A stretch of DNA of 64,000 bases from Phyllobates terribilis (Eukaryota), in the NCBI RefSeq assembly GCF_046119375.1, contig NW_027362762.1:188046001-188110000 (forward strand), written 5' to 3'. How positions within the stretch are numbered: the stretch's first letter is position 1; every line of letters starts with the position of its first letter. Below the pieces are notes generated by a model. The model saw only the letters and a list, made by a program, of their open reading frames with translations. It had not been told where the DNA came from and searched no databases. This document shows, piece after piece, positions 1-64,000 of this stretch. Both the position numbers and the translations under genes were made by a program.

Positions 1-64
1 TCTGACGGGACAGTTCATGACACAGGTCCGAGAGTGAGGGAGCTTGGGTGCCACCGGGTTCCAT
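1..64 (-). CDS. Start of gag-like ORF of a Ty3/Gypsy LTR retrotransposon (runs off window edge)
   Basis: ATG at 64-62 lies 13 nt after the LTR end; open frame MEPGGTQAPSLSDLCHELSRQ to the window edge; position and style fit sushi-type gag starts. Confidence 0.55.
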   Translation of the reverse strand, partial: MEPGGTQAPSLSDLCHELSRQ

Positions 65-159
65 GGCCCGAGCAAACTGTAACGGGTCTGGGAGGCGGAA
101 CCTCTGAGCTACTATACAAGGGGGCGGTCCTTGTAAGGGAGCGGGTGGCGACCAGGGAA

Positions 160-340
160 GACGGGCAGGCAGTCACAGCAGGTGACTGGGACAGTCTCTG
201 GGTGAACGGGCTGGAGGTCACGGCAAGTGACCGGGGTAGTCTCTGGATGAACGGGCAGGAGGTCACGGCAAGTGACCGGGGCAGTCTCTGGATGAACGGG
301 CAGGAGGTCACGGCAAGTGACCGGGGCAGTCTCTGGGTAA
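160..340. repeat. 45-bp tandem repeat (about 4 copies) inside the LTR
   Basis: GGCAAGTGACCGGGG-type anchor recurs at 177, 222, 267, 312. Confidence 0.9.
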
Positions 341-364
341 AGGGTAGGTACGACCTGTGATGGC

Positions 365-690
365 TGAGCCTCCAGGTAGGCTAGCAGGCAGATGGTAGAT
401 GTGTGCTCCCAGGTGAGCAAGTGAGAGTCTCTGGATAAACGGGTGGTCACAGCATGTGACGGCGGAGCCTCCAGGTAGGCCAACAGACAGGCAGCAGATG
501 AGCGCTCCCAGGTGAGCGGGCAGGAGTCTCTGGAATGGCAGGTGGTCACAGCACGTGACGGCGGAGCCTCCAGGCAGGCCAACAGACAGGCAGCAGATGA
601 GAGCCCCCAGGCGAGCGGGCAGGAGTCTCTGGAATGGCAGGTGGTCACAGCACGTGACGGCGGAGCCTCCAGGCAGGCTAGCAGGCAGGT
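365..690. repeat. 99-bp tandem repeat (about 3.3 copies) inside the LTR
   Basis: GAGCCTCCAGG anchor recurs at 365, 464, 563, 662. Confidence 0.9.
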
Positions 691-1169
691 AGGAGGAATG
701 TCAGGCAGGAAACAGACAGCAAACTGGCAGGTTTCTGGCAAGTAACTGGCAGGTAACTGGCAACGGGACCTGAGGGCTGAAGCAGAGTAGTGAACAGTGC
801 AACAACATTGCTCGGGCACCTCCATTTTGGAGGAGGTGCCTTATATATGGTGAAGTCCTCCGGCCATTGGCCGGGGACTCCTTAGGACGGCGCGCACGGC
901 CCCTTTAAGAGGGAGGGAGCGCGCGCGCGCGCCCTAAGCACAGTGGCCGGGAAGGAGCGCGCGCTGCCAGCAGAGCGGGAGGAGGACGCCGGGCTCGGAG
1001 CAGAGGGGTGAGGGGAACAGCGTCCCTGCCTAGCAGAGGGCAGGGACGCCGGCGCTACAAAGGGGTCTTGCTACTGTACACTATGCCACCCCACACCATA
1101 ATCTTAGGAATAGGACTGGTGTAGCATTCCCTTGTGAAAGCCTCTTCTTGGTTTTGCCCAAATGGTCTT

Positions 1170-1610
1170 GTCAGATTCTAAGAGTGTTGTTCCGTGATCC
1201 ATTCAATACTGCAAGTGAAATTAGACATCACATAACAAGCCCAAGGCATCAAAAAGTTTGAACACAAACCATCAGGTGGCATTTGCATGAAATTAGTCTA
1301 CAAACTAGACGTTCAGTTGCAAGTATTCCATTAACCTCATGCAATCGCTCTCAGAGGCTATCATGTTGTAGAGGAAGATGCCAATGGAGGCTGGAATAGA
1401 GGTCTATCATCTCCAACAATGAGTTTTGGATGCTAAGGTAGCTGGAGTTTGGCTTTGAGACCATGTTCCATAACGAGGCCTTCACAAGGGAACATTAAAG
1501 TGTCCATGGAGCTGTTTTTCAACATGGCAACACCAAGCCACATGCGGCTCGTGCTACTTTGAGCAGCCTGCAGGGCCTAAATGTGCTACCATGGCTTGCA
1601 GTATCATTGC
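1170..1610 (+). pseudogene. Degenerate Tc1/mariner transposase fragments
   Basis: Broken frames give QTIRWHLHEISLQTRRSVASIPLT and PHAARATLSSLQGLNVLPW, matching the Tc1 HTH linker and DDE region. Confidence 0.65.
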
Positions 1611-3461
1611 TCAGCAACTGCAATGGGAGCTGCCAGCAACGGATCTTCTTCAGCTGAATCAAACATCAAGAGGAAGTGAGCGGCCAGCCGCAGCTCTGAC
1701 TTCCTCTTGATGTCGGATTCGTTTGAAGGTAGAGAGGGTGAAGCGCTGATTGGCTGCAGGGCTCACATGACATAACAATGTTACGAGAGCCCGGAGCTGG
1801 AATGGCGCTAGCACCAGAGGTGATTATAAGTGTTGTTATTTTAATAGGGGCAAACATGCTGATTGAGACGGTGTTGTCATAAAAGTGGACAACCCCTTTA
1901 ATTTTTAAAATGGTAAAAAGTGAGCGATTCAACTTTAATATTTTGTTTCTATATTTTTTAAAAAATAATTTTTACTTTATTTTTTAATGGCTATGGGGGA
2001 TTTGAACCTGCAATCGTCCAATCGCTTGTGCTGTATATTGCAATACCAGAGTGTTGCAAAAAATAGTAAAAATCAGGGTCTCCTATAAACACCAGCCACA
2101 GGCTGGTCTTCACAGAAGTGCTGTAATGGCAAGCACGGTTGTCTTCGGCAGACCATAACCCATCAGCTCCCCATGATGGGTGATGGGGCACGATGGGTGC
2201 ATGGAATGGTGTACTTCCCAGTTTCATGCTAATTAAATCCAGCTGTCAGAGATTGACAGTGGCATTTAAGAGGCTAACATCTCGGATCCACCCGATGCCG
2301 TTAGGCCTCATGATTTTTCTTGTATGTAAAAACACAAACCATTATTCATCAGTGTTTTGGATCCGAGTTTCATCAGTGTTTGGTCAATGTGTCAGTTTTT
2401 ACAATCAGTGTTTCATCCATGATTTTCACATATGGAAACTCTAGTTGGACACACAGGTCCCCTGCAGCTTTTCTCTGCCCGGTGCCCTGGAGTGACGGGA
2501 CTTTCCCAATACACGCTCGCATTGAAAGACCAGTCACTCAAAGGAGCGAGTAGGGAGAATCTGCTGGGGACCTGCCTGTCCAACTTGCTTCCCGTGCGGT
2601 TCAGTCCCTGGCGGCTATTAAACCATGTTTTTCCCTAAAACACTGCCGCGTTTCAGAGTTAAACATGTGGCTGAAATCATGCAGCCAGTGCCTGATACAT
2701 GCTGAACTTGGATCGGGCAGCATGTGTCAGCTGTCAGGTTTTCTTTAAACTGCTTTGATTGAAAGTAGCTCTAATTGAAGTATTTAGGCCGAATTCAGAA
2801 GTTCCCGTATATAGCCCATCTACAGACCATGATGCACAGACTGGCTGCAGGACTTCTGATCTAAACTTGACAGCCGCAGATATGTCTATGTCATATTCAC
2901 CTCAGGATACTCACAGCTGATCTGTGCATTGCAGTCCATACTTGGAACAGTCTAAGCAGTCTGGACGGTGAAATCAGGTAATCAGTCTGCTTTAAATACC
3001 ACTGTAGATACAAGCTGCATTTAACCCAGTATAACTCTTGAATGTTTCTACATTTTAGGCTGTGGGTAAAATTACAATGTGTGGGAAAAAGATTAGAAAG
3101 ACCTTGGCAAATATTTTTCAAGCATAACAAAAAGAATAAGAACAAGAAATTAAAAGTTCAGAGTAAGCAATCAGTGAACTTTTTACAGGAAACCTTGATA
3201 GCTGTTCTCAAAGTTGTGATACCGTAACTAGACTATATAACGCAGAATTCATTTTCCTGAAGATATGTCATATCTCAAATAATAAAACATATAGTTATGT
3301 AAATGATCCAATTCAGACGTAAGGGTGTGTCCACATAGAATGGAAAAATAAGGCACCAATCCGCTTTGGTATAATATGTTTTGCTCTTTTGTTTGTTTTT
3401 TAAATACAACTTGTACGAAAAAGACTGACATCTGAATGAGGCCTTACGGAGAAAAACATTA

Positions 3462-4027
3462 AATTACATTCCCACGATGAGCCTTTGGTGAGTTTTTGGT
3501 GTTGCAGAATTTCTGCACCTATTATTTAATTTAGGTTACTTGCGTTTTTTCATTGCATTTTTTAATATGTATTTTTATCGCGTTTTTGACCCTGCGTTTC
3601 ATTTTTTGTCTCTGTTTAGTATGTCATGCTTTAAATAAAGCTGCTTTGTTTTTGATTCTTCCTGTTTTTGTGCTTTGACAAAACTTTATTGACATACTTA
3701 GGTGCTTATTACATGCGTTTTTGATGCGTTTCCACCCCGGAAATGCACTAAAAATGCATGTGCGTTTTTTATCTGTGGAATTTCCGCACCTAATACAAGT
3801 CTATGGGGTAATTCCGCACATAAACCTCAGCAAAAGAAATTGACATGTTGTGAATTTGAAATACGCATCACAGGTGAATTTACGTAGTGTTAAAAAGAAG
3901 CAATCCTGAGCATGAGATTCCTATAAATCCCATCCACTTTGCTACAACTGTAAAACACTGCGTTTTTGACACTACAAAAATATGCAACATCAAAAACGTA
4001 CCAAAAGCTCATCGTGGGAACGTAGCC
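3462..4027. mobile_element. PIF/Harbinger-like MITE
   Basis: Termini (A/G)xTACxTTCCCACGATGAG / CTCATCGTGGGAACGTAGCC with TTA flanks; same family inverted at 37055-37597. Confidence 0.7.
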
Positions 4028-4050
4028 TTAAATTCAAGTGAGCTTAAATA

Positions 4051-6213
4051 CACTGCTCAAAAAAATAAAGGGAACACTCAAATAACACATCCTAGATCTG
4101 AATGAATGAAATATTCTCATTGAATATTTTGTTCTGTACAAAATTGAATGTGCTGACAACAAAATCACACAAAAATCATCAATGGAAATCAAATTTATTA
4201 ACCAATGGAGGCCTGGATTTGGAGTCACCTCCAAAATCAAAATTAAAGTGGAAAAACACACTACAGGCTGATCCAACTTTGATGTAATGTCCTTAAAACA
4301 AGTCAAAATGAGGCTCAATATTGTGTGTGGCCTCCACGTGCCTGTATGACCTCCCTACAAGGCCTGGGCATGCTCCTGATGAGGTTGCGGATGGTCTACT
4401 GTGGGATCTCCTCCCAGACCCGGACTAAAGCATCCGCCAACTCCTGGACAGTCTGTGGTGCAACGAGACGTTGGTGGATGGAGCGAGACATGATGTCCCA
4501 GATGTGCTCAATCGGATTCAGGTCTGGGGAACGGGCGGGCCAGTCCATAGCTTCAATGCCTTCATCTTGCAGGAACTGCTGACACACTCCAGCCCCATGA
4601 AGTCTGCCATTGTCCTGCATTAGGAGGAACCCAGGGCCAACCGCACCAGCATATGGTCTCACAAGGGGTCTGAGGATCTCATCTCGGTACCTAATGGCAC
4701 TCAGGCTACCTCTGGCGAGCACATGGAGGGCTGTGCGGCCCTCCAAAGAAATGCCACCCCACACCATTACTGACCCACTGCCAAACCGGTCATGCTGAAG
4801 GATGTTGCAGGCAGCAGATCGCTCTCCACGGCGTCTCCAGACTCTGTCACATGTGCTCAGTGTGAACCAGCTTTCATCTGTGAACAGCACAGGGCGCCAG
4901 TGGCGACTTTGCTAATCCTGGTGTTCAGTGGCAAATGCCAAGCGTCCTGTACGGTTTTGGGCTGTGAGCACAACCCCCATCTGTGGACGTCGGGCCCTTA
5001 TACCACCCTCATGGAGTCGGTTTCTAACCGTTTGTGCAGACACATGCACATTTGTGACACCTATTAAGTTATCTCTTGACTAAAATATAGCATCCGAAAA
5101 AAGAAGGAAAAAAAATCTATATCCAAAATGTCAGCCATATCTAAATTGGCGCCAATTTTCCAAAGAAGAGAGCCAGAGAAAAAGCTCTAAGTGAAAATTT
5201 ATTTTAATATTTTATAAATAGACAACCATAAAAAAGTTTACATTATATTAGTGGTGACTGGTGAAAGAAGCAAAGCCAGATTAGGCAGATGAAAACAGCC
5301 AATAAAAGGAGACCATCCCCCCGTAGAAGAGCATCACAAAAGTCAGCAGATAGTTGTATAGCATTATCTATATATACCCGATGACAAATTGCCAACAGAA
5401 TAATAGTCTAGTAATAGGATATTGTCTAATACCGAGCCATTCAACCACAAAGTATAGTGTAGTCAAGCGCTAGTCACATTGATGCAGAGTATATCAATGA
5501 TTAAAATGCAATCTGCAAATAGGCAAGCAAATGTGCTAAATTCCTATATAGAGGGAGTGAACGAGCAATCAGGGAAAGACAGTCATGAAATAATCGTTGT
5601 GCAATACATGTGTAAATGCATGCACTAGACTCATATGACTCTAATGTTATACATGGATATAGTAATAATTTTAACCTTGTGACATGTTCTATTTGCTGTG
5701 CATGCTCTGCCAGGAGGGAGCTGATAGCGCGCACATTTGTGGCCTGCTGGAGGTCATTTTGCAGGGCTCTGGCAGTGCTCCTCCTGTTCCTCCTTGCACA
5801 AAGGCGGAGGTAGCGGTCCTGCTGCTGGGTTGTTGCCCTCCTACAGCCCCCTCCACGTCTCCTGGTGTACTGGCCTGTCTCCTGGTAGCGCCGCCAGCCT
5901 CTGGACACTATGCTGACAGACACAGCAAACCTTCTTGCCACAGCTCGCATTGATGTGCCATCCTGAATGAGCTACCACGAGTGTGAAAGCACAACCAACA
6001 TTCAAAACATCAGCCAGAAAGCATTGGTACTGAGATGTGGTCTGTGGTCCCCACCTGCAGAACCACTCCTTTATTGAGGGTGTCTTGATAATTGCATGTG
6101 AAATTGATTGGCAATCAGTGTTGCTTCCTAAGTGGACAGTTTGATTTCACAGAAGTTTGATTTACTTGGAGTTATATTCTGTTAAGTGTTCCCTTTATTT
6201 TTTTGGAGCAGTG
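4051..6213 (-). mobile_element. Tc1-like DD34E transposon, disrupted (copy A)
   Basis: TIR CACTGCTCAAAAAAATAAAGGGAACACT at both ends, TA on the left; minus-strand pieces [26 protein letters not shown]; carries a 674-bp insertion. Confidence 0.92.
5057..5730. mobile_element. Unassigned 674-bp AT-rich insertion within Tc1 copy A
   Basis: Flanked by 11-bp direct repeat GCACATTTGTG (5046-5056, 5731-5741); the site occurs once in the sister copy near 41419. Confidence 0.65.
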
Positions 6214-6584
6214 TTCTTATTGTCAGGGGTGAACACTGACTGCTTGGGGCCCCTGTGCAAGAAATGTGTCTGGGCCCCCCACCTTTTATGGCAACAAAGC
6301 TACAGATATATATATATAGCCACACACATATATACCTCTTACATAGTCTCCTTTATTATGTATATTGCCGCCCCTTATTACACAGTGCCCTCTCTTGTTT
6401 TGTACAGCACCATCCCTTACATATCGGATTATCTATAGCGCCCTGTTCTTTATTACATACCGTCCTCTCTTGTTAGATATATAATGCAATGACGGCTGAT
6501 GGAGCAAGGGAAAGCTTCTTTTCTAATGGAGGAGCTGATGGACTGGTCTTCTGGTCACAGGCTGCTCCATCAGCAGTCATTATA

Positions 6585-8211
<1,627 letters not shown>

Positions 8212-9159
8212 TATATCTAACAAGAGATGACTATGTAATAGAAGAGGGAGCTGTGACTGACAAAAAAAAACAAGAATACGCTATGTAAGGGACAGCACTG
8301 TACATAACAGCAGCGGAAGCTATATAATAAGAGACGGCATCATATATAACTAGAGAGGATGGTACATAATAAGGGAGGGTGTTATACATAATAAAAGAGG
8401 AAACTATGTAACTATATTCTAAGGGACTGTGCTATACATAATAAGGCTACATTCCTGTATTCGTGTGCAGTGCCAGTATGCTGCCCACTTTTACAGACGC
8501 ATTGAGCATGTCCTATTCTAATCCTCAAAATCGGATCAGAGCAGGATATTCTCTGACCCTCACAGATCTCATTCTCAGATCCGTGATTTTCATGGATGTG
8601 TGAATGGATCTATAAAACTCTACGAGTCCATGGACCATCCGGTAAAAAAATCTAGCAGCACACGGACATTTCACTCAAATGTGAGAATGCAGCCTAGGGG
8701 ATTTTACAGATAATATTATCACTCCAAGTCACACAATACACATACAGAATAATATTTACATCCAGGTACTTACCGCTGACGTCTCATCTCATAAGAGTCG
8801 GTTTCCGCTGCTTCTTCTCCATCTGGTCAGACCTATATGTCCACATCTCCCAGCCACGACTCGTGTTGTCACGATGATCTCCAGCCTAGAAAATAACAAG
8901 GTCACATATATTGTATACATACATGTGTCTCCCCCGCACTGCGTCCCTGAATACAGATATGTACCCCCCTCCCATTAATATACTATTAGAGACTTAGTAA
9001 TCAAAATATAAAGTAATAAGCAACACTGTGCCCCCAATTAACTATAATCTCCACCGGCCAATAATATAAATTATTCAGTCTCTGTGACTCTCCCCAATTA
9101 ACTGTAAGGCTATGTGCTCACTGAAAATATACAATGGTTTACAGTACAAGCAAAGTGAA

Positions 9160-9437
9160 ACCCCCATCATTGCTCTCTCCCAGCACCCCCATCATTGCTC
9201 TCTCCCAGCACCCCCATCATTGTTCTCCCACCACCCCCATCATTGCTCTCCCCACACCACCCCCATCATTGCTCTCTCCCAGCAACCCCCGTCAATGCTC
9301 TCCCCAGTCCCATCATTGCTCTCCCCATCCCCACCATCCTCATCATTGTGCTCCTCATCCCCATCATTGCTCTCCCCATCCCCACCATTGCTCTCCCCAT
9401 CCCCACCATTGCTCTCCCCATCCTCATCATTGCTCTC
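9160..9437. repeat. Minisatellite of CCCCATCATTGCTCTC-type 18-21 bp units
   Basis: More than 12 imperfect tandem units; source of the HCSPHP and IIALPIP pseudo-ORFs. Confidence 0.9.
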
Positions 9438-9949
9438 CGTGTCAGGGATATATTAATGTCAGGAAAATGTTCGTCCATATTTGCCTGACATAGATGTTCA
9501 CCCCTCTCCCTTATTCCCCTTCTGCTCTGCACAAAAGCCCAATTAACACAGTCATGAGGGAGGCCTTACACAAACAAATGCCAGCCAAGAACTGGTACAA
9601 GCTAACTAAAATGCAAATATATTTCCTCTTAACACAGACCTGAGATAGATTGACACCTTCTCCCAGGTCTCCCTTGTCACAAACAATTCCCGGCCACCAG
9701 CCATAGCCAGGTCGACTCCGATATGAAATATTGTAAGTTCCATGCGTCTGACAATAAGGGGACCCATATTTCTAGTGACAGAAACTGCCAAGGAATGCAT
9801 ACATAGTTTTTCATTGTTGCAAGCCAAATCAGAGAGCTGTAGCGCAAAAACCCCAGAATAGCAGACTGCAGTTATGCAATGTGTGGTCTCTCAATGAAGA
9901 TAAAATCATAAGAGAAAAAATGGCGTCGTTTGCACACTTCTGCGACCGT

Positions 9950-10861
9950 ATCATGCATGAAAATGATCTTGCTGCGGAATGCACGGTTCTTCTTCTTGAA
10001 CCACGGAAGGAAGTGCTGTTTGAGAAACTCAACATACATTATGGAGTTCATCTTTACCCCTTCAGGGATCCTAAAAGGGCCGACAATCTCTCTCCCCATG
10101 ATTCCAGCCCAAAACATTACTCCACCTCCTCCTTGTTAGCGCCGTAGCCGTGTTTACATGGGGTGTCCATCAACCAGCCATCCTCCACTCCATCTATCTG
10201 GACCATCGAGATCATTTCATGCATGATAATGCCCCGTCTCATGCTGCACATAACACATCTGCATCTCTGGCTGCTATGGGCATAAAAGGGGACAAACTTA
10301 TGGTGTGGCACCCATGCTCCCCTGACCTCAACCCCATTGAGAACCTCTGGAGCATCATCAAAAGGAGTGTCTATGATGGCGGGAGGCAGTTCACATCTAA
10401 GCAACAGCTCTGGGAGGGTATTCTGTCCTCATGCAAAACAATTGAAGCAGAAACCATCCAAAACCTGACAAATTCAATGGACGAGAGTTCAGAAGCTCCT
10501 TTCGAACAAGGGGTCCTATGTGCAAATGTTACATCACCTAGAATAAAGTTTTGAGTTGAAAACTGTTTGATTTCAGTTTGTAATAACCTGCTAATGCTTA
10601 TAATTTCAAAAATGACAATTTTTTTTGTTCTTTATTAAAATGAAAAGGTTGAAAACTCTGCTGTGCATAATAATTTGGAACATGCATTTTGAGTTTTTTA
10701 TTTTTTAAAAAATATACTGTCATCATAGGCAGTTTGTACAAAAACCTTTCAATTGTACTCTAATAGTTATTTGACTGGAAAATTACAATGACTGCAATTC
10801 ATATAGGTAATTTGGGAAAGTCTGAGAAAATATTATTTGCATAATAATTGGGAACACAGTG
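9950..10861 (+). mobile_element. Partial DD37E (TRT-like) Tc1/mariner element with internally inverted segment
   Basis: D at 10225 and E at 10339 are 37 residues apart; right TIR ..GCATAATAATTGGGAACACAGTG + TA; segment 9950-10208 codes the preceding transposase part on the minus strand. Confidence 0.85.
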
Positions 10862-10869
10862 TACATCCA

Positions 10870-11000
10870 CAGACAATAATATGGAGTTGGTCCCCTCTTG
10901 GCAGCTATGATAGCTTCCACTCTTTTGGGAAGGTTTTCTACAAGACTTTGGATTGTTGCCCATTCATCCAGAAGAACATTTGTGAGGTCAAACACTGATG
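10870..11000 (-). pseudogene. Tc1 transposase C-terminal fragment
   Basis: LTNVLLDEWATIQSLVENLPKRVEAIIAAKRGPTPY. Confidence 0.75.
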
Positions 11001-11979
11001 TTAGATGAGAAGGCATCTCTTCACATAGCCAGTCTGTTTCTAAGAAATCAGTGTTTGAATTGATATGAAAATGATCCTGAAGAACTAATTTTACATCTGA
11101 AGCCTGTCACTCCAGCTCTATTCCCCACCCAGCACCGCCTCCTCCTGATTAACAGCCCCTATGCTGTGTGACTTCAAGTAAAAGGGTCGTTAGTCATTGG
11201 ACAGAGAACAGAGCTAGAATGACAGGGGCTTCAGATATACAACTAGTTCTTCAGCCTTGGTATTGTGCTTGGTGATGTAAGGCTTGCTTGCCGCTGCTTG
11301 GCCATAACTCTGCCATGAAGCGTCCAGTGAAGTTTTTATGGGGATGCTAATGCCAGAGGGGGTTAGGACTCTGCAGTAATGGAGTCAGCAGAGTGTTGAT
11401 GACTTTTATGGACCCCGCTCTGTAACTGGACATGGACTCCACTTCGTTGCTGCGGTCTCTTCCACGTCTTAATAACCTTTACTCACCGGTGATGGTGAAA
11501 TATTTAGAAAGGAAGAACTGTCATGGCCGACTTGTTACAGCAGTGGATCCTATTACTGGTCCGCGCTGGTGTCAGTGAGCTCTGCACCCCGCCGCTGTCA
11601 CATAGTAGGGGACGGCACAGGGTGGATGTTATACACTTGTGATAATGGGGCTGACTGACTGCTTGCTACGTCCTTCACTCTGTCCTTGTGGCCTTTGTAC
11701 AGGACATTAGGGCCTCTACATGGCCTCCAGGCTGGTCCTTACCACTGCTCGTGTAAGGCCGGGAGCACGGGCCCCTCCGGCTCACCACAGGCCGGCAGTG
11801 CATACACGTCTGTGCACACCTGCACTATCACTGGCGGTCACGGACCCAAGCGCCGCTCTGCGCATAACCTCCTCACTACTTCCCATCTGTGAAAGACAGT
11901 GAAGGACATGACCGCACAGGTCACGCCGCACACAAACCCCGCCCCCTCCTGACTGACATTCCTCCAGCGCCACATACCG

Positions 11980-12179
11980 CCTTATTGCCATTTTGACGTT
12001 CGGACGCTCCTCGAATAACCAATGGAATTACAGGGGCTCGAAGAGTGACATTGGTATAGTCCAATAAGGCTCCGAGCCCCTCCCCGTGACGTTGACACGT
12101 TCCTCTTTTGTACCCGCCCCCAGAGATAGAGCTGCTGAGTGCTCCTTCTGCTCTGCTGCTCTCTCCTTCAGCCGCCGCC
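11980..12179 (+). promoter_or_regulatory. CpG-rich, TATA-less promoter / 5' UTR of ATP5F1B
   Basis: YY1-like GCCATTTTG 11987-11995; CCAAT/ATTGG at 12019, 12050, 12061; CRE half-site 12086; GC box 12113-12120; Kozak GCCGCCGCCATG. TSS not determinable. Confidence 0.7.
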
Positions 12180-18338
<6,159 letters not shown>

Positions 18339-18450
18339 AGACTTGATAAAATGTTTCCTGGAAAGCACTCATCCACAACACCTTCATCCTCAGTAATGCT
18401 TTTTGCCTGTCTGTAATGGATCGTGTCGGCAAAGCGTATTTAAAATTTAC

Positions 18451-18456
18451 AATAAA
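18451..18456 (+). terminator. Polyadenylation signal of ATP5F1B
   Basis: First AATAAA 113 nt after the stop, with GT-rich sequence downstream. Confidence 0.75.
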
Positions 18457-19394
18457 ACATCTGTGTAAAGACCATGTGTGAGATATTGGCTTCATAGTGA
18501 GCATGCAGTCATTGGTAGCTGTATGAATTTTCACTAAAATAGTTGTATCCCATGTTCAAAGTCTCTTGTGAGTCTATATAGTTAATACACCCCATAGAGT
18601 TTATTACCTTTTTAACGGAAGTCCGGCACCCTCCAAAATGCAAATGAAACAAATCTAGGGAACTTGCCTAATAATAATACCTGCAGTAGATGGATGGATA
18701 TACAGTTAAACGTGTTTTAAATGAGGGTGGCGACTCCTTTCCTGGGGCTCAATGCACCATCTCTCTCTCCCCCCCCCCCCCCCCCCCCCCTTTTTTTTTT
18801 TTCAATCCCTCAATTTGTATTATGAGCAGTTCCTGCCCAAAGTAGGTGCTGCCTGCACATACATACAGACTGACATCTGACCGTGTACCGAGAGGGAGGG
18901 GAGGATCAGTTGTTTCGTCTGTCCTCAGTGTATCACAGAATAGGTCAATATCGCCACTGCCATACAATGAAGACCACAGTCAGTGGGCCCGTGCAGTGCT
19001 GCTGCTTGAGTTCAGGCAGCGCTCGCTCTAGTTATTGCTCGCTCTACTGTGAAGTAATTACAATAAAATAAAAATTGAACCTGTTAAGTACTATATAACT
19101 TTTGCATTCATTTTGGGGGTGATAACTTCCTTTTTAAAAGATTTTTCAGATGTACAGTTGATGCACACTAGGGTGTCTGTTCTGAGTACTAATGTTGGCA
19201 AATGCAGTGGTCTAACTTGCAAAAGTAGTCCATGCATGGACCCCCCCCCCCCTTTTTTTTTTTTTGGGGGGCCCAGGATTTAAAAATTTCACAACTACAA
19301 TACTTAATCAAAAAGATTAATATTGAGATCATATTGCCTTTGCCACTCTGGAACGGAGTTCTCAACTTAGACGTGTTCAATAAATTTGACTATT

Positions 19395-22300
19395 TTAAGA
19401 AGCTGGACAGTTCAAGTGGGGTGGAGAAACATCTACCAAACTGTTCTTCTGGTCCAGTGGGAATGGATGACTTCCAAACCTGAGTAGGGACTGATTTAAG
19501 CCACTTATGTCCTAAGCTATAAAGTGCAAATGTTCTAAGAATGAGTGTTGTGTGCAGCAACTTCAAGTCACACAGGACAGAAATCCTATGGATCTGCAAC
19601 AGACTAGGTAATGTTTAAACTTTAAAAAAAAATCTGAAATTTGGTAGAAAAGCTTTGCCTGCCATTTTTTTTAAATTGATGGATTTGTATGAGGTTTTTA
19701 ATATTTTTTTTTCTCTTCAGACACAGTGAGCTGTCACTTATCACCTTTGAGGTAGATAATGCAATATGACGGAGTCAATTCATATTTTGTCAAATATATT
19801 GGACTTTTACAGATACCAAATGTTTTTAATGAGGGGAAGATATGAATTTATATCTCTACACTCTTAAAGGGGTTGTCTGGTCCAAATCGATAAGTCTGTA
19901 GTCACAAAAAGTGACTGTAGACTTAAACACCCACATGTATGGAGCGAAGCCACGCCCACTGGACAGCCACAATAGTTGGGGTGTAGTCTCACTCTATACA
20001 AGTGTATGGAGCAAGGCCATGCCCACTGGGTGGGCTCTGGCCAGGAGTATGTATAACTCATAAGTACCTGCCGATTCTAGCTTGGAAACGCGTGATTCCC
20101 CACAGCGTGCAGTGTGCGCTGGGGAGATACATAAGTCTGCAGACACTGTGACTGCAGACTTATCGATTTGCACTTGACAACCCCTTTTAGATGCCATGAT
20201 CAGAGATTGACAGCAGCAAGGTGAGAGGCAGATGCTTTGGAACAGCCATACGTATGATGAGCCTGCTTCTTACATGGGGACTTGACCAATGCGTTTGTTA
20301 GAAGGAGCTAAAGCGCACCATTAACTTCCAGGTCCTGCCCAGTGACGAGGGTTTACAGACATCAAATAAAACAAGTACAACAGAAACAATGATGAGAGGA
20401 TTGATTGTAGAGGCACAAGGGTGTACTAACATTTTTCTTGACTCAAGTTTGGTGAAAGTGGATTTGAGCAAAGTTTGCTACAGTTGGGAGGGAGTCAAAA
20501 GGACACTTCTGGTGGCAGCACATGGCACCTGTTGGCTGCGCCTAATTCTTAGGCGCGTCTTACTCCAGCAGTGTCTTCTTTAACAGTGGAGTTTTGTATT
20601 CCAGTCTTAAAGGGGTTGTCCACTAGTCTGACAACCCCCTTGTCAATCTGTTTGCCCCAGTTAAAATAAAAACACTTGTGCTCATCTCCTGTTCCAGCAA
20701 TGTCAGCACTGACTCCCGTTGCTCGCGTGACATGGTCACCACACCAGCTGAAGGTGGCACTGATTGGGTGCAGGGCTCAAGTGACATAACGTCACATGAG
20801 CATCGGGAGTGCCAGTGCCAACACTACTGGAATGGTGCCGGCTTGTGAGGCGAGTATAAATGTTATTTTAACGGGGGCAAACGCTCAAGATTGAGAAGTG
20901 GTTGTCAGTAGTGGACAACCCCTTTTAATGAATTGGGACCTTCATATTTAGTTTGTAAAGTAGGATATCCAGGAAAAATTCATATCTGATGCCACAGAAT
21001 GAGACTATTTGTAATTAGAGAAAGTGGTTAATTGTGTTTAAAACCAGAGGACAGGCATAAGGGGAAGAGATCAATGTTGAATAGTTTAGGAAATCAGCAT
21101 GCCATTTGTGATTAGTTCACATGCTTGTTTTGCAGCAATTTTCCAAAACCTGGTAAGTATAGCATCTTTAGTGTTTTGGGAAAATCACAGCAAAAAAATG
21201 CATTGTGTGAATACTGCTTTAGAGCTGTTTCAAGAGTGATGGGGACAAAAGCTAGATTGTAGCTGGTCAAAAAGGGTCTTTGAGGAGAGGTGAGAGACTA
21301 TTTCAAGGTTAACATGTAATTCAAGCAATTTTAAGGCAAATGGGCATAGTGATATTCAGGGCTGTGGAGTCGGTATAAAATGGACCAACTCCTAAAATAT
21401 ATAATAAATTGAGTACAGTAGTTCAATGCAGTTTGTGGGGAATATTTTTTCATAAGAATTTGGGAAAGTTCTGAAATGTCCTATAAATGTCTGTCCTATT
21501 CCTGATCTAAGGGTCTAGACTTAGCTGAGATGAATCTGTGCTACAGTAAATTTATCACTTAAACATTAACCATGTATGAGGGAGTCGGTGTCATGGAAAT
21601 TGAGGAGTCTGAGGTTTGGCTTACCGACTCTACAGCCTTGGTGATATTGGGTGTTAGCTGGACTTAGAGTGCAGGTCGAGGAATGGCTGCAGCACAGGTC
21701 AGAGCCTTGAGGAACACTAAATAGAGATGGTGTGAGTGGAATAATATGAATGACTCAGTGGTTAGCACTGATGCCTTGCAGCCCTGGGTTCAAATCCCAC
21801 CAAGGACAATATCTGCATGTTCTCCCTGTGTTTGTGTGGGTTTTCTGGCTTCCTCTCACACTCCATAGACATACTGAGAGGTAATTTAGATTGTGAGCAC
21901 CAATCGGGACCGTATCAATAATATCTGTAAAGAGCTGTGGAATTAATGGCGCTATATAAGTGAGTAAAATAAAATGTGATGAATGAGGATTTGTAGTAGG
22001 AGCGAGTGGTTGACTGAGCTCCTCTTCCCAGACTTGTCCTCTGCCTTTGACACAGGGAAATATCGGTTGCATTTGGCAGTCAGCAAGTTGTGCGATTGGT
22101 AGGGCAGATTTAAGAGAGTAGTAGGGAAGGAAGCTGGATTGTAGCTTGTCAAAATTTGTGTTGGATGAGAGGTGGGAGGGGAGAGTTCAAGGTAGACATG
22201 CTATTCATAGACTTTAAGCAACTAGGAGTAATGGAGCATTGGTTGGAAGTAGAGGGAAGATCGAGGGATGGCTTCATGAGGATGGGTGTGATGAGGGTCA

Positions 22301-25300
22301 TGTTCCAAAGGAGGGAAGCAAGACACCAGTTGTCAGGGCTGGGATACATACACTAATGATGATTTGAGGTCAAGCACTCAGTTAATGGGGCTGAGAAATA
22401 CTGTGCAGTAAATAAGGGGGTTGTAAGTTACAGCTTTCACTGATATGGTCAATCTTATTTTGGAATCGGAGGACAGAGCCCGTAGTTAAAATAATTGAAT
22501 TACTGTTTGTTGTAGTGGGACAGAGAAGATATGAAAGCAGTTAAGTAGTCTGCTCTGCAGAGGCGAGGGCAGGCTTGAAAATAAAAACTGCTTTTTCCAT
22601 AAGGCTACATTCACATGACTGTAATTTTGGTTTGAGTGCTGTCTGAGTTCACGTTCAGTATTTGGTCAGTATTTTACCTCAGTATTTGTAAGCCAAAACC
22701 AGGAGTGAGTGAAAAGTGCAGAAGTGGTTAGGTGTTTCTATTCTTTCTTCTGAATGTTCAACTCCTGATCTTGGCTTACAAATACTGATGTAAAATACTG
22801 AACGTGTGCACGTGGCCTAGAGAAAACGGACATCACACGAGCAGCAGCATGCACTAGTTTTCTCCTTCCTTCTCCAGTGATTGCTCTCTTCGTGTGATGT
22901 GTCCAAACTAGGTAAGTTATAGCTTGGTGATCCTTGCTTCAAGTGACATTGTCCGGCTTGATTTGTTCCAAAATTGTTTTGTTCTTCTTGCCATCGATGG
23001 TATTGATAACATCCTTCTCCAGCACCACTTTTTGAAGGCGTTGATTCTTCTATCTTGTTTATCGTCCAGGGTTCGCATCCATACATTACTACAGAAAAAA
23101 ACAGACTATGTACGTGCTGCATCTTTGTCGCCAGTGAAATATTCCTCGATTTAAAGACCTTGTCCAGTGACTTCATTGTTGATTTTCCCATAGCTGTTCT
23201 ATTGACTTCCGGTGTTATTACTGTATCCTGAATTTGATCATATACACTATAAAATGTTAATATGTCACATGCACAGACAGAGGGAGGGCATATGGGTGAA
23301 AATTGTTCAAGTTTTCCGGATAGAACTCAGATTTTTTTTTTTAAAACACTTCTGAAAACTTGGCCCAAGGCCTAATTCAGACATCAGTGTTGTACGTACA
23401 GTGGGGAAAATAAGTATTTGATACACTGCTGATTTTGCAAGTTTTCCCACCTACAAAGAATGGAGCGGATGTAAAGAAAAATGAACAGGTCCGTGAGAGC
23501 CAGAATTCTTGCTGGTTGGTAGGTGATCAAATACGTATTTCATGCAATAAAACGCAATTTAATTATTTAAAAATCATAGTGTTTTTTTTTGTTTTGTGTT
23601 TTTTTTTTATTTTATTTTTTTTTATAAGATTCTGTCTTACGGTTGAAGTGTACCTACGATAAAAATTACGACCTCTCCATTCTTTTTAGGTGGGAAAACG
23701 TGCAAAATCGGCAGTGTATCAAATACTTATTTTGCCCACTGTACGTGTTCTGTGTTTTTCATGGATACAAAACGTACCCATTATAGTCTATGTGGCTGTT
23801 CACATATCCATGTTTTTTCCACAGACCGTTTGTGCAAAACTTATGAACACACGTCCGTTTGTTTTCTGGTATCACGGATCTGAAGTGGCAATACAAGTCT
23901 ATGGTCTAGAAGTTCATGAAAAATACGTGCAGCAGTGTCCGTATTTAACATTGCAAATGATAGAAGTTTTGTCATTTATTTATCCATCCGTGAAAAACAC
24001 TGACGTCTGAATGAGCCCACATTGAGTATTTGGTCCGTAATTTCCCTCAGTATTTGTAAGCCAAAACCAGGAGTGGAACAATCAGAGAAAAATTATAATA
24101 GAAACACGTCACCACTTCTGTATTTATCACCCACTCCAGGTTTTGGCTTACAAATACGGAGGGAAAAAAACTCACCAAATAATGAAGGTGGCCAAATAGC
24201 TTTCCGTTGGGCTCATACTCATCGCCGTTAAAATAAATAAATTGGTCCGGTGTTGTTCCTGAAAAGTCAGACGAGTGTCATGCGAGTACAATGCGATTTT
24301 TCTCACCTAGCATCCGAATGACATGCGAATGCAATCCATATGCAATGCGATTTTAACATTAGCTTTTACATAGAGTAATTCTCTGTCATTTAAAGATCGT
24401 TTTCAAATAAAATATTGCTAAAAAAATAGATAGAAATAGGTCAGCGAGATATAGAATCAATACTTTGCGTGTGTAGCTTACTGTACATGTATTTAAAGCG
24501 AACCTGTCACCAGGTTTGGCCAATATGAATTACGGCCACCACCTAGCAGGCCTGATATACAGCATTCTATAATGCTGTATATATGCACCCGATCCGACCT
24601 ACAAGAGAAGAAAAAGAGCTTTTATTATACTCACCTGAGGGTCAGTCCAATCCGATGGGTGTCGATTGTCCTGGTCTGGCGCTTCCCTTCTTGTGATGCC
24701 GTCCTCCTTCTTGCTTCATGTGGATAACACGTCCCTACGTCATCCACACACTCCTGCGCAGGTGTACTTTTCTGCCCTGATGACGGTAGAGCAAATTACT
24801 GCAGTGTGCAGGCGCCGGGAAAGGTGAAAGAGCCCCTGCGCTCTGCAGTACCCGTTCTTTACGCTCCGCAAGCGACTTTCGACTAACATCCGCACTAATC
24901 CGTACCTCCCACTCCCGGCTCCAAGACTTCTCCCGAGCTGCACCTATTCTTTGGAATGCTCTACCTCAAGAAATTAGGATGAACCACAACTTACACAGTT
25001 TTGGGTGCTCCCTAACACACACCTATTTAAGGTGGCCTTTCACATTCCCCAATCAAAGTCCTTTTATATTTTTATAGCCCATTCATTATTTCTCCAAACA
25101 TAAATCACCACCACACCCAAAAGCACTACAAATACTGGCTGGTGGCGAGCTCATGTAGCCTTTATTTATCCCCGCAAGATGGCTGGACCATCATTGTAAA
25201 TAAGCTCCTGTACTTTGTGTCACCCTTACCTCATTGTAGATTGTAAGCTCTTACGAGCAGGGTCGTCATTTTTGCTTTAATTATTGTATTATCTTTAGCT

Positions 25301-28300
25301 ATGTTACTTATGACTGTAGTATATGAACCTCTGAATTGTAAAGCTCTGCGGAATATGTTGGCACTATATAAATAAAGATTATTATTACTTTGCCCTCATC
25401 AAGGCAGAGAAGTACACCTGCGCAGGAGCGCGATACCGTGGAGACTGTGTGGATGGCGTAGGGAGGCGTCATCCACAAGAAGGTGGGCGGCATCGCAAGA
25501 AGAAGGGAGGCGCCGGACCAGGATGAGCGACACCCACTGGTCCGGACCGCCCCCCAGGTGAGTATAATAAAAGCTCATTTTCTTCTCTTGCAGGTCGGGT
25601 TGCTATAGAATACTGTATATCAGGCCTGCAACGTGGTGACCATATGTCATATTGGCCAAACCTGATGACAGGTTGGGTGCTTTTAAGTAATAAATACATA
25701 AATAAATTAAAAAAATGGTGTGGGGTCCCCCATAATTTTTATTAACCAGCTGAGGGAAAGCTGACAACTGGGGGCTGATGTTTATAGCCTAGGAATAGGG
25801 TGATACCCATGGAGCTTCCCACACTATTACACGCAGCTCAGTGCCTGAACGGTTGCATCATGCCACTGTTCAGCAGGACATCTAGATGTAGCAGAGCTAG
25901 ACTCATCGCTGGACAAATGGATTATTTTCTTGTCGGACAGGTGAGGAATATGGTGGTTTATTATTTTTATCTAAATAAATTGGTAAAAGGGGGGGTGTTT
26001 ATTTCAATAAAGGAGTGTGTGTCAGTATTTCAAATGAATGACTTTATTCTGGGTGTTTATTTACAATATAACTATGGGGTTAGTAATGAGGGTGTGTTAC
26101 TGATGTCAGCTGCCAATACAAAGCTGACATCAACACCGCAACAATTACCTCATTTGCCACCGCACCAGGCTAAGCGCCAGATTTGGCCATCTTATGAATT
26201 CGCCAATTCTGGGGAGGCTGAGAGCTGATTTTTTTAGTCTGGAAGGGGGCCAATATCCATGGCCCCTTCCCAGCCTATTTTATGTCAGCCCACAGCTGTC
26301 TGCCTAGCCTTTACTGGTTGTTAAAATAGGGCAGACCTCATTTTAATAACCAGAAAAGGCTAAGTATACAACTGTGAGATGATATTAATAGCCTGGGAAG
26401 CTGCATGGGTATTACCCCCTTCCCAGGCTATAAACATCAGCCCCCAGCTGTCTGTTTTCCCTCAGCTGGTTAATAAAAATTTGGGGGACCCCACACCATT
26501 TTTTTTATTATACCTCTATATGTATTTTGCTGCTTCACGCTGTGAATTTATTTAATAATATTAGCAAATACCTCCAATTAGAAATATAGTATAGTTTTTC
26601 TGACTCACTATGTCTTTCCTCATGTGCTGGCATTGCAGGACCTTGGGTATCCATGGTTATGACCACTGATATAGTGACAGTTAATTAGTTGCTAATGGTC
26701 GTAACCATGGATACGTAAGGTCCTGCAATGCCTGCACATAAGGAAAGAGACATAGCGAATCAGAAAAACTATACTACATCTCTAATTTGAGCTATTTGCT
26801 AATATTAATAATATTACACCTACTACATATTGGTATAGGATCCTGGAGATGGGAATAGACCTTTAAGGCTACATTCCCATAATGAGTTTCTGTTGCATTT
26901 TTCTAAAACACGTAGCATAAAAAATTCAAGTAACCTATTTTACTTAATGGGTGCAGAAATGGTGCAGAAAATCTGCAACATCAAAAACTCACCAAAAACT
27001 TATCATGAAAATGTAGCCTAATGGAGCAGTGGCCAGCACCGAATTGATACCGGATAAGGCGTCCTTCACACATCCTAATATTTCCAATACTAGAAAATAA
27101 CAGTACCGGTGCTATCTGTGTCCGTATGCAACATAATTGTGTCGTCCATGCGTACCATCAGTGTGACATGTACCGGAATAGAATGCAGAATATAAATGAC
27201 AGATGTTAAGGTGTTAGATGTGCAAATATAGAGGATAGATAGATATCCGTGAGATACATAACTAGTGCCGTGCGTGTGTAGTTTACAGTACATGTATTTA
27301 GCTTAAAAAATAAATGAAAAAAATGATGTCGGGGTCTACCTTATTTCTAATAACCAGCCAAGGGAAAGCAGACAGCTGTGAGCTGAGCTTATCATGCTGG
27401 GAAGGGCTCAATAACCATGGAGCTTCCCAGCCTATTAATATCAGCCTGCAGCTATCTGCTTAGCCTTTACTGGTTATTAAAAAGGGGGGGCCCTAAAAAA
27501 AAAATTACGTGGGGCCCTATTATTTTCACTAATCAGCAAAGGCTAAGAAGATAGCATGGGCTAATATTAATAGGCTGGGAAGGTACTTCCCAGCCTAATA
27601 AGACAAGCCTTCAGCCACCAAAGAAATGGCTCATCCATTAGTTGCGCCAATTCTGGCACTTAGCCTCGGCTCTTCTCGATTGCCCTGGTGCATTGGCAAT
27701 CGGGGTAATGGGATTGTGTGGTTGATATCAGCTGCTGTCGACCTCAAGCTCTGGGGTTAGTACTGGATAGGCGTCTGTCAGACACCCCCATTACTGACCC
27801 CATAGTCAAAAGAAATAAATACACACAAAAGTCCTTTATTTGTAAAAATCACTCGAGACAATGTCCCTTTCACCCATTTATTAAAATAAAAATAATCCAC
27901 ACCGCTCAGCCATAATCCAAATGGAGGTCCAACAACGATCTCTGTCTTCTTCATCCAGTGTATGGAGCCCTGTTCAGAGAACAAAGCTCCATAGACTGTA
28001 GCAGCAGCCGGTTCTCAGGCTGCACTCCGCGAGACCCGGCTGCTCTGACGAGAGGTGACATCAGTAAGGTAACCGCAGTTCACAGCCGCCGGGTCTCACG
28101 CTATGCAGCGCAAGAGCTGGAATGATGAACAATGGCGTTCCCGTAGCTGGTTATTAAAAATAAGGGGTACCCCATGTCATTTTTAAATTTATTTATTTTT
28201 AAGCTAAATACATGTACTGTAAACTAAACACACAGGCACTAATTAGATATCTCATGGATATCTATCTATCTAAAAGTAAAAAAGGTAGGCAGCACTCCAT

Positions 28301-31300
28301 ATTTCAATAATTACCAACACTTCAATAATTACCAAAACAAGTGGACTTTGTGGCCACGCCATACGGGCTAATTTTCAGTCCACTTGTTTTGGTAATTATT
28401 CAAGTGCTGCCTACCTTTTCTACTTTTATATACTCTAGCAAAATTGGATATTTTGTTGGGGAGGCTTTTGCACACACATTGCATTTCTTAAATGTGCTGT
28501 TCCATTTTGTCATAATATCTATCTAATCTACAGTACAGACCAAAAGTTTGGACACACCTTCTCATTTAAAGATTTTTCAGTATTTTCATGACTATGAAAA
28601 TTGTACATTCACACTGAAGGCATCAAAACTATGAATTAACACATGTGGAATTATATACTTAACAAAAAAGTGTGAAACAACTGAAAATGTGTCTTATATT
28701 CTAGGTTCTTCAAAGTAGCCACCTTTTGCTTTGATGACTGCTTTGCACACTCTTGGCATTCTCTTCATGAGCTTCAAGAGGTAGCCACCGGAAATGGTTT
28801 TCACTTCACAGGTGTGCCCTGTCAGGTTTAATAAGTGGGATTTCTTGCCTTATAAATGGGTTGGGACCATCAGTTGTGTTGTGCAGAAGTCTGGTGGATA
28901 CACAGCTGATAGTCCTACTGAATAGACTGTTAGAATTTGTATTATGGCAAGAAAAAAAGCAGCTATGTAAAGAAAAACGAGTGGCCATCATCACTTTAAG
29001 AAATGAAGGTCAGTTAGTGTGAAAAATTGGGAAAACTTTGAAAGTGTCCCCAAGTGCAGTTGCAAAAACCATCAAGCACTAGAAAGAAACTGGCTCACAT
29101 GAGGACCGCCCCAGGAAAGGAAGACCAAGAGTCACCTCTGCTTCTGAGGATAAGTTTATCCGAGTCACCAGCCTCAGAAATCTCAGGTTAACAGCAGCTC
29201 AGATTAGAGACCAGGTCAATGCCACACAGAGTTCTAGCAGCAGACACATCTCTTCAACAACTGTTAAGAGGAGACTTTGTGCAGCAGGCCTTCATGGTAA
29301 AATATCTGCTAGGAAACCACTGCTAAGGACAGACAACAAGCAGAAGAGACTTGTTTGGGCTAAAGAACACAAGGAATAGACATTAGACCAGTGGAAATCT
29401 GTGCTTTGGTCTGATGAGTCCAAATTTGAGATCTTTGGTTCCAACCACCGTGTCTTTGTGCGACGCAGAAAAGGTGAACGGATGGACTCTACATGCCTGG
29501 TTCTCACCGTGAAGCATGGAGGAGGAGGTGTGATGGTGTGAGGGTGCTTTGCTGGTGACACTGTTGGGGATTTATTCAAAATTGAAGGCATACTAAACCA
29601 GAATGGCTACCACAGCATCTTGCAACGGCATGCTATTCCATCTGGTTTGCGTTTAGTTGGACCATCATTTATTTTTCAACAGAACAATGACCCCAAACAC
29701 ACCTCCAGGCTGTGTAAGGGCTATTTGACCAAGAAGGAGAGTGATGGGGTGCTACGCCAGATGACCTGGCCTCCACAGTCACCAGACCTGAACCCAATCG
29801 AGATGGTTTGGGGTGAGCTGGACCGCAGAGTGAAGGCAAAAAGGCCAACAAGTGCTAAGCATCTCTGGGAACTCCTTCAAGATTGTTGGAAGACCATTTC
29901 CGGTGACTACCTCTTGAAGCTCATCAAGAGAATGCCAAGAGTGTGCAAAGCAGTCATCAAAGCAAAAGGTGGCTACTTTGAAGAACCTAGAATATAAGAC
30001 ATATTTTCAGTTGTTTAACACTTTTTTGTTAAGTATATAATTCCACATGTGTTAATTCATAGTTTTGATGCCTTCAGTGTGAATGTACAGTTTTCATAGT
30101 CATGAAAGTACAGAAAAATCTTTAAATGAGAAGGTGTGTCCAAACTTTTGGTCTGTACTGTATCTATCCTCTATCACCTAAACATCTGTCATTTCTATTC
30201 TGGATTCTATTTTGGTACGTGTCACACGCATGGCACACTTTATGTCATCTGTGTGCAGGTGTATGTTGGACTCTGAGACGCTGCGATGTTCCAGAGACAA
30301 ACGTACTTTAAAAGCTTCCGGAGACCAAGCCATACAGGTGACTGGCCGGACAGGAGCGTACCCTGCGGCTTTTCCCCATCTGCTGGCTTGGATTGACAGG
30401 TCTCTCACCCTATCATTCAATGGGAGCGGGCAGGGAGAAACTCTCGGAGACCTGTCTATCTGACTAGTTTCCAGCTCGTTCTGCGGCAGTTTTTAAAGTC
30501 TGTCTTGCTGTGAAGCGCCACAGCGTTTCAGAGTCAGACATACCTGGCTGAGATCATACAGCCTGTGCCTGATACATGCTGCCCATGAATCGAGTAGCAT
30601 GGATCAGCTGTCAGGTTCACTTTAAATAACGATGTAAGAAACTGACAACGGCATCCAAATAGTTGACAGCTCCATCCACGGCTGTTACACAGATGCTGAC
30701 TTTGTATTATAGCCAGCATCTACCTTGTGTGGAGAAACTCAGCTCCTGAGCACCATCAACACTTGTGGGCTCCTACCCAGGACATTTATTACCGTCGTAA
30801 TGCAGGAAGGGGTTAAATAAGCACAAAAGTAGTCAATGTTATTAAAAAAAAAAAAAAAGGATACTGATGCAGCCAAAGAAAGGCCCATATAGTATTTGAT
30901 CAAATGTATCACAACTTCCTCTCCAGCTGCACCCAAACAACTAGTGCGCGCCTCAGAGGTGGTCTTTTCCCTTTCCAAACGTGTCCTTAGAAATGAATTG
31001 AACTCTCTGGAAAGCTAAACTTACATATCTAAAGAAGTCTCACTGTTACATATAATAAACATGAAGCCATTTATAAAATCGGAATGTATCATATTTCTAA
31101 TATGGCTCACAGCAGTAGACTGCCACCTAGTGGATGCTGAGGTGTACATCAAGTACACTTCATTCTGCTTTAGTAAGGTTAGGGTATGTGCAGACCATCC
31201 GGAGCTGGCTGCAGCCCCGAGACTGCAGAGGAGCCGCCTCCGGCTTCTGCTAATTATGCAAATGACGCCGGCCTCTTTTTTTTTTTTCTCATATGCAAAC

Positions 31301-34300
31301 TTTCCCCATAGAGATTAGGTCTATGGGGAATGCCCACATGCGGACCCGCCGGAGAAATTGACATGCTGGGGTCTGGAAAGACGTGCCACATGTTACTTTT
31401 CACGGGTGTGCCGCAGACGTATAGTGGGCATGGGATTGTATTATCCACTATGCTGTAACATCTGGGCACTGCGGACTGCACGCAGCGAACACTGATCGTG
31501 TGCACATGAATTTGTTTCTGGTTTAAAGGGAACCTGTTACCATGAAAATGCAGTCCAGTCTGCAGGCATCATGCTATAGAGCCAGGGGGAGCTGAGTAGA
31601 TTGCTACATAGTTTGTGAGAAAAGACTCCGTATTACTTGTGATTTAATAATTTAAAAGGAATCTGTCAGCTGAAACATGCTGCCCAAGATCTGAAGTCAA
31701 CGCTCTTCACAGTCGTCGACTACTGACGTCAACGCTCTTCACAGTCGTCGACTACTGACATCTCCACTCAAAGTCACCAGCTCACGTTGTGCTCAGCAAG
31801 ACCCAGCGACAGTGAATAGCAGTATCGTCTTGCTGAGCTCAGCGTGAGCCAGATTCGGGGAATGTCGTGGGAAGCGTTTATGTTTTTCAGTAGATCAGTA
31901 CACTGGAAAAAAATGGAAATCTGCATGAGGCCTAATAGTAATTCATTTTTTTATATCTGCTCAGTCATAGAACAGAAATGTAGCTAATTATACACAAAGG
32001 CCCCGATTCAGCAAAGCTTTTAAGACAGAATTCTGGCGTAAATAAACGTTGAAAATGTTGTCGCAATGCAAGGCTGTGCTAAAATTTTGTAACTTTTGGC
32101 CTCGTGCCATTTTTGACCAGCTCCAACAAAGTGAGTGGACTGGGGTAGTGGCAAGACTGCTCATCAAATTCATGACAAGCGGCATTGTCATTGTCTCCAA
32201 CTGGAGTAAGGTATGTTGGGAGGCACATGTGGAAGTGCACATCATTTTTCTGACGCGCCGGATCCATTAACCCCTTCACGACATTTGACGTATGTTTACG
32301 TCAAAGGTCATTTTCCTGCCTCAAAGTGCGAGCCCACATCTTTCCCTGCACATGATGACTTAGTCATCATGTGCCTTTTACAGTCGCGGGTGGAGAGGTG
32401 TTCGGAATGTGGCTGTTAACTAGTTAAATCCCGCTGTCAACCACTGACAGGGGGATTTAACACGCGCCGGATGGAAGTGCGTCATTTATTCCGCCCATCG
32501 GCGCCCCGGTCACATGATCACAGGGCGCTGATGGGTTGGCATGACAGCCAGGCGTCTTCGGAAGGTCCACGCGCCTGTCATTACGATACTCCTGTCATTG
32601 TGATACTCCATAGGAGATCATGATTGCTGCTATGTATAGCACAGGTGATCAGCTGCAAGTCTCCTAATGTGACTATTAAATTAAGTAAAAAGTAATAAAA
32701 AAAAGTTTTGACCCATTAAAAATGAAAATTAAACAAAAAAGAAAATGTACATATTTGGTATTGCTGCGTTCGTAAAAGTCCGATCTATCAAGATATAAAT
32801 TCATTTAATTGCTAAATTGCATTACGAGAAAAAAGAATTAAAACGCCAGAATTAAGTTTTTTGTGGCTGCGGCAGAATTGCAATAAGTGTTGATCAAAAC
32901 ATCGTATCTACCCCAAAATGCTATCAATAAAAACATCAGCTCAGGGTGCAAAAAAATAAGACCTCACACAGCCCCAGATCCAAAAAATGAAAATGTTAAA
33001 GGTCTCAGAAAATGGTGACACAATCGAAAAAAATATTCTTACAAATTTCCGATTTTATTTTCACCACTTAAATAAAAAAAACACAAACCTATACATGTTT
33101 GGTATCTACTTAGTCGTACTGACTTGGAGAATCATATGCTAGGTCAGTTTTACCATATAGTGAACATAGTAAATAAAAAACAATTGTGGAATTACACTTT
33201 TTTTTGCAATTTTAACACGCTTGGAATTTTTTTCATGCTTTACAGTGCATCACATGATAAAATAGATGGTGTCTTTCAAAAGCACAACTCGTCCCGCGAA
33301 AAACAAGCTCTCATACGGCTATGGGGACAGAAAATAAAACAGTTACGGCTTTTGGAATAAGGGGAGGAAAAAACAAAAGCGCAAAAACAAAAAATCGCCA
33401 GGTCATGAAGGGGTTAAAGGGTGTGCAGCTTTTAATGAATCAATAGTGTCTGACTCCAGTTTGATGAATCAAAGCCAAAGTAATTAAAGTAACACATCAT
33501 TTCTGTTATTATATTTCGAAATTAAGACATACATGTTATTTTATACATACGCCAATCTTAATGAGGTGTGTGCAGGAATAAGACGCACCTAATTCATTAA
33601 GAAGCGCTCTCTAGTTAATGATATAGGTGCATCTTATCACTGGGGTGCGCCTCACCAGAACTGTTACTCCAGGAACGATGCCACTTTTAAGGAGTTTGTC
33701 TGGCAGGTGTTGCCATGCCCTGTCTCACCTCAGCTCCCCTCCAGCTCTGCATTGCTGCTGAAACTGGCATGAAGCCGCCAAAAGTTGCGCAAAAATTCTG
33801 CAACATTTGAAGATGTTTTATACTAGAATTCTGGTGTAAAAGCTATGATGAAGTAATATAATAATAGGGCATCAATAAAAAGGTAGTGGCCAATCTCTTT
33901 CAGGAAAAAAAAAACTTCAAAATTATAGAGAAAAGTAGCGTTTCCTGAAGCAGATTCTGCTCAAAAAACTAGTTACACTTTTCCGCCTCCAAAAACTGAA
34001 TGTAAACCTGTCCTAAGACCGGTGTTACAATATCGCAAAGTAACTAAATTTTAGTGTCAATAATATTGCCGCAACATATGAACCATAAACTGAAACTATA
34101 ACCCAGAAAGGGGTAGTGAGTCCCAAATGGCACCAAAATAAAGCACAAGCCAATACTGATAAAGTGCAGGACAGGAAAATGTTAATCAAAGTAATAAATT
34201 AACTTTTATTGCAAAAAAAAGACAATTAAACAAAACAGTTCATAATGAAAATTGTCCCAGCACAGAGGACACAATTGACTCGTATTGGTGGGTGAACCAA

Positions 34301-37300
34301 AGGGAGAAAAAAACCTGGACATAATAATCCAAGTAGAAAGGATAAATCAATTCATAATGAAATATGCACAATAGAAATAAGAGTGGCATGTCAGGGGAAA
34401 TTGTATTGAAGTAAAAATTCAATTAATGTGAGGATATAATAGCATACATCCTGGCAGCCAAGATGAAATGGGCTCACCCAGCAAACGCACCCGATAAGCG
34501 TTTCACAAATGCTTCATCAGGTGTCACTAAATGCTGTGATCTGCATTACATGTTCTAGCCAGCATCTTAAAAATTAATTTCATATGGGCTGCTTGTGAGT
34601 GCTGTAGTGAATTAGTGGCTGCAGCAGTCATCTACATTGGGAGCCATGATGCCAGCAGTATAACTTTTAAGTCATCATAAATGTAATGTATCTTTACAGG
34701 TTTTAGACACTTTTTTTGCCTTACTGAACACTGTAAGGACTCATGCAGACGTCTGTGCAAATCGGTCCAACATTGGACCGCAATGCACGGACTGGCTGCG
34801 GGTTTCCCGACCGAGTAGCTTGATGTGTCATGAGGCTGTCATGCTCAGGTTGGAACAATCGCGGCCAGTCCATGCGGTCTGATATTGGACCGATTTGCGC
34901 GGACTTCTGCATGAGCCTTTCTAATATAAAAAGTGGATATAAAACTGAGTATCTGATTTTCTATATCAATAATTTTACCACATGATGTACATGAAAATGT
35001 AAAAAACATTCCAAGTGTGGCAAAATAAAATAGTAAAAAAAAAACCACACCATTCTGTTTTTTGGGTTTTATTTTCATGGTGTTCACTGAGCTTGAAAAA
35101 TAACCTGGAGATATGATTCTTCAGGTCAGTATAATTACAGTGATTTTTTTTATGGAGTTGCAATGACTGAAAGAAGGCAATTCTAATGTTTTTATTTTTT
35201 TTAGTTCTCTCGATGGTTTTTAACATATGGGTTAATTAATTTTGCATTTTGATAGATTAGACTTTTACAACATGGCAATACCAAATGTTTATTTTTTATA
35301 TTTTAATTTCTTTATTTTTTGAAAGGAGAGTTGTGAGGCTCTGACGGGAACATGTGTAAGGTGCCTGAGCATGGTAGTCGTGGGCGATCTGCTGCTTCGG
35401 CTCGCTCCGGAATCCTACAGGCAACACATGTCTCCATCCCGGTGTGCTGCTGTATGTGGGATGCATCACACTTACTTCTGGCCTATAGGCCTCCACTGGC
35501 TCCAGGCTTTCCTCTTCTAGAGCCTCTGCAGCAAACAATCCAGGGGACACGAGATTTGTAAAAACAATCAAACTTTAACTGGGCAGCTTGTAGTCTGTAT
35601 AATCAGGTATATAGGATAGGGCCCAACGGGTTACAGTTATCAGACATAACTTCAGCCTTGGTTCTCGGTATGGGTAGAGCATCCCTCTTGCTCACTTCCC
35701 TTGCACTAGGAATTCTTCTCCACCACTGACTGTGCACCGAGATTCCATAACCCTCCACCTCTTAAAGTTTGAGTTCATCTTTTACTGCAGCTTCGCAGGC
35801 TGAGTGTGCCCAAAGGCCTCAACGGCCATCTCGAGGTTCCCAGGCCGGTAGACGGATTCACACGGAAGGCTTCTTTGCCAATCCACTACCCCAAGTATTA
35901 GGCTCACATTGTCCCTAGCAGCCTATTGCCTGTGACCACTGCTGTTGCTTCTCCTAACTGAACTTGTCACTTCCTGAATTTAGCACTAAATCCTAGTTCC
36001 CACCTCCCCAATCTGAGCTGGTAGTTACAGTTAATCCTGTCTAAACTAAACTGCCGCCCTGGAGGGTTTTACTTACAGAAGCATACAATATTATAAAATA
36101 CATTTAACCCCTTGGAGTGTAAAGGAGAGAATATCACCTCCACCACTTCTACACATGGGACAGCACACCCCTCCCAGACTGTGTGCCTTAGTTGCCAGTG
36201 TCAAAGATTGACAGACGCATTTCAGGGGTTAACAGCGATTAGATCCGACTCCTGCTGTTAGGCCACAATCACAAGGTCAGTATTTGGCACTTGGCTAGCA
36301 TTTTCCTCAGTACTTGTAAGCCAAAACCAGGAGTGGATGAAAAATGTAGAAGTGGTGACTTGTTTCTATTGGACTTTTCCTCTGATTGTTCCACTCCTTA
36401 TTTTGGCTACAAATACTGAGGGAAAATACTGATCAAATACTGAAAGTGTGAACTTGGCCTTACAGACCGATTCTGGCGCCATACACAGGCACTTAACATA
36501 GGATGTGCTGTCTAATTCTAGTTCAAGCTGTCTATTACACAGGATAACTAAATCTGCTCCAATATATTGATGTTTTTTTTTAATCAAAACATTCATAATC
36601 ATATAACATACAGTACCAGGGCTATTCAAAAGTAGGACCTCGCTAAGCATCACTCCCTTTCCTCATTTCTGATTAGAATCACTCCTGTGCTGTATTAGCC
36701 TCTGTTTTATCTGCTGCTTGTAGGTATTTTTCCTTCTCCAGGGCGGCTGCTCCCTCACAGTTATTACACAAGGCGCCGCTCACACCCCACTACACCACTG
36801 GGACCTGCAATCAGACTTCCCCAACCCACCACCACACATTTCCAAGACAATAGGACTGGGCACATGTGATATATTTCCACCAATCTTAGGCACCAATTCA
36901 TGTTTTTTTTTTTTGTTAAATGACTGGGCGGTCTTATCAATTAACAGAGATTGCCTTTAACCCTTTCACTGAACGTAACACTATCCGAGGCAGAAATAAA
37001 AACTGGTCAGAGCAGATGGCTGTATCACATATAGAGAACTAGCATGAAAGCTCAGGCTACGTTCCCACGATGAGCCTTTAGTGCGTTTTTGACCAAGCAT
37101 ATTTTTGCTGTCTTTTTTCCTTCCAGTTCCAGCAAAGTCATTTATAGAAATCTCCCACCCACTGTGCTTCTTTTTTAACACCGTATAAACTGTCCTGCGG
37201 TGAGTGTTTAAAATCCGCAACATGTAAATTTCTCTTGCACGGCGCCTACGCTGAGTTTTATGTGCAGAATTTACCCATAGACTTGTATTAGGTGTAGAAA

Positions 37301-40300
37301 CTCTGCAGATAAAACATGCGCATGCGTTTTTAGTGCGTTTCCACATCAAAAACGTATGTAATCAGCACGTAAGTATGTCTATAAAATTTTATCAAAGCCA
37401 AATACCAGGAAGTTTCATAAACCAACAGCTTTATTTAAAGCATGACATACCAAAAAGAGAAAAAAGAAATAAAAAAATGCAGCGTCAATAGTGCATGTTA
37501 AAAATATGTACACAAAAACGCAAGGAAAAAAAAACAGTAACCTAATTTAAACAATAGGTGCAAAAATTCAACAAAAGCTCATCATGGGAACATAGCCTTA
37601 GGGTACATGCCCACGATCAGTATTTGCAGCGTCCAAAACGCTACGTTGTTCAGTAGAAGCACTAGCGTATGGCATTCGATGTGAGAGCATCAGATGCGAT
37701 ATGCTAATGACACTCGGCTCCTGCTCTGCTGCCAGCTGGAGCCGAGTGTCAGTGCTCTGTGCTTTGATCCTTCTCTCATGAGAGAATCACAGCACAGCTG
37801 CGGAGGAGGCTGAACAATTAATGTCTCCATCTCCTCCATTGCCAGCATCCGAAGGAATCGCACTGCACTGGGATGACATCCCATCCATAGACTTGTATGG
37901 GTGCACACGATCCGATTCTCGGATGCAATTGCAGAATGCTGCGATTATTTTCTCATGCTGATTCGGCATGCGAAAACAATCGTAGATGTGAGCTGCCCCA
38001 TAGAGTAACATTGGGGCGAGTGCAATCTGATTTTTTTTATCGGATTGCACTCGTCCGATTTCATCGCAAGTGTGAACGAGGCCTTAGAATCATCTAACGT
38101 TTTATTTTATTTATTATTCTTACTAGAAAGTGGGTAAGTGTGTAACGCCAGTTATCCAATAGTATCAATTTAGGCAATAAATGAGATATGGACTTTGTGC
38201 ATTGTCTCTATTTTAGATCTCTACCATATTAAGGACTCGTTCAGACATCAATGTTTAAACATGTAACTGAAAAAAATGGTACTGGTATCAGTGTTTTGCC
38301 ATCAGTTTGTGATGCAACCCATGTGCTGTGCGTGTTTTTCACAGATGTATAAACTTGTATTGGCCCTTGTCATCCGTCCTGTCGGGAAAAAAATGGACAT
38401 GTCTCAGTGTGTTTTTCACAGACACGCGGTCCGTAAAAAAACACGATATGTGAACAGCTCATAGATTATAATGCGTACGTGCTGTATCCCTGGAAAAAAA
38501 ATGGATACAACAAGTGCAACATGGAGGTGTGAATGAAGCCTAACACATATAAAATACATAAATGAGGCCTTATCAAAAATGGCTAAAAGGAAAACTGTCT
38601 TTGTAACCCATAGCAACCAATCATAGCACAGCTTTCATTTCATAAACTGCTGTGGTAAAATAAAAGCTGCGCTGTGATTGGTTGCTACGGGTAACAAAGA
38701 CAGTTTTACTTTTAGACACTTTTGGTAAATCTGCCCCATAGTGTGTTCCTAGTATAATTTTAGTAGAATGTTAATGTATGAACTTGTATTATTAAACAAC
38801 GCCAACAATGGAAAATGAGTTTAGAAACAGACCTTCTGCATTTACTTACTGATTACAGAACATCAAGGGGTCATTTCCTTTTGTATACGTTCACATGAGT
38901 CACATGTACAGACTGAATATCCGCTGTGTATTATAGTAGCAGCAATGTGGATACAATTTTAAGAAATATCATCCATATGCTGCAGACAAAATCTACAGTG
39001 TAAATTGACATGCGCTGCAGATTTCACATCCACAGCTTGTCAGTTTAGACTGTAGGTTTCCATTGGTGCAGTAAATCCACAGAACTTCCGCATCAGCACA
39101 GCTGATTCACTGTGGATATTGCACAGAAGAAATGTCATGTGCAGTGATGTAACTAGAGTCCGATGAGAACAAATTTAGACCTGGGCCCCCAGCATGTTGG
39201 TCAGATGTATGGGCCCTTGTAGAGCCTATAAGGACATACAAGTTGCACCCCATCCCCCATTTTGTAGTAATGTCCCCCATCTTGGGCTCCTTCCTGGTAT
39301 ATACAGGTGCGTCTCACTAAATTAGAATATCATCAAAAAATTAATTTATTTCAGTTCTTCAATACAAAAAGTGAAACTCGTATATTATAAAGAGTCATTA
39401 CAAACAGAGTGATCTATTTCAAGTGTTTATTTCTGTTAATGTTGATGATTATGGCTTACAGCCAATTAAAACACAAAAGTCATTATCTCAGTAAATTAGA
39501 ATAATTAACAAAAAACCCCTGCAAAGGCTTCCTAAGCTTTTAAAAAGGTCCCTTAGTCTGTTTCAGTAGACTCCACAATCATGGGGAAGACTGCTGACTT
39601 GACAGATGTTCAGAAGGCAGTCATTGACACACTCCACAAGGTCCCAGAGTCTGGAGGAAGAGTGGAGAGGCCACAATCCAAGCTGCTTTAGGTCTAGTGT
39701 GAAGTTTCCACAATCGGTGATGGTTTGGGGAGCCATGTCATCTGACCAAAGTCAGTGCAGCTGTCTACCAGGAAATTTTAGAGCACTTCATGCTTCCCTC
39801 TGCCAACAAGCTTTTTGGAGATGGAAATTTCATTCTCCAGCAGGACTTGGCACCTGTCCACACTACCAAAAGTACCAATACCTGGTTTAAAAACAACAGT
39901 ATCACTGTGCTTGATTGGCCAGCAAACTCGCCTGACCTTAACCCCATAGAGAATCTATGGAGTATTGTCAAGAGGAAGATGAGAGACACCAGACCCAACA
40001 ATGCAGACGAGCTGAAGGCTGCTATCAAAGCAACCTCGGCTTCCATAACACCTCAGCAGTGCCACAGGCTGATCGCCTCCATGCCATGCCGCATTGATGC
40101 AGTAATTGATGCAAAAGGAGCCCTGACCAAGAATTGAGTGCATTTACTGAACATACATTTCAGTAGGCCAACATTTGGGAGTTTAAAAACATTTTTTCAA
40201 GCTGTTATAAAGTATTCTAATTTACTGAGATAATGACTTTTGTGTTTTCATTGGCTGTAAGCCATAATCATCAACATTAACAGAAATAAACACTTGTAAT

Positions 40301-43300
40301 AGATCACTCTGATTGTAGTGACTCTATATAATATATGAGTTTCACTTTTTGTACTGAAGAACTGAAATAAATTAACTTTTTGATGATATTCTAATTTAGT
40401 GAGATGCACCTGTATGTCCTCCATCCTGGACCCATCCTAGTATATATATGTCCCCCATCCTAGTATATATGTCCCTTATCTTAGTATATATACACTGCTC
40501 AAAAAAATAAAGGGAACACTCAAATAACACATCCTAGATCTGAATGAATGAAATATTCTCATTGAATACTTTGTTCTGTACAAAGTTGAATGTGCTGACA
40601 ATAAATTCACACAAAAATCATCAATGGAAATCAAATTTATTAACCAATGGAGGCCTGGATTTGGAGTCACCAGCAAAATTAAAGTGGAAAAACATACTAC
40701 AGGTTGATCCAACTTTGATGTAATGTCCTTAAAACAAGTAAAAATGAGGCTCAGTATTCTGTGTGGCCTCCACGTGCCTGTATGACTTCCCTACAATGCC
40801 TGGGCATGCTCCTGATGAGGTTGCGGATGGTCTCCTGTGGGATCTCCTCCCAGACCTGGACTAAAGCATCCGCCAACTCCTGGTCAGACTGTGGTGCAAC
40901 GTGACATTGGTGGATGGAGCGAGACATCATGTCCCAGATGTGCTCAATCGGATTCAGGTCTGGGGAACGAGCGGGCCAGTCCATAGCTTCAATGCCTTCA
41001 TCTTGTAGGAACTGCTGACACACTCCAGCCACATGAGGCCTGGCATTGTCCTGCATTAGGAGGAACCCAGGGCCAACCGCACCAGCATATGGTCTCACAA
41101 GGGGTCTGAGGATCTCATCTTGGTACCTAATGGCAGTCAGGCTACCTTTGGCGAGCACATGGAGGGCTGTCCGGCCTTCTAAAGAAATGCCACCCCACAC
41201 CATTACTGACCCACTGCCAAACCGGTCATGCTGAAGGATGTTGCAGGCAGCAGCTCGCTCTCCACGGCGTCTCCAGACTCTGTCACGTCTGTCACATGTG
41301 CTGAACCTGCTTCCATCTGTGAAGAGCACAGGGCGCCAGTGGCGACTTAGCCAATCCTGGTGTTCTGTGGCAAATGCCAAGCGTCCTGCATGGTTTCTAA
41401 CCGTTTGTGCAGACACATGCATATTTGTGGCCTGCTGGAGGTCATTTTGCAGGGCTCTGGCAGTGCTCCTCCTGTTCCTCCTTGCACAAAGGCGGAGGTA
41501 GCGGTCCTGCTGCTGGGTTGTTGCCCTCCTACGGCCCCCTCCACATCTCCTGGTGTATTAGCCTGTCTCCTGGTAGCGCCTCCAGCCTCTGGACACTACG
41601 CTGACAGACACAGCAAACCTTCTTGCCACAGCTCGCATTGATGTGCCATCCTGGATGAGCTGCACTACCTGAACAACTTCTGTGGGTTGTAGAGTCCATC
41701 TCATGCTACCATGAGTGTGAAAGCATAACCAACATTCAAAAGTGACCAAAACATCAGCCAGAAAGCATTGGTACTGAGATGCGGTCTGTGGTCCCCACCT
41801 GCAGAACCACTCCTTTATTGATGGTGTCTTGATAATTGCCAATAATTTACATCTATTGTCTATTCCATTTGCACAACAGCATGTGAAATTGATTGTCAAT
41901 CAGTGTTGCTTCCTAAGTGGACAGGTAGATTTCACAGAAGTTTGATCCACTTGGAGTTATATTCTGTTGTTTAAGTGTTCCCTTTATTTTTTGAGCAGTG
42001 TATATCCCATCCTAGTATATATATCCCTTATCCTGGTATATATATCCCCCCTATCCTGGTATATATGTCCACTATTCTGCTGCTGTTCTTTAATGCATAG
42101 AAAAATAAAAGATTCTACTCACCTTCCCTAAATTTCCCCGCCGCGCAGTGTCCTCTTCTGAAGCCAGCAGATGACTTCAGCATGCAAGCTGCCATGCGCC
42201 CCAGTCACATAATGTGCACGCCGATGTCAGCTGCTGGCCTCTGATTGGCTAGTAGCATGTATTGTAGTGCATAGATCTCTGCGCACAATACACTTCAGCT
42301 GAATGTGCGTCCAATGACGCAAATCTAGTTGAAGTTTGCACTGGCATCGGCGAGCCCCTCACCCGCACGGGCCCGGTAGCGTCTTCTGCGCTGGAGTGGT
42401 GTCACTAATCTAAGTTTCGTGCTCCTAGTAATATACTTACCATCATCATCTTTTATCAGCGCTGCTACGGTCCGTTTCCAGCAGTTTGTAACCTGCCGAA
42501 TCGCTCCAGTGTTCGTAGGGATTTACAGCCCAATGTAAGTCTATGAGAGCCAGAACGAGGCCAGAACGAGGCTCCCATAGACTTACATTGAGAACTTGTG
42601 ATTGTTACCTCTGACTTTCAGTCAGTATTTGTGGTCACAAGATGGAGGGGCGGGACAAGAGTGGCTCCGGGAATAACTGAAGATGGCGGCTGGTAAGTAT
42701 AACACTGGCGTCGGGGAACTTACATTAGTGACACCACTCCAGTGGTAAAATTAAAAATAAAAAACGCTGAAGTGGAGCTTTAAGCTTTATTCATTATTTC
42801 ATTGCACCTGTTTTAAGTTACTTTTATTTTATTTTGTCTATTTTTTTTTTTTCATAATGTTGCAACATTTTTAAGCAATTGTATTTTAATAACCTAGGGA
42901 AGTGCAATATCTCTTCTTTTTGCACACACTAAAATCAAACAAGCAACAATTATAAGCTTAAAGAGAACCTGTCAGCAGGATTTTGCAACGTAAAGTACAC
43001 ATATAGCCATACCGGAAATTGGCGCTGGGATACTGATTAAAATGATTCCTGCGGTGAAATAATCAGTTTTGTGTTTTTTTTGTGTAATCTTTGTGTGAAG
43101 CTTTCATTTAATGATATGTTTGTGCATATATCGCCGCTGCTCAAAACATCTTGCAAGTGAAGGCAGTGGGTGGCGCATGCGCAGATTAAGGACAAGGGGG
43201 ATAACTTGGAGATGTGACTGTACATGCATCGCTGGTGCCATTTTGTTGAAGACAATGTTGTTGCTTTTTAAAGACCACAGCAATTACTGTGCTGGCACGA

Positions 43301-46300
43301 TATTTAAAATAGGAGGCAGGTGAGTGACGGATCAGTGACCTGTCATTAACACAGGAGGAAGAATAAGGGACCAGAGCACCAAAAAAGACCCTGCCCCCAG
43401 GCCGCCCCGACGCACTTCACACAAAGATTACACTTGTAGGATTGCTGCTTCCAATAGGTGGCGCTATAGAGTTCAAGTCCTCTTTTATTCTGAAGAGGCA
43501 ATTTGCATATAAAGATTACACAAAAACCACAAAATGGATTTGTTCACCGCAGGTATCATTTTAATCAGTATCCCAGCTCCAATATTGCTGCGTGTACTTT
43601 AGAAAATACGTTTAAGCTACATTCCCACAATGAGTGGTAAGTTTTTTGATGCTGCAGATTTTCTATAGCATTTCTGCATCCATTAGAGTATGTTCACACA
43701 TGGCGTTTTTACAGCATTTTTTTCTGCAGCCGAAACCTTCACTCTTGGCAACATTGTGTATAAAACACAACAAGTAGCTGCATTTTATTGCTGCGTTTTT
43801 CAGGCAAATTCCATGTGCAATTTGTCTACAGTATATCAGTACTTGTTAATAAAGTTGGTTTTATTCACCAAAAACACCGCAGAAAAAAAACTCCCAAAAA
43901 AACAAAACTGTAAAAATGGAACACAAGTGTTATGCTGCTTTTTCTTGCAGCGTATTTGCATTTTCTCAATGCTTTCTATGGGTGAAAAACGCTGAAAGAA
44001 TTGACATATATTCAGTCACCAAAAACAGCCGTGTGCATGAGATTTCTATAATCTCATTTCTTTTGCTGGTACTGTAAAATGCAGCTTCTTTTCTGCAGAA
44101 AAAAACCCTGCAAAAATGCCATGTGTGAACATAGCCTTAGATAAACTAGGTTATTTGCATTTTTTATTTCATTGAGTATTTGAGTGTGTTTTTATTGCTT
44201 TTTTGACATTGTGGTTTTTGTCTCTTTTTGGTATGACGTGTTTTAAATAAAGTTGTTTTGGATTCTTCCTGGTAGTTTTTTTTTACTGCTATTTGATCAT
44301 AAAGGCCTACTTCTCGCACTCTCTTCTGGAGAATTGATGTTGAGATGTGTCTGCTACTAAATATCTGTGCATCATTGATGAGGATGGTTATATTAATTGC
44401 TGTCTGTGAGGCTGATAACTCTGAAGAACTTATTATCTGTAGCAGAAATAGTTATTGGTCTTCCTTTCCTGGGACAGGCAACATGGGAGCCAGTTTCATC
44501 ATAGTGATCGATGGTTGTTATGACTGCACTTGAGGATACCTTCAAGGTTCTAGCAACTTTCTGCACTCACTGACCTTCATGTCTTAAAGTAATAACGAAC
44601 TGCCGTTTCTCTTAGTTGAGTGATTCTTTTCATATTCTGGTTTAGAACAAATGTAGTCTAGGGCTCAGCACTGTAAAAAGCTGTGTACCGACACTGCCTC
44701 TGCAAAGCATAACTCAAACTCTCTGAAGGCCGCTCATTAAACAAATGAAGTTTACAATGGACGAGGCTTACCTGTTCATTGGAAGTCACTACAGGTGACT
44801 AACTGATGAAGCTGCTTAAGAGAATGTCAAGGGTGAGTAAAGCTGTCATCAGAATAAAAAGGGGGTACTTTGAGGAATCTAAGGTTTAACACATATTCTG
44901 GCTTGTTTCACTTGGGTATGTTTAGTCCCTGTATCCATATATATTCCTTTGTGGTTTTGCTGCTTACAGTCTGAATCTGCAATGTGCACATTCCAATAAG
45001 AATAAGGAAAACCACTGCATCAATAGGTGTCCAAACTTTTGTCCAGTACTATATTCTGTATATTTCTTATTTTTTATATATCAATATTAAAACAATATTA
45101 AATTCTTGCAAGATTAACAAAGCCTGTCCATTAAGCCTAATATTAAATTCACACTTCTTGTTCTGTAAAAATCACTTTCGGTAGTTAATTCCTTATCATC
45201 ACAGGCAGAATTACAATAACAGCTAACACAAATTTATATTGAGTAGATAACACAGGATCCACCATAGGTGATGGTCACATCAATACCCTTTGCACTAATC
45301 AGAGAAAATCTAAAAGCATCTCATGAGTCAGATCAAAGCTACTGCAGTCTATGGTTCATGTGGCTGCTGAAAAGCCAATTTCTTAATACTATTAATACAA
45401 GATCAGGCAAGATGGCGGCCTCCAAAATAATGTAAAGAAAATTCAATAAATAATCTATAACATACCACCCAACTTTTGAAGAAGAGAAAGAGGGACAGAT
45501 CATGCGGAGCACTAAGCGCGCCGCAACAAATTTTGGTCACGCCCCTGGCCACACCCCAATCCACGCCCATTTACCATTTCTTTCTCCCCTGTCAGGAGGA
45601 GTTGTCAGAAGGGCGCTGGTAATAAGGGAGATTCAGCAGACAGCCCTTATCCCCATTCCTGGCATGCATGCCCCCCTCAGACCCAATCCTGGCATGCATG
45701 GCCCCCCTCAGACTCAATCCTGGCATGCATGGCCCCCCTCAGACCCAATTCTGGCATGCATGGCCTCCTCAGACCCAATCCTGGCATGCATGGCCCCCTC
45801 AGACCCAATCCTGGCATGCATGGCCCCCTCAGACCCAATCCTGGCATGCATGGCCCCCCATCACTGCACGTATGAAAAAAATAAACACTTCTACTCACCT
45901 TCCTTCCTCCCCTCTGCTCCAGCGCTGCGTCCTGTCTGTCAGTAGCTGATCTCAGGATCTGTGCAGTGCATGACATCACTGCCATGCGCCCTCAGATGCC
46001 AAGGTGAGCTGCGGGGATATTCACTCCTCTCCACGCCGGGACTATGGATGTGGAGAGGAGTGAACAGTCATTCTCCTTAATAGCTCCCACTGTCAGCACG
46101 GCCGCATCTCCTGCTGTGGCTCAGCGATCTTCTGTGCCCACTACTAAAGAGAATGAATATTCACTCCTCTCCATGTCCATGGGAGTGGAGAAGAGTGAAT
46201 ATTCATTGTCTCTAATAGAGGGCACACAAGATCGCGGAGCTGCAGCAGGAAGCCGGCGGCTGCGACTGACAGTGTGCGCTATTAAGGAGAATGAATATTC

Positions 46301-49300
46301 ACTCCTCTACACTCCCATGGGCGTGGAGAGGAGTGAATATCCCCGCAGCTCACCTCGGCATCACGTGGTAGCTGCAGCAGCCCGCTACTACCTGTGCTAG
46401 CTGCCCCACCACCCTACACAGCCGGGAGAACAACTGAGCCGTGAGGGGACGCGGGACAGTCCAGCGGAAACCGGGACGGTTGAGAGCTAGGTCTATAAGC
46501 ATAAAATAAAAACATATTACAAAGAAATATGCGTCACGATCTGGTTTTAAATAAAATACTATTGGTGATTCAATCCTTCTAAAAAAAATTGTCACAGACA
46601 CCTTTTCCAAATGAAGTTAGTGTAGTGAGCTGCTGATCCTCCTGGATATTGGCTTCCCTCACAGCAATCAGCTATTATTAATAAAGGAAACCAGGTTGAG
46701 GAATGCCTTTCTTCTACTAGGGGCATATAGTATAGTTGTCTTCCTAAAATAACTTCTTTACATTGGCTATACCCAAGAAGAAAGTTGGCCAAACCTGACG
46801 ATTTTGATGACCTCGGCCAACAGTCGATATGTCACAGGTCAGATCATGCATCTGGACATACCACATTCAACCCTTGAGGTGTTTCGCAGCATCCTTCTGG
46901 ATATTTTTGTGAACATCCTGTCACTAATCCCATTCAAGAAGACAGTCTTCTTCTTAGTCAAATATAGCAGCTCCCATGTAACAAAGGATAAAATATTTAG
47001 GCCGGGATCATATTACCATATAACACGGCCGAGTGTTATCGGATGTTTTATCGGATAGCACTTGGCCCAATATTGTTCTATGAGGCAGTGCAGATCAGCG
47101 ATTATTTTCTCATGTCGATTCGGCATGATAGAACAATCGCTGCATGCTGCGATGGCCAGCGAGACTCGGCTCGCTCGCACACATACAAGTCTATGGGTGC
47201 GTGTGAAACATCGGACGTCATCCCAGTGCAGTCTGATATACGCCGAGACCGGCAATGGAGGAGGAGGAGAAATTACTTTCTCAGTCTCCTCCACACCTGC
47301 TGTGCTTTGATTCTCTCATGCGAAAGGATCGCAGTACAGTAGAATGACACTCGGCTGACGCTGGCAGCAGAGCTGGAGCTGAGCGTCATTAGCATATCAC
47401 ATCCGGTGCTCTCACATCGGATGCCATACACTACTGTGATTCCAGCCTTAGAGGGAACCTATTGCTTGTGAGAAAAACAAAAAAAGTGACACAAGATGAT
47501 ATTATGAGTCTTTTCTCAAATACTTATCATTAACAAATCAGATGATTTCTATTGGTTTACAGGGAAGCAGGTTTCTCTTTAATTAAACTAAAGTGAATCC
47601 AAAATCTGGTGAAATTCTCTTCTCTGGGAGGAGCCAATTGTGAAGGGGTATCTAATTATATACAGTATCTTAACCCCTTCCCGACCCATGTCACACCGTT
47701 TGTGACATGGAAAACAGTTCGTTCCCGACCCATGTCACAGCGTCTGTGACATGGAGGGATAGCGCCCCTGCAGCGCCTGCGAGCGGGGTCGCTCAGGTGT
47801 CACAGTTGCTACTGCAACTAGACAACCTGTAGTTGACCCCACAGGGGGTGGATTAACCCCCCCGTGCCTAAAACCCCTCCGATTGGCAGTTTCACTTTCA
47901 CTTTTAGTGAAACTGCCAATCGGAATGAATGAAATATTTCACCAATGGAAATTGGTGAAATATTTACTTTCTGGGCATGGCATGATGCTTATAGCATCAG
48001 CCATTGGCTGGGGGGAGTGTCACCTCTGTGTCACCCCCCCCAGATCTGATTGGGGGGCTAGCATCACATGGACACTAGCTCCAATCAGATGTCGAGCGGT
48101 GTATTTACTATGGCTGACCAAACTTTCCAGATCCATCCCTTCCGTGGAGCCAGAGGAGTTTGGTCACGCCGATCCGCTGCTGCCACAGATCATCTGCCCC
48201 GCCGCCGATCGTCTGCCACCTCCATCGCCGCCACCGATCCTCTGCACCCGCCGCTGCCACCGCTGCATATCTGCCGCCGATCCCCTGCACCCGCCGCTGC
48301 CTCCGCTGCTGATCCGCTGCCGGTAGTATCCCCCCCTTATCAGATTTCCAGCCCCCACTCCCCCCCCAACCCCCCCCTCCACCCCCCTTCCACCCCAGTC
48401 CCAATTTCTCACCTGTACCCCGACCTCCGCTCCCTCCCTCTCCCACGTCTTCATCCACCGGCTGCTGCTCTCCTTCTGACAGCCGGTGGACTGTGATCAC
48501 AGGCAGCAGCAGACTCAGTGTAAATCTCCTGCGCCTGTGATCACACCACCATCCCCCAGTCCCAGGGATCACACCATCATCCCCCAGTCCTAGTGATCTC
48601 ACCCACCATCCCCCAGTCCTAGTGATCTCACCCCCCCCAGTGATCACCAGCCCCCTCCCCCGTCCGAGTGATCACCCCCCCTGCTGCTGCCAGCTACTGC
48701 CTGCCGGCCCCTACCCCCCTTGCTGCTGCCGGCTCCTGCCCCCCTTTCTGCCCCTTCTGCCCCAGTGATACCCCCCCTGCTGCTGCTGCTGGCTCTTCCA
48801 TCTCCTCAGCCCCCTCCTGCGCCCCATCGCGCCCCCTCCTGCGCCCCGTGCACATGAGCGCGCCCCCTCCTGCGCCCTGTGCGCCTGAGCGCGCCCCCTC
48901 CTGCGCACCGTGCGCCTGAGCGCGCCCCCTCCTGCGCCCCGTGCGCCTGAGCGCGCCCCGTACGCCTGAGCGTGCCCCCTCCTGCGCCCCGTACGCCTGA
49001 GCGCGCCCCGTACGCCTGACCGCGCCCCCTCCTGCGCCCCGTGCGCCTCCACACGTGATTTACACCAAGCACTCACACATACACACGTACACTCACACTA
49101 ATAATAAAGTTTAGATTTTTTTTTTTTACCCACAGCACACAAAATGTCCCGCCCGTCCCGCCCTAGGGCGTACTCAGCTGAGGAGGCATATTCCTTTATT
49201 GCCTCCGAAGCTGATAGTGAGGGAGAGGACCCCACGTTCCTCTATTCCTCTCATTCTTCCTCCTCCAGTGACACCGAGCCGGCACCAAGACGACGTCAGA

Positions 49301-52300
49301 GGTCAAGGCATCGTCCGGAGGCCGTGGAAGAAGACCCACAGCCATCTGTAAGTAACCCTCAACCTGGTGCTAGTCACGCCCAACCTAGCACCAGTGCCCC
49401 CGTGTGGACCCCCGTCCCTGAAAATTACGCTCCACGGATTCCTGATTTCCTTCCCCAATCAGGAATCCAGTTTGAGACAGCAAACCTCAGTGAAATAGAC
49501 TTTTTCAAAGTCTATTTCTCTGAGGCCATTGTCAGTCTCATGGTGGAGCAGACTAACATTTACGCCCAACAATTTTTGTCTGCAAACCCAAATTCAATGT
49601 TTTCTACTTGGAGTCCCGTTGACTCAGTAGAAATGTTGAAATATTGGGGACTGGTACTTCACATGGGGATTGTGAAGAAACCAGAAATCCGTCAATACTG
49701 GAGTACCGATATTTTATATCAAACTCCAGTGTTCGGAATGGTGATGACCCGCAAAAGATTTGAGGTCATTCACAAATTTTTACATTTCAGGGATAACGCG
49801 GACAGCCTTCCCCGTGATGACCCGAATTTTGACAGACTGTTCAAAATTCGTCCGGTCATAGAACACTTCAGCAATAAGTTTGCTGAAGTGTACGTTCCCC
49901 AAAGGGAAATTTCTGTGGATGAATCCCTCATCCACTTCAAAGGGAGGCTTCAATTCCGACAATACCTGCCCAGTAAGAGGGCCAGGTACGGAATAAAGCT
50001 CTACAAGCTGTGCGAGAGTGCCTCAGGGTACACTCACAGCTTTAGAGTTTACGAAGGAAAGGATTCGAGGATTCAGCCCCCAGAATGTCCACCTGCTCTG
50101 AAGGTAAGTGGGAAAATAGTGTGGGATTTGATCCGCCCACTGCTTGATAAAGGTTACCATCTATACGTTGATAACTTTTATACAAGCATTCCCCTATTTC
50201 AGTCCCTCTCTGCCAGAGCTACCGCCGCTTGCGGTACTGTGCGCAGAACCCAGAGGGGTCTCCCTTTGACGCTAATTGAGCAGCTTCTCCCAAAGGGTGA
50301 TAGCCGAGCTCAATGTAGCGGCAACATGGTTGTGGTGAAGTACAAAGACAAAAGGGACGTCTTTTTCTTGACCACAATCCATGGTCCCGGCATCACGGCC
50401 ACCAACGTTAGAGGTACCCCAGCACCGGTCCGCAAACCGGACTGTGCCCTGGAGTACAACAAGCACATGGGGGGAGTTGATCTTTCTGATCAAGTCCTCC
50501 AGCCCTACAGTGCGATGAGGAAGGCGAAAGTCTGGTATAAAAAACTGGCCGTGCACATCGTTCAAATGGCACTGTATAACGCATACGTGCTGTCATGATG
50601 TGCAGGCCAGACCACCAACACCTTCCTCAACTTCCAGGAGGCGGTGATAAAGGCCCTGATTTTTAGAAGCGAAGAAGAAGCGGGCCCCAGCACCCCTGGA
50701 ACTCGAGTCTCCCGTGTGGTACCAGGGCAACATTTTCCTGGTGAGGTCACGGTAAGAAAAAGGTGCCGGGTCTGCCACAAAAGGGGGATAAGAAAGGTCA
50801 CCCGTTTCCAATGTGAAACGTGTCCTGATAAACCGGGACTGTGTTTGAATGAATGCTACAAAATTCATCACATGTCCCCGGACTAAACACATCCTGACCT
50901 TCCCTACAGAACTCACCCACACTAGCATGACATGCGAAACATCACACACACACACACAACAACCTCACGTACACTACAACACAACACCAACCTATGTCAG
51001 GTTGGTGTGTGTGTTGTAGTGTATGTGAGGTTGTTTGTGTGTGTGTGTGTGGTGTATACACCACACCACACACCAAACTCACATACACTACATCTAGATA
51101 AGTTCCCTGGGGGGTCTAGTTTCCAAAATGGGGTCACTTGTGGGGGAGCTCCAATGTTTAGACACACAGAGGCTCTACAAACGCAACATGGTTCCAATTT
51201 GTTAGCGGACACCATGTCGTGTTTGGAGAGGTCCTGTGTGCCTAAACATTGGAGCTCCCCCACAACTGACCCCATTTTGGAAACTAGACCCCTCAAGGCA
51301 CCTATCTAGATGCATAGTGAGCACTTGGAACCCCCAAGTGCTTCACAAATTGATTTGTAAAAATGAAAAAGTATTTTTTTTCCACTTTTCATTTTTACGA
51401 ATCAATTTGTGAAGCACCTGGGGGTTCCAACTGTTCACTATGCATCTAGATAGGTGCCTTGGGGGGTCTAGTTTCCAAAATGGGGTCACTTGTGGGGGAG
51501 CTCCAATGTTTAGGCACACAGGACCTCTCCAAAAGCATCATGGTGTCCGCTAACAATTTGAGCCGAAATTGTTAGCGGACACCATGTTGCGTTTGGAGAG
51601 GTCCTGTGTGCCTAAACATTGGAGCTCCACCACAAGTGACCCCATTTTGGAAACTAGACCCCCCAAGGCACCTATCTAGATGCATAGTGAGCACTTGGAA
51701 CCCCCAAGTGCTTCACAAATTGATTCGTAAAAATGAAAAAGTGGAAAAAAAAATACTTTTTCATTTTTACGGATTAATTTATGAAGCACCTGGGGGTTCC
51801 AAGTGCTCACTATGCATCTAGGTAGGTGCCTTGGGGGGTCTAGTTTCCAAAATGGGGTCACTTGTGGTGGAGCTCCAATGTTTAGGCACACAGGACCTCT
51901 CCAAACGCAACATGGTGTCCGCTAACAATTTCGGCTCAAATTGTTAGCGGACACCATGATGCGTTTGGAGAGGTCCTGTGTGCCTAAACATTGGAGCTAC
52001 CCCACAAGTGACCCCATTTTGGAAACTAGACCCCCAAAGGCACCTATCTAGATGCATAGTGAGCACTTGGAACCCCCAAGTGCTTCACAAATTGATCTGT
52101 GAAAACGAAAAAGTACTTTTTTTTTTACAAAAATTTTCTTTTAGCCTAAATTTTTTAATTTTCACATAGGTAACAGGATAAAATGCATCCTAAAATTTGT
52201 TGGGCAATTTCTCCTGAGTACACCGACACCTAATATGTGGTCAGAAACCACTGGTTGGGCGCATGGCAGGGCTCAGACTGGAAGGAGCGCAATTTGACTT

Positions 52301-55300
52301 TTGGAGCTAATTTTCCAATCAAAAAGTGAAATGGCGCTCCTTCCCTTCTGAGCCCTGTCGTGCGCCCAAACAGTGGTTTATGACCACATATGAGGTATTG
52401 GTGTACTCAGGGGAAATTGCCCAACAAATTTTAGGATGCTTTTTACCCTGTTACCCATGTGAAAATTAAAAAATTTAGGCTAGAAAAAAAATTTTGTTAG
52501 AAAAATTAAAATGTTCATTTTTTTCTTCAATGTTGCTTTAGTTCCTGTGATGCACCTGAAGGGTTAATAATCTTCATGAATGTAGTTTTGAGTAGCTTGA
52601 GGGGTGCAGTTTTTGGAATGGTGTCACTTTTGGGTGTTTTCTGTCATGTACACCCCTCAAAGGGACTTCAAATGTGATGTGGTCACTAAAAAAAATGGTT
52701 TTGCAAATTTTGCTGGAAAAAAGAAAATTTGCTGATGAACTTTGAACCCTTCTAACTTCCTATCAAAAATTATTTTTTTTCCAAAATTGTGCTGATGTAA
52801 AGTAGACATGTGGGAAATGTTATTTATTAACTATTTTGTGTCACATCACTCTCTAGTTTAGCAGAATAAAAATTAAAAATTTGAAAATTGAGAAATTTTC
52901 AAAATTTTTCCCATATTTTTGATTTTTTCACAAATAAACGCAAATATTATCGACCTAAATTTAATACTAACATGAAGCCCAATATGTCACGAAAAAACAA
53001 TCTCAGAATCGCTAGGATCCGTTGAAGTGTTCCAGAGTTTTTACTTCGTAAAGGGACACTGGTCAGAATTGACAAAAATGCCAAGGTCTTTAGGGTCAAA
53101 ATAGGCTGGGTCCTGAAGGGGTTAAAGAGGTTTTCCACTACTAGGACAACCCTTCTTAAACTAAATGTTCGATCGTGATAAAATAAAAAAACCTATACTC
53201 ACCTCCCGTAATGGCTCCGTTCCAGCGGGGTCAGCACTCGCAGTCCTGGGCTGTGCTGCGGTGGAATGACACCTGGTGCCAATCAGCGCTGGCATCACTG
53301 TCTCCGCCTTTGACAAACTGAACACGAAGAGGAAGTCCAGGATCAGCTGCAGCTGGACATTCAGTTTAAGGAGAGGTTGTCCCAGTAGTGGACAACCCCT
53401 TTAATGATAAATGGAGCATTATTCTCAGATTTTACTTGTATTGGATTGTTTCTTCAAGTCACTGGTCATAAAAGCAAAATACAAACATGTGAAATTCACC
53501 AATGCATCCCGATGAGATGCGAATCAGCAAAGCATATTTAAGTGAAAATTTTCCTCATCTCTTGCCAGGAGTGAAAATTTTACTTTGTACAAAATACTGT
53601 TATTACAGGCAGGGCTGCCACTAGGTATTTCGGGGCCCCCTTGATACTCTGCCCAGGCTCCACCCCAGCTCCACCTCCTACCCTTGAACCTTCAACAGTC
53701 TCACTGCCCACGCTTGGAAAAACTCCACTTCATCAGCACCACGTCATCAGCCTCCCCTCCCTCATCAGCGTCCCCTCAGCAGCCTCCCCTCCCTCATCAG
53801 CATCCCCTCCCTCATCAGCCTCCCCTCCCTCATCAGTGTCCCCTCCCTCATCAGCGTCCCCTCCCTCAGCAGCCTCCCCTCCCTCATCAGCCTCCCCTAA
53901 GCAGCGCAGAGCAACACACAAACACAAACTTCCTTACTTGACCTCCCGCTGCTGTCCCTGCAACACATATGGCACGCTGCTGCTCTGATCCGGATTGAAG
54001 ATGAGCGCGCAGTGTGTCACATGACCGACGTCAGGACCATGATGCACCCGACCACGGATTAAAGGTACAGCGCTAATTTCTGCCCGACGGGTGCATCATG
54101 CGCCGAACTGTTGTCCCTAAGAGGCCCGGTAAGCAGAAGCTAAAAGAGGGGGGCCCCGGTTCGTGGGCTTGGGGCCCAGGCTGGCCGGCCCCCCCCTTTT
54201 TGCTTCTGGTCACTGGGCCCCATACAGCAGTAAGGGCAGTAATTCCCTGATGGGGGCCCTGATTACGGGTGCATTATGCAGCCCAGATAAATGGGGATAT
54301 AGTCACTTCTCGAAAATGACCTTTTTTAAATCAGGTTTTTGTGTTACCTGTATTTCTATTTAAATGTAGGGCGATACTTTTTAAAAAATATATATATTGC
54401 AATCTTTATTAAAATACAAAATTAGTAAACTTGTAATTTTCACATTGGCCACTGGGGCTTTTTTCGACTCATACTTCCTGTCCTTTCAGGAACAGTTTTC
54501 AGGAGGCTCCTTATCATTAGAGGCATGATTGCAAAGACAGGAAACACTTCTTTACACAGCTGATAATAATGATAATATAGAATCCACCAATCAAATAGGC
54601 AATGTCAGAGCTGACCCCTCCCTTCATAATGACCTCTGTAAAGGCTCAATAGATCATTATGTACTTTAATACAAAAGATAGGGTCAGAGTCTTTTAATTG
54701 TGGTTATACAGATGTGTTATTTTCTGAAACAACAGGGAGACAGAGTCTAAAAAAAGTGGCCAGTGTGAAAATTGCAAGATTATTTTTTTTTTATTTTAAT
54801 ACAGATTGTGATATGGATTTTTTTTTTTGTAAAATATAAAAATATAAACAATTTTAACATAAGAACCTGATTTAAAGAGCTTCCGTGTAAAAATTACTTT
54901 TCAAGAGGAGGGCATAGCTGCTTCTATAGGGTTAATCTGCAAAAAGAGGACATGTTTGCTTCTAAAGGGTTAATCTACTAGGAAAGGAAATAGCTGCTTG
55001 TAACAGGTTATTCTTCTATGGAGAGATATAACTGCTTCTCATGGTGATCTCACAAAAATGTCAACATAGTAAAACAGTGGAGAACTCAACTTTAGCATCC
55101 CTAATTTTAAAATGCCAAAGCTTTTACTACTCAATTAATTGAGACATTTTTTTACTTTTACTAATAATTCATATATCAGAAGAAGGTATATTTTAGCCTC
55201 CTTTGGTTCTCTTTAAGGAAACCAGCAACAGATATTTAACTACTTGTAGACTGCACATAGACTTTAACGGTCACACCTTCAGTTTTTGGTGAGTTTTTTA

Positions 55301-58300
55301 CCTTAGTGTTTGTAAGCCAAATCCAGGAATGGAACAATCTGAGGAAAAGTATAACAGAAACACATGCAATACTTCTGCATTTTACCCCCCATTCCTGGTT
55401 TTGGCTTACAAATGCTGATGTAATATACTGACCAAATACTGAACATGTGAACATGGCCTACAGTCCGGGTGGTCCGCGTTCACATTCTAAAATGTCATGC
55501 AGCTGTGGGGGCAGAGAGCCGACCTCACCATAGAGAAGGCAGGGACAGTTTGTTACCGTCTCTGCCTTTCCGATCGCTATATACACAGCACTGACAAGTC
55601 TAAGGTTATGCACCCCTGTTGGGTGATCTATAAACAAGGAAAGTACCTGTTTTAGGCATTCTCCTTTCTCCCCTCCTAGTTTTTGGTTTGTTTTTTGACT
55701 TGATGTACCCATGCTTGAAATGTACATTCTGCTGTTTACCATCTTATAACAACCTTGTCATGTATATTTCAAATCATATTCGCATTAATGTCTGAAAACT
55801 TTATTTTCAATAAAGAAAAAAAAAATTAAGCCCCACATATCACAGAAAAAAAAGATGCAAACATGTAAATATCCTAACGAACAAATTTTGCAGCTCTTTA
55901 AACCGCATGTATGAAAAAAAACAAAAATGTGGCTGATCAGGAACGGGAGTAAATGGCACGGTCCAACGTTAGCTATAAAGGTTCTCCATTTTGGAAAATG
56001 TTTACTTTTTGGAGAGATCCCTTTACTAATAAACAATCACAACCATGATGAATCGCCCAGTGGTCAGCGGTAATCTCCGGGGACACATGGTGAAATTGTG
56101 TAGAAATTCTGCAGCATCAAAAACTCCAGAAAGCCTACATTCCCACAATGAGTATAAGTGTAGTGGATGCTCCCTGATTCTATATCATTACAGTCCAGGG
56201 TATAATAGATTAGGAGACATCTGTGTATTGACTTGTTCCATCTCAAAATAAGGGCTGGTACCTGCTAAATTGATTCTTGCTGATTATTCGTTTTATTCAC
56301 ACAGTATTTATACACTAACTACCAACATAGAAATGACAAGATGATGTCGATCTTTTGATTGGATAGAGCCTAGGTTGGAGCGTCTTCCATTAGGAGCTGC
56401 TTCAAAGAAGTGACCTGCAATTTCTTTTCTCCCACTAGATATTTTTCAATATTGAACATATTAAAAGCAAGTCGGTTTCAATAGAAATGAATAGGAAGAC
56501 TCTTTCAGGCGGTTTTTGGAGCGTTTTTTTTTAGGGTGGGGGCGACTTTTGGAGCAGACCCACTTCAAAAGATTTCTAAAAAAAACTTAATGTGTACGTA
56601 CTCTTACATGTAAATATAAGGACACACTGTATACATCTCTAATTTTTTTTTTATACATACATAGGTGATTTAGTAGGAACACTACATGTGGACAGAGTCT
56701 TAGAAGTATAATTTATTTTTTTATAACTTTTATTAACATTTGTATTATAGGGGTTATCCAGGACTATTTTTATTTTTTTTTACTAAGAACTAACAGGCAA
56801 TCAGTTGCTACATACCTGCCTGTTGTGCCCGGCGCTGATCTCTGCTGGCACAGACCGATCCTGCAGGCGAGTCAGTTGTCTCCTCTGACATCACATCGAC
56901 AGAGCAGCGGCTTCTCTTCCGCTCTGCTCTCTTAGCCGGGCGTGACTGCTGACATGATGCTGATTGACAGCCGGCTCCCCGCTGCCTATGTGTGGGGAGC
57001 TGGCTGACAATCAGCATCATGTCAGCAGTCATGCCCTGTCGACAGAGCAGACCGGAAGAAGATCTGCTCTGTTGGCACAGAACAGCTGAATTGCTGGCGG
57101 TCAATGACCACTCTGAACTGGGTAGAACAAGCCGGCTAGCAACTACCTGCCTGTTACTTTTTAGGCCCATAGTAAAAAAAAAATAGTCCTGGACAACCCC
57201 TTTAAAAGACCTTTTCATCTGATTGGTGCCGCTTAAAACACAGGCAGCGTGAATTGGTGGACTTTAGAATTCGAGGCCGTTGCGCCATTGTATTGAAGTC
57301 TATGACAAGTCAACCATATCCATCTTGTGACAAGCGACAAAATTAAAAGAAATTTGGAAACATTTGCAACTCAGTAAATCCTTGAAAGCCTACATACAAA
57401 GCATTTCGATTTATGGCCTATTTTAGGGTCAGAGGTGGTCTTATTGACTAGGCGCCATGCTCGGGGTACAATGTTTTTTTTTTTCTGTTTTTCTCTAGGA
57501 CTTTAAAAGCGTAAAAAATGCATGTACAAATTGTTTTAATTTAAAAGTGTTATTAAAAAAAAAAATTTTTCCTGAAAAAAAAACAAAACAAAACAAATCT
57601 ACATAAAAAAAGCCTGAAATGCATGTCATTTTTACAATTGTAAAAAATGAACAGTGTGTGTGGTTAATGCCATAAGAATTCTAGTTCAGGTTTAGCCTCC
57701 TTTATTGTGACCATATTTGCTAATAAAGGTCTCGAGCAGGATTATTAGTGGTATGTAATTTTTTTTTTTTTTTATAACGTTGCATCCTCCAGCTCCTTAA
57801 TGATGAAAACGGATCCTGCTTCTTTAAATAATTCATGTTAATCTAGCTGCTGGATGGAAATGATGGGCAGTGAATACAGTGACATCAGCAGCACAGCAAT
57901 ATCAGCCACCTGCTTCCAGCAGAAAGACTCAGAGAGAGGGTGGAGGGAGAGCCCAAGCTACACCCCCTCCTTAACTCCTCACTACTCCTGAGCACCAAAG
58001 CAGGACATCCAGGTGAGTGACCTGCCCCAGACACCTCGCTGGTCTCCTCACTCCTCTTCCCCTCTCATACCAGACTTTGCAGTAATCTCCTGCCCCATTT
58101 CCTGCAGCTGCCGGAGCAGCTGGTGACTGCTGGGTCTCAGAGGCCTCAGCTTACAGCCTGGAGCCAGATCTTACATCTACCTATGTGATGCAGCAATCTT
58201 CGCTGCTTAGCTGGCACAGGAGGGTATCATGGTGCCAGTGCAGGCTGGGCAGTATGGGTCAGAGTTACCTTACGAGAAAGCCACCTGGTCTCCCATACGA

Positions 58301-61300
58301 TAGAAGTTCGAGCTGCGTCCCCCCCCCCCCGTCAGTTCTCCCATTGAGTTAACCGTTAAGATGCTGGTATCATAGTACATTAGAGGCTGATATAACATAA
58401 GAAGGTTGGAGTCTGCTTATAGGAAAACATTTAACAGTGGAACACTCCGAAAAATGGCGAAAAAGATTGACGCTCATGATCAGTGTCGGACTGCAGTGCC
58501 AACGGCCCACCAGTAACCAACTCCAGAGCTCCACTTTTCAGCTACATGCAAATGTGACGTTATCCTCAATCACAAATTTATATAACAATGATCTGGGCAG
58601 ATTGTTAAATGAATAAGATGCTGCCTTTGTCTGTACATAGTCATTATGTATATAGTGCCAAGTACTGCTCATATAAGAGGGTGGTGGCCCACCGGAGGAT
58701 TCTCCTGTTCTCCTGTGGGCCAGTCCAAACCTGCTCATGACTTACATCTTTATCAATTGGCACACCACCAGTGTAAGGGTAATTCTACAAAGGTCGGAAC
58801 AACTGGGGATAATTTCTGAAGCATGTGGACGGGATTCATCACAATCTCATCCATTTGCCTGCTACTATATTCTTTTATGGATTTTTTTCCAGGTCAAATC
58901 AGCAAGAAAATTTTGCATCATTTTGATGAATTTACCATTAGAGAATGTTTGGTAGAGCATAGTACTTATTGCAAGGTTCTGAACGTCCCATGGCCGGGTA
59001 CACAAAACTGCAGGAAGGTGGAGATCTTGATCAGGTGGAGGCCACAGACAGCATGAGGTGCACATGACTACGTAGAGAACAGGTCCGATGTGCTCACGGC
59101 CAAGTGACGGTCTTCTCCATGCAGGACTTGCCTGAGAGCACAGGGTTTCTTATTTCGCTAAAGGAAACCACAACATAACAATCTGTATCATTGTGCTGTG
59201 AAATAAAGATGTCAGATCTTCAGCTTCCTGCGTTAATCAAGGATTGTAAAGGGTGCAGGAGCCCCAGGGCTGTAGGATGGGCCAAGCCCACTATCCAGAG
59301 AGCTGTCTGTGTGCGGCTTATGATGTCGGTTTAAAAATAAAATAACACAACACTGGCAGCTTGTGAATGAAAACAGGTTCAGCCAATTCTAGTTTTTGCC
59401 TGAGCTTGTGCGCTTGGCAAGGGGGGAGTGAGGGGACTAGGAAGGAGCACAGACTGATTCGTGACCAAAAATAAGGGTTGTATGGGAGGGCTCAGTGTCT
59501 CTGTATGTTAGCGTATACAAGATGTATATCTGTGCATGTGCAACTATATTCTACCGAGGCTATATATATGTATAATGTCTGTGTGTGTGACTATACTCCA
59601 CCAAGGCTATATGAGAATATATAATATATATATACAGTCATGGCCGAAAGTGTTGACACCCTTGAAATTGTTCCAGAATTGAGGTATTTCTCCCAGAAAA
59701 TTATTGCAATTACTCATGTTTTGTTATACACATGTTTATTTCCTTTGTGTGTATTGGAACAACACAAAAAAACTGATAAAAAAAAAAGCAAATTGGACAT
59801 AATTTGTCACAAAACCCCAGAAATGGGCTTGACAAAATTGTTGGCATCTTACCAAAATTGTAGGTAAACAACTTTGTTTCAAGCATGTGATGCTTGTTCA
59901 AACTCACCTGTGGCAAGTAAGAGGTGTGAGCAGTATGAAAATCACACCTGAAACCAGATAAAAAAAAGGGAGAAGTTGACTCGACCTTTGCATTGTGTGT
60001 CTGTGTGTGCCACACTGAGCATTGAGAACAGAAAGAGGAGAAGAGAACTGGCTGAGGACTTGAGAACCAAAACTGTTAAAAAACATCAACAATCTCAAGG
60101 TTACAAGTCCATCTCCAGAGAACTTCATGTTGCTTTGTCCCTTGTGAGCAACATAATCAAGAAGTTTACAATCCATGGCACTGTAGCTAATCTCCCTAGA
60201 CATTGACGACAGAGAAAAATTGATGAAAGGCTGCAACGCAGAATAGTCCAGATGGTGGATAAGCAACCCCAATCAAGTTCCAAAGAAATTCAAGCTGTCC
60301 TGCAGGCTCAGGGTGAATCAGTGTCGGCGCAAACTATTAGTCGACACGTGAGTTAAATAAAACGCTATGGCAGGAGACCCAGGAGGACCCCACTGCTGAC
60401 ACAGACATAAAAAAGCTAGAATGCAGTTTGCCAAAATGTACGTGAGTAAGCCAAAATCCTTCTGGGAAAGTGTCTTGTGGACAGATGAGACCAAGATAGA
60501 GCTTTTTGGTAAAGCACATCATACTACTGTTTACTGAAAACTAAATGAGGCCTCCAAAGAAAAGAACACAGTACTTAAAGTCAAATATGGTGGAGGTTCA
60601 AAGATGTTTTGGAGCTGTTTTGGGGTTGTTTTGCTGAGTCTGGCACTGGGTGCCTTAACTATTTGCAAGGCATCATGAAATCCTTACCAAAGGATTTTGG
60701 GTCGCAGTGTAGTACCCAGTGTCAGAAAGCTGGGTTTGTGTCCTAGGTCATGGGTCTTCCAGCAGGACAATGACACCAAACATACTTCAAGAAACTTCCA
60801 GAAATGGATGGAAACAAAGCCCTGGAGGGTCTGAAGTGGCCAGCAATTAGTCTGGATCTAAATCCCATTGAACACCTGTGGAGAGTACTTAAAATTGGTG
60901 TTGGGAGAAGGAACCCTTCAAATATGAGAGACCTGGAGCAGATTGCAAAGGAAGAGTGGTCCAAAATTCTAGTTGAGAGATGTAAGAAGCTTGTGGATGG
61001 TTATAGGAAGGGATTGATTGCAGTTATTTATTCCAAAGGGTTTGCAACCAAATATTAAGTTGAGGGTGTCAACCATTTTGTCCGGCCCATTTTTGGGGGT
61101 TTGTGTGAAATTATGTCCAGTTTGTTAGGTTTTTTGTGTTGTCCCAATACACACAAAGGAAATAAACATGTGTATAACAAAATATGTAATTGCAATAATT
61201 TTCTGAGAGAAATACTTAATTTTCTGGAACAATTTCAAGGGTGTCAACACTTTCGGCCATGACTGTATACACATACATACACACACAGATACGTAAAAGA

Positions 61301-63213
61301 TGTTGTGTAGACACATCCTTACAGTTCTAATATCGTATACATGCTGTAAAATTTCTTCAGGACATTAATTTAGGTTCTTTCAGATTCCAGACTTTCAGAT
61401 GATCATATAGCAGTGTTAAAAATCCTTTAAGAATAATAACCACCCCAAAAAAATGATTTTTAATCTTTCTGAATAATACAAAGCAGGATTAAAGCAAATG
61501 GATGTATTGTTAAAATAAACAGTTGTGCCACAGAGCTACTTACGTCAATGAACCTGAACTAGTGGAGGCCGTACACTTTCAATAGCTGGTGGCCTAACAG
61601 GCTCAATCGATTGGTGACAGCTATTCCTCCTGAATTCCTCACCATACACATTTACACTTCTAGAGAGGTTTTTCTTCGATATGACCACATAAATAGGGCA
61701 TGTTCTAACCTACCCAATACTTCCTTCTTCCCACCACATTTTCCATAGTGGGAGAATGGGGACACTCCTATACACACATGAGGGTCTATACACAAAATTT
61801 TATTACTATGGAAAAATGTTGTAACACAACCAGTAAGCTGGGAATTCACACTCGAAAAATTTGTTACAGAAATTTCGGCGACTGAAAATCATCTATTCAC
61901 CTAAATGGTGGTTGCAAAAATCTATGTTTGAAATGTCTAAGCATTCATAGAGCTATTCCATTTATTCTCTATGGGACTGATGGTTGATGGCCTTGATCCG
62001 AACTCAGCTGTCTTCAGCAGTGCCGTACAGAATGAATAGAGGAGCAATGTGCATTCTTCATTGGCGCGCTATTAAAATGGGAGACAGATGTCCCCATTCT
62101 GGCAATCTACGTGGGTCTCAGTGGTCGGACCCCCATGATCTAGTAGTTCTCACCAATCCTTTGGATTAATACTTTCTTGAATACCACTTTTATAATCATT
62201 TACACAATTCACAGCTTAGTAAAATTATTGTATCTGATTTTCCAAAGTTTTCCATCCTATGAACAATCAAATATAATGTGTCCAATCAGCAAAAATAAGT
62301 CTACCACTAAGAAATGAATCAATATGACTTTGAGAACCACAACTAAATAAATTATTAACCACAAACTTGTTATAGGGCAAAATGAGTCAATTATGGAGGA
62401 AAGCTCAGTGCAGAGCTGTCCATTTCCAGAAATCACACGATATAGCGGCAAAAATGTCAGTCTGGAAACACTGCCCATAAAGTGCTAACATGTCGGTCAT
62501 TAAAAGTCGTTCACCAGTCACCAGCCTTCTCCTTTCCATCTCTAGCACGTCATTTTACAAAAAGGAAGTCCTGGATTGATGGTAGTCTGTGGCCATCACT
62601 ACAAGAGTCCCACAAACCTCCTCCTACATGCATGCCCAGCTCATCTTCAGATTAGTAGGCCTGATGCTATGTCATGAGTGCGACTGTTAAGAACTGATCT
62701 GGGTTGGAGTATTGATATTGCAACCACTAGGAGCAGCACCGGTAGGTAGCGTAGTCAGGTAAGCCAGGAATCGGTACAAAAGAAAGCAGTATAATCTTGT
62801 ATGAAACAGCAGGAGAAGCGCAAGCTTGACTAGAGGCTAGGAGCTCAATAATCTCACAAGGAGGAGGTGCCAGGCCCGGTTTAAATAGGGTGTGCAATCA
62901 CACATATATTGTGTGCTATGTAACATGATGTTGCCATCAGAAGATAGATAAATTGGCTATAAAGGTCTGCACATGTTCAGGTAGGTTTTACAAAAGAATG
63001 CTCAGTTGGTAATGATGGGTCTAATGCGAACTGACAAAATACGGTAATAACCCGAAAAGTGTACAACCAACACAAATCTTAAGCATTGCTACCAGATATA
63101 ATGGATCCATGAGCCTTTACATTCTGAGCTTACCTGCTTTTCTTCTTATGAATCTGTGAGATAAATATGATGCCGTACTGGTCTCCATGCAGGGGCAGAG
63201 GATCCGTGCACAT
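19395..63213 (-). CDS. Putative unidentified multi-exon gene (candidate coding exons only)
   Basis: Small open exons with AG/GT borders and compatible phases in unique DNA: 63213-63134, 62461-62367, 59131-59098, 46766-46602, 31006-30865, 30772-30724, 24258-24219, 22573-22504, 20477-20431, 19479-19395. No homolog recognised; the chain is inferred. Confidence 0.35.
19868..20185. mobile_element. TTAA-target T2/Kolobok-type MITE
   Basis: TTAA-AGGGGTTGTC ... GACAACCCCT termini with internal hairpins. Confidence 0.8.
20611..20923. mobile_element. TTAA-target T2/Kolobok-type MITE
   Basis: AGGGGTTGTCCACTA ... TAGTGGACAACCCCT; relatives at about 1660-1900 and 53126-53400. Confidence 0.82.
21357..21640. 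mobile_element. hAT MITE (284 bp)
   Basis: TIR CAGGGCTGTGGAGTCGG / CCGACTCTACAGCCTTG; exact 8-bp TSD GTGATATT (21349-56, 21641-48). Confidence 0.92.
21645..22400 (-). mobile_element. L2/CR1-clade LINE reverse transcriptase fragment, split by a SINE
   Basis: Minus-strand pieces [35 protein letters not shown]. Confidence 0.75.
21752..21974 (+). mobile_element. tRNA-derived SINE with L2-type 3' tail
   Basis: A box CAGTGGTTAGC, B box GGTTCAAATCC; tail CTGTAAAGAGCTGTGGAATTAATGGCGCTATATAA resembles the L2 3' end at 25340-25380. Confidence 0.8.
22862..23240 (-). mobile_element. RTE-clade (BovB-like) LINE ORF C-terminal fragment
   Basis: [31 protein letters not shown], then in shifted frames [14 protein letters not shown] and FGHI; matches RTE C-terminal motifs. 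Confidence 0.8.
23399..23741. mobile_element. Tc1-derived MITE nested in a Harbinger-like MITE
   Basis: TIR CAGTGGG(G/C)AAAATAAGTATTTGATACACTG, TA TSDs. Confidence 0.88.
24497..25682. mobile_element. TTAA-target Kolobok/T2-type MITE carrying an L2 insertion
   Basis: TTAA-AGCGAACCTGTCA ... TGACAGGTT..TTAA with long inverted arms. Confidence 0.75.
24871..25388 (+). mobile_element. 5'-truncated L2 LINE 3' end
   Basis: [33 protein letters not shown]; 3' end TGTAAAGCTCTGCGGAATATGTTGGCACTATATAAATAAAG(ATT)n. Confidence 0.85.
25700..28270. mobile_element. Cluster of large palindromic MITEs (about 25700-26515, 26525-26865, 27070-28270)
   Basis: Inverted arms over 100 bp, e.g. GGACCTTGGGTATCCATGGTTATGACCA / TGGTCGTAACCATGGATACGTAAGGTCC. 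Confidence 0.7.
28531..30160 (+). mobile_element. Full-length DD38E (Intruder-like) Tc1/mariner transposon (1630 bp), transposase pseudogenised
   Basis: About 270-bp TIRs starting CAGTACAGACCAAAAGTTTGGACACACC, TA TSDs; ORF 28944-29997 with stops; second D site (29683, now AAC) to E (29800) spacing is 38. Confidence 0.92.
31120..31133 (-). promoter_or_regulatory. CTCF-like motif
   Basis: Minus strand CCACTAGGTGGCAG matches the CTCF core, in apparently unique DNA; motif match only. Confidence 0.45.
31696..31759. repeat. Perfect 32-bp tandem duplication
   Basis: GTCAACGCTCTTCACAGTCGTCGACTACTGAC x2. Confidence 0.95.
32271..33413. mobile_element. Non-autonomous piggyBac-like element (1143 bp), nested in another MITE (about 32003-33855)
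   Basis: TTAA TSDs (32267, 33414); TIR CCCCTTCA(C/T)GAC; no transposase. Confidence 0.9.
34100..34530 (-). mobile_element. Possible Penelope-like pseudo-LTR remnant
   Basis: AT-rich segment ending in CTGATGA..GAAACGC hammerhead-like motif on the minus strand; family assignment from recall only. Confidence 0.35.
35355..36153 (-). mobile_element. Solo LTR (799 bp), Gypsy-type
   Basis: TGTA..TACA termini; exact 4-bp TSD CATG (35351-54, 36154-57); orientation inferred. Confidence 0.85.
37055..37597. mobile_element. PIF/Harbinger-like MITE
   Basis: GGCTACGTTCCCACGATGAG ... CTCATCATGGGAACATAGCC with TCA/TTA flanks; a second MITE starts at 37601 on the shared TTA. Confidence 0.8.
39304..40412 (+). 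mobile_element. Internally deleted Tc1-like DD34E transposon
   Basis: About 200-bp TIRs CAGGTG(C/T)GTCTCACTAAATTAGAATATCATC, TA TSDs; [20 protein letters not shown] joined to [19 protein letters not shown]. Confidence 0.92.
40493..42000 (-). mobile_element. Tc1-like DD34E transposon (copy B, same family as 4051-6213)
   Basis: TIR CACTGCTCAAAAAA(A)TAAAGGGAACACT, TA TSDs; 223-aa DDE fragment 40751-41422; about 65-bp deletion relative to copy A. Confidence 0.94.
43434..43510. mobile_element. 77-bp retro-type insertion with 11-bp TSD inside a Kolobok-type MITE (about 42959-43600)
   Basis: Direct repeat AAAGATTACAC at 43423-33 and 43511-21; absent from the opposite arm of the host. Confidence 0.7.
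43615..44136. mobile_element. Composite PIF/Harbinger-like MITE
   Basis: xGCTACATTCCCAC ... GTGAACATAGCC with TTA flanks. Confidence 0.65.
44340..45050 (-). mobile_element. Old 5' half of an element related to the DD38E copy
   Basis: TIR end GGTGTCCAAACTTTTGTCCAGTACT; [26 protein letters not shown] corresponds to the TIR-embedded C-terminus; N-terminal similarity on the minus strand. Confidence 0.65.
45461..46490. mobile_element. hAT-type non-autonomous element with a 30-bp minisatellite (about 45650-45860)
   Basis: Degenerate TIR CATACCACCCAAC / GTTGAGAGCTAG; near-identical 8-bp TSD ATCTATAA/GTCTATAA; unit CAGACCCAATCCTGGCATGCATGGCCCCCT x about 7. Confidence 0.75.
49144..50886 (+). pseudogene. 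piggyBac (PGBD4/Uribo-like) transposase, 580 codons with one internal TGA
   Basis: DDD triad in [19 protein letters not shown]; the same frame continues after TGA 50596-98 into the Cys-rich domain CRVC..CETC..CLNEC, ending TAA 50884-86. Confidence 0.93.
51091..52115. repeat. Array of six alternately inverted monomers of about 185 bp inside the piggyBac
   Basis: Symmetry axes near 51195, 51377, 51562, 51748, 51934; core GGGTCTAGTTTCCAAAATGGGGTCACTTGTGG alternates with its reverse complement. Confidence 0.95.
53126..53400. mobile_element. TTAA-target T2-type MITE abutting the piggyBac
   Basis: AGAGGTTTTCCACTAC ... GTAGTGGACAACCCCT; TTAA at 53122 (shared) and 53401. Confidence 0.85.
53745..53900. 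repeat. 18-bp minisatellite CAGCCTCCCCTCCCTCAT within a probable hAT-type element (about 53610-54230)
   Basis: About 8 imperfect units; source of the SASPPS pseudo-ORFs. Confidence 0.8.
56749..57201. mobile_element. TTAA-target T2-type MITE
   Basis: AGGGGTTATCCAGGACTA ... TAGTCCTGGACAACCCCT-TTAA. Confidence 0.8.
59635..61265 (+). mobile_element. Full-length degenerate Tc1-like IR/DR transposon (1631 bp)
   Basis: About 210-bp TIRs CAGTCATGGCCGAAAGTGTTGACACCCTTGAAATTGTTCCAGAA, TA TSDs; multiply broken transposase ending SKGFATKY*; related to 6585-8211. Confidence 0.93.
62650..62990. mobile_element. Probable decayed Gypsy-type LTR fragment
   Basis: Motifs CAACCACTAGGAGCAGC, GCGTAGTCAGG and TTAAATAGG recalled from frog LTRs; termini not resolved. 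Confidence 0.35.
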
Positions 63214-64000
63214 GGCTTTCCATATTCATCAGGCTGAAATTAAGATTAATTACTAGAAAAAAAAATATTTTCTACTAAAAGTCTGCGATAAGATAATATA
63301 AGAACTGGAAATAATGTACTATATCTAACCCCAATCCAAACCTATTTTTTATCATTTTTCTCTGTATATCGGCTCCATTCCTCTAAATGCATATTACTAT
63401 TTATCCGCTGTATAAATGGACTGTTTAGCTTTGAAAATGTCCAAATGTTAATATTCTTGGCTTCTTTCCCTTGGTGTGATTGTAAGAAAATAATTACAGG
63501 TTCCTGATTAGGCTTAAATGCGTTTGGCAGATGAATGCTTGATCAGGATGTCTTTACCGGGACAAGCAATAAATCACAACATAAGAGACCTATACCTATT
63601 ATCTTCTATACTATACAGGCGGACATTGGTAGGCAGCTGGTCGTTTAGTGTTGCCTCTTGGATTTCAAGTCATACGAAATCCAGATGTTCCACCCAGATT
63701 TTATTGGTGATCATAGGACTTTGTGAGATATTGTCTTCAAACACATTTTCTTGTTATCAGACGAGTCACATTTCTCTTGCTATCTGTCATAATTTGGCAT
63801 CAGTCTGCCACTTCTGGGTTTTATTTGCTTTGAAAGACAGAAGTAATGAATAAGAAACGTTAGTTTCTGAATGTGTCCATATCATTAAAATCTACTTAAA
63901 GGGGATGTCCGGGACTTTTACATTGTTGGTCTATCCTTAGGATAGGTCAACAATATCTGATCGGTGGGAGATACCTGGCACTCGACTATCAGCTGTTCCA

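Follow-up and report, generated by a model that had tools for sequence, protein, structure and literature searches.

The window, i.e. the whole 64,000-nucleotide stretch of Phyllobates terribilis DNA that was analysed, begins inside an LTR retrotransposon that lies on the minus strand, and its first 1064 bases hold the 5' end of that element. Read along the minus strand, the LTR extends from 1059 to 78 (TGT...ACA) and is followed by a spacer (77-76), a 10-mer (75-66), a single C (65) and the gag ATG (64). The gag and pol genes and the 3' LTR are located upstream of the window start, in the neighbouring genome stretch. The relevant features within the window are:

1..64, minus strand: start of gag (the gag of this copy is frameshifted further on; pol is open)
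65..65, minus strand: C right after the PBS, unpaired with the T at -1 (from 42 of 47 loci and the junction classes)
66..75, minus strand: PBS, complement of 817-808, without TGG (inverted-pair search and sequence reading)
76..77, minus strand: spacer of 2 nt between LTR end and PBS (best pairing at offset 2 in an offset scan)
78..1059, minus strand: 5' LTR, 982 bp; the element is a full-length chromodomain Gypsy (partner LTR 99.0% identical, matching TSD)
161..336, minus strand: tandem repeat, 45 bp, 3.9 copies, in the primer-PBS interval
357..689, minus strand: tandem repeat, 99 bp, 3.4 copies, in the same interval
704..762, minus strand: tandem repeat, 11 bp, in the same interval
808..817, minus strand: predicted self-primer, the first 10 nt of the transcript (complementarity and cross-family comparison)
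815..840, minus strand: hairpin of 9 bp between TATA box and predicted start, overlapping the first 3 bases of the primer
841..847, minus strand: TATA box, 30 nt ahead of the primer site (from sequence; a TATA-like motif is found elsewhere too)
1060..1064, minus strand: target-site duplication (TSD), 5 bp (sequence comparison)

With 1168 codons, pol forms an open frame encoding protease, RT, RNase H and integrase (in the order PR-RT-RH-IN), with a chromodomain at the integrase's C-terminal end (PF00385, 43 bits at a cut-off of 25.1, residues 1041-1087). Gag carries a CCHC motif and, in the translations, the gag and pol frames overlap, a criterion taken from published passages on members of the Tf1/sushi group outside fission yeast. 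A PPT precedes the 3' LTR, which is 99.0% identical to the 5' LTR over 982 nt, the pair lying inside the 5-bp TSD; this 3' LTR, outside the window, and the TSD define the LTR ends independently. Among named proteins the closest comes from Phyllobates terribilis itself (99% identical), and the exact LTR-end/PBS/ATG junction occurs at 16,057 genomic sites. The element is a young, very abundant chromodomain Gypsy retrotransposon. A quick tree built from 37 RT-RNase H rows, none of them a named Tf1 or sushi-ichi, grouped it with Xenopus and teleost chromodomain Gypsy proteins; of the chromovirus/sushi placement suggested in an earlier, sequence-only reading of this DNA, the chromodomain Gypsy part with fish and frog relatives stands, and the named sushi part lies outside that tree. 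In the PDB the best named match was Ty3, and the 60 matches listed included neither a Tf1 nor a sushi RT. At the level of sequence, the tested features of the Tf1/sushi group, as taken from published descriptions, are present, except for the Sushi LTR model (PMC3601003): the frog LTR has no AATAAA near its 3' end, and the TGTYANR 5' motif fits only in its TGT. Since that model is described as trained mainly on zebrafish LTRs, the mismatch weighs little on group membership.

Some further repeats were encountered at and beyond this locus. In this copy the PPT and the first bases of the 3' LTR are tandemly duplicated (locus L001, 4700-4625, minus strand). L002 contains two solo LTRs (9934-8888 and 7045-6608, minus strand) that belong to related families and are each flanked by a matching 5-bp TSD, and a tandem repeat with a 372-bp unit (2.5 copies, 92% matches) occupies 51194-52115 of the window. 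The LTR-PBS junction of an old element recurs every ~66-93 kb at G000:C12:220.9-223.3 Mb, which suggests a large tandem duplication array.

The inverted-pair search confirmed the arrangement on which the sequence-only reading was built: 66-75, 2 nt past the LTR end, and 808-817 form an inverted pair of 10 nt that is 100% complementary, with 732 nt between the arms and a distance of 740 nt between 817 and the LTR end, and 817 lies 30 nt past the first T of TATATAA, which starts at 847. TGG is absent from the 22 nt that follow the LTR at the PBS position, as had also been claimed. An exact 10-mer match anywhere in the LTR arose in 8 of 20,000 dinucleotide shuffles. Across the 64-kb window the 10-mer matches only these two sites at one mismatch or less, a count that is uninformative alone because the shuffle expectation is 2.4. 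In this copy's 3' LTR, position 4 of the primer is changed from C to T. The hairpin at 815..840, present only in this family and close subfamilies, is predicted by the folding model to hide the primer in RNAs with an upstream start. We rejected a general start-site switch by a U3 hairpin: pairing dropped for upstream starts in this family and subfamily B, and not in most others.

For a comparison across families, we gathered elements by means of profiles for gag and for the chromodomain and a pattern for the junction; of 61 ten-kb loci, 22 yielded both an RT and an LTR pair whose ends are clear, and the 39 that lacked one of these went unscored. Among the 19 elements with an LTR pair and a matching TSD, 18 pair at 9 or more of the 10 positions at offset 2, the single exception being an old copy (LTR identity 88%); three further loci with unmatched TSDs have fewer than 9 pairs within the called LTR. 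Fourteen representatives, hand-picked as well preserved, carry 12 different primers and have 138 of 140 possible Watson-Crick pairs. Columns 1-2 are invariant and columns 3-10 show two or three pair types each, so double-sided changes are found in 8 of the 10 columns. No label shuffle out of 200,000 reached the score of the 14, a count that is not a probability because the representatives were hand-chosen and share ancestry. To remove the circularity of choosing a best match, every upstream region was scanned with every PBS: perfect 10/10 matches were obtained for the own PBS in 12 of the 14, for foreign PBSs in 0 of 178 and for control 10-mers in 0 of 140, with the peak at offset 2. The paired site always begins T/G-C, and a regular expression finds a TATA-like motif 29-32 nt ahead of it in 10 of the 14. 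In a pattern-selected set of 50 unusual PBSs, which is biased towards mutated, old and chance matches, about 25 had their best match at the TATA-linked site when read by eye.

Within the family, 30 close copies were collected, of which 29 were scored, three having the LTR start outside the locus; 20 of 26 pair at 10/10 and the other six carry one uncompensated transition. Eight of 11 further loci pair at 10/10, and the remaining three have no gag match. A solo LTR in L002 carries a different base at primer position 6, and a genome search for the PBS variant predicted from it returned nine matches. Four of these lie in a distinct gag subfamily (two of them neighbours) and all four have the compensating LTR base, four of the eight scorable matches are main-family members changed in the PBS only, and the ninth has no TATA in range. 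The covariation of PBS and LTR segments expected from the sequence-only reading is thus borne out by the paired elements, by the representatives and by the four compensated copies.

The interval between primer and PBS varies freely. In 53 family copies the primer lies 615-1020 nt from the LTR end, against 200-880 nt for other families; the long loop is no special feature but a spacer of variable length. The sequence-only reading had described a loop of about 740 nt of repeat-expanded LTR; both the length and the tandem repeats hold for this copy, and any special status of that length does not. Neither AATAAA nor a common variant of it is found between the primer and the LTR end (window 78-817) in this family, whose R-U5 thus has no canonical poly(A) signal.

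The predicted probability of primer-PBS pairing in this copy is 0.92 with 65 nt of sequence after the PBS and 0.10 with 40 nt, and it exceeds 0.4 in six of the 14 representatives. A consistent three-duplex 'pretzel' was not recovered among the 14, the central duplex appearing in some folds and the flanking helices differing; thermodynamic folding is not counted as support here. Four runs of poly(A) RNA from a related species each gave 46-156 matching reads, mostly 80-95% alike and crossing the TATA region, and a pile-up of read ends at the predicted start was not seen in them.

The edge of the PBS itself is a site of frequent rearrangement. Position -1 of the LTR is T in 47 of 47 loci, whereas the PBS is followed by C in 42 of them and by A in 3, and pairing stops sharply at the predicted +1. 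We searched the genome for copies in which three non-reference bases follow directly after the PBS, and read all matches. This returned 68 matches in 26 junction types, against 5 matches (three junction types) for a control of the same design placed 13 nt downstream and 3 for a control inside the PBS; these are raw matches with uncounted denominators, and the controls are blind to 1-nt insertions and one of them also to 2-nt insertions. With the classes of the 1-nt and 2-nt types set aside (29 matches dropped), the comparison is 39 against 5 and 3. One extra C accounts for 17 of the 68 variants. Another 12 continue from the PBS into 1-4 bases complementary to U3 from -1, two extra bases in 10 of them, and this two-base class occupies at least six separate places on the gag tree. 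In six variants PBS + C is followed by the complement of U3 from -2, over 13 nt in five and over the whole of U3 in one, in which the inverted U3 directly follows PBS + C, runs back to the LTR start and gives way to a normal leader (L267, 2909-8000). On the gag tree, the five copies with a short fold-back lie scattered, each with a nearest neighbour that has no fold-back. In the remaining variants PBS + C is joined to sites 40 to ~4200 nt downstream or back to the LTR end, or the next few bases after the PBS are replaced.

LTR variants that have captured spacer + PBS + C, with a new ACA end, were found at L197/L198, L219/L220, L229, L243, L252/L253, L257 and L262; those at L243 and L257 are single LTRs with the captured PBS + C and perfect 5-bp TSDs.

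The scars fit a plus-strand strong stop at PBS + 1, and a stop at that position would in turn imply that the primer is 10 nt long and that its 5' end is fixed and probably capped. Plus-strand strong-stop DNA would then end with the C at 65, for which the cap is a possible template. Reverse transcriptases can add a C opposite an mRNA cap. Cap copying appears the simplest source of the C after the PBS, with an inherited C as the alternative: it is also the element's inherited base, and is missing in one old family. Because the C mismatches U3 at -1, the extra C predates the fold-back. In our reading of the junctions, strong-stop DNA sometimes folds back onto the primer site within the same strand, or is misplaced during the second transfer.

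Taken together, we consider it likely (probability about 0.85) that the element primes reverse transcription with ten bases of its own RNA and not with a tRNA, so that the self-priming family proposed in the sequence-only reading is, on covariation and PBS-edge scars, very probably real. Transcription likely starts at G 817, as the TATA spacing, the T/G start context and the sharp end of the pairing suggest. The first 10 nt would then pair with the PBS across a loop of freely variable length, and the element's RNase H may cut after about nt 10 and free a 3' end, by analogy with what has been shown for Tf1. Plus-strand synthesis would likely copy the retained primer to its 5' end and add one C, probably opposite the cap, leaving strong-stop DNA that ends at PBS + C. 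Through such copying the primer sequence would overwrite the PBS every cycle, and this would account for the joint changes at the two sites. The full version of this scheme, i.e. a vertebrate sushi-type element with a capped 10-nt self-primer, in which the cap is reverse-transcribed, the C is a cap fossil, the scars map strong stop and start to the base, and priming tolerates loops with as much as 1 kb of unstable repeats, we rate at slightly better than even.

The same ten bases are also present in the 3' LTR of the RNA, and in a second RNA, and priming from there instead of from the capped 5' end is the most serious alternative, if an improbable one. Covariation cannot separate the two LTR copies, the twelve edge variants that run into U3-complementary bases are what a U3-attached primer would give, and the R-U5 is devoid of a canonical poly(A) signal. 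A U3-attached primer nevertheless predicts an A after the PBS, and the 47 loci have C in 42 and A in only 3; moreover, the fold-back copies start with a C that mismatches U3 at -1, and the site is found at TATA + 30 in unrelated LTR sequences. The 5' end of another RNA molecule is compatible with these same data. The inverted repeat could also be a by-product, kept alike by DNA fold-back or conversion during replication and with no role in priming, and fold-back at this repeat does occur. We regard this as very unlikely: it leaves the element without a primer site and the fixed offset of 2 and the TATA spacing without explanation, and the fold-back itself requires a DNA 3' end at the PBS edge, the product of copying a 10-nt primer.

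A host tRNA or tRNA fragment as the primer, with the LTR match secondary, is equally hard to maintain. Priming by half-tRNAs is described for copia elements (PMC6317226), and our tRNA comparison took in 20 sequences from an Rfam tRNA search, namely tRNA-Lys(TTT) and one Glu gene only; within that Lys and Glu set, the longest match to the PBS is 6 nt, so that the expectation of a PBS unlike tRNA 3' ends holds as far as the comparison reaches. None of the 14 representatives has TGG at the PBS, and their 12 different PBSs each track their own LTR. Priming by tRNAs typically uses 18 nt, whereas the end marked by the rearrangements lies 11 nt inside the site. A tRNA-type site does exist close by, in a non-chromovirus Gypsy remnant ~12 kb away with three tandem TGG-type PBS copies (L002, 6471-6340, minus strand); we take this remnant to resemble Gmr1-like elements and its PBS to resemble a Leu tRNA.

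As for tRNA-Lys(TTT), the U3/R junction (window 808-823) resembles its PBS over ~12 bases, in this family only and with a terminal base that would mismatch, which is probably chance. Large arrays of tRNA-Lys(TTT)-like genes, with many CpG-type changes, lie at G000:C1:816.9-817.9 Mb (period ~1050 bp) and at C11:574.0-575.8 Mb.

A single genome supplies both compensatory changes across many families and scars of replication by which the length and the 5' edge of the primer are fixed. Counting of scars should be applicable to any family of high copy number and could distinguish priming from the 5' end from priming from the 3' end. Silencing by tRNA 3' fragments has been described for ERVs (PMC7472051), and a tRNA-free primer would, as we infer, exempt this family, with its 16,000 or more copies, from that mechanism.

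Self-priming as such is not a new idea. In the published accounts consulted, Tf1 pairs the first 11 bases of its RNA with the PBS, after which RNase H cuts (PMC7175516), half of its cDNA retains a PBS copy at the 3' end (PMC11042837), and start-site choice is described for Tf2 (PMC5341516). Self-priming together with the pretzel is given as common to the Tf1/sushi group (bioRxiv 2022.12.06.519325), self-primers are described in yeast and vertebrates (PMC6317226), and the process is implicated from fungi to vertebrates (PMC4600332); for vertebrates it was proposed by Butler et al. 2001, as cited in PMC6317226 and bioRxiv 2022.12.06.519325. A literature search turned up neither a test of whether a vertebrate element self-primes nor a report of a cap being copied into a PBS; earlier primary Tf1/sushi papers may contain part of this.

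By these descriptions the frog element would share with Tf1/Tf2 of Schizosaccharomyces pombe, Tj1 and Tosmo1-3 a (predicted) RNA 5' end complementary to the PBS, a reliance on the start site, cDNA that retains a PBS copy at its 3' end and non-templated additions by RT. It differs from Tf1 in having 10 bp instead of 11, a loop of 0.2-1.0 kb with tandem repeats and a pretzel not recovered by folding; moreover, cleavage and priming are shown experimentally for Tf1, whereas here they are predicted from sequence. The plant elements Tcn1 and TAR likewise have self-priming predicted from sequence, as do 12% of surveyed plant elements, in other hosts and, for TAR, in a copia element (PMC6317226). Also close in description is the vertebrate Tf1/sushi group (GyDB V-clade: Sushi-ichi, Amn), which likewise has a chromodomain integrase, a CCHC gag, overlapping gag/pol and a PBS complementary to its own LTR, and the 3' end of the frog LTR fits the Sushi motif CNTNACA (PMC3601003). 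The V-clade is compared here by description, and in those accounts vertebrate self-priming has so far been implicated or predicted, whereas in the frog family covariation over 12 primers and genomic scars were counted. Self-priming is the expected state for the Tf1/sushi group; added here are the count of covarying pairs and the scars in the genome by which the edge of the primer is fixed.

What the first reader, a model, noticed from the sequence alone, without database searches (positions are those of the whole stretch)
51091..52115. Flip/flop fold-back palindrome array inside the piggyBac
Six monomers of about 185 bp alternate in orientation, so every junction is a hairpin axis. Equivalent loops are reverse complements, not direct copies: GAGCCG (51560-65) versus CGGCTC (51932-37), and ATTTTTTTTCC (about 51372) versus GGAAAAAAAAAT (about 51743). 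Arm variants also mirror about the 51748 axis (GCATCATGG/CCATGATGC; CTCCACCAC/GTGGTGGAG). Simple tandem duplication would keep loop orientation, so the array grew by inverted fold-back copying or repeated arm-to-arm inversion, reminiscent of flip/flop isomers of hairpin-replicating genomes. A further inverted repeat of about 370 bp follows (about 52128-52500). Nearly 1.5 kb of the element could extrude cruciforms or make dsRNA. The repeat itself may already be in frog repeat libraries; the mechanism is my inference.
Basis: partly seen in the sequence, partly recalled or inferred. Interest (0 to 1): 0.7.

Follow-up and report, generated by a model that had tools for sequence, protein, structure and literature searches.

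The report
Hairpin-unit repeat with flipped loops
A dead piggyBac jumping gene in a frog genome carries a real 1-kb run of DNA blocks that alternate in direction and have flipped hairpin tips, most likely an ordinary tandem repeat of a hairpin-shaped 372-bp unit reshuffled by known exchange between its arms.

Summary
Positions 51086-52123 hold five full monomers of 186-187 bp and one truncated, older monomer, strictly alternating in orientation. The array lies in the 3' non-coding part of a complete TTAA-flanked piggyBac (47674-53121). Equivalent loops are exact reverse complements: L1b versus L1c match 36/36 with flanks, and L2a versus L2b match 45/47.

The arms do not support pure mirror copying.
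- Five variants are shared between monomers, against 0.57 expected by chance, and they do not fit one tree.
- Variants near L1 are mirrored, while those near L2 are direct or fit neither scheme.
- Undoing two small loop-centred exchanges makes all four non-CpG sites fit one head-to-tail 372-bp duplication.

Best reading (0.55): a tandem repeat of a palindromic unit, followed by loop flips through arm-to-arm template switching or recombination. This process is already documented elsewhere. Mirror or snap-back copying remains possible (0.3). Nothing ties the array to piggyBac's end hairpins or to virus-like hairpin replication.

No other copy of the repeat could be fetched. The scan has noted similar hairpin-unit arrays on other DNA of this genome (s1-204926, s1-211423), with the same verdict. 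Ordinary and low interest, though a tidy natural record of loop inversion.

The parts
47670..47688 (+). Left TTAA target duplication (47670-73) and left terminal inverted repeat of the piggyBac (from 47674)
   Evidence: Read directly; pattern search finds both ends, with 0.19 matches expected by chance
49144..50886 (+). piggyBac transposase gene of 580 codons, broken by one in-frame TGA at 50596-98; no frameshift
   Evidence: Pfam DDE_Tnp_1_7 E 1.5e-84 and zf-Tnp_2 E 1.2e-10; in-frame stop; best relative is Ranitomeya imitator at 82%
50936..51092 (.). CA-rich segment built of three short units in alternating orientation (about 50939-50992 +, 51000-51055 -, 51056-51092 +). It joins M1 at a shared CACTA(C)A
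   Evidence: Inverted and direct repeats; junction read
51086..51194 (-). Monomer M1: truncated (109 bp) and 11-14% diverged from M2-M6. The junction L1a (51193-51210) carries a deletion of about 19 nt relative to L1c
51195..51372 (+). Monomer M2
51373..51383 (.). Loop L2a, ATTTTTTTTCC (T orientation)
51384..51559 (-). Monomer M3
51560..51565 (.). Loop L1b, GAGCCG
51566..51742 (+). Monomer M4 (no private substitution; equals the consensus except col 65)
51743..51754 (.). Loop L2b, GGAAAAAAAAAT, the reverse complement of L2a. It is the centre of the 357-nt-arm palindrome and of the inferred small exchange tract (at least 51725-51772, at most 51708-51789)
   Evidence: tract limits (inference)
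51755..51931 (-). Monomer M5
51932..51937 (.). Loop L1c, CGGCTC, the reverse complement of L1b. It is the centre of the inferred exchange tract (at least 51868-52001, at most 51791-52078)
   Evidence: 36/36 with flanks; tract limits (inference)
51938..52114 (+). Monomer M6, the last copy, abutting the T-run that begins the next hairpin (L2c 52115-52126, T orientation)
52119..52505 (.). Second, unrelated hairpin: arms 52119-52305 and 52319-52505, 187 nt, 89% complementary, 13-nt spacer
52542..52652 (+). Diverged paralogue of the monomer (in '-' monomer orientation) in the element's 3' subterminal region. It carries GCACCTG, the col-143 state of M3 and M5
   Evidence: Ungapped identity 57/111 against 27.8 +/- 4.6 at random offsets, maximum 46; local alignment z = 5.5
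53107..53125 (-). Right terminal inverted repeat (ends at 53121) and right TTAA (53122-25)

Best explanation
The array is a short head-to-tail tandem repeat (period 372 bp, 2.5 units) of a hairpin-shaped unit made of two inverted 186-bp halves. It sits in the 3' untranslated part of a now dead piggyBac copy.

Because every unit is a palindrome, any arm can pair or align with a neighbouring arm in the inverted register. The short loops are the only heterology. At least two loop-centred exchanges then turned loops L1c and L2b over, together with the innermost arm segments. One tract is 134-288 bp around L1c and the other 48-82 bp around L2b. The exchanges could have been interstrand template switching at a replication fork, inversion by crossover between arms, or a gene-conversion tract in the inverted register.

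Shown: the anatomy, the exact loop reversal, the non-tree-like sharing of arm variants, and the switch from mirror to direct relationship along the monomer. Inferred: the order of events, the tract limits and the molecular route. No function is implied. The array is most likely a neutral by-product that makes the transcript and the DNA strongly self-complementary.
For: - TRF finds a 372-bp period x 2.5 at 92%.
- Col 143 is A in all three '+' monomers and G in both '-' monomers. G is also the state of the distant paralogue at 52552-58. One mutation in a unit that was then copied head-to-tail explains this.
- Five variants are shared by two monomers, against 0.57 expected by chance under a star tree (P(>=4) = 0.0016). 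Their sets {3,6}, {4,5}, {3,5}, {5,6}, {2,6} are mutually incompatible, so exchange between monomers occurred.
- The dimers M3-M4 and M5-M6 are mirror-related near L1 (3 against 7 differences, cols 2-100) but not near L2 (12 against 10). Undoing the two loop-centred exchanges gives direct 11 against mirror 19, and turns the four non-CpG shared sites into {3,5}, {4,6}, {3,5}, {4,6}.
- The edge monomer M1 is truncated and 11-14% diverged, as is usual for the edges of arrays homogenised by exchange (established knowledge).
- Loop or spacer inversion of inverted repeats by template switching is documented, is reversible and is favoured by long arms (PMC8604942; PMC8794818). Spacer inversions by arm recombination are known in large palindromes (PMC3723533).
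- Tandem arrays arising from hairpin-forming MITE sequence are known in frogs (Xstir, reviewed in PMC12628747).
Against: - The reconstruction rests on only four informative sites plus the loops.
- In event counts it is no more parsimonious than a mirror duplication with two or three homoplasies.
- It needs two flips among five loops. All three or four loop comparisons then alternate by chance, which has probability about 1/8 to 1/16 if orientation is random.
- The L2b tract has to be short (82 bp or less).
- No second copy of the array and no reads could be examined.
Confidence: 0.55

Rival explanations
1. Mirror (fold-back or snap-back) copying. The array grew by inverted duplications. A 3' end or nascent strand folded back on an existing hairpin or short inverted repeat and copied the neighbouring monomers in reverse. 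Every junction therefore became a symmetry axis and the loops alternate by construction. Later gene conversion blurred the arm pattern.
For: - Every testable pair of equivalent loops is reversed.
- The array is palindromic about L1b over 367 aligned columns (94.3% mirror against 91.8% direct) and about L2b over 357 nt (95.8% against 94.1%).
- Col 23 and col 65 are mirrored about 51748.
- The end of the monomer plus the following T-run forms a short palindrome (AAAAAGTACTTTTT at 52108-52121) that could prime a fold-back.
- Fold-back inverted duplications at breaks and forks are well documented (PMC7467729, PMC11724301, PMC3907307).
- The whole 3' region (50936-52505) is made of inverted pairs.
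Against: - Col 143 and col 161 contradict a mirror relationship about 51748 or about 51562 and would need parallel changes or extra conversions.
- A mirror duplication about L2b does not explain why L2b is an exact reverse copy of L2a.
- A single snap-back about L1b predicts M6 = rc(M1), yet M1 is truncated and 13% diverged.
- Excess mirror identity comes almost wholly from the loops: arm differences are 15 (mirror) against 17 (direct).
Confidence: 0.3
2. Assembly artefact: a chimeric fold-back read or a mis-join of dispersed copies created the alternating structure.
For: Palindromes are a known trouble spot for assemblers (general knowledge).
Against: - Fold-back chimeras give near-identical arms. 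Here the monomers differ at 3-7% of sites, with 15 private substitutions, a 1-nt length difference between the loops, and an older truncated edge copy.
- The array sits in a coherent element with both ends, TTAA duplications and a nearly intact gene.
- Scan notes report similar arrays at other loci of the genome (unchecked).
Confidence: 0.04
3. Selected hairpin cassette: the palindromic 3' UTR is kept because it makes a long hairpin RNA that feeds small-RNA silencing or regulates the transposase. Loop orientation would be irrelevant.
For: - Extreme self-complementarity (z = -62).
- The array lies between the stop codon (50886) and the only AATAAA signals (52865, 52933), so it would be in the transcript's 3' UTR (inference).
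Against: - No expression or small-RNA data could be obtained.
- No Rfam family matches.
- The arms decay freely: there are 15 private changes and no compensatory pattern.
- The copy is dead.
Confidence: 0.06

Closest known systems
Tandem arrays that grow out of hairpin-forming transposon sequence (Xenopus Xstir/MITE arrays, Drosophila virilis Tetris, coral CMITE arrays; PMC12628747, PMC2872659)
   Same: A transposon-internal sequence with inverted halves is amplified head-to-tail inside or beside the element, and the host is a frog as for Xstir. Here the period is 372 bp.
   Different: There are only 2.5 units, and the loops of successive units are reversed. I did not find this described for those arrays in the texts I read. 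Copy-number variation among loci was not tested here.
Spacer or loop inversion of inverted repeats by interstrand template switching (Ripley-type; PMC8604942, PMC8794818, PMC5453318)
   Same: The spacer is replaced by its exact reverse complement while the arms stay put. The event is reversible, is favoured by long arms, and can carry adjacent arm variants across.
   Different: Documented cases have arms of about 7-20 bp and spacers of 2-8 nt. Here the arms are 186 bp, the spacers are 6-12 nt and the inferred tracts are 48-288 bp. That overlaps the size of ordinary gene-conversion tracts, so the two routes cannot be told apart.
Flip/flop termini and head-to-head concatemers of rolling-hairpin replicons (parvoviruses)
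   Same: Formally the same symmetry: both orientations of an asymmetric loop occur, and every junction is an axis.
   Different: There are no terminal hairpins of a linear replicon and no nickase gene. The array is internal and chromosomal, and the arm variants are not mirrored throughout.
Fold-back inverted duplication and ODIRA inverted triplication (PMC7467729, PMC4689423, PMC10766183)
   Same: Copies alternate in orientation and are joined at short inverted repeats. A short palindrome exists at the monomer/T-run junction.
   Different: As I derive the ODIRA model, the two junctions of one type keep one orientation, whereas here they alternate. Those events involve kilobases to megabases, against 186-bp units here.
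Arm-to-arm gene conversion and spacer inversion in large sex-chromosome palindromes (PMC3723533, PMC8327919)
   Same: Exchange between inverted arms homogenises them and occasionally inverts the spacer.
   Different: The scale is 10-1000 times larger, and those are single palindromes, not a tandem series of them.

Membership tests
piggyBac superfamily transposon (the host element) | TTAA target-site duplication on both sides | tested here: met
   TTAA at 47670-73 and 53122-25
piggyBac superfamily transposon (the host element) | Short terminal inverted repeats starting CCC... | tested here: met
   CCCCTTCCCGACCCA against CCCCTTCAGGACCCA. There are 4 matches to the pattern in the window where 0.19 are expected, and two of them are these ends
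piggyBac superfamily transposon (the host element) | DDE_Tnp_1_7 transposase with a C-terminal cysteine-rich zinc finger | tested here: met
   PF13843 E 1.5e-84 and PF13842 E 1.2e-10
piggyBac superfamily transposon (the host element) | Uninterrupted transposase reading frame (autonomous copy) | tested here: not met
   One in-frame TGA at 50596-98
Head-to-tail tandem repeat of a palindromic unit (transposon-derived, Xstir/Tetris kind) | Constant head-to-tail period | tested here: met
   TRF gives period 372, 2.5 copies, 92% match and 0% indels
Head-to-tail tandem repeat of a palindromic unit (transposon-derived, Xstir/Tetris kind) | Unit composed of two inverted halves | tested here: met
   Arms of 186-187 nt at 94-95% with 6-16 nt spacers
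Head-to-tail tandem repeat of a palindromic unit (transposon-derived, Xstir/Tetris kind) | Equivalent positions of successive units are direct copies | tested here: inconclusive
   Met at col 143 (all '+' copies A, all '-' copies G). Not met at the loops or at cols 23 and 65. Met at all four non-CpG sites once two loop-centred exchanges are undone
Head-to-tail tandem repeat of a palindromic unit (transposon-derived, Xstir/Tetris kind) | Unit derived from the transposon's own sequence | tested here: inconclusive
   There is a diverged paralogue in the 3' subterminal region: 57/111 ungapped identity against 27.8 +/- 4.6. The direction of derivation is unknown
Head-to-tail tandem repeat of a palindromic unit (transposon-derived, Xstir/Tetris kind) | Unit number varies between loci | not testable with these tools
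   No other copy is in the window. Frog genome DNA was not retrievable, and the metagenome scan found 0 matches. Only unchecked scan notes report arrays of 2.7 kb and 13 kb
Rolling-hairpin replicon with flip/flop termini | Hairpins at the ends of a linear replicon | tested here: not met
   The array is internal, 200 bp after the stop codon and 998 bp from the right end
Rolling-hairpin replicon with flip/flop termini | Replication-initiator nickase gene | tested here: not met
   The two ORF pieces scanned against Pfam (49144-50598 and 50644-50886) are the transposase. No other ORF longer than 179 aa lies in the element, and the monomer ORF has no homologue
Rolling-hairpin replicon with flip/flop termini | Both loop orientations present, with arms mirrored about every junction | tested here: inconclusive
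   Loops are reversed, but col 143 and col 161 are not mirrored
ODIRA-type inverted triplication | Exactly three copies with the middle one inverted, and junction loops of one type in one orientation | tested here: not met
   There are five to six copies, and L2 alternates T/A/T. The expected loop pattern is my derivation from the model in PMC4689423 and PMC10766183
Foldback (FB-type) transposon | Long terminal inverted repeats built of subrepeats at both ends | tested here: not met
   The ends are short repeats of about 15 nt. The array is on one side only and internal

The most novel reading that the evidence does not exclude
This array, and the similar arrays that scan notes report in other transposons of this genome, are fossils of repeated snap-back (hairpin-primed) DNA synthesis during repair of breaks inside transposons. 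That would be a cellular, rolling-hairpin-like route that builds strictly alternating palindrome arrays in a vertebrate germ line, with later conversion blurring the arms.
Probability: 0.2. Interest if true: 0.6.

Novelty: new member of a known kind. Interest (0 to 1): 0.25.

Why it matters
If the favoured reading holds, the locus is an ordinary transposon-borne tandem repeat. Its modest value is as a clean natural record, in a vertebrate, of loop inversion together with swapped inner arm variants in 186-bp inverted repeats. That lies between the short-repeat template switches known from yeast and bacteria and the spacer inversions of large sex-chromosome palindromes.

A genome-wide census of loop orientation in the longer sister arrays could measure how often such flips occur relative to point mutation. 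It would also settle mirror copying against tandem growth. The array says nothing new about piggyBac transposition.

Tried and rejected
- **Other copies in the window:** BLAST of the monomer and of the whole element against the window found none. A second element with the same end type (32267-33417) shares no internal module.
- **Copies in other frogs:** contigs encoding the two closest transposases (Ranitomeya) came back without DNA because the files are too large.
- **Metagenome contigs:** an exact 23-nt core of the monomer gave 0 hits. I did not use the second scan because the invariant core had already failed.
- **Monomer ORFs:** exact look-up of two ORFs that cross the array, and a word search with the 71-aa ORF, found nothing.
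- **Reads:** I did not try to get the same thing another way.
- **Rfam:** no family matches in 47000-54000.
- **MITE self-insertion, rejected:** no junction carries TTAA.
- **744-bp super-unit repeated head-to-tail, rejected:** M2 and M6 (11 differences) and M1 and M5 are no closer than other pairs.
- **Single snap-back about L1b, rejected:** it predicts M6 = rc(M1).
- **ODIRA, rejected:** it predicts non-alternating loops.
- **L1a as an extra loop comparison:** after its deletion of about 19 nt, only 3-4 nt remain. They slightly favour the L1c orientation, which is too weak to count.
Full report
**What is there**

The self-comparison of 50500-53000 gives inverted pairs of 186-187 nt at 94-95% separated by 6-16 nt. 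It also gives one pair of 357-nt arms at 96% centred on 51748, and direct families spaced 370-372 bp. Tandem Repeats Finder reports one array, 51194-52115, with period 372, 2.5 copies, 92% match and no indels.

Aligning the six pieces in one orientation shows five full monomers: M2 51195-51372 (+), M3 51384-51559 (-), M4 51566-51742 (+), M5 51755-51931 (-) and M6 51938-52114 (+). There is also a truncated M1 (51086-51194, -). M2-M6 differ from one another at 5-12 of 174 sites. M1 differs from each of them at 12-15 of 107 sites. No other copy lies in the 64-kb window.

**The loops**

With 15 nt of flank on either side, the reverse complement of L1b (GAGCCG, 51560-65) equals L1c (CGGCTC, 51932-37) at 36 of 36 positions. 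The reverse complement of L2b (51743-54) equals L2a (51373-83) apart from one T in the run and one T in the stem. Four of the six loop bases differ between L1b and L1c read directly, so this is a reversal and not point mutation.

The last junction, L2c (52115-26), is T-rich like L2a and runs into the first bases of the next hairpin. L2 therefore reads T, A, T along the array. L1a has lost about 19 nt and is nearly uninformative.

The array is thus symmetric about each junction: 94.3% mirror against 91.8% direct about L1b, and 95.8% against 94.1% about L2b. The single strand folds at -465.7 kcal/mol, with z = -62 against shuffles.

**Context**

The array lies inside a complete piggyBac.
- TTAA sits at 47670-73 and 53122-25, with terminal repeats CCCCTTCCCGACCCA and CCCCTTCAGGACCCA.
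- The transposase gene spans 49144-50886, with Pfam DDE_Tnp_1_7 (E 1.5e-84) and the zinc finger zf-Tnp_2.
- The gene is broken by one in-frame TGA at 50596-98, not by a frameshift.
- The closest protein is from the dendrobatid frog Ranitomeya imitator at 82%. Other hyloid frogs are at 53-68%.

The array starts 200 bp after the stop codon and ends 998 bp before the right end. The only AATAAA signals of the 3' region are at 52865 and 52933. The array would therefore lie in the 3' UTR, which is an inference.

The whole stretch 50936-52505 is built of inverted pairs:
- three short CA-rich units;
- the six monomers;
- an unrelated hairpin with 187-nt arms at 89% (52119-52505).

M1 joins the CA-rich part at a shared CACTA(C)A. 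A diverged paralogue of the monomer lies in the 3' subterminal region (52542-52652). Its ungapped identity is 57/111 against 27.8 +/- 4.6 at random offsets.

**How the array arose: what the arms say**

Among M2-M6 there are 15 private substitutions and five sites where two monomers share a minority state:
- col 23 {M3, M6};
- col 65 {M4, M5};
- col 143 {M3, M5};
- col 161 {M5, M6};
- col 162 {M2, M6}, a CpG site.

Under a star tree with the same number of events, 0.57 such sites are expected, and P(4 or more) is 0.0016. Most of the sites therefore reflect shared history. Their sets cannot fit one tree, so sequence was exchanged between monomers.

The pattern depends on position. Over cols 2-100 (the L1 side), the dimers M3-M4 and M5-M6 differ at 3 sites in mirror register and 7 in direct register. 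Over cols 101-175 (the L2 side) the figures are 12 and 10.

Col 143 is A in all '+' copies and G in all '-' copies. G is also the state of the subterminal paralogue. One mutation in one arm of a unit that was then copied head-to-tail explains this. Mirror copying would need parallel changes.

Suppose one swaps back the inner segments of M5 and M6 around L1c (at least 51868-52001, at most 51791-52078). Suppose one also swaps back the inner segments of M4 and M5 around L2b (at least 51725-51772, at most 51708-51789). The four non-CpG sites then become {3,5}, {4,6}, {3,5}, {4,6}, and the dimers differ at 11 sites direct against 19 mirror. These are exactly the two loops whose orientation needs explaining.

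The coherent history is therefore a head-to-tail duplication of a 372-bp palindromic unit, followed by two loop-centred exchanges. M1 is truncated and three to four times more diverged. It behaves like the edge of an array that is otherwise homogenised by exchange (established knowledge of tandem arrays).

**Mechanism of the flips (inferred)**

In an array of palindromic units, each arm can align with its neighbours in the inverted register. The loop is the only heterology. Three known processes give the observed result:
- interstrand template switching at a fork, which inverts spacers, is reversible and is favoured by long arms (PMC8604942; loop inversions in PMC8794818);
- a crossover between the two arms of one hairpin, as in the spacer inversions of large palindromes (PMC3723533);
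- a gene-conversion tract in the inverted register.

The sequence cannot separate them.

**The rival, mirror copying**

Fold-back or snap-back synthesis explains the alternation of all loops without appeal to chance. Under random flipping the chance of the observed alternation is about 1/8 to 1/16. A short palindrome (AAAAAGTACTTTTT) at the monomer/T-run junction could prime a fold-back. Fold-back duplications are well documented (PMC7467729, PMC11724301, PMC3907307).

Three points count against it:
- Col 143 and col 161 contradict a mirror relationship.
- A mirror event about L2b does not explain why L2b is an exact reverse copy of L2a.
- A single snap-back about L1b predicts M6 = rc(M1), which is not seen.

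In raw event counts the two histories are about equal, and only four sites carry the argument. I put tandem-plus-flips at 0.55 and mirror copying at 0.3.

**What is not supported**

piggyBac's hairpin intermediates are 4-nt TTAA hairpins at the transposon tips (PMC7351741). The array is 1 kb inside the element. The element has no nickase gene, and the monomer ORFs have no relatives. An ODIRA-type triplication would keep same-type loops in one orientation (my derivation from PMC4689423 and PMC10766183). No Rfam family matches.

An assembly artefact is unlikely, because fold-back chimeras have near-identical arms whereas these carry 3-7% differences and an older edge copy. I did not seek the same information by another tool.

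**Earlier notes of this scan (unchecked leads)**

I had already written down my reading when a look-up showed that another piece of this genome carries a 2.7-kb array of a 382-bp hairpin unit inside a cut-and-paste transposon. Its 'flipped' loops were attributed by another agent to two later inversions (s1-204926). A 19-kb piggyBac with a 13-kb array of a 383-bp hairpin unit was judged head-to-tail (s1-211423).

If these are the same repeat family, unit number varies among copies, and the growth mode is tandem. I could not read those loci, so this agrees with my result but does not add independent weight.

**Verdict**

This is a real feature and an ordinary kind of thing: a transposon-borne tandem repeat of a hairpin unit. 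Its loops have been turned over by known arm-to-arm exchange. It belongs to a known kind, and interest is low to moderate (0.25).

Noticed in passing
window 45995-46362: A 368-bp nested palindrome just outside the piggyBac. Its outer arms are 43 nt at 98%, with three inner a/a' hairpins and an inverted 56-nt segment pair. It looks like a fold-back MITE. The inner loops are themselves near-palindromic (CCCATGGG), so their orientation is uninformative.
   Followed up: partly
window 45650-45860: About seven tandem copies of a unit of about 30 nt (CCTGGCATGCATGGCCCCCCTCAGACCCAAT) immediately upstream of that palindrome.
   Followed up: no
window 48100-49070: The 5' non-coding part of the piggyBac is GC- and C-rich low-complexity sequence with tandem units of about 30 nt (CGCCCCCTCCTGCGCCCCGTGCGCCTGAG-like). 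It gives long spurious proline- and arginine-rich ORFs on both strands.
   Followed up: no
window 32267-33417: A 1.15-kb non-coding element with the same end type (TTAACCCCTTCA..GAC on both ends, TTAA-flanked). It is a piggyBac-type MITE with no internal similarity to the element studied here.
   Followed up: partly
window 53122-53405: A hairpin-type MITE of about 280 bp, with ends AGAGGTTTTCCACTACTAGGACAACCC and GGTTGTCCCAGTAGTGGACAACCCCTTTAA, abuts the right TTAA of the piggyBac. The two elements therefore share that TTAA.
   Followed up: no
window 50596-50598: The transposase gene is interrupted only by a single in-frame TGA, and the rest of the 580-codon frame is open. This copy is less decayed than the ORF list (two ORFs) suggests.
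   Followed up: yes
window 51566-51742: Monomer M4 has no private substitution, while its neighbours carry 3-5 each. This may be chance (a few per cent). It may also be because M4 took part in both inferred exchanges.
   Followed up: partly
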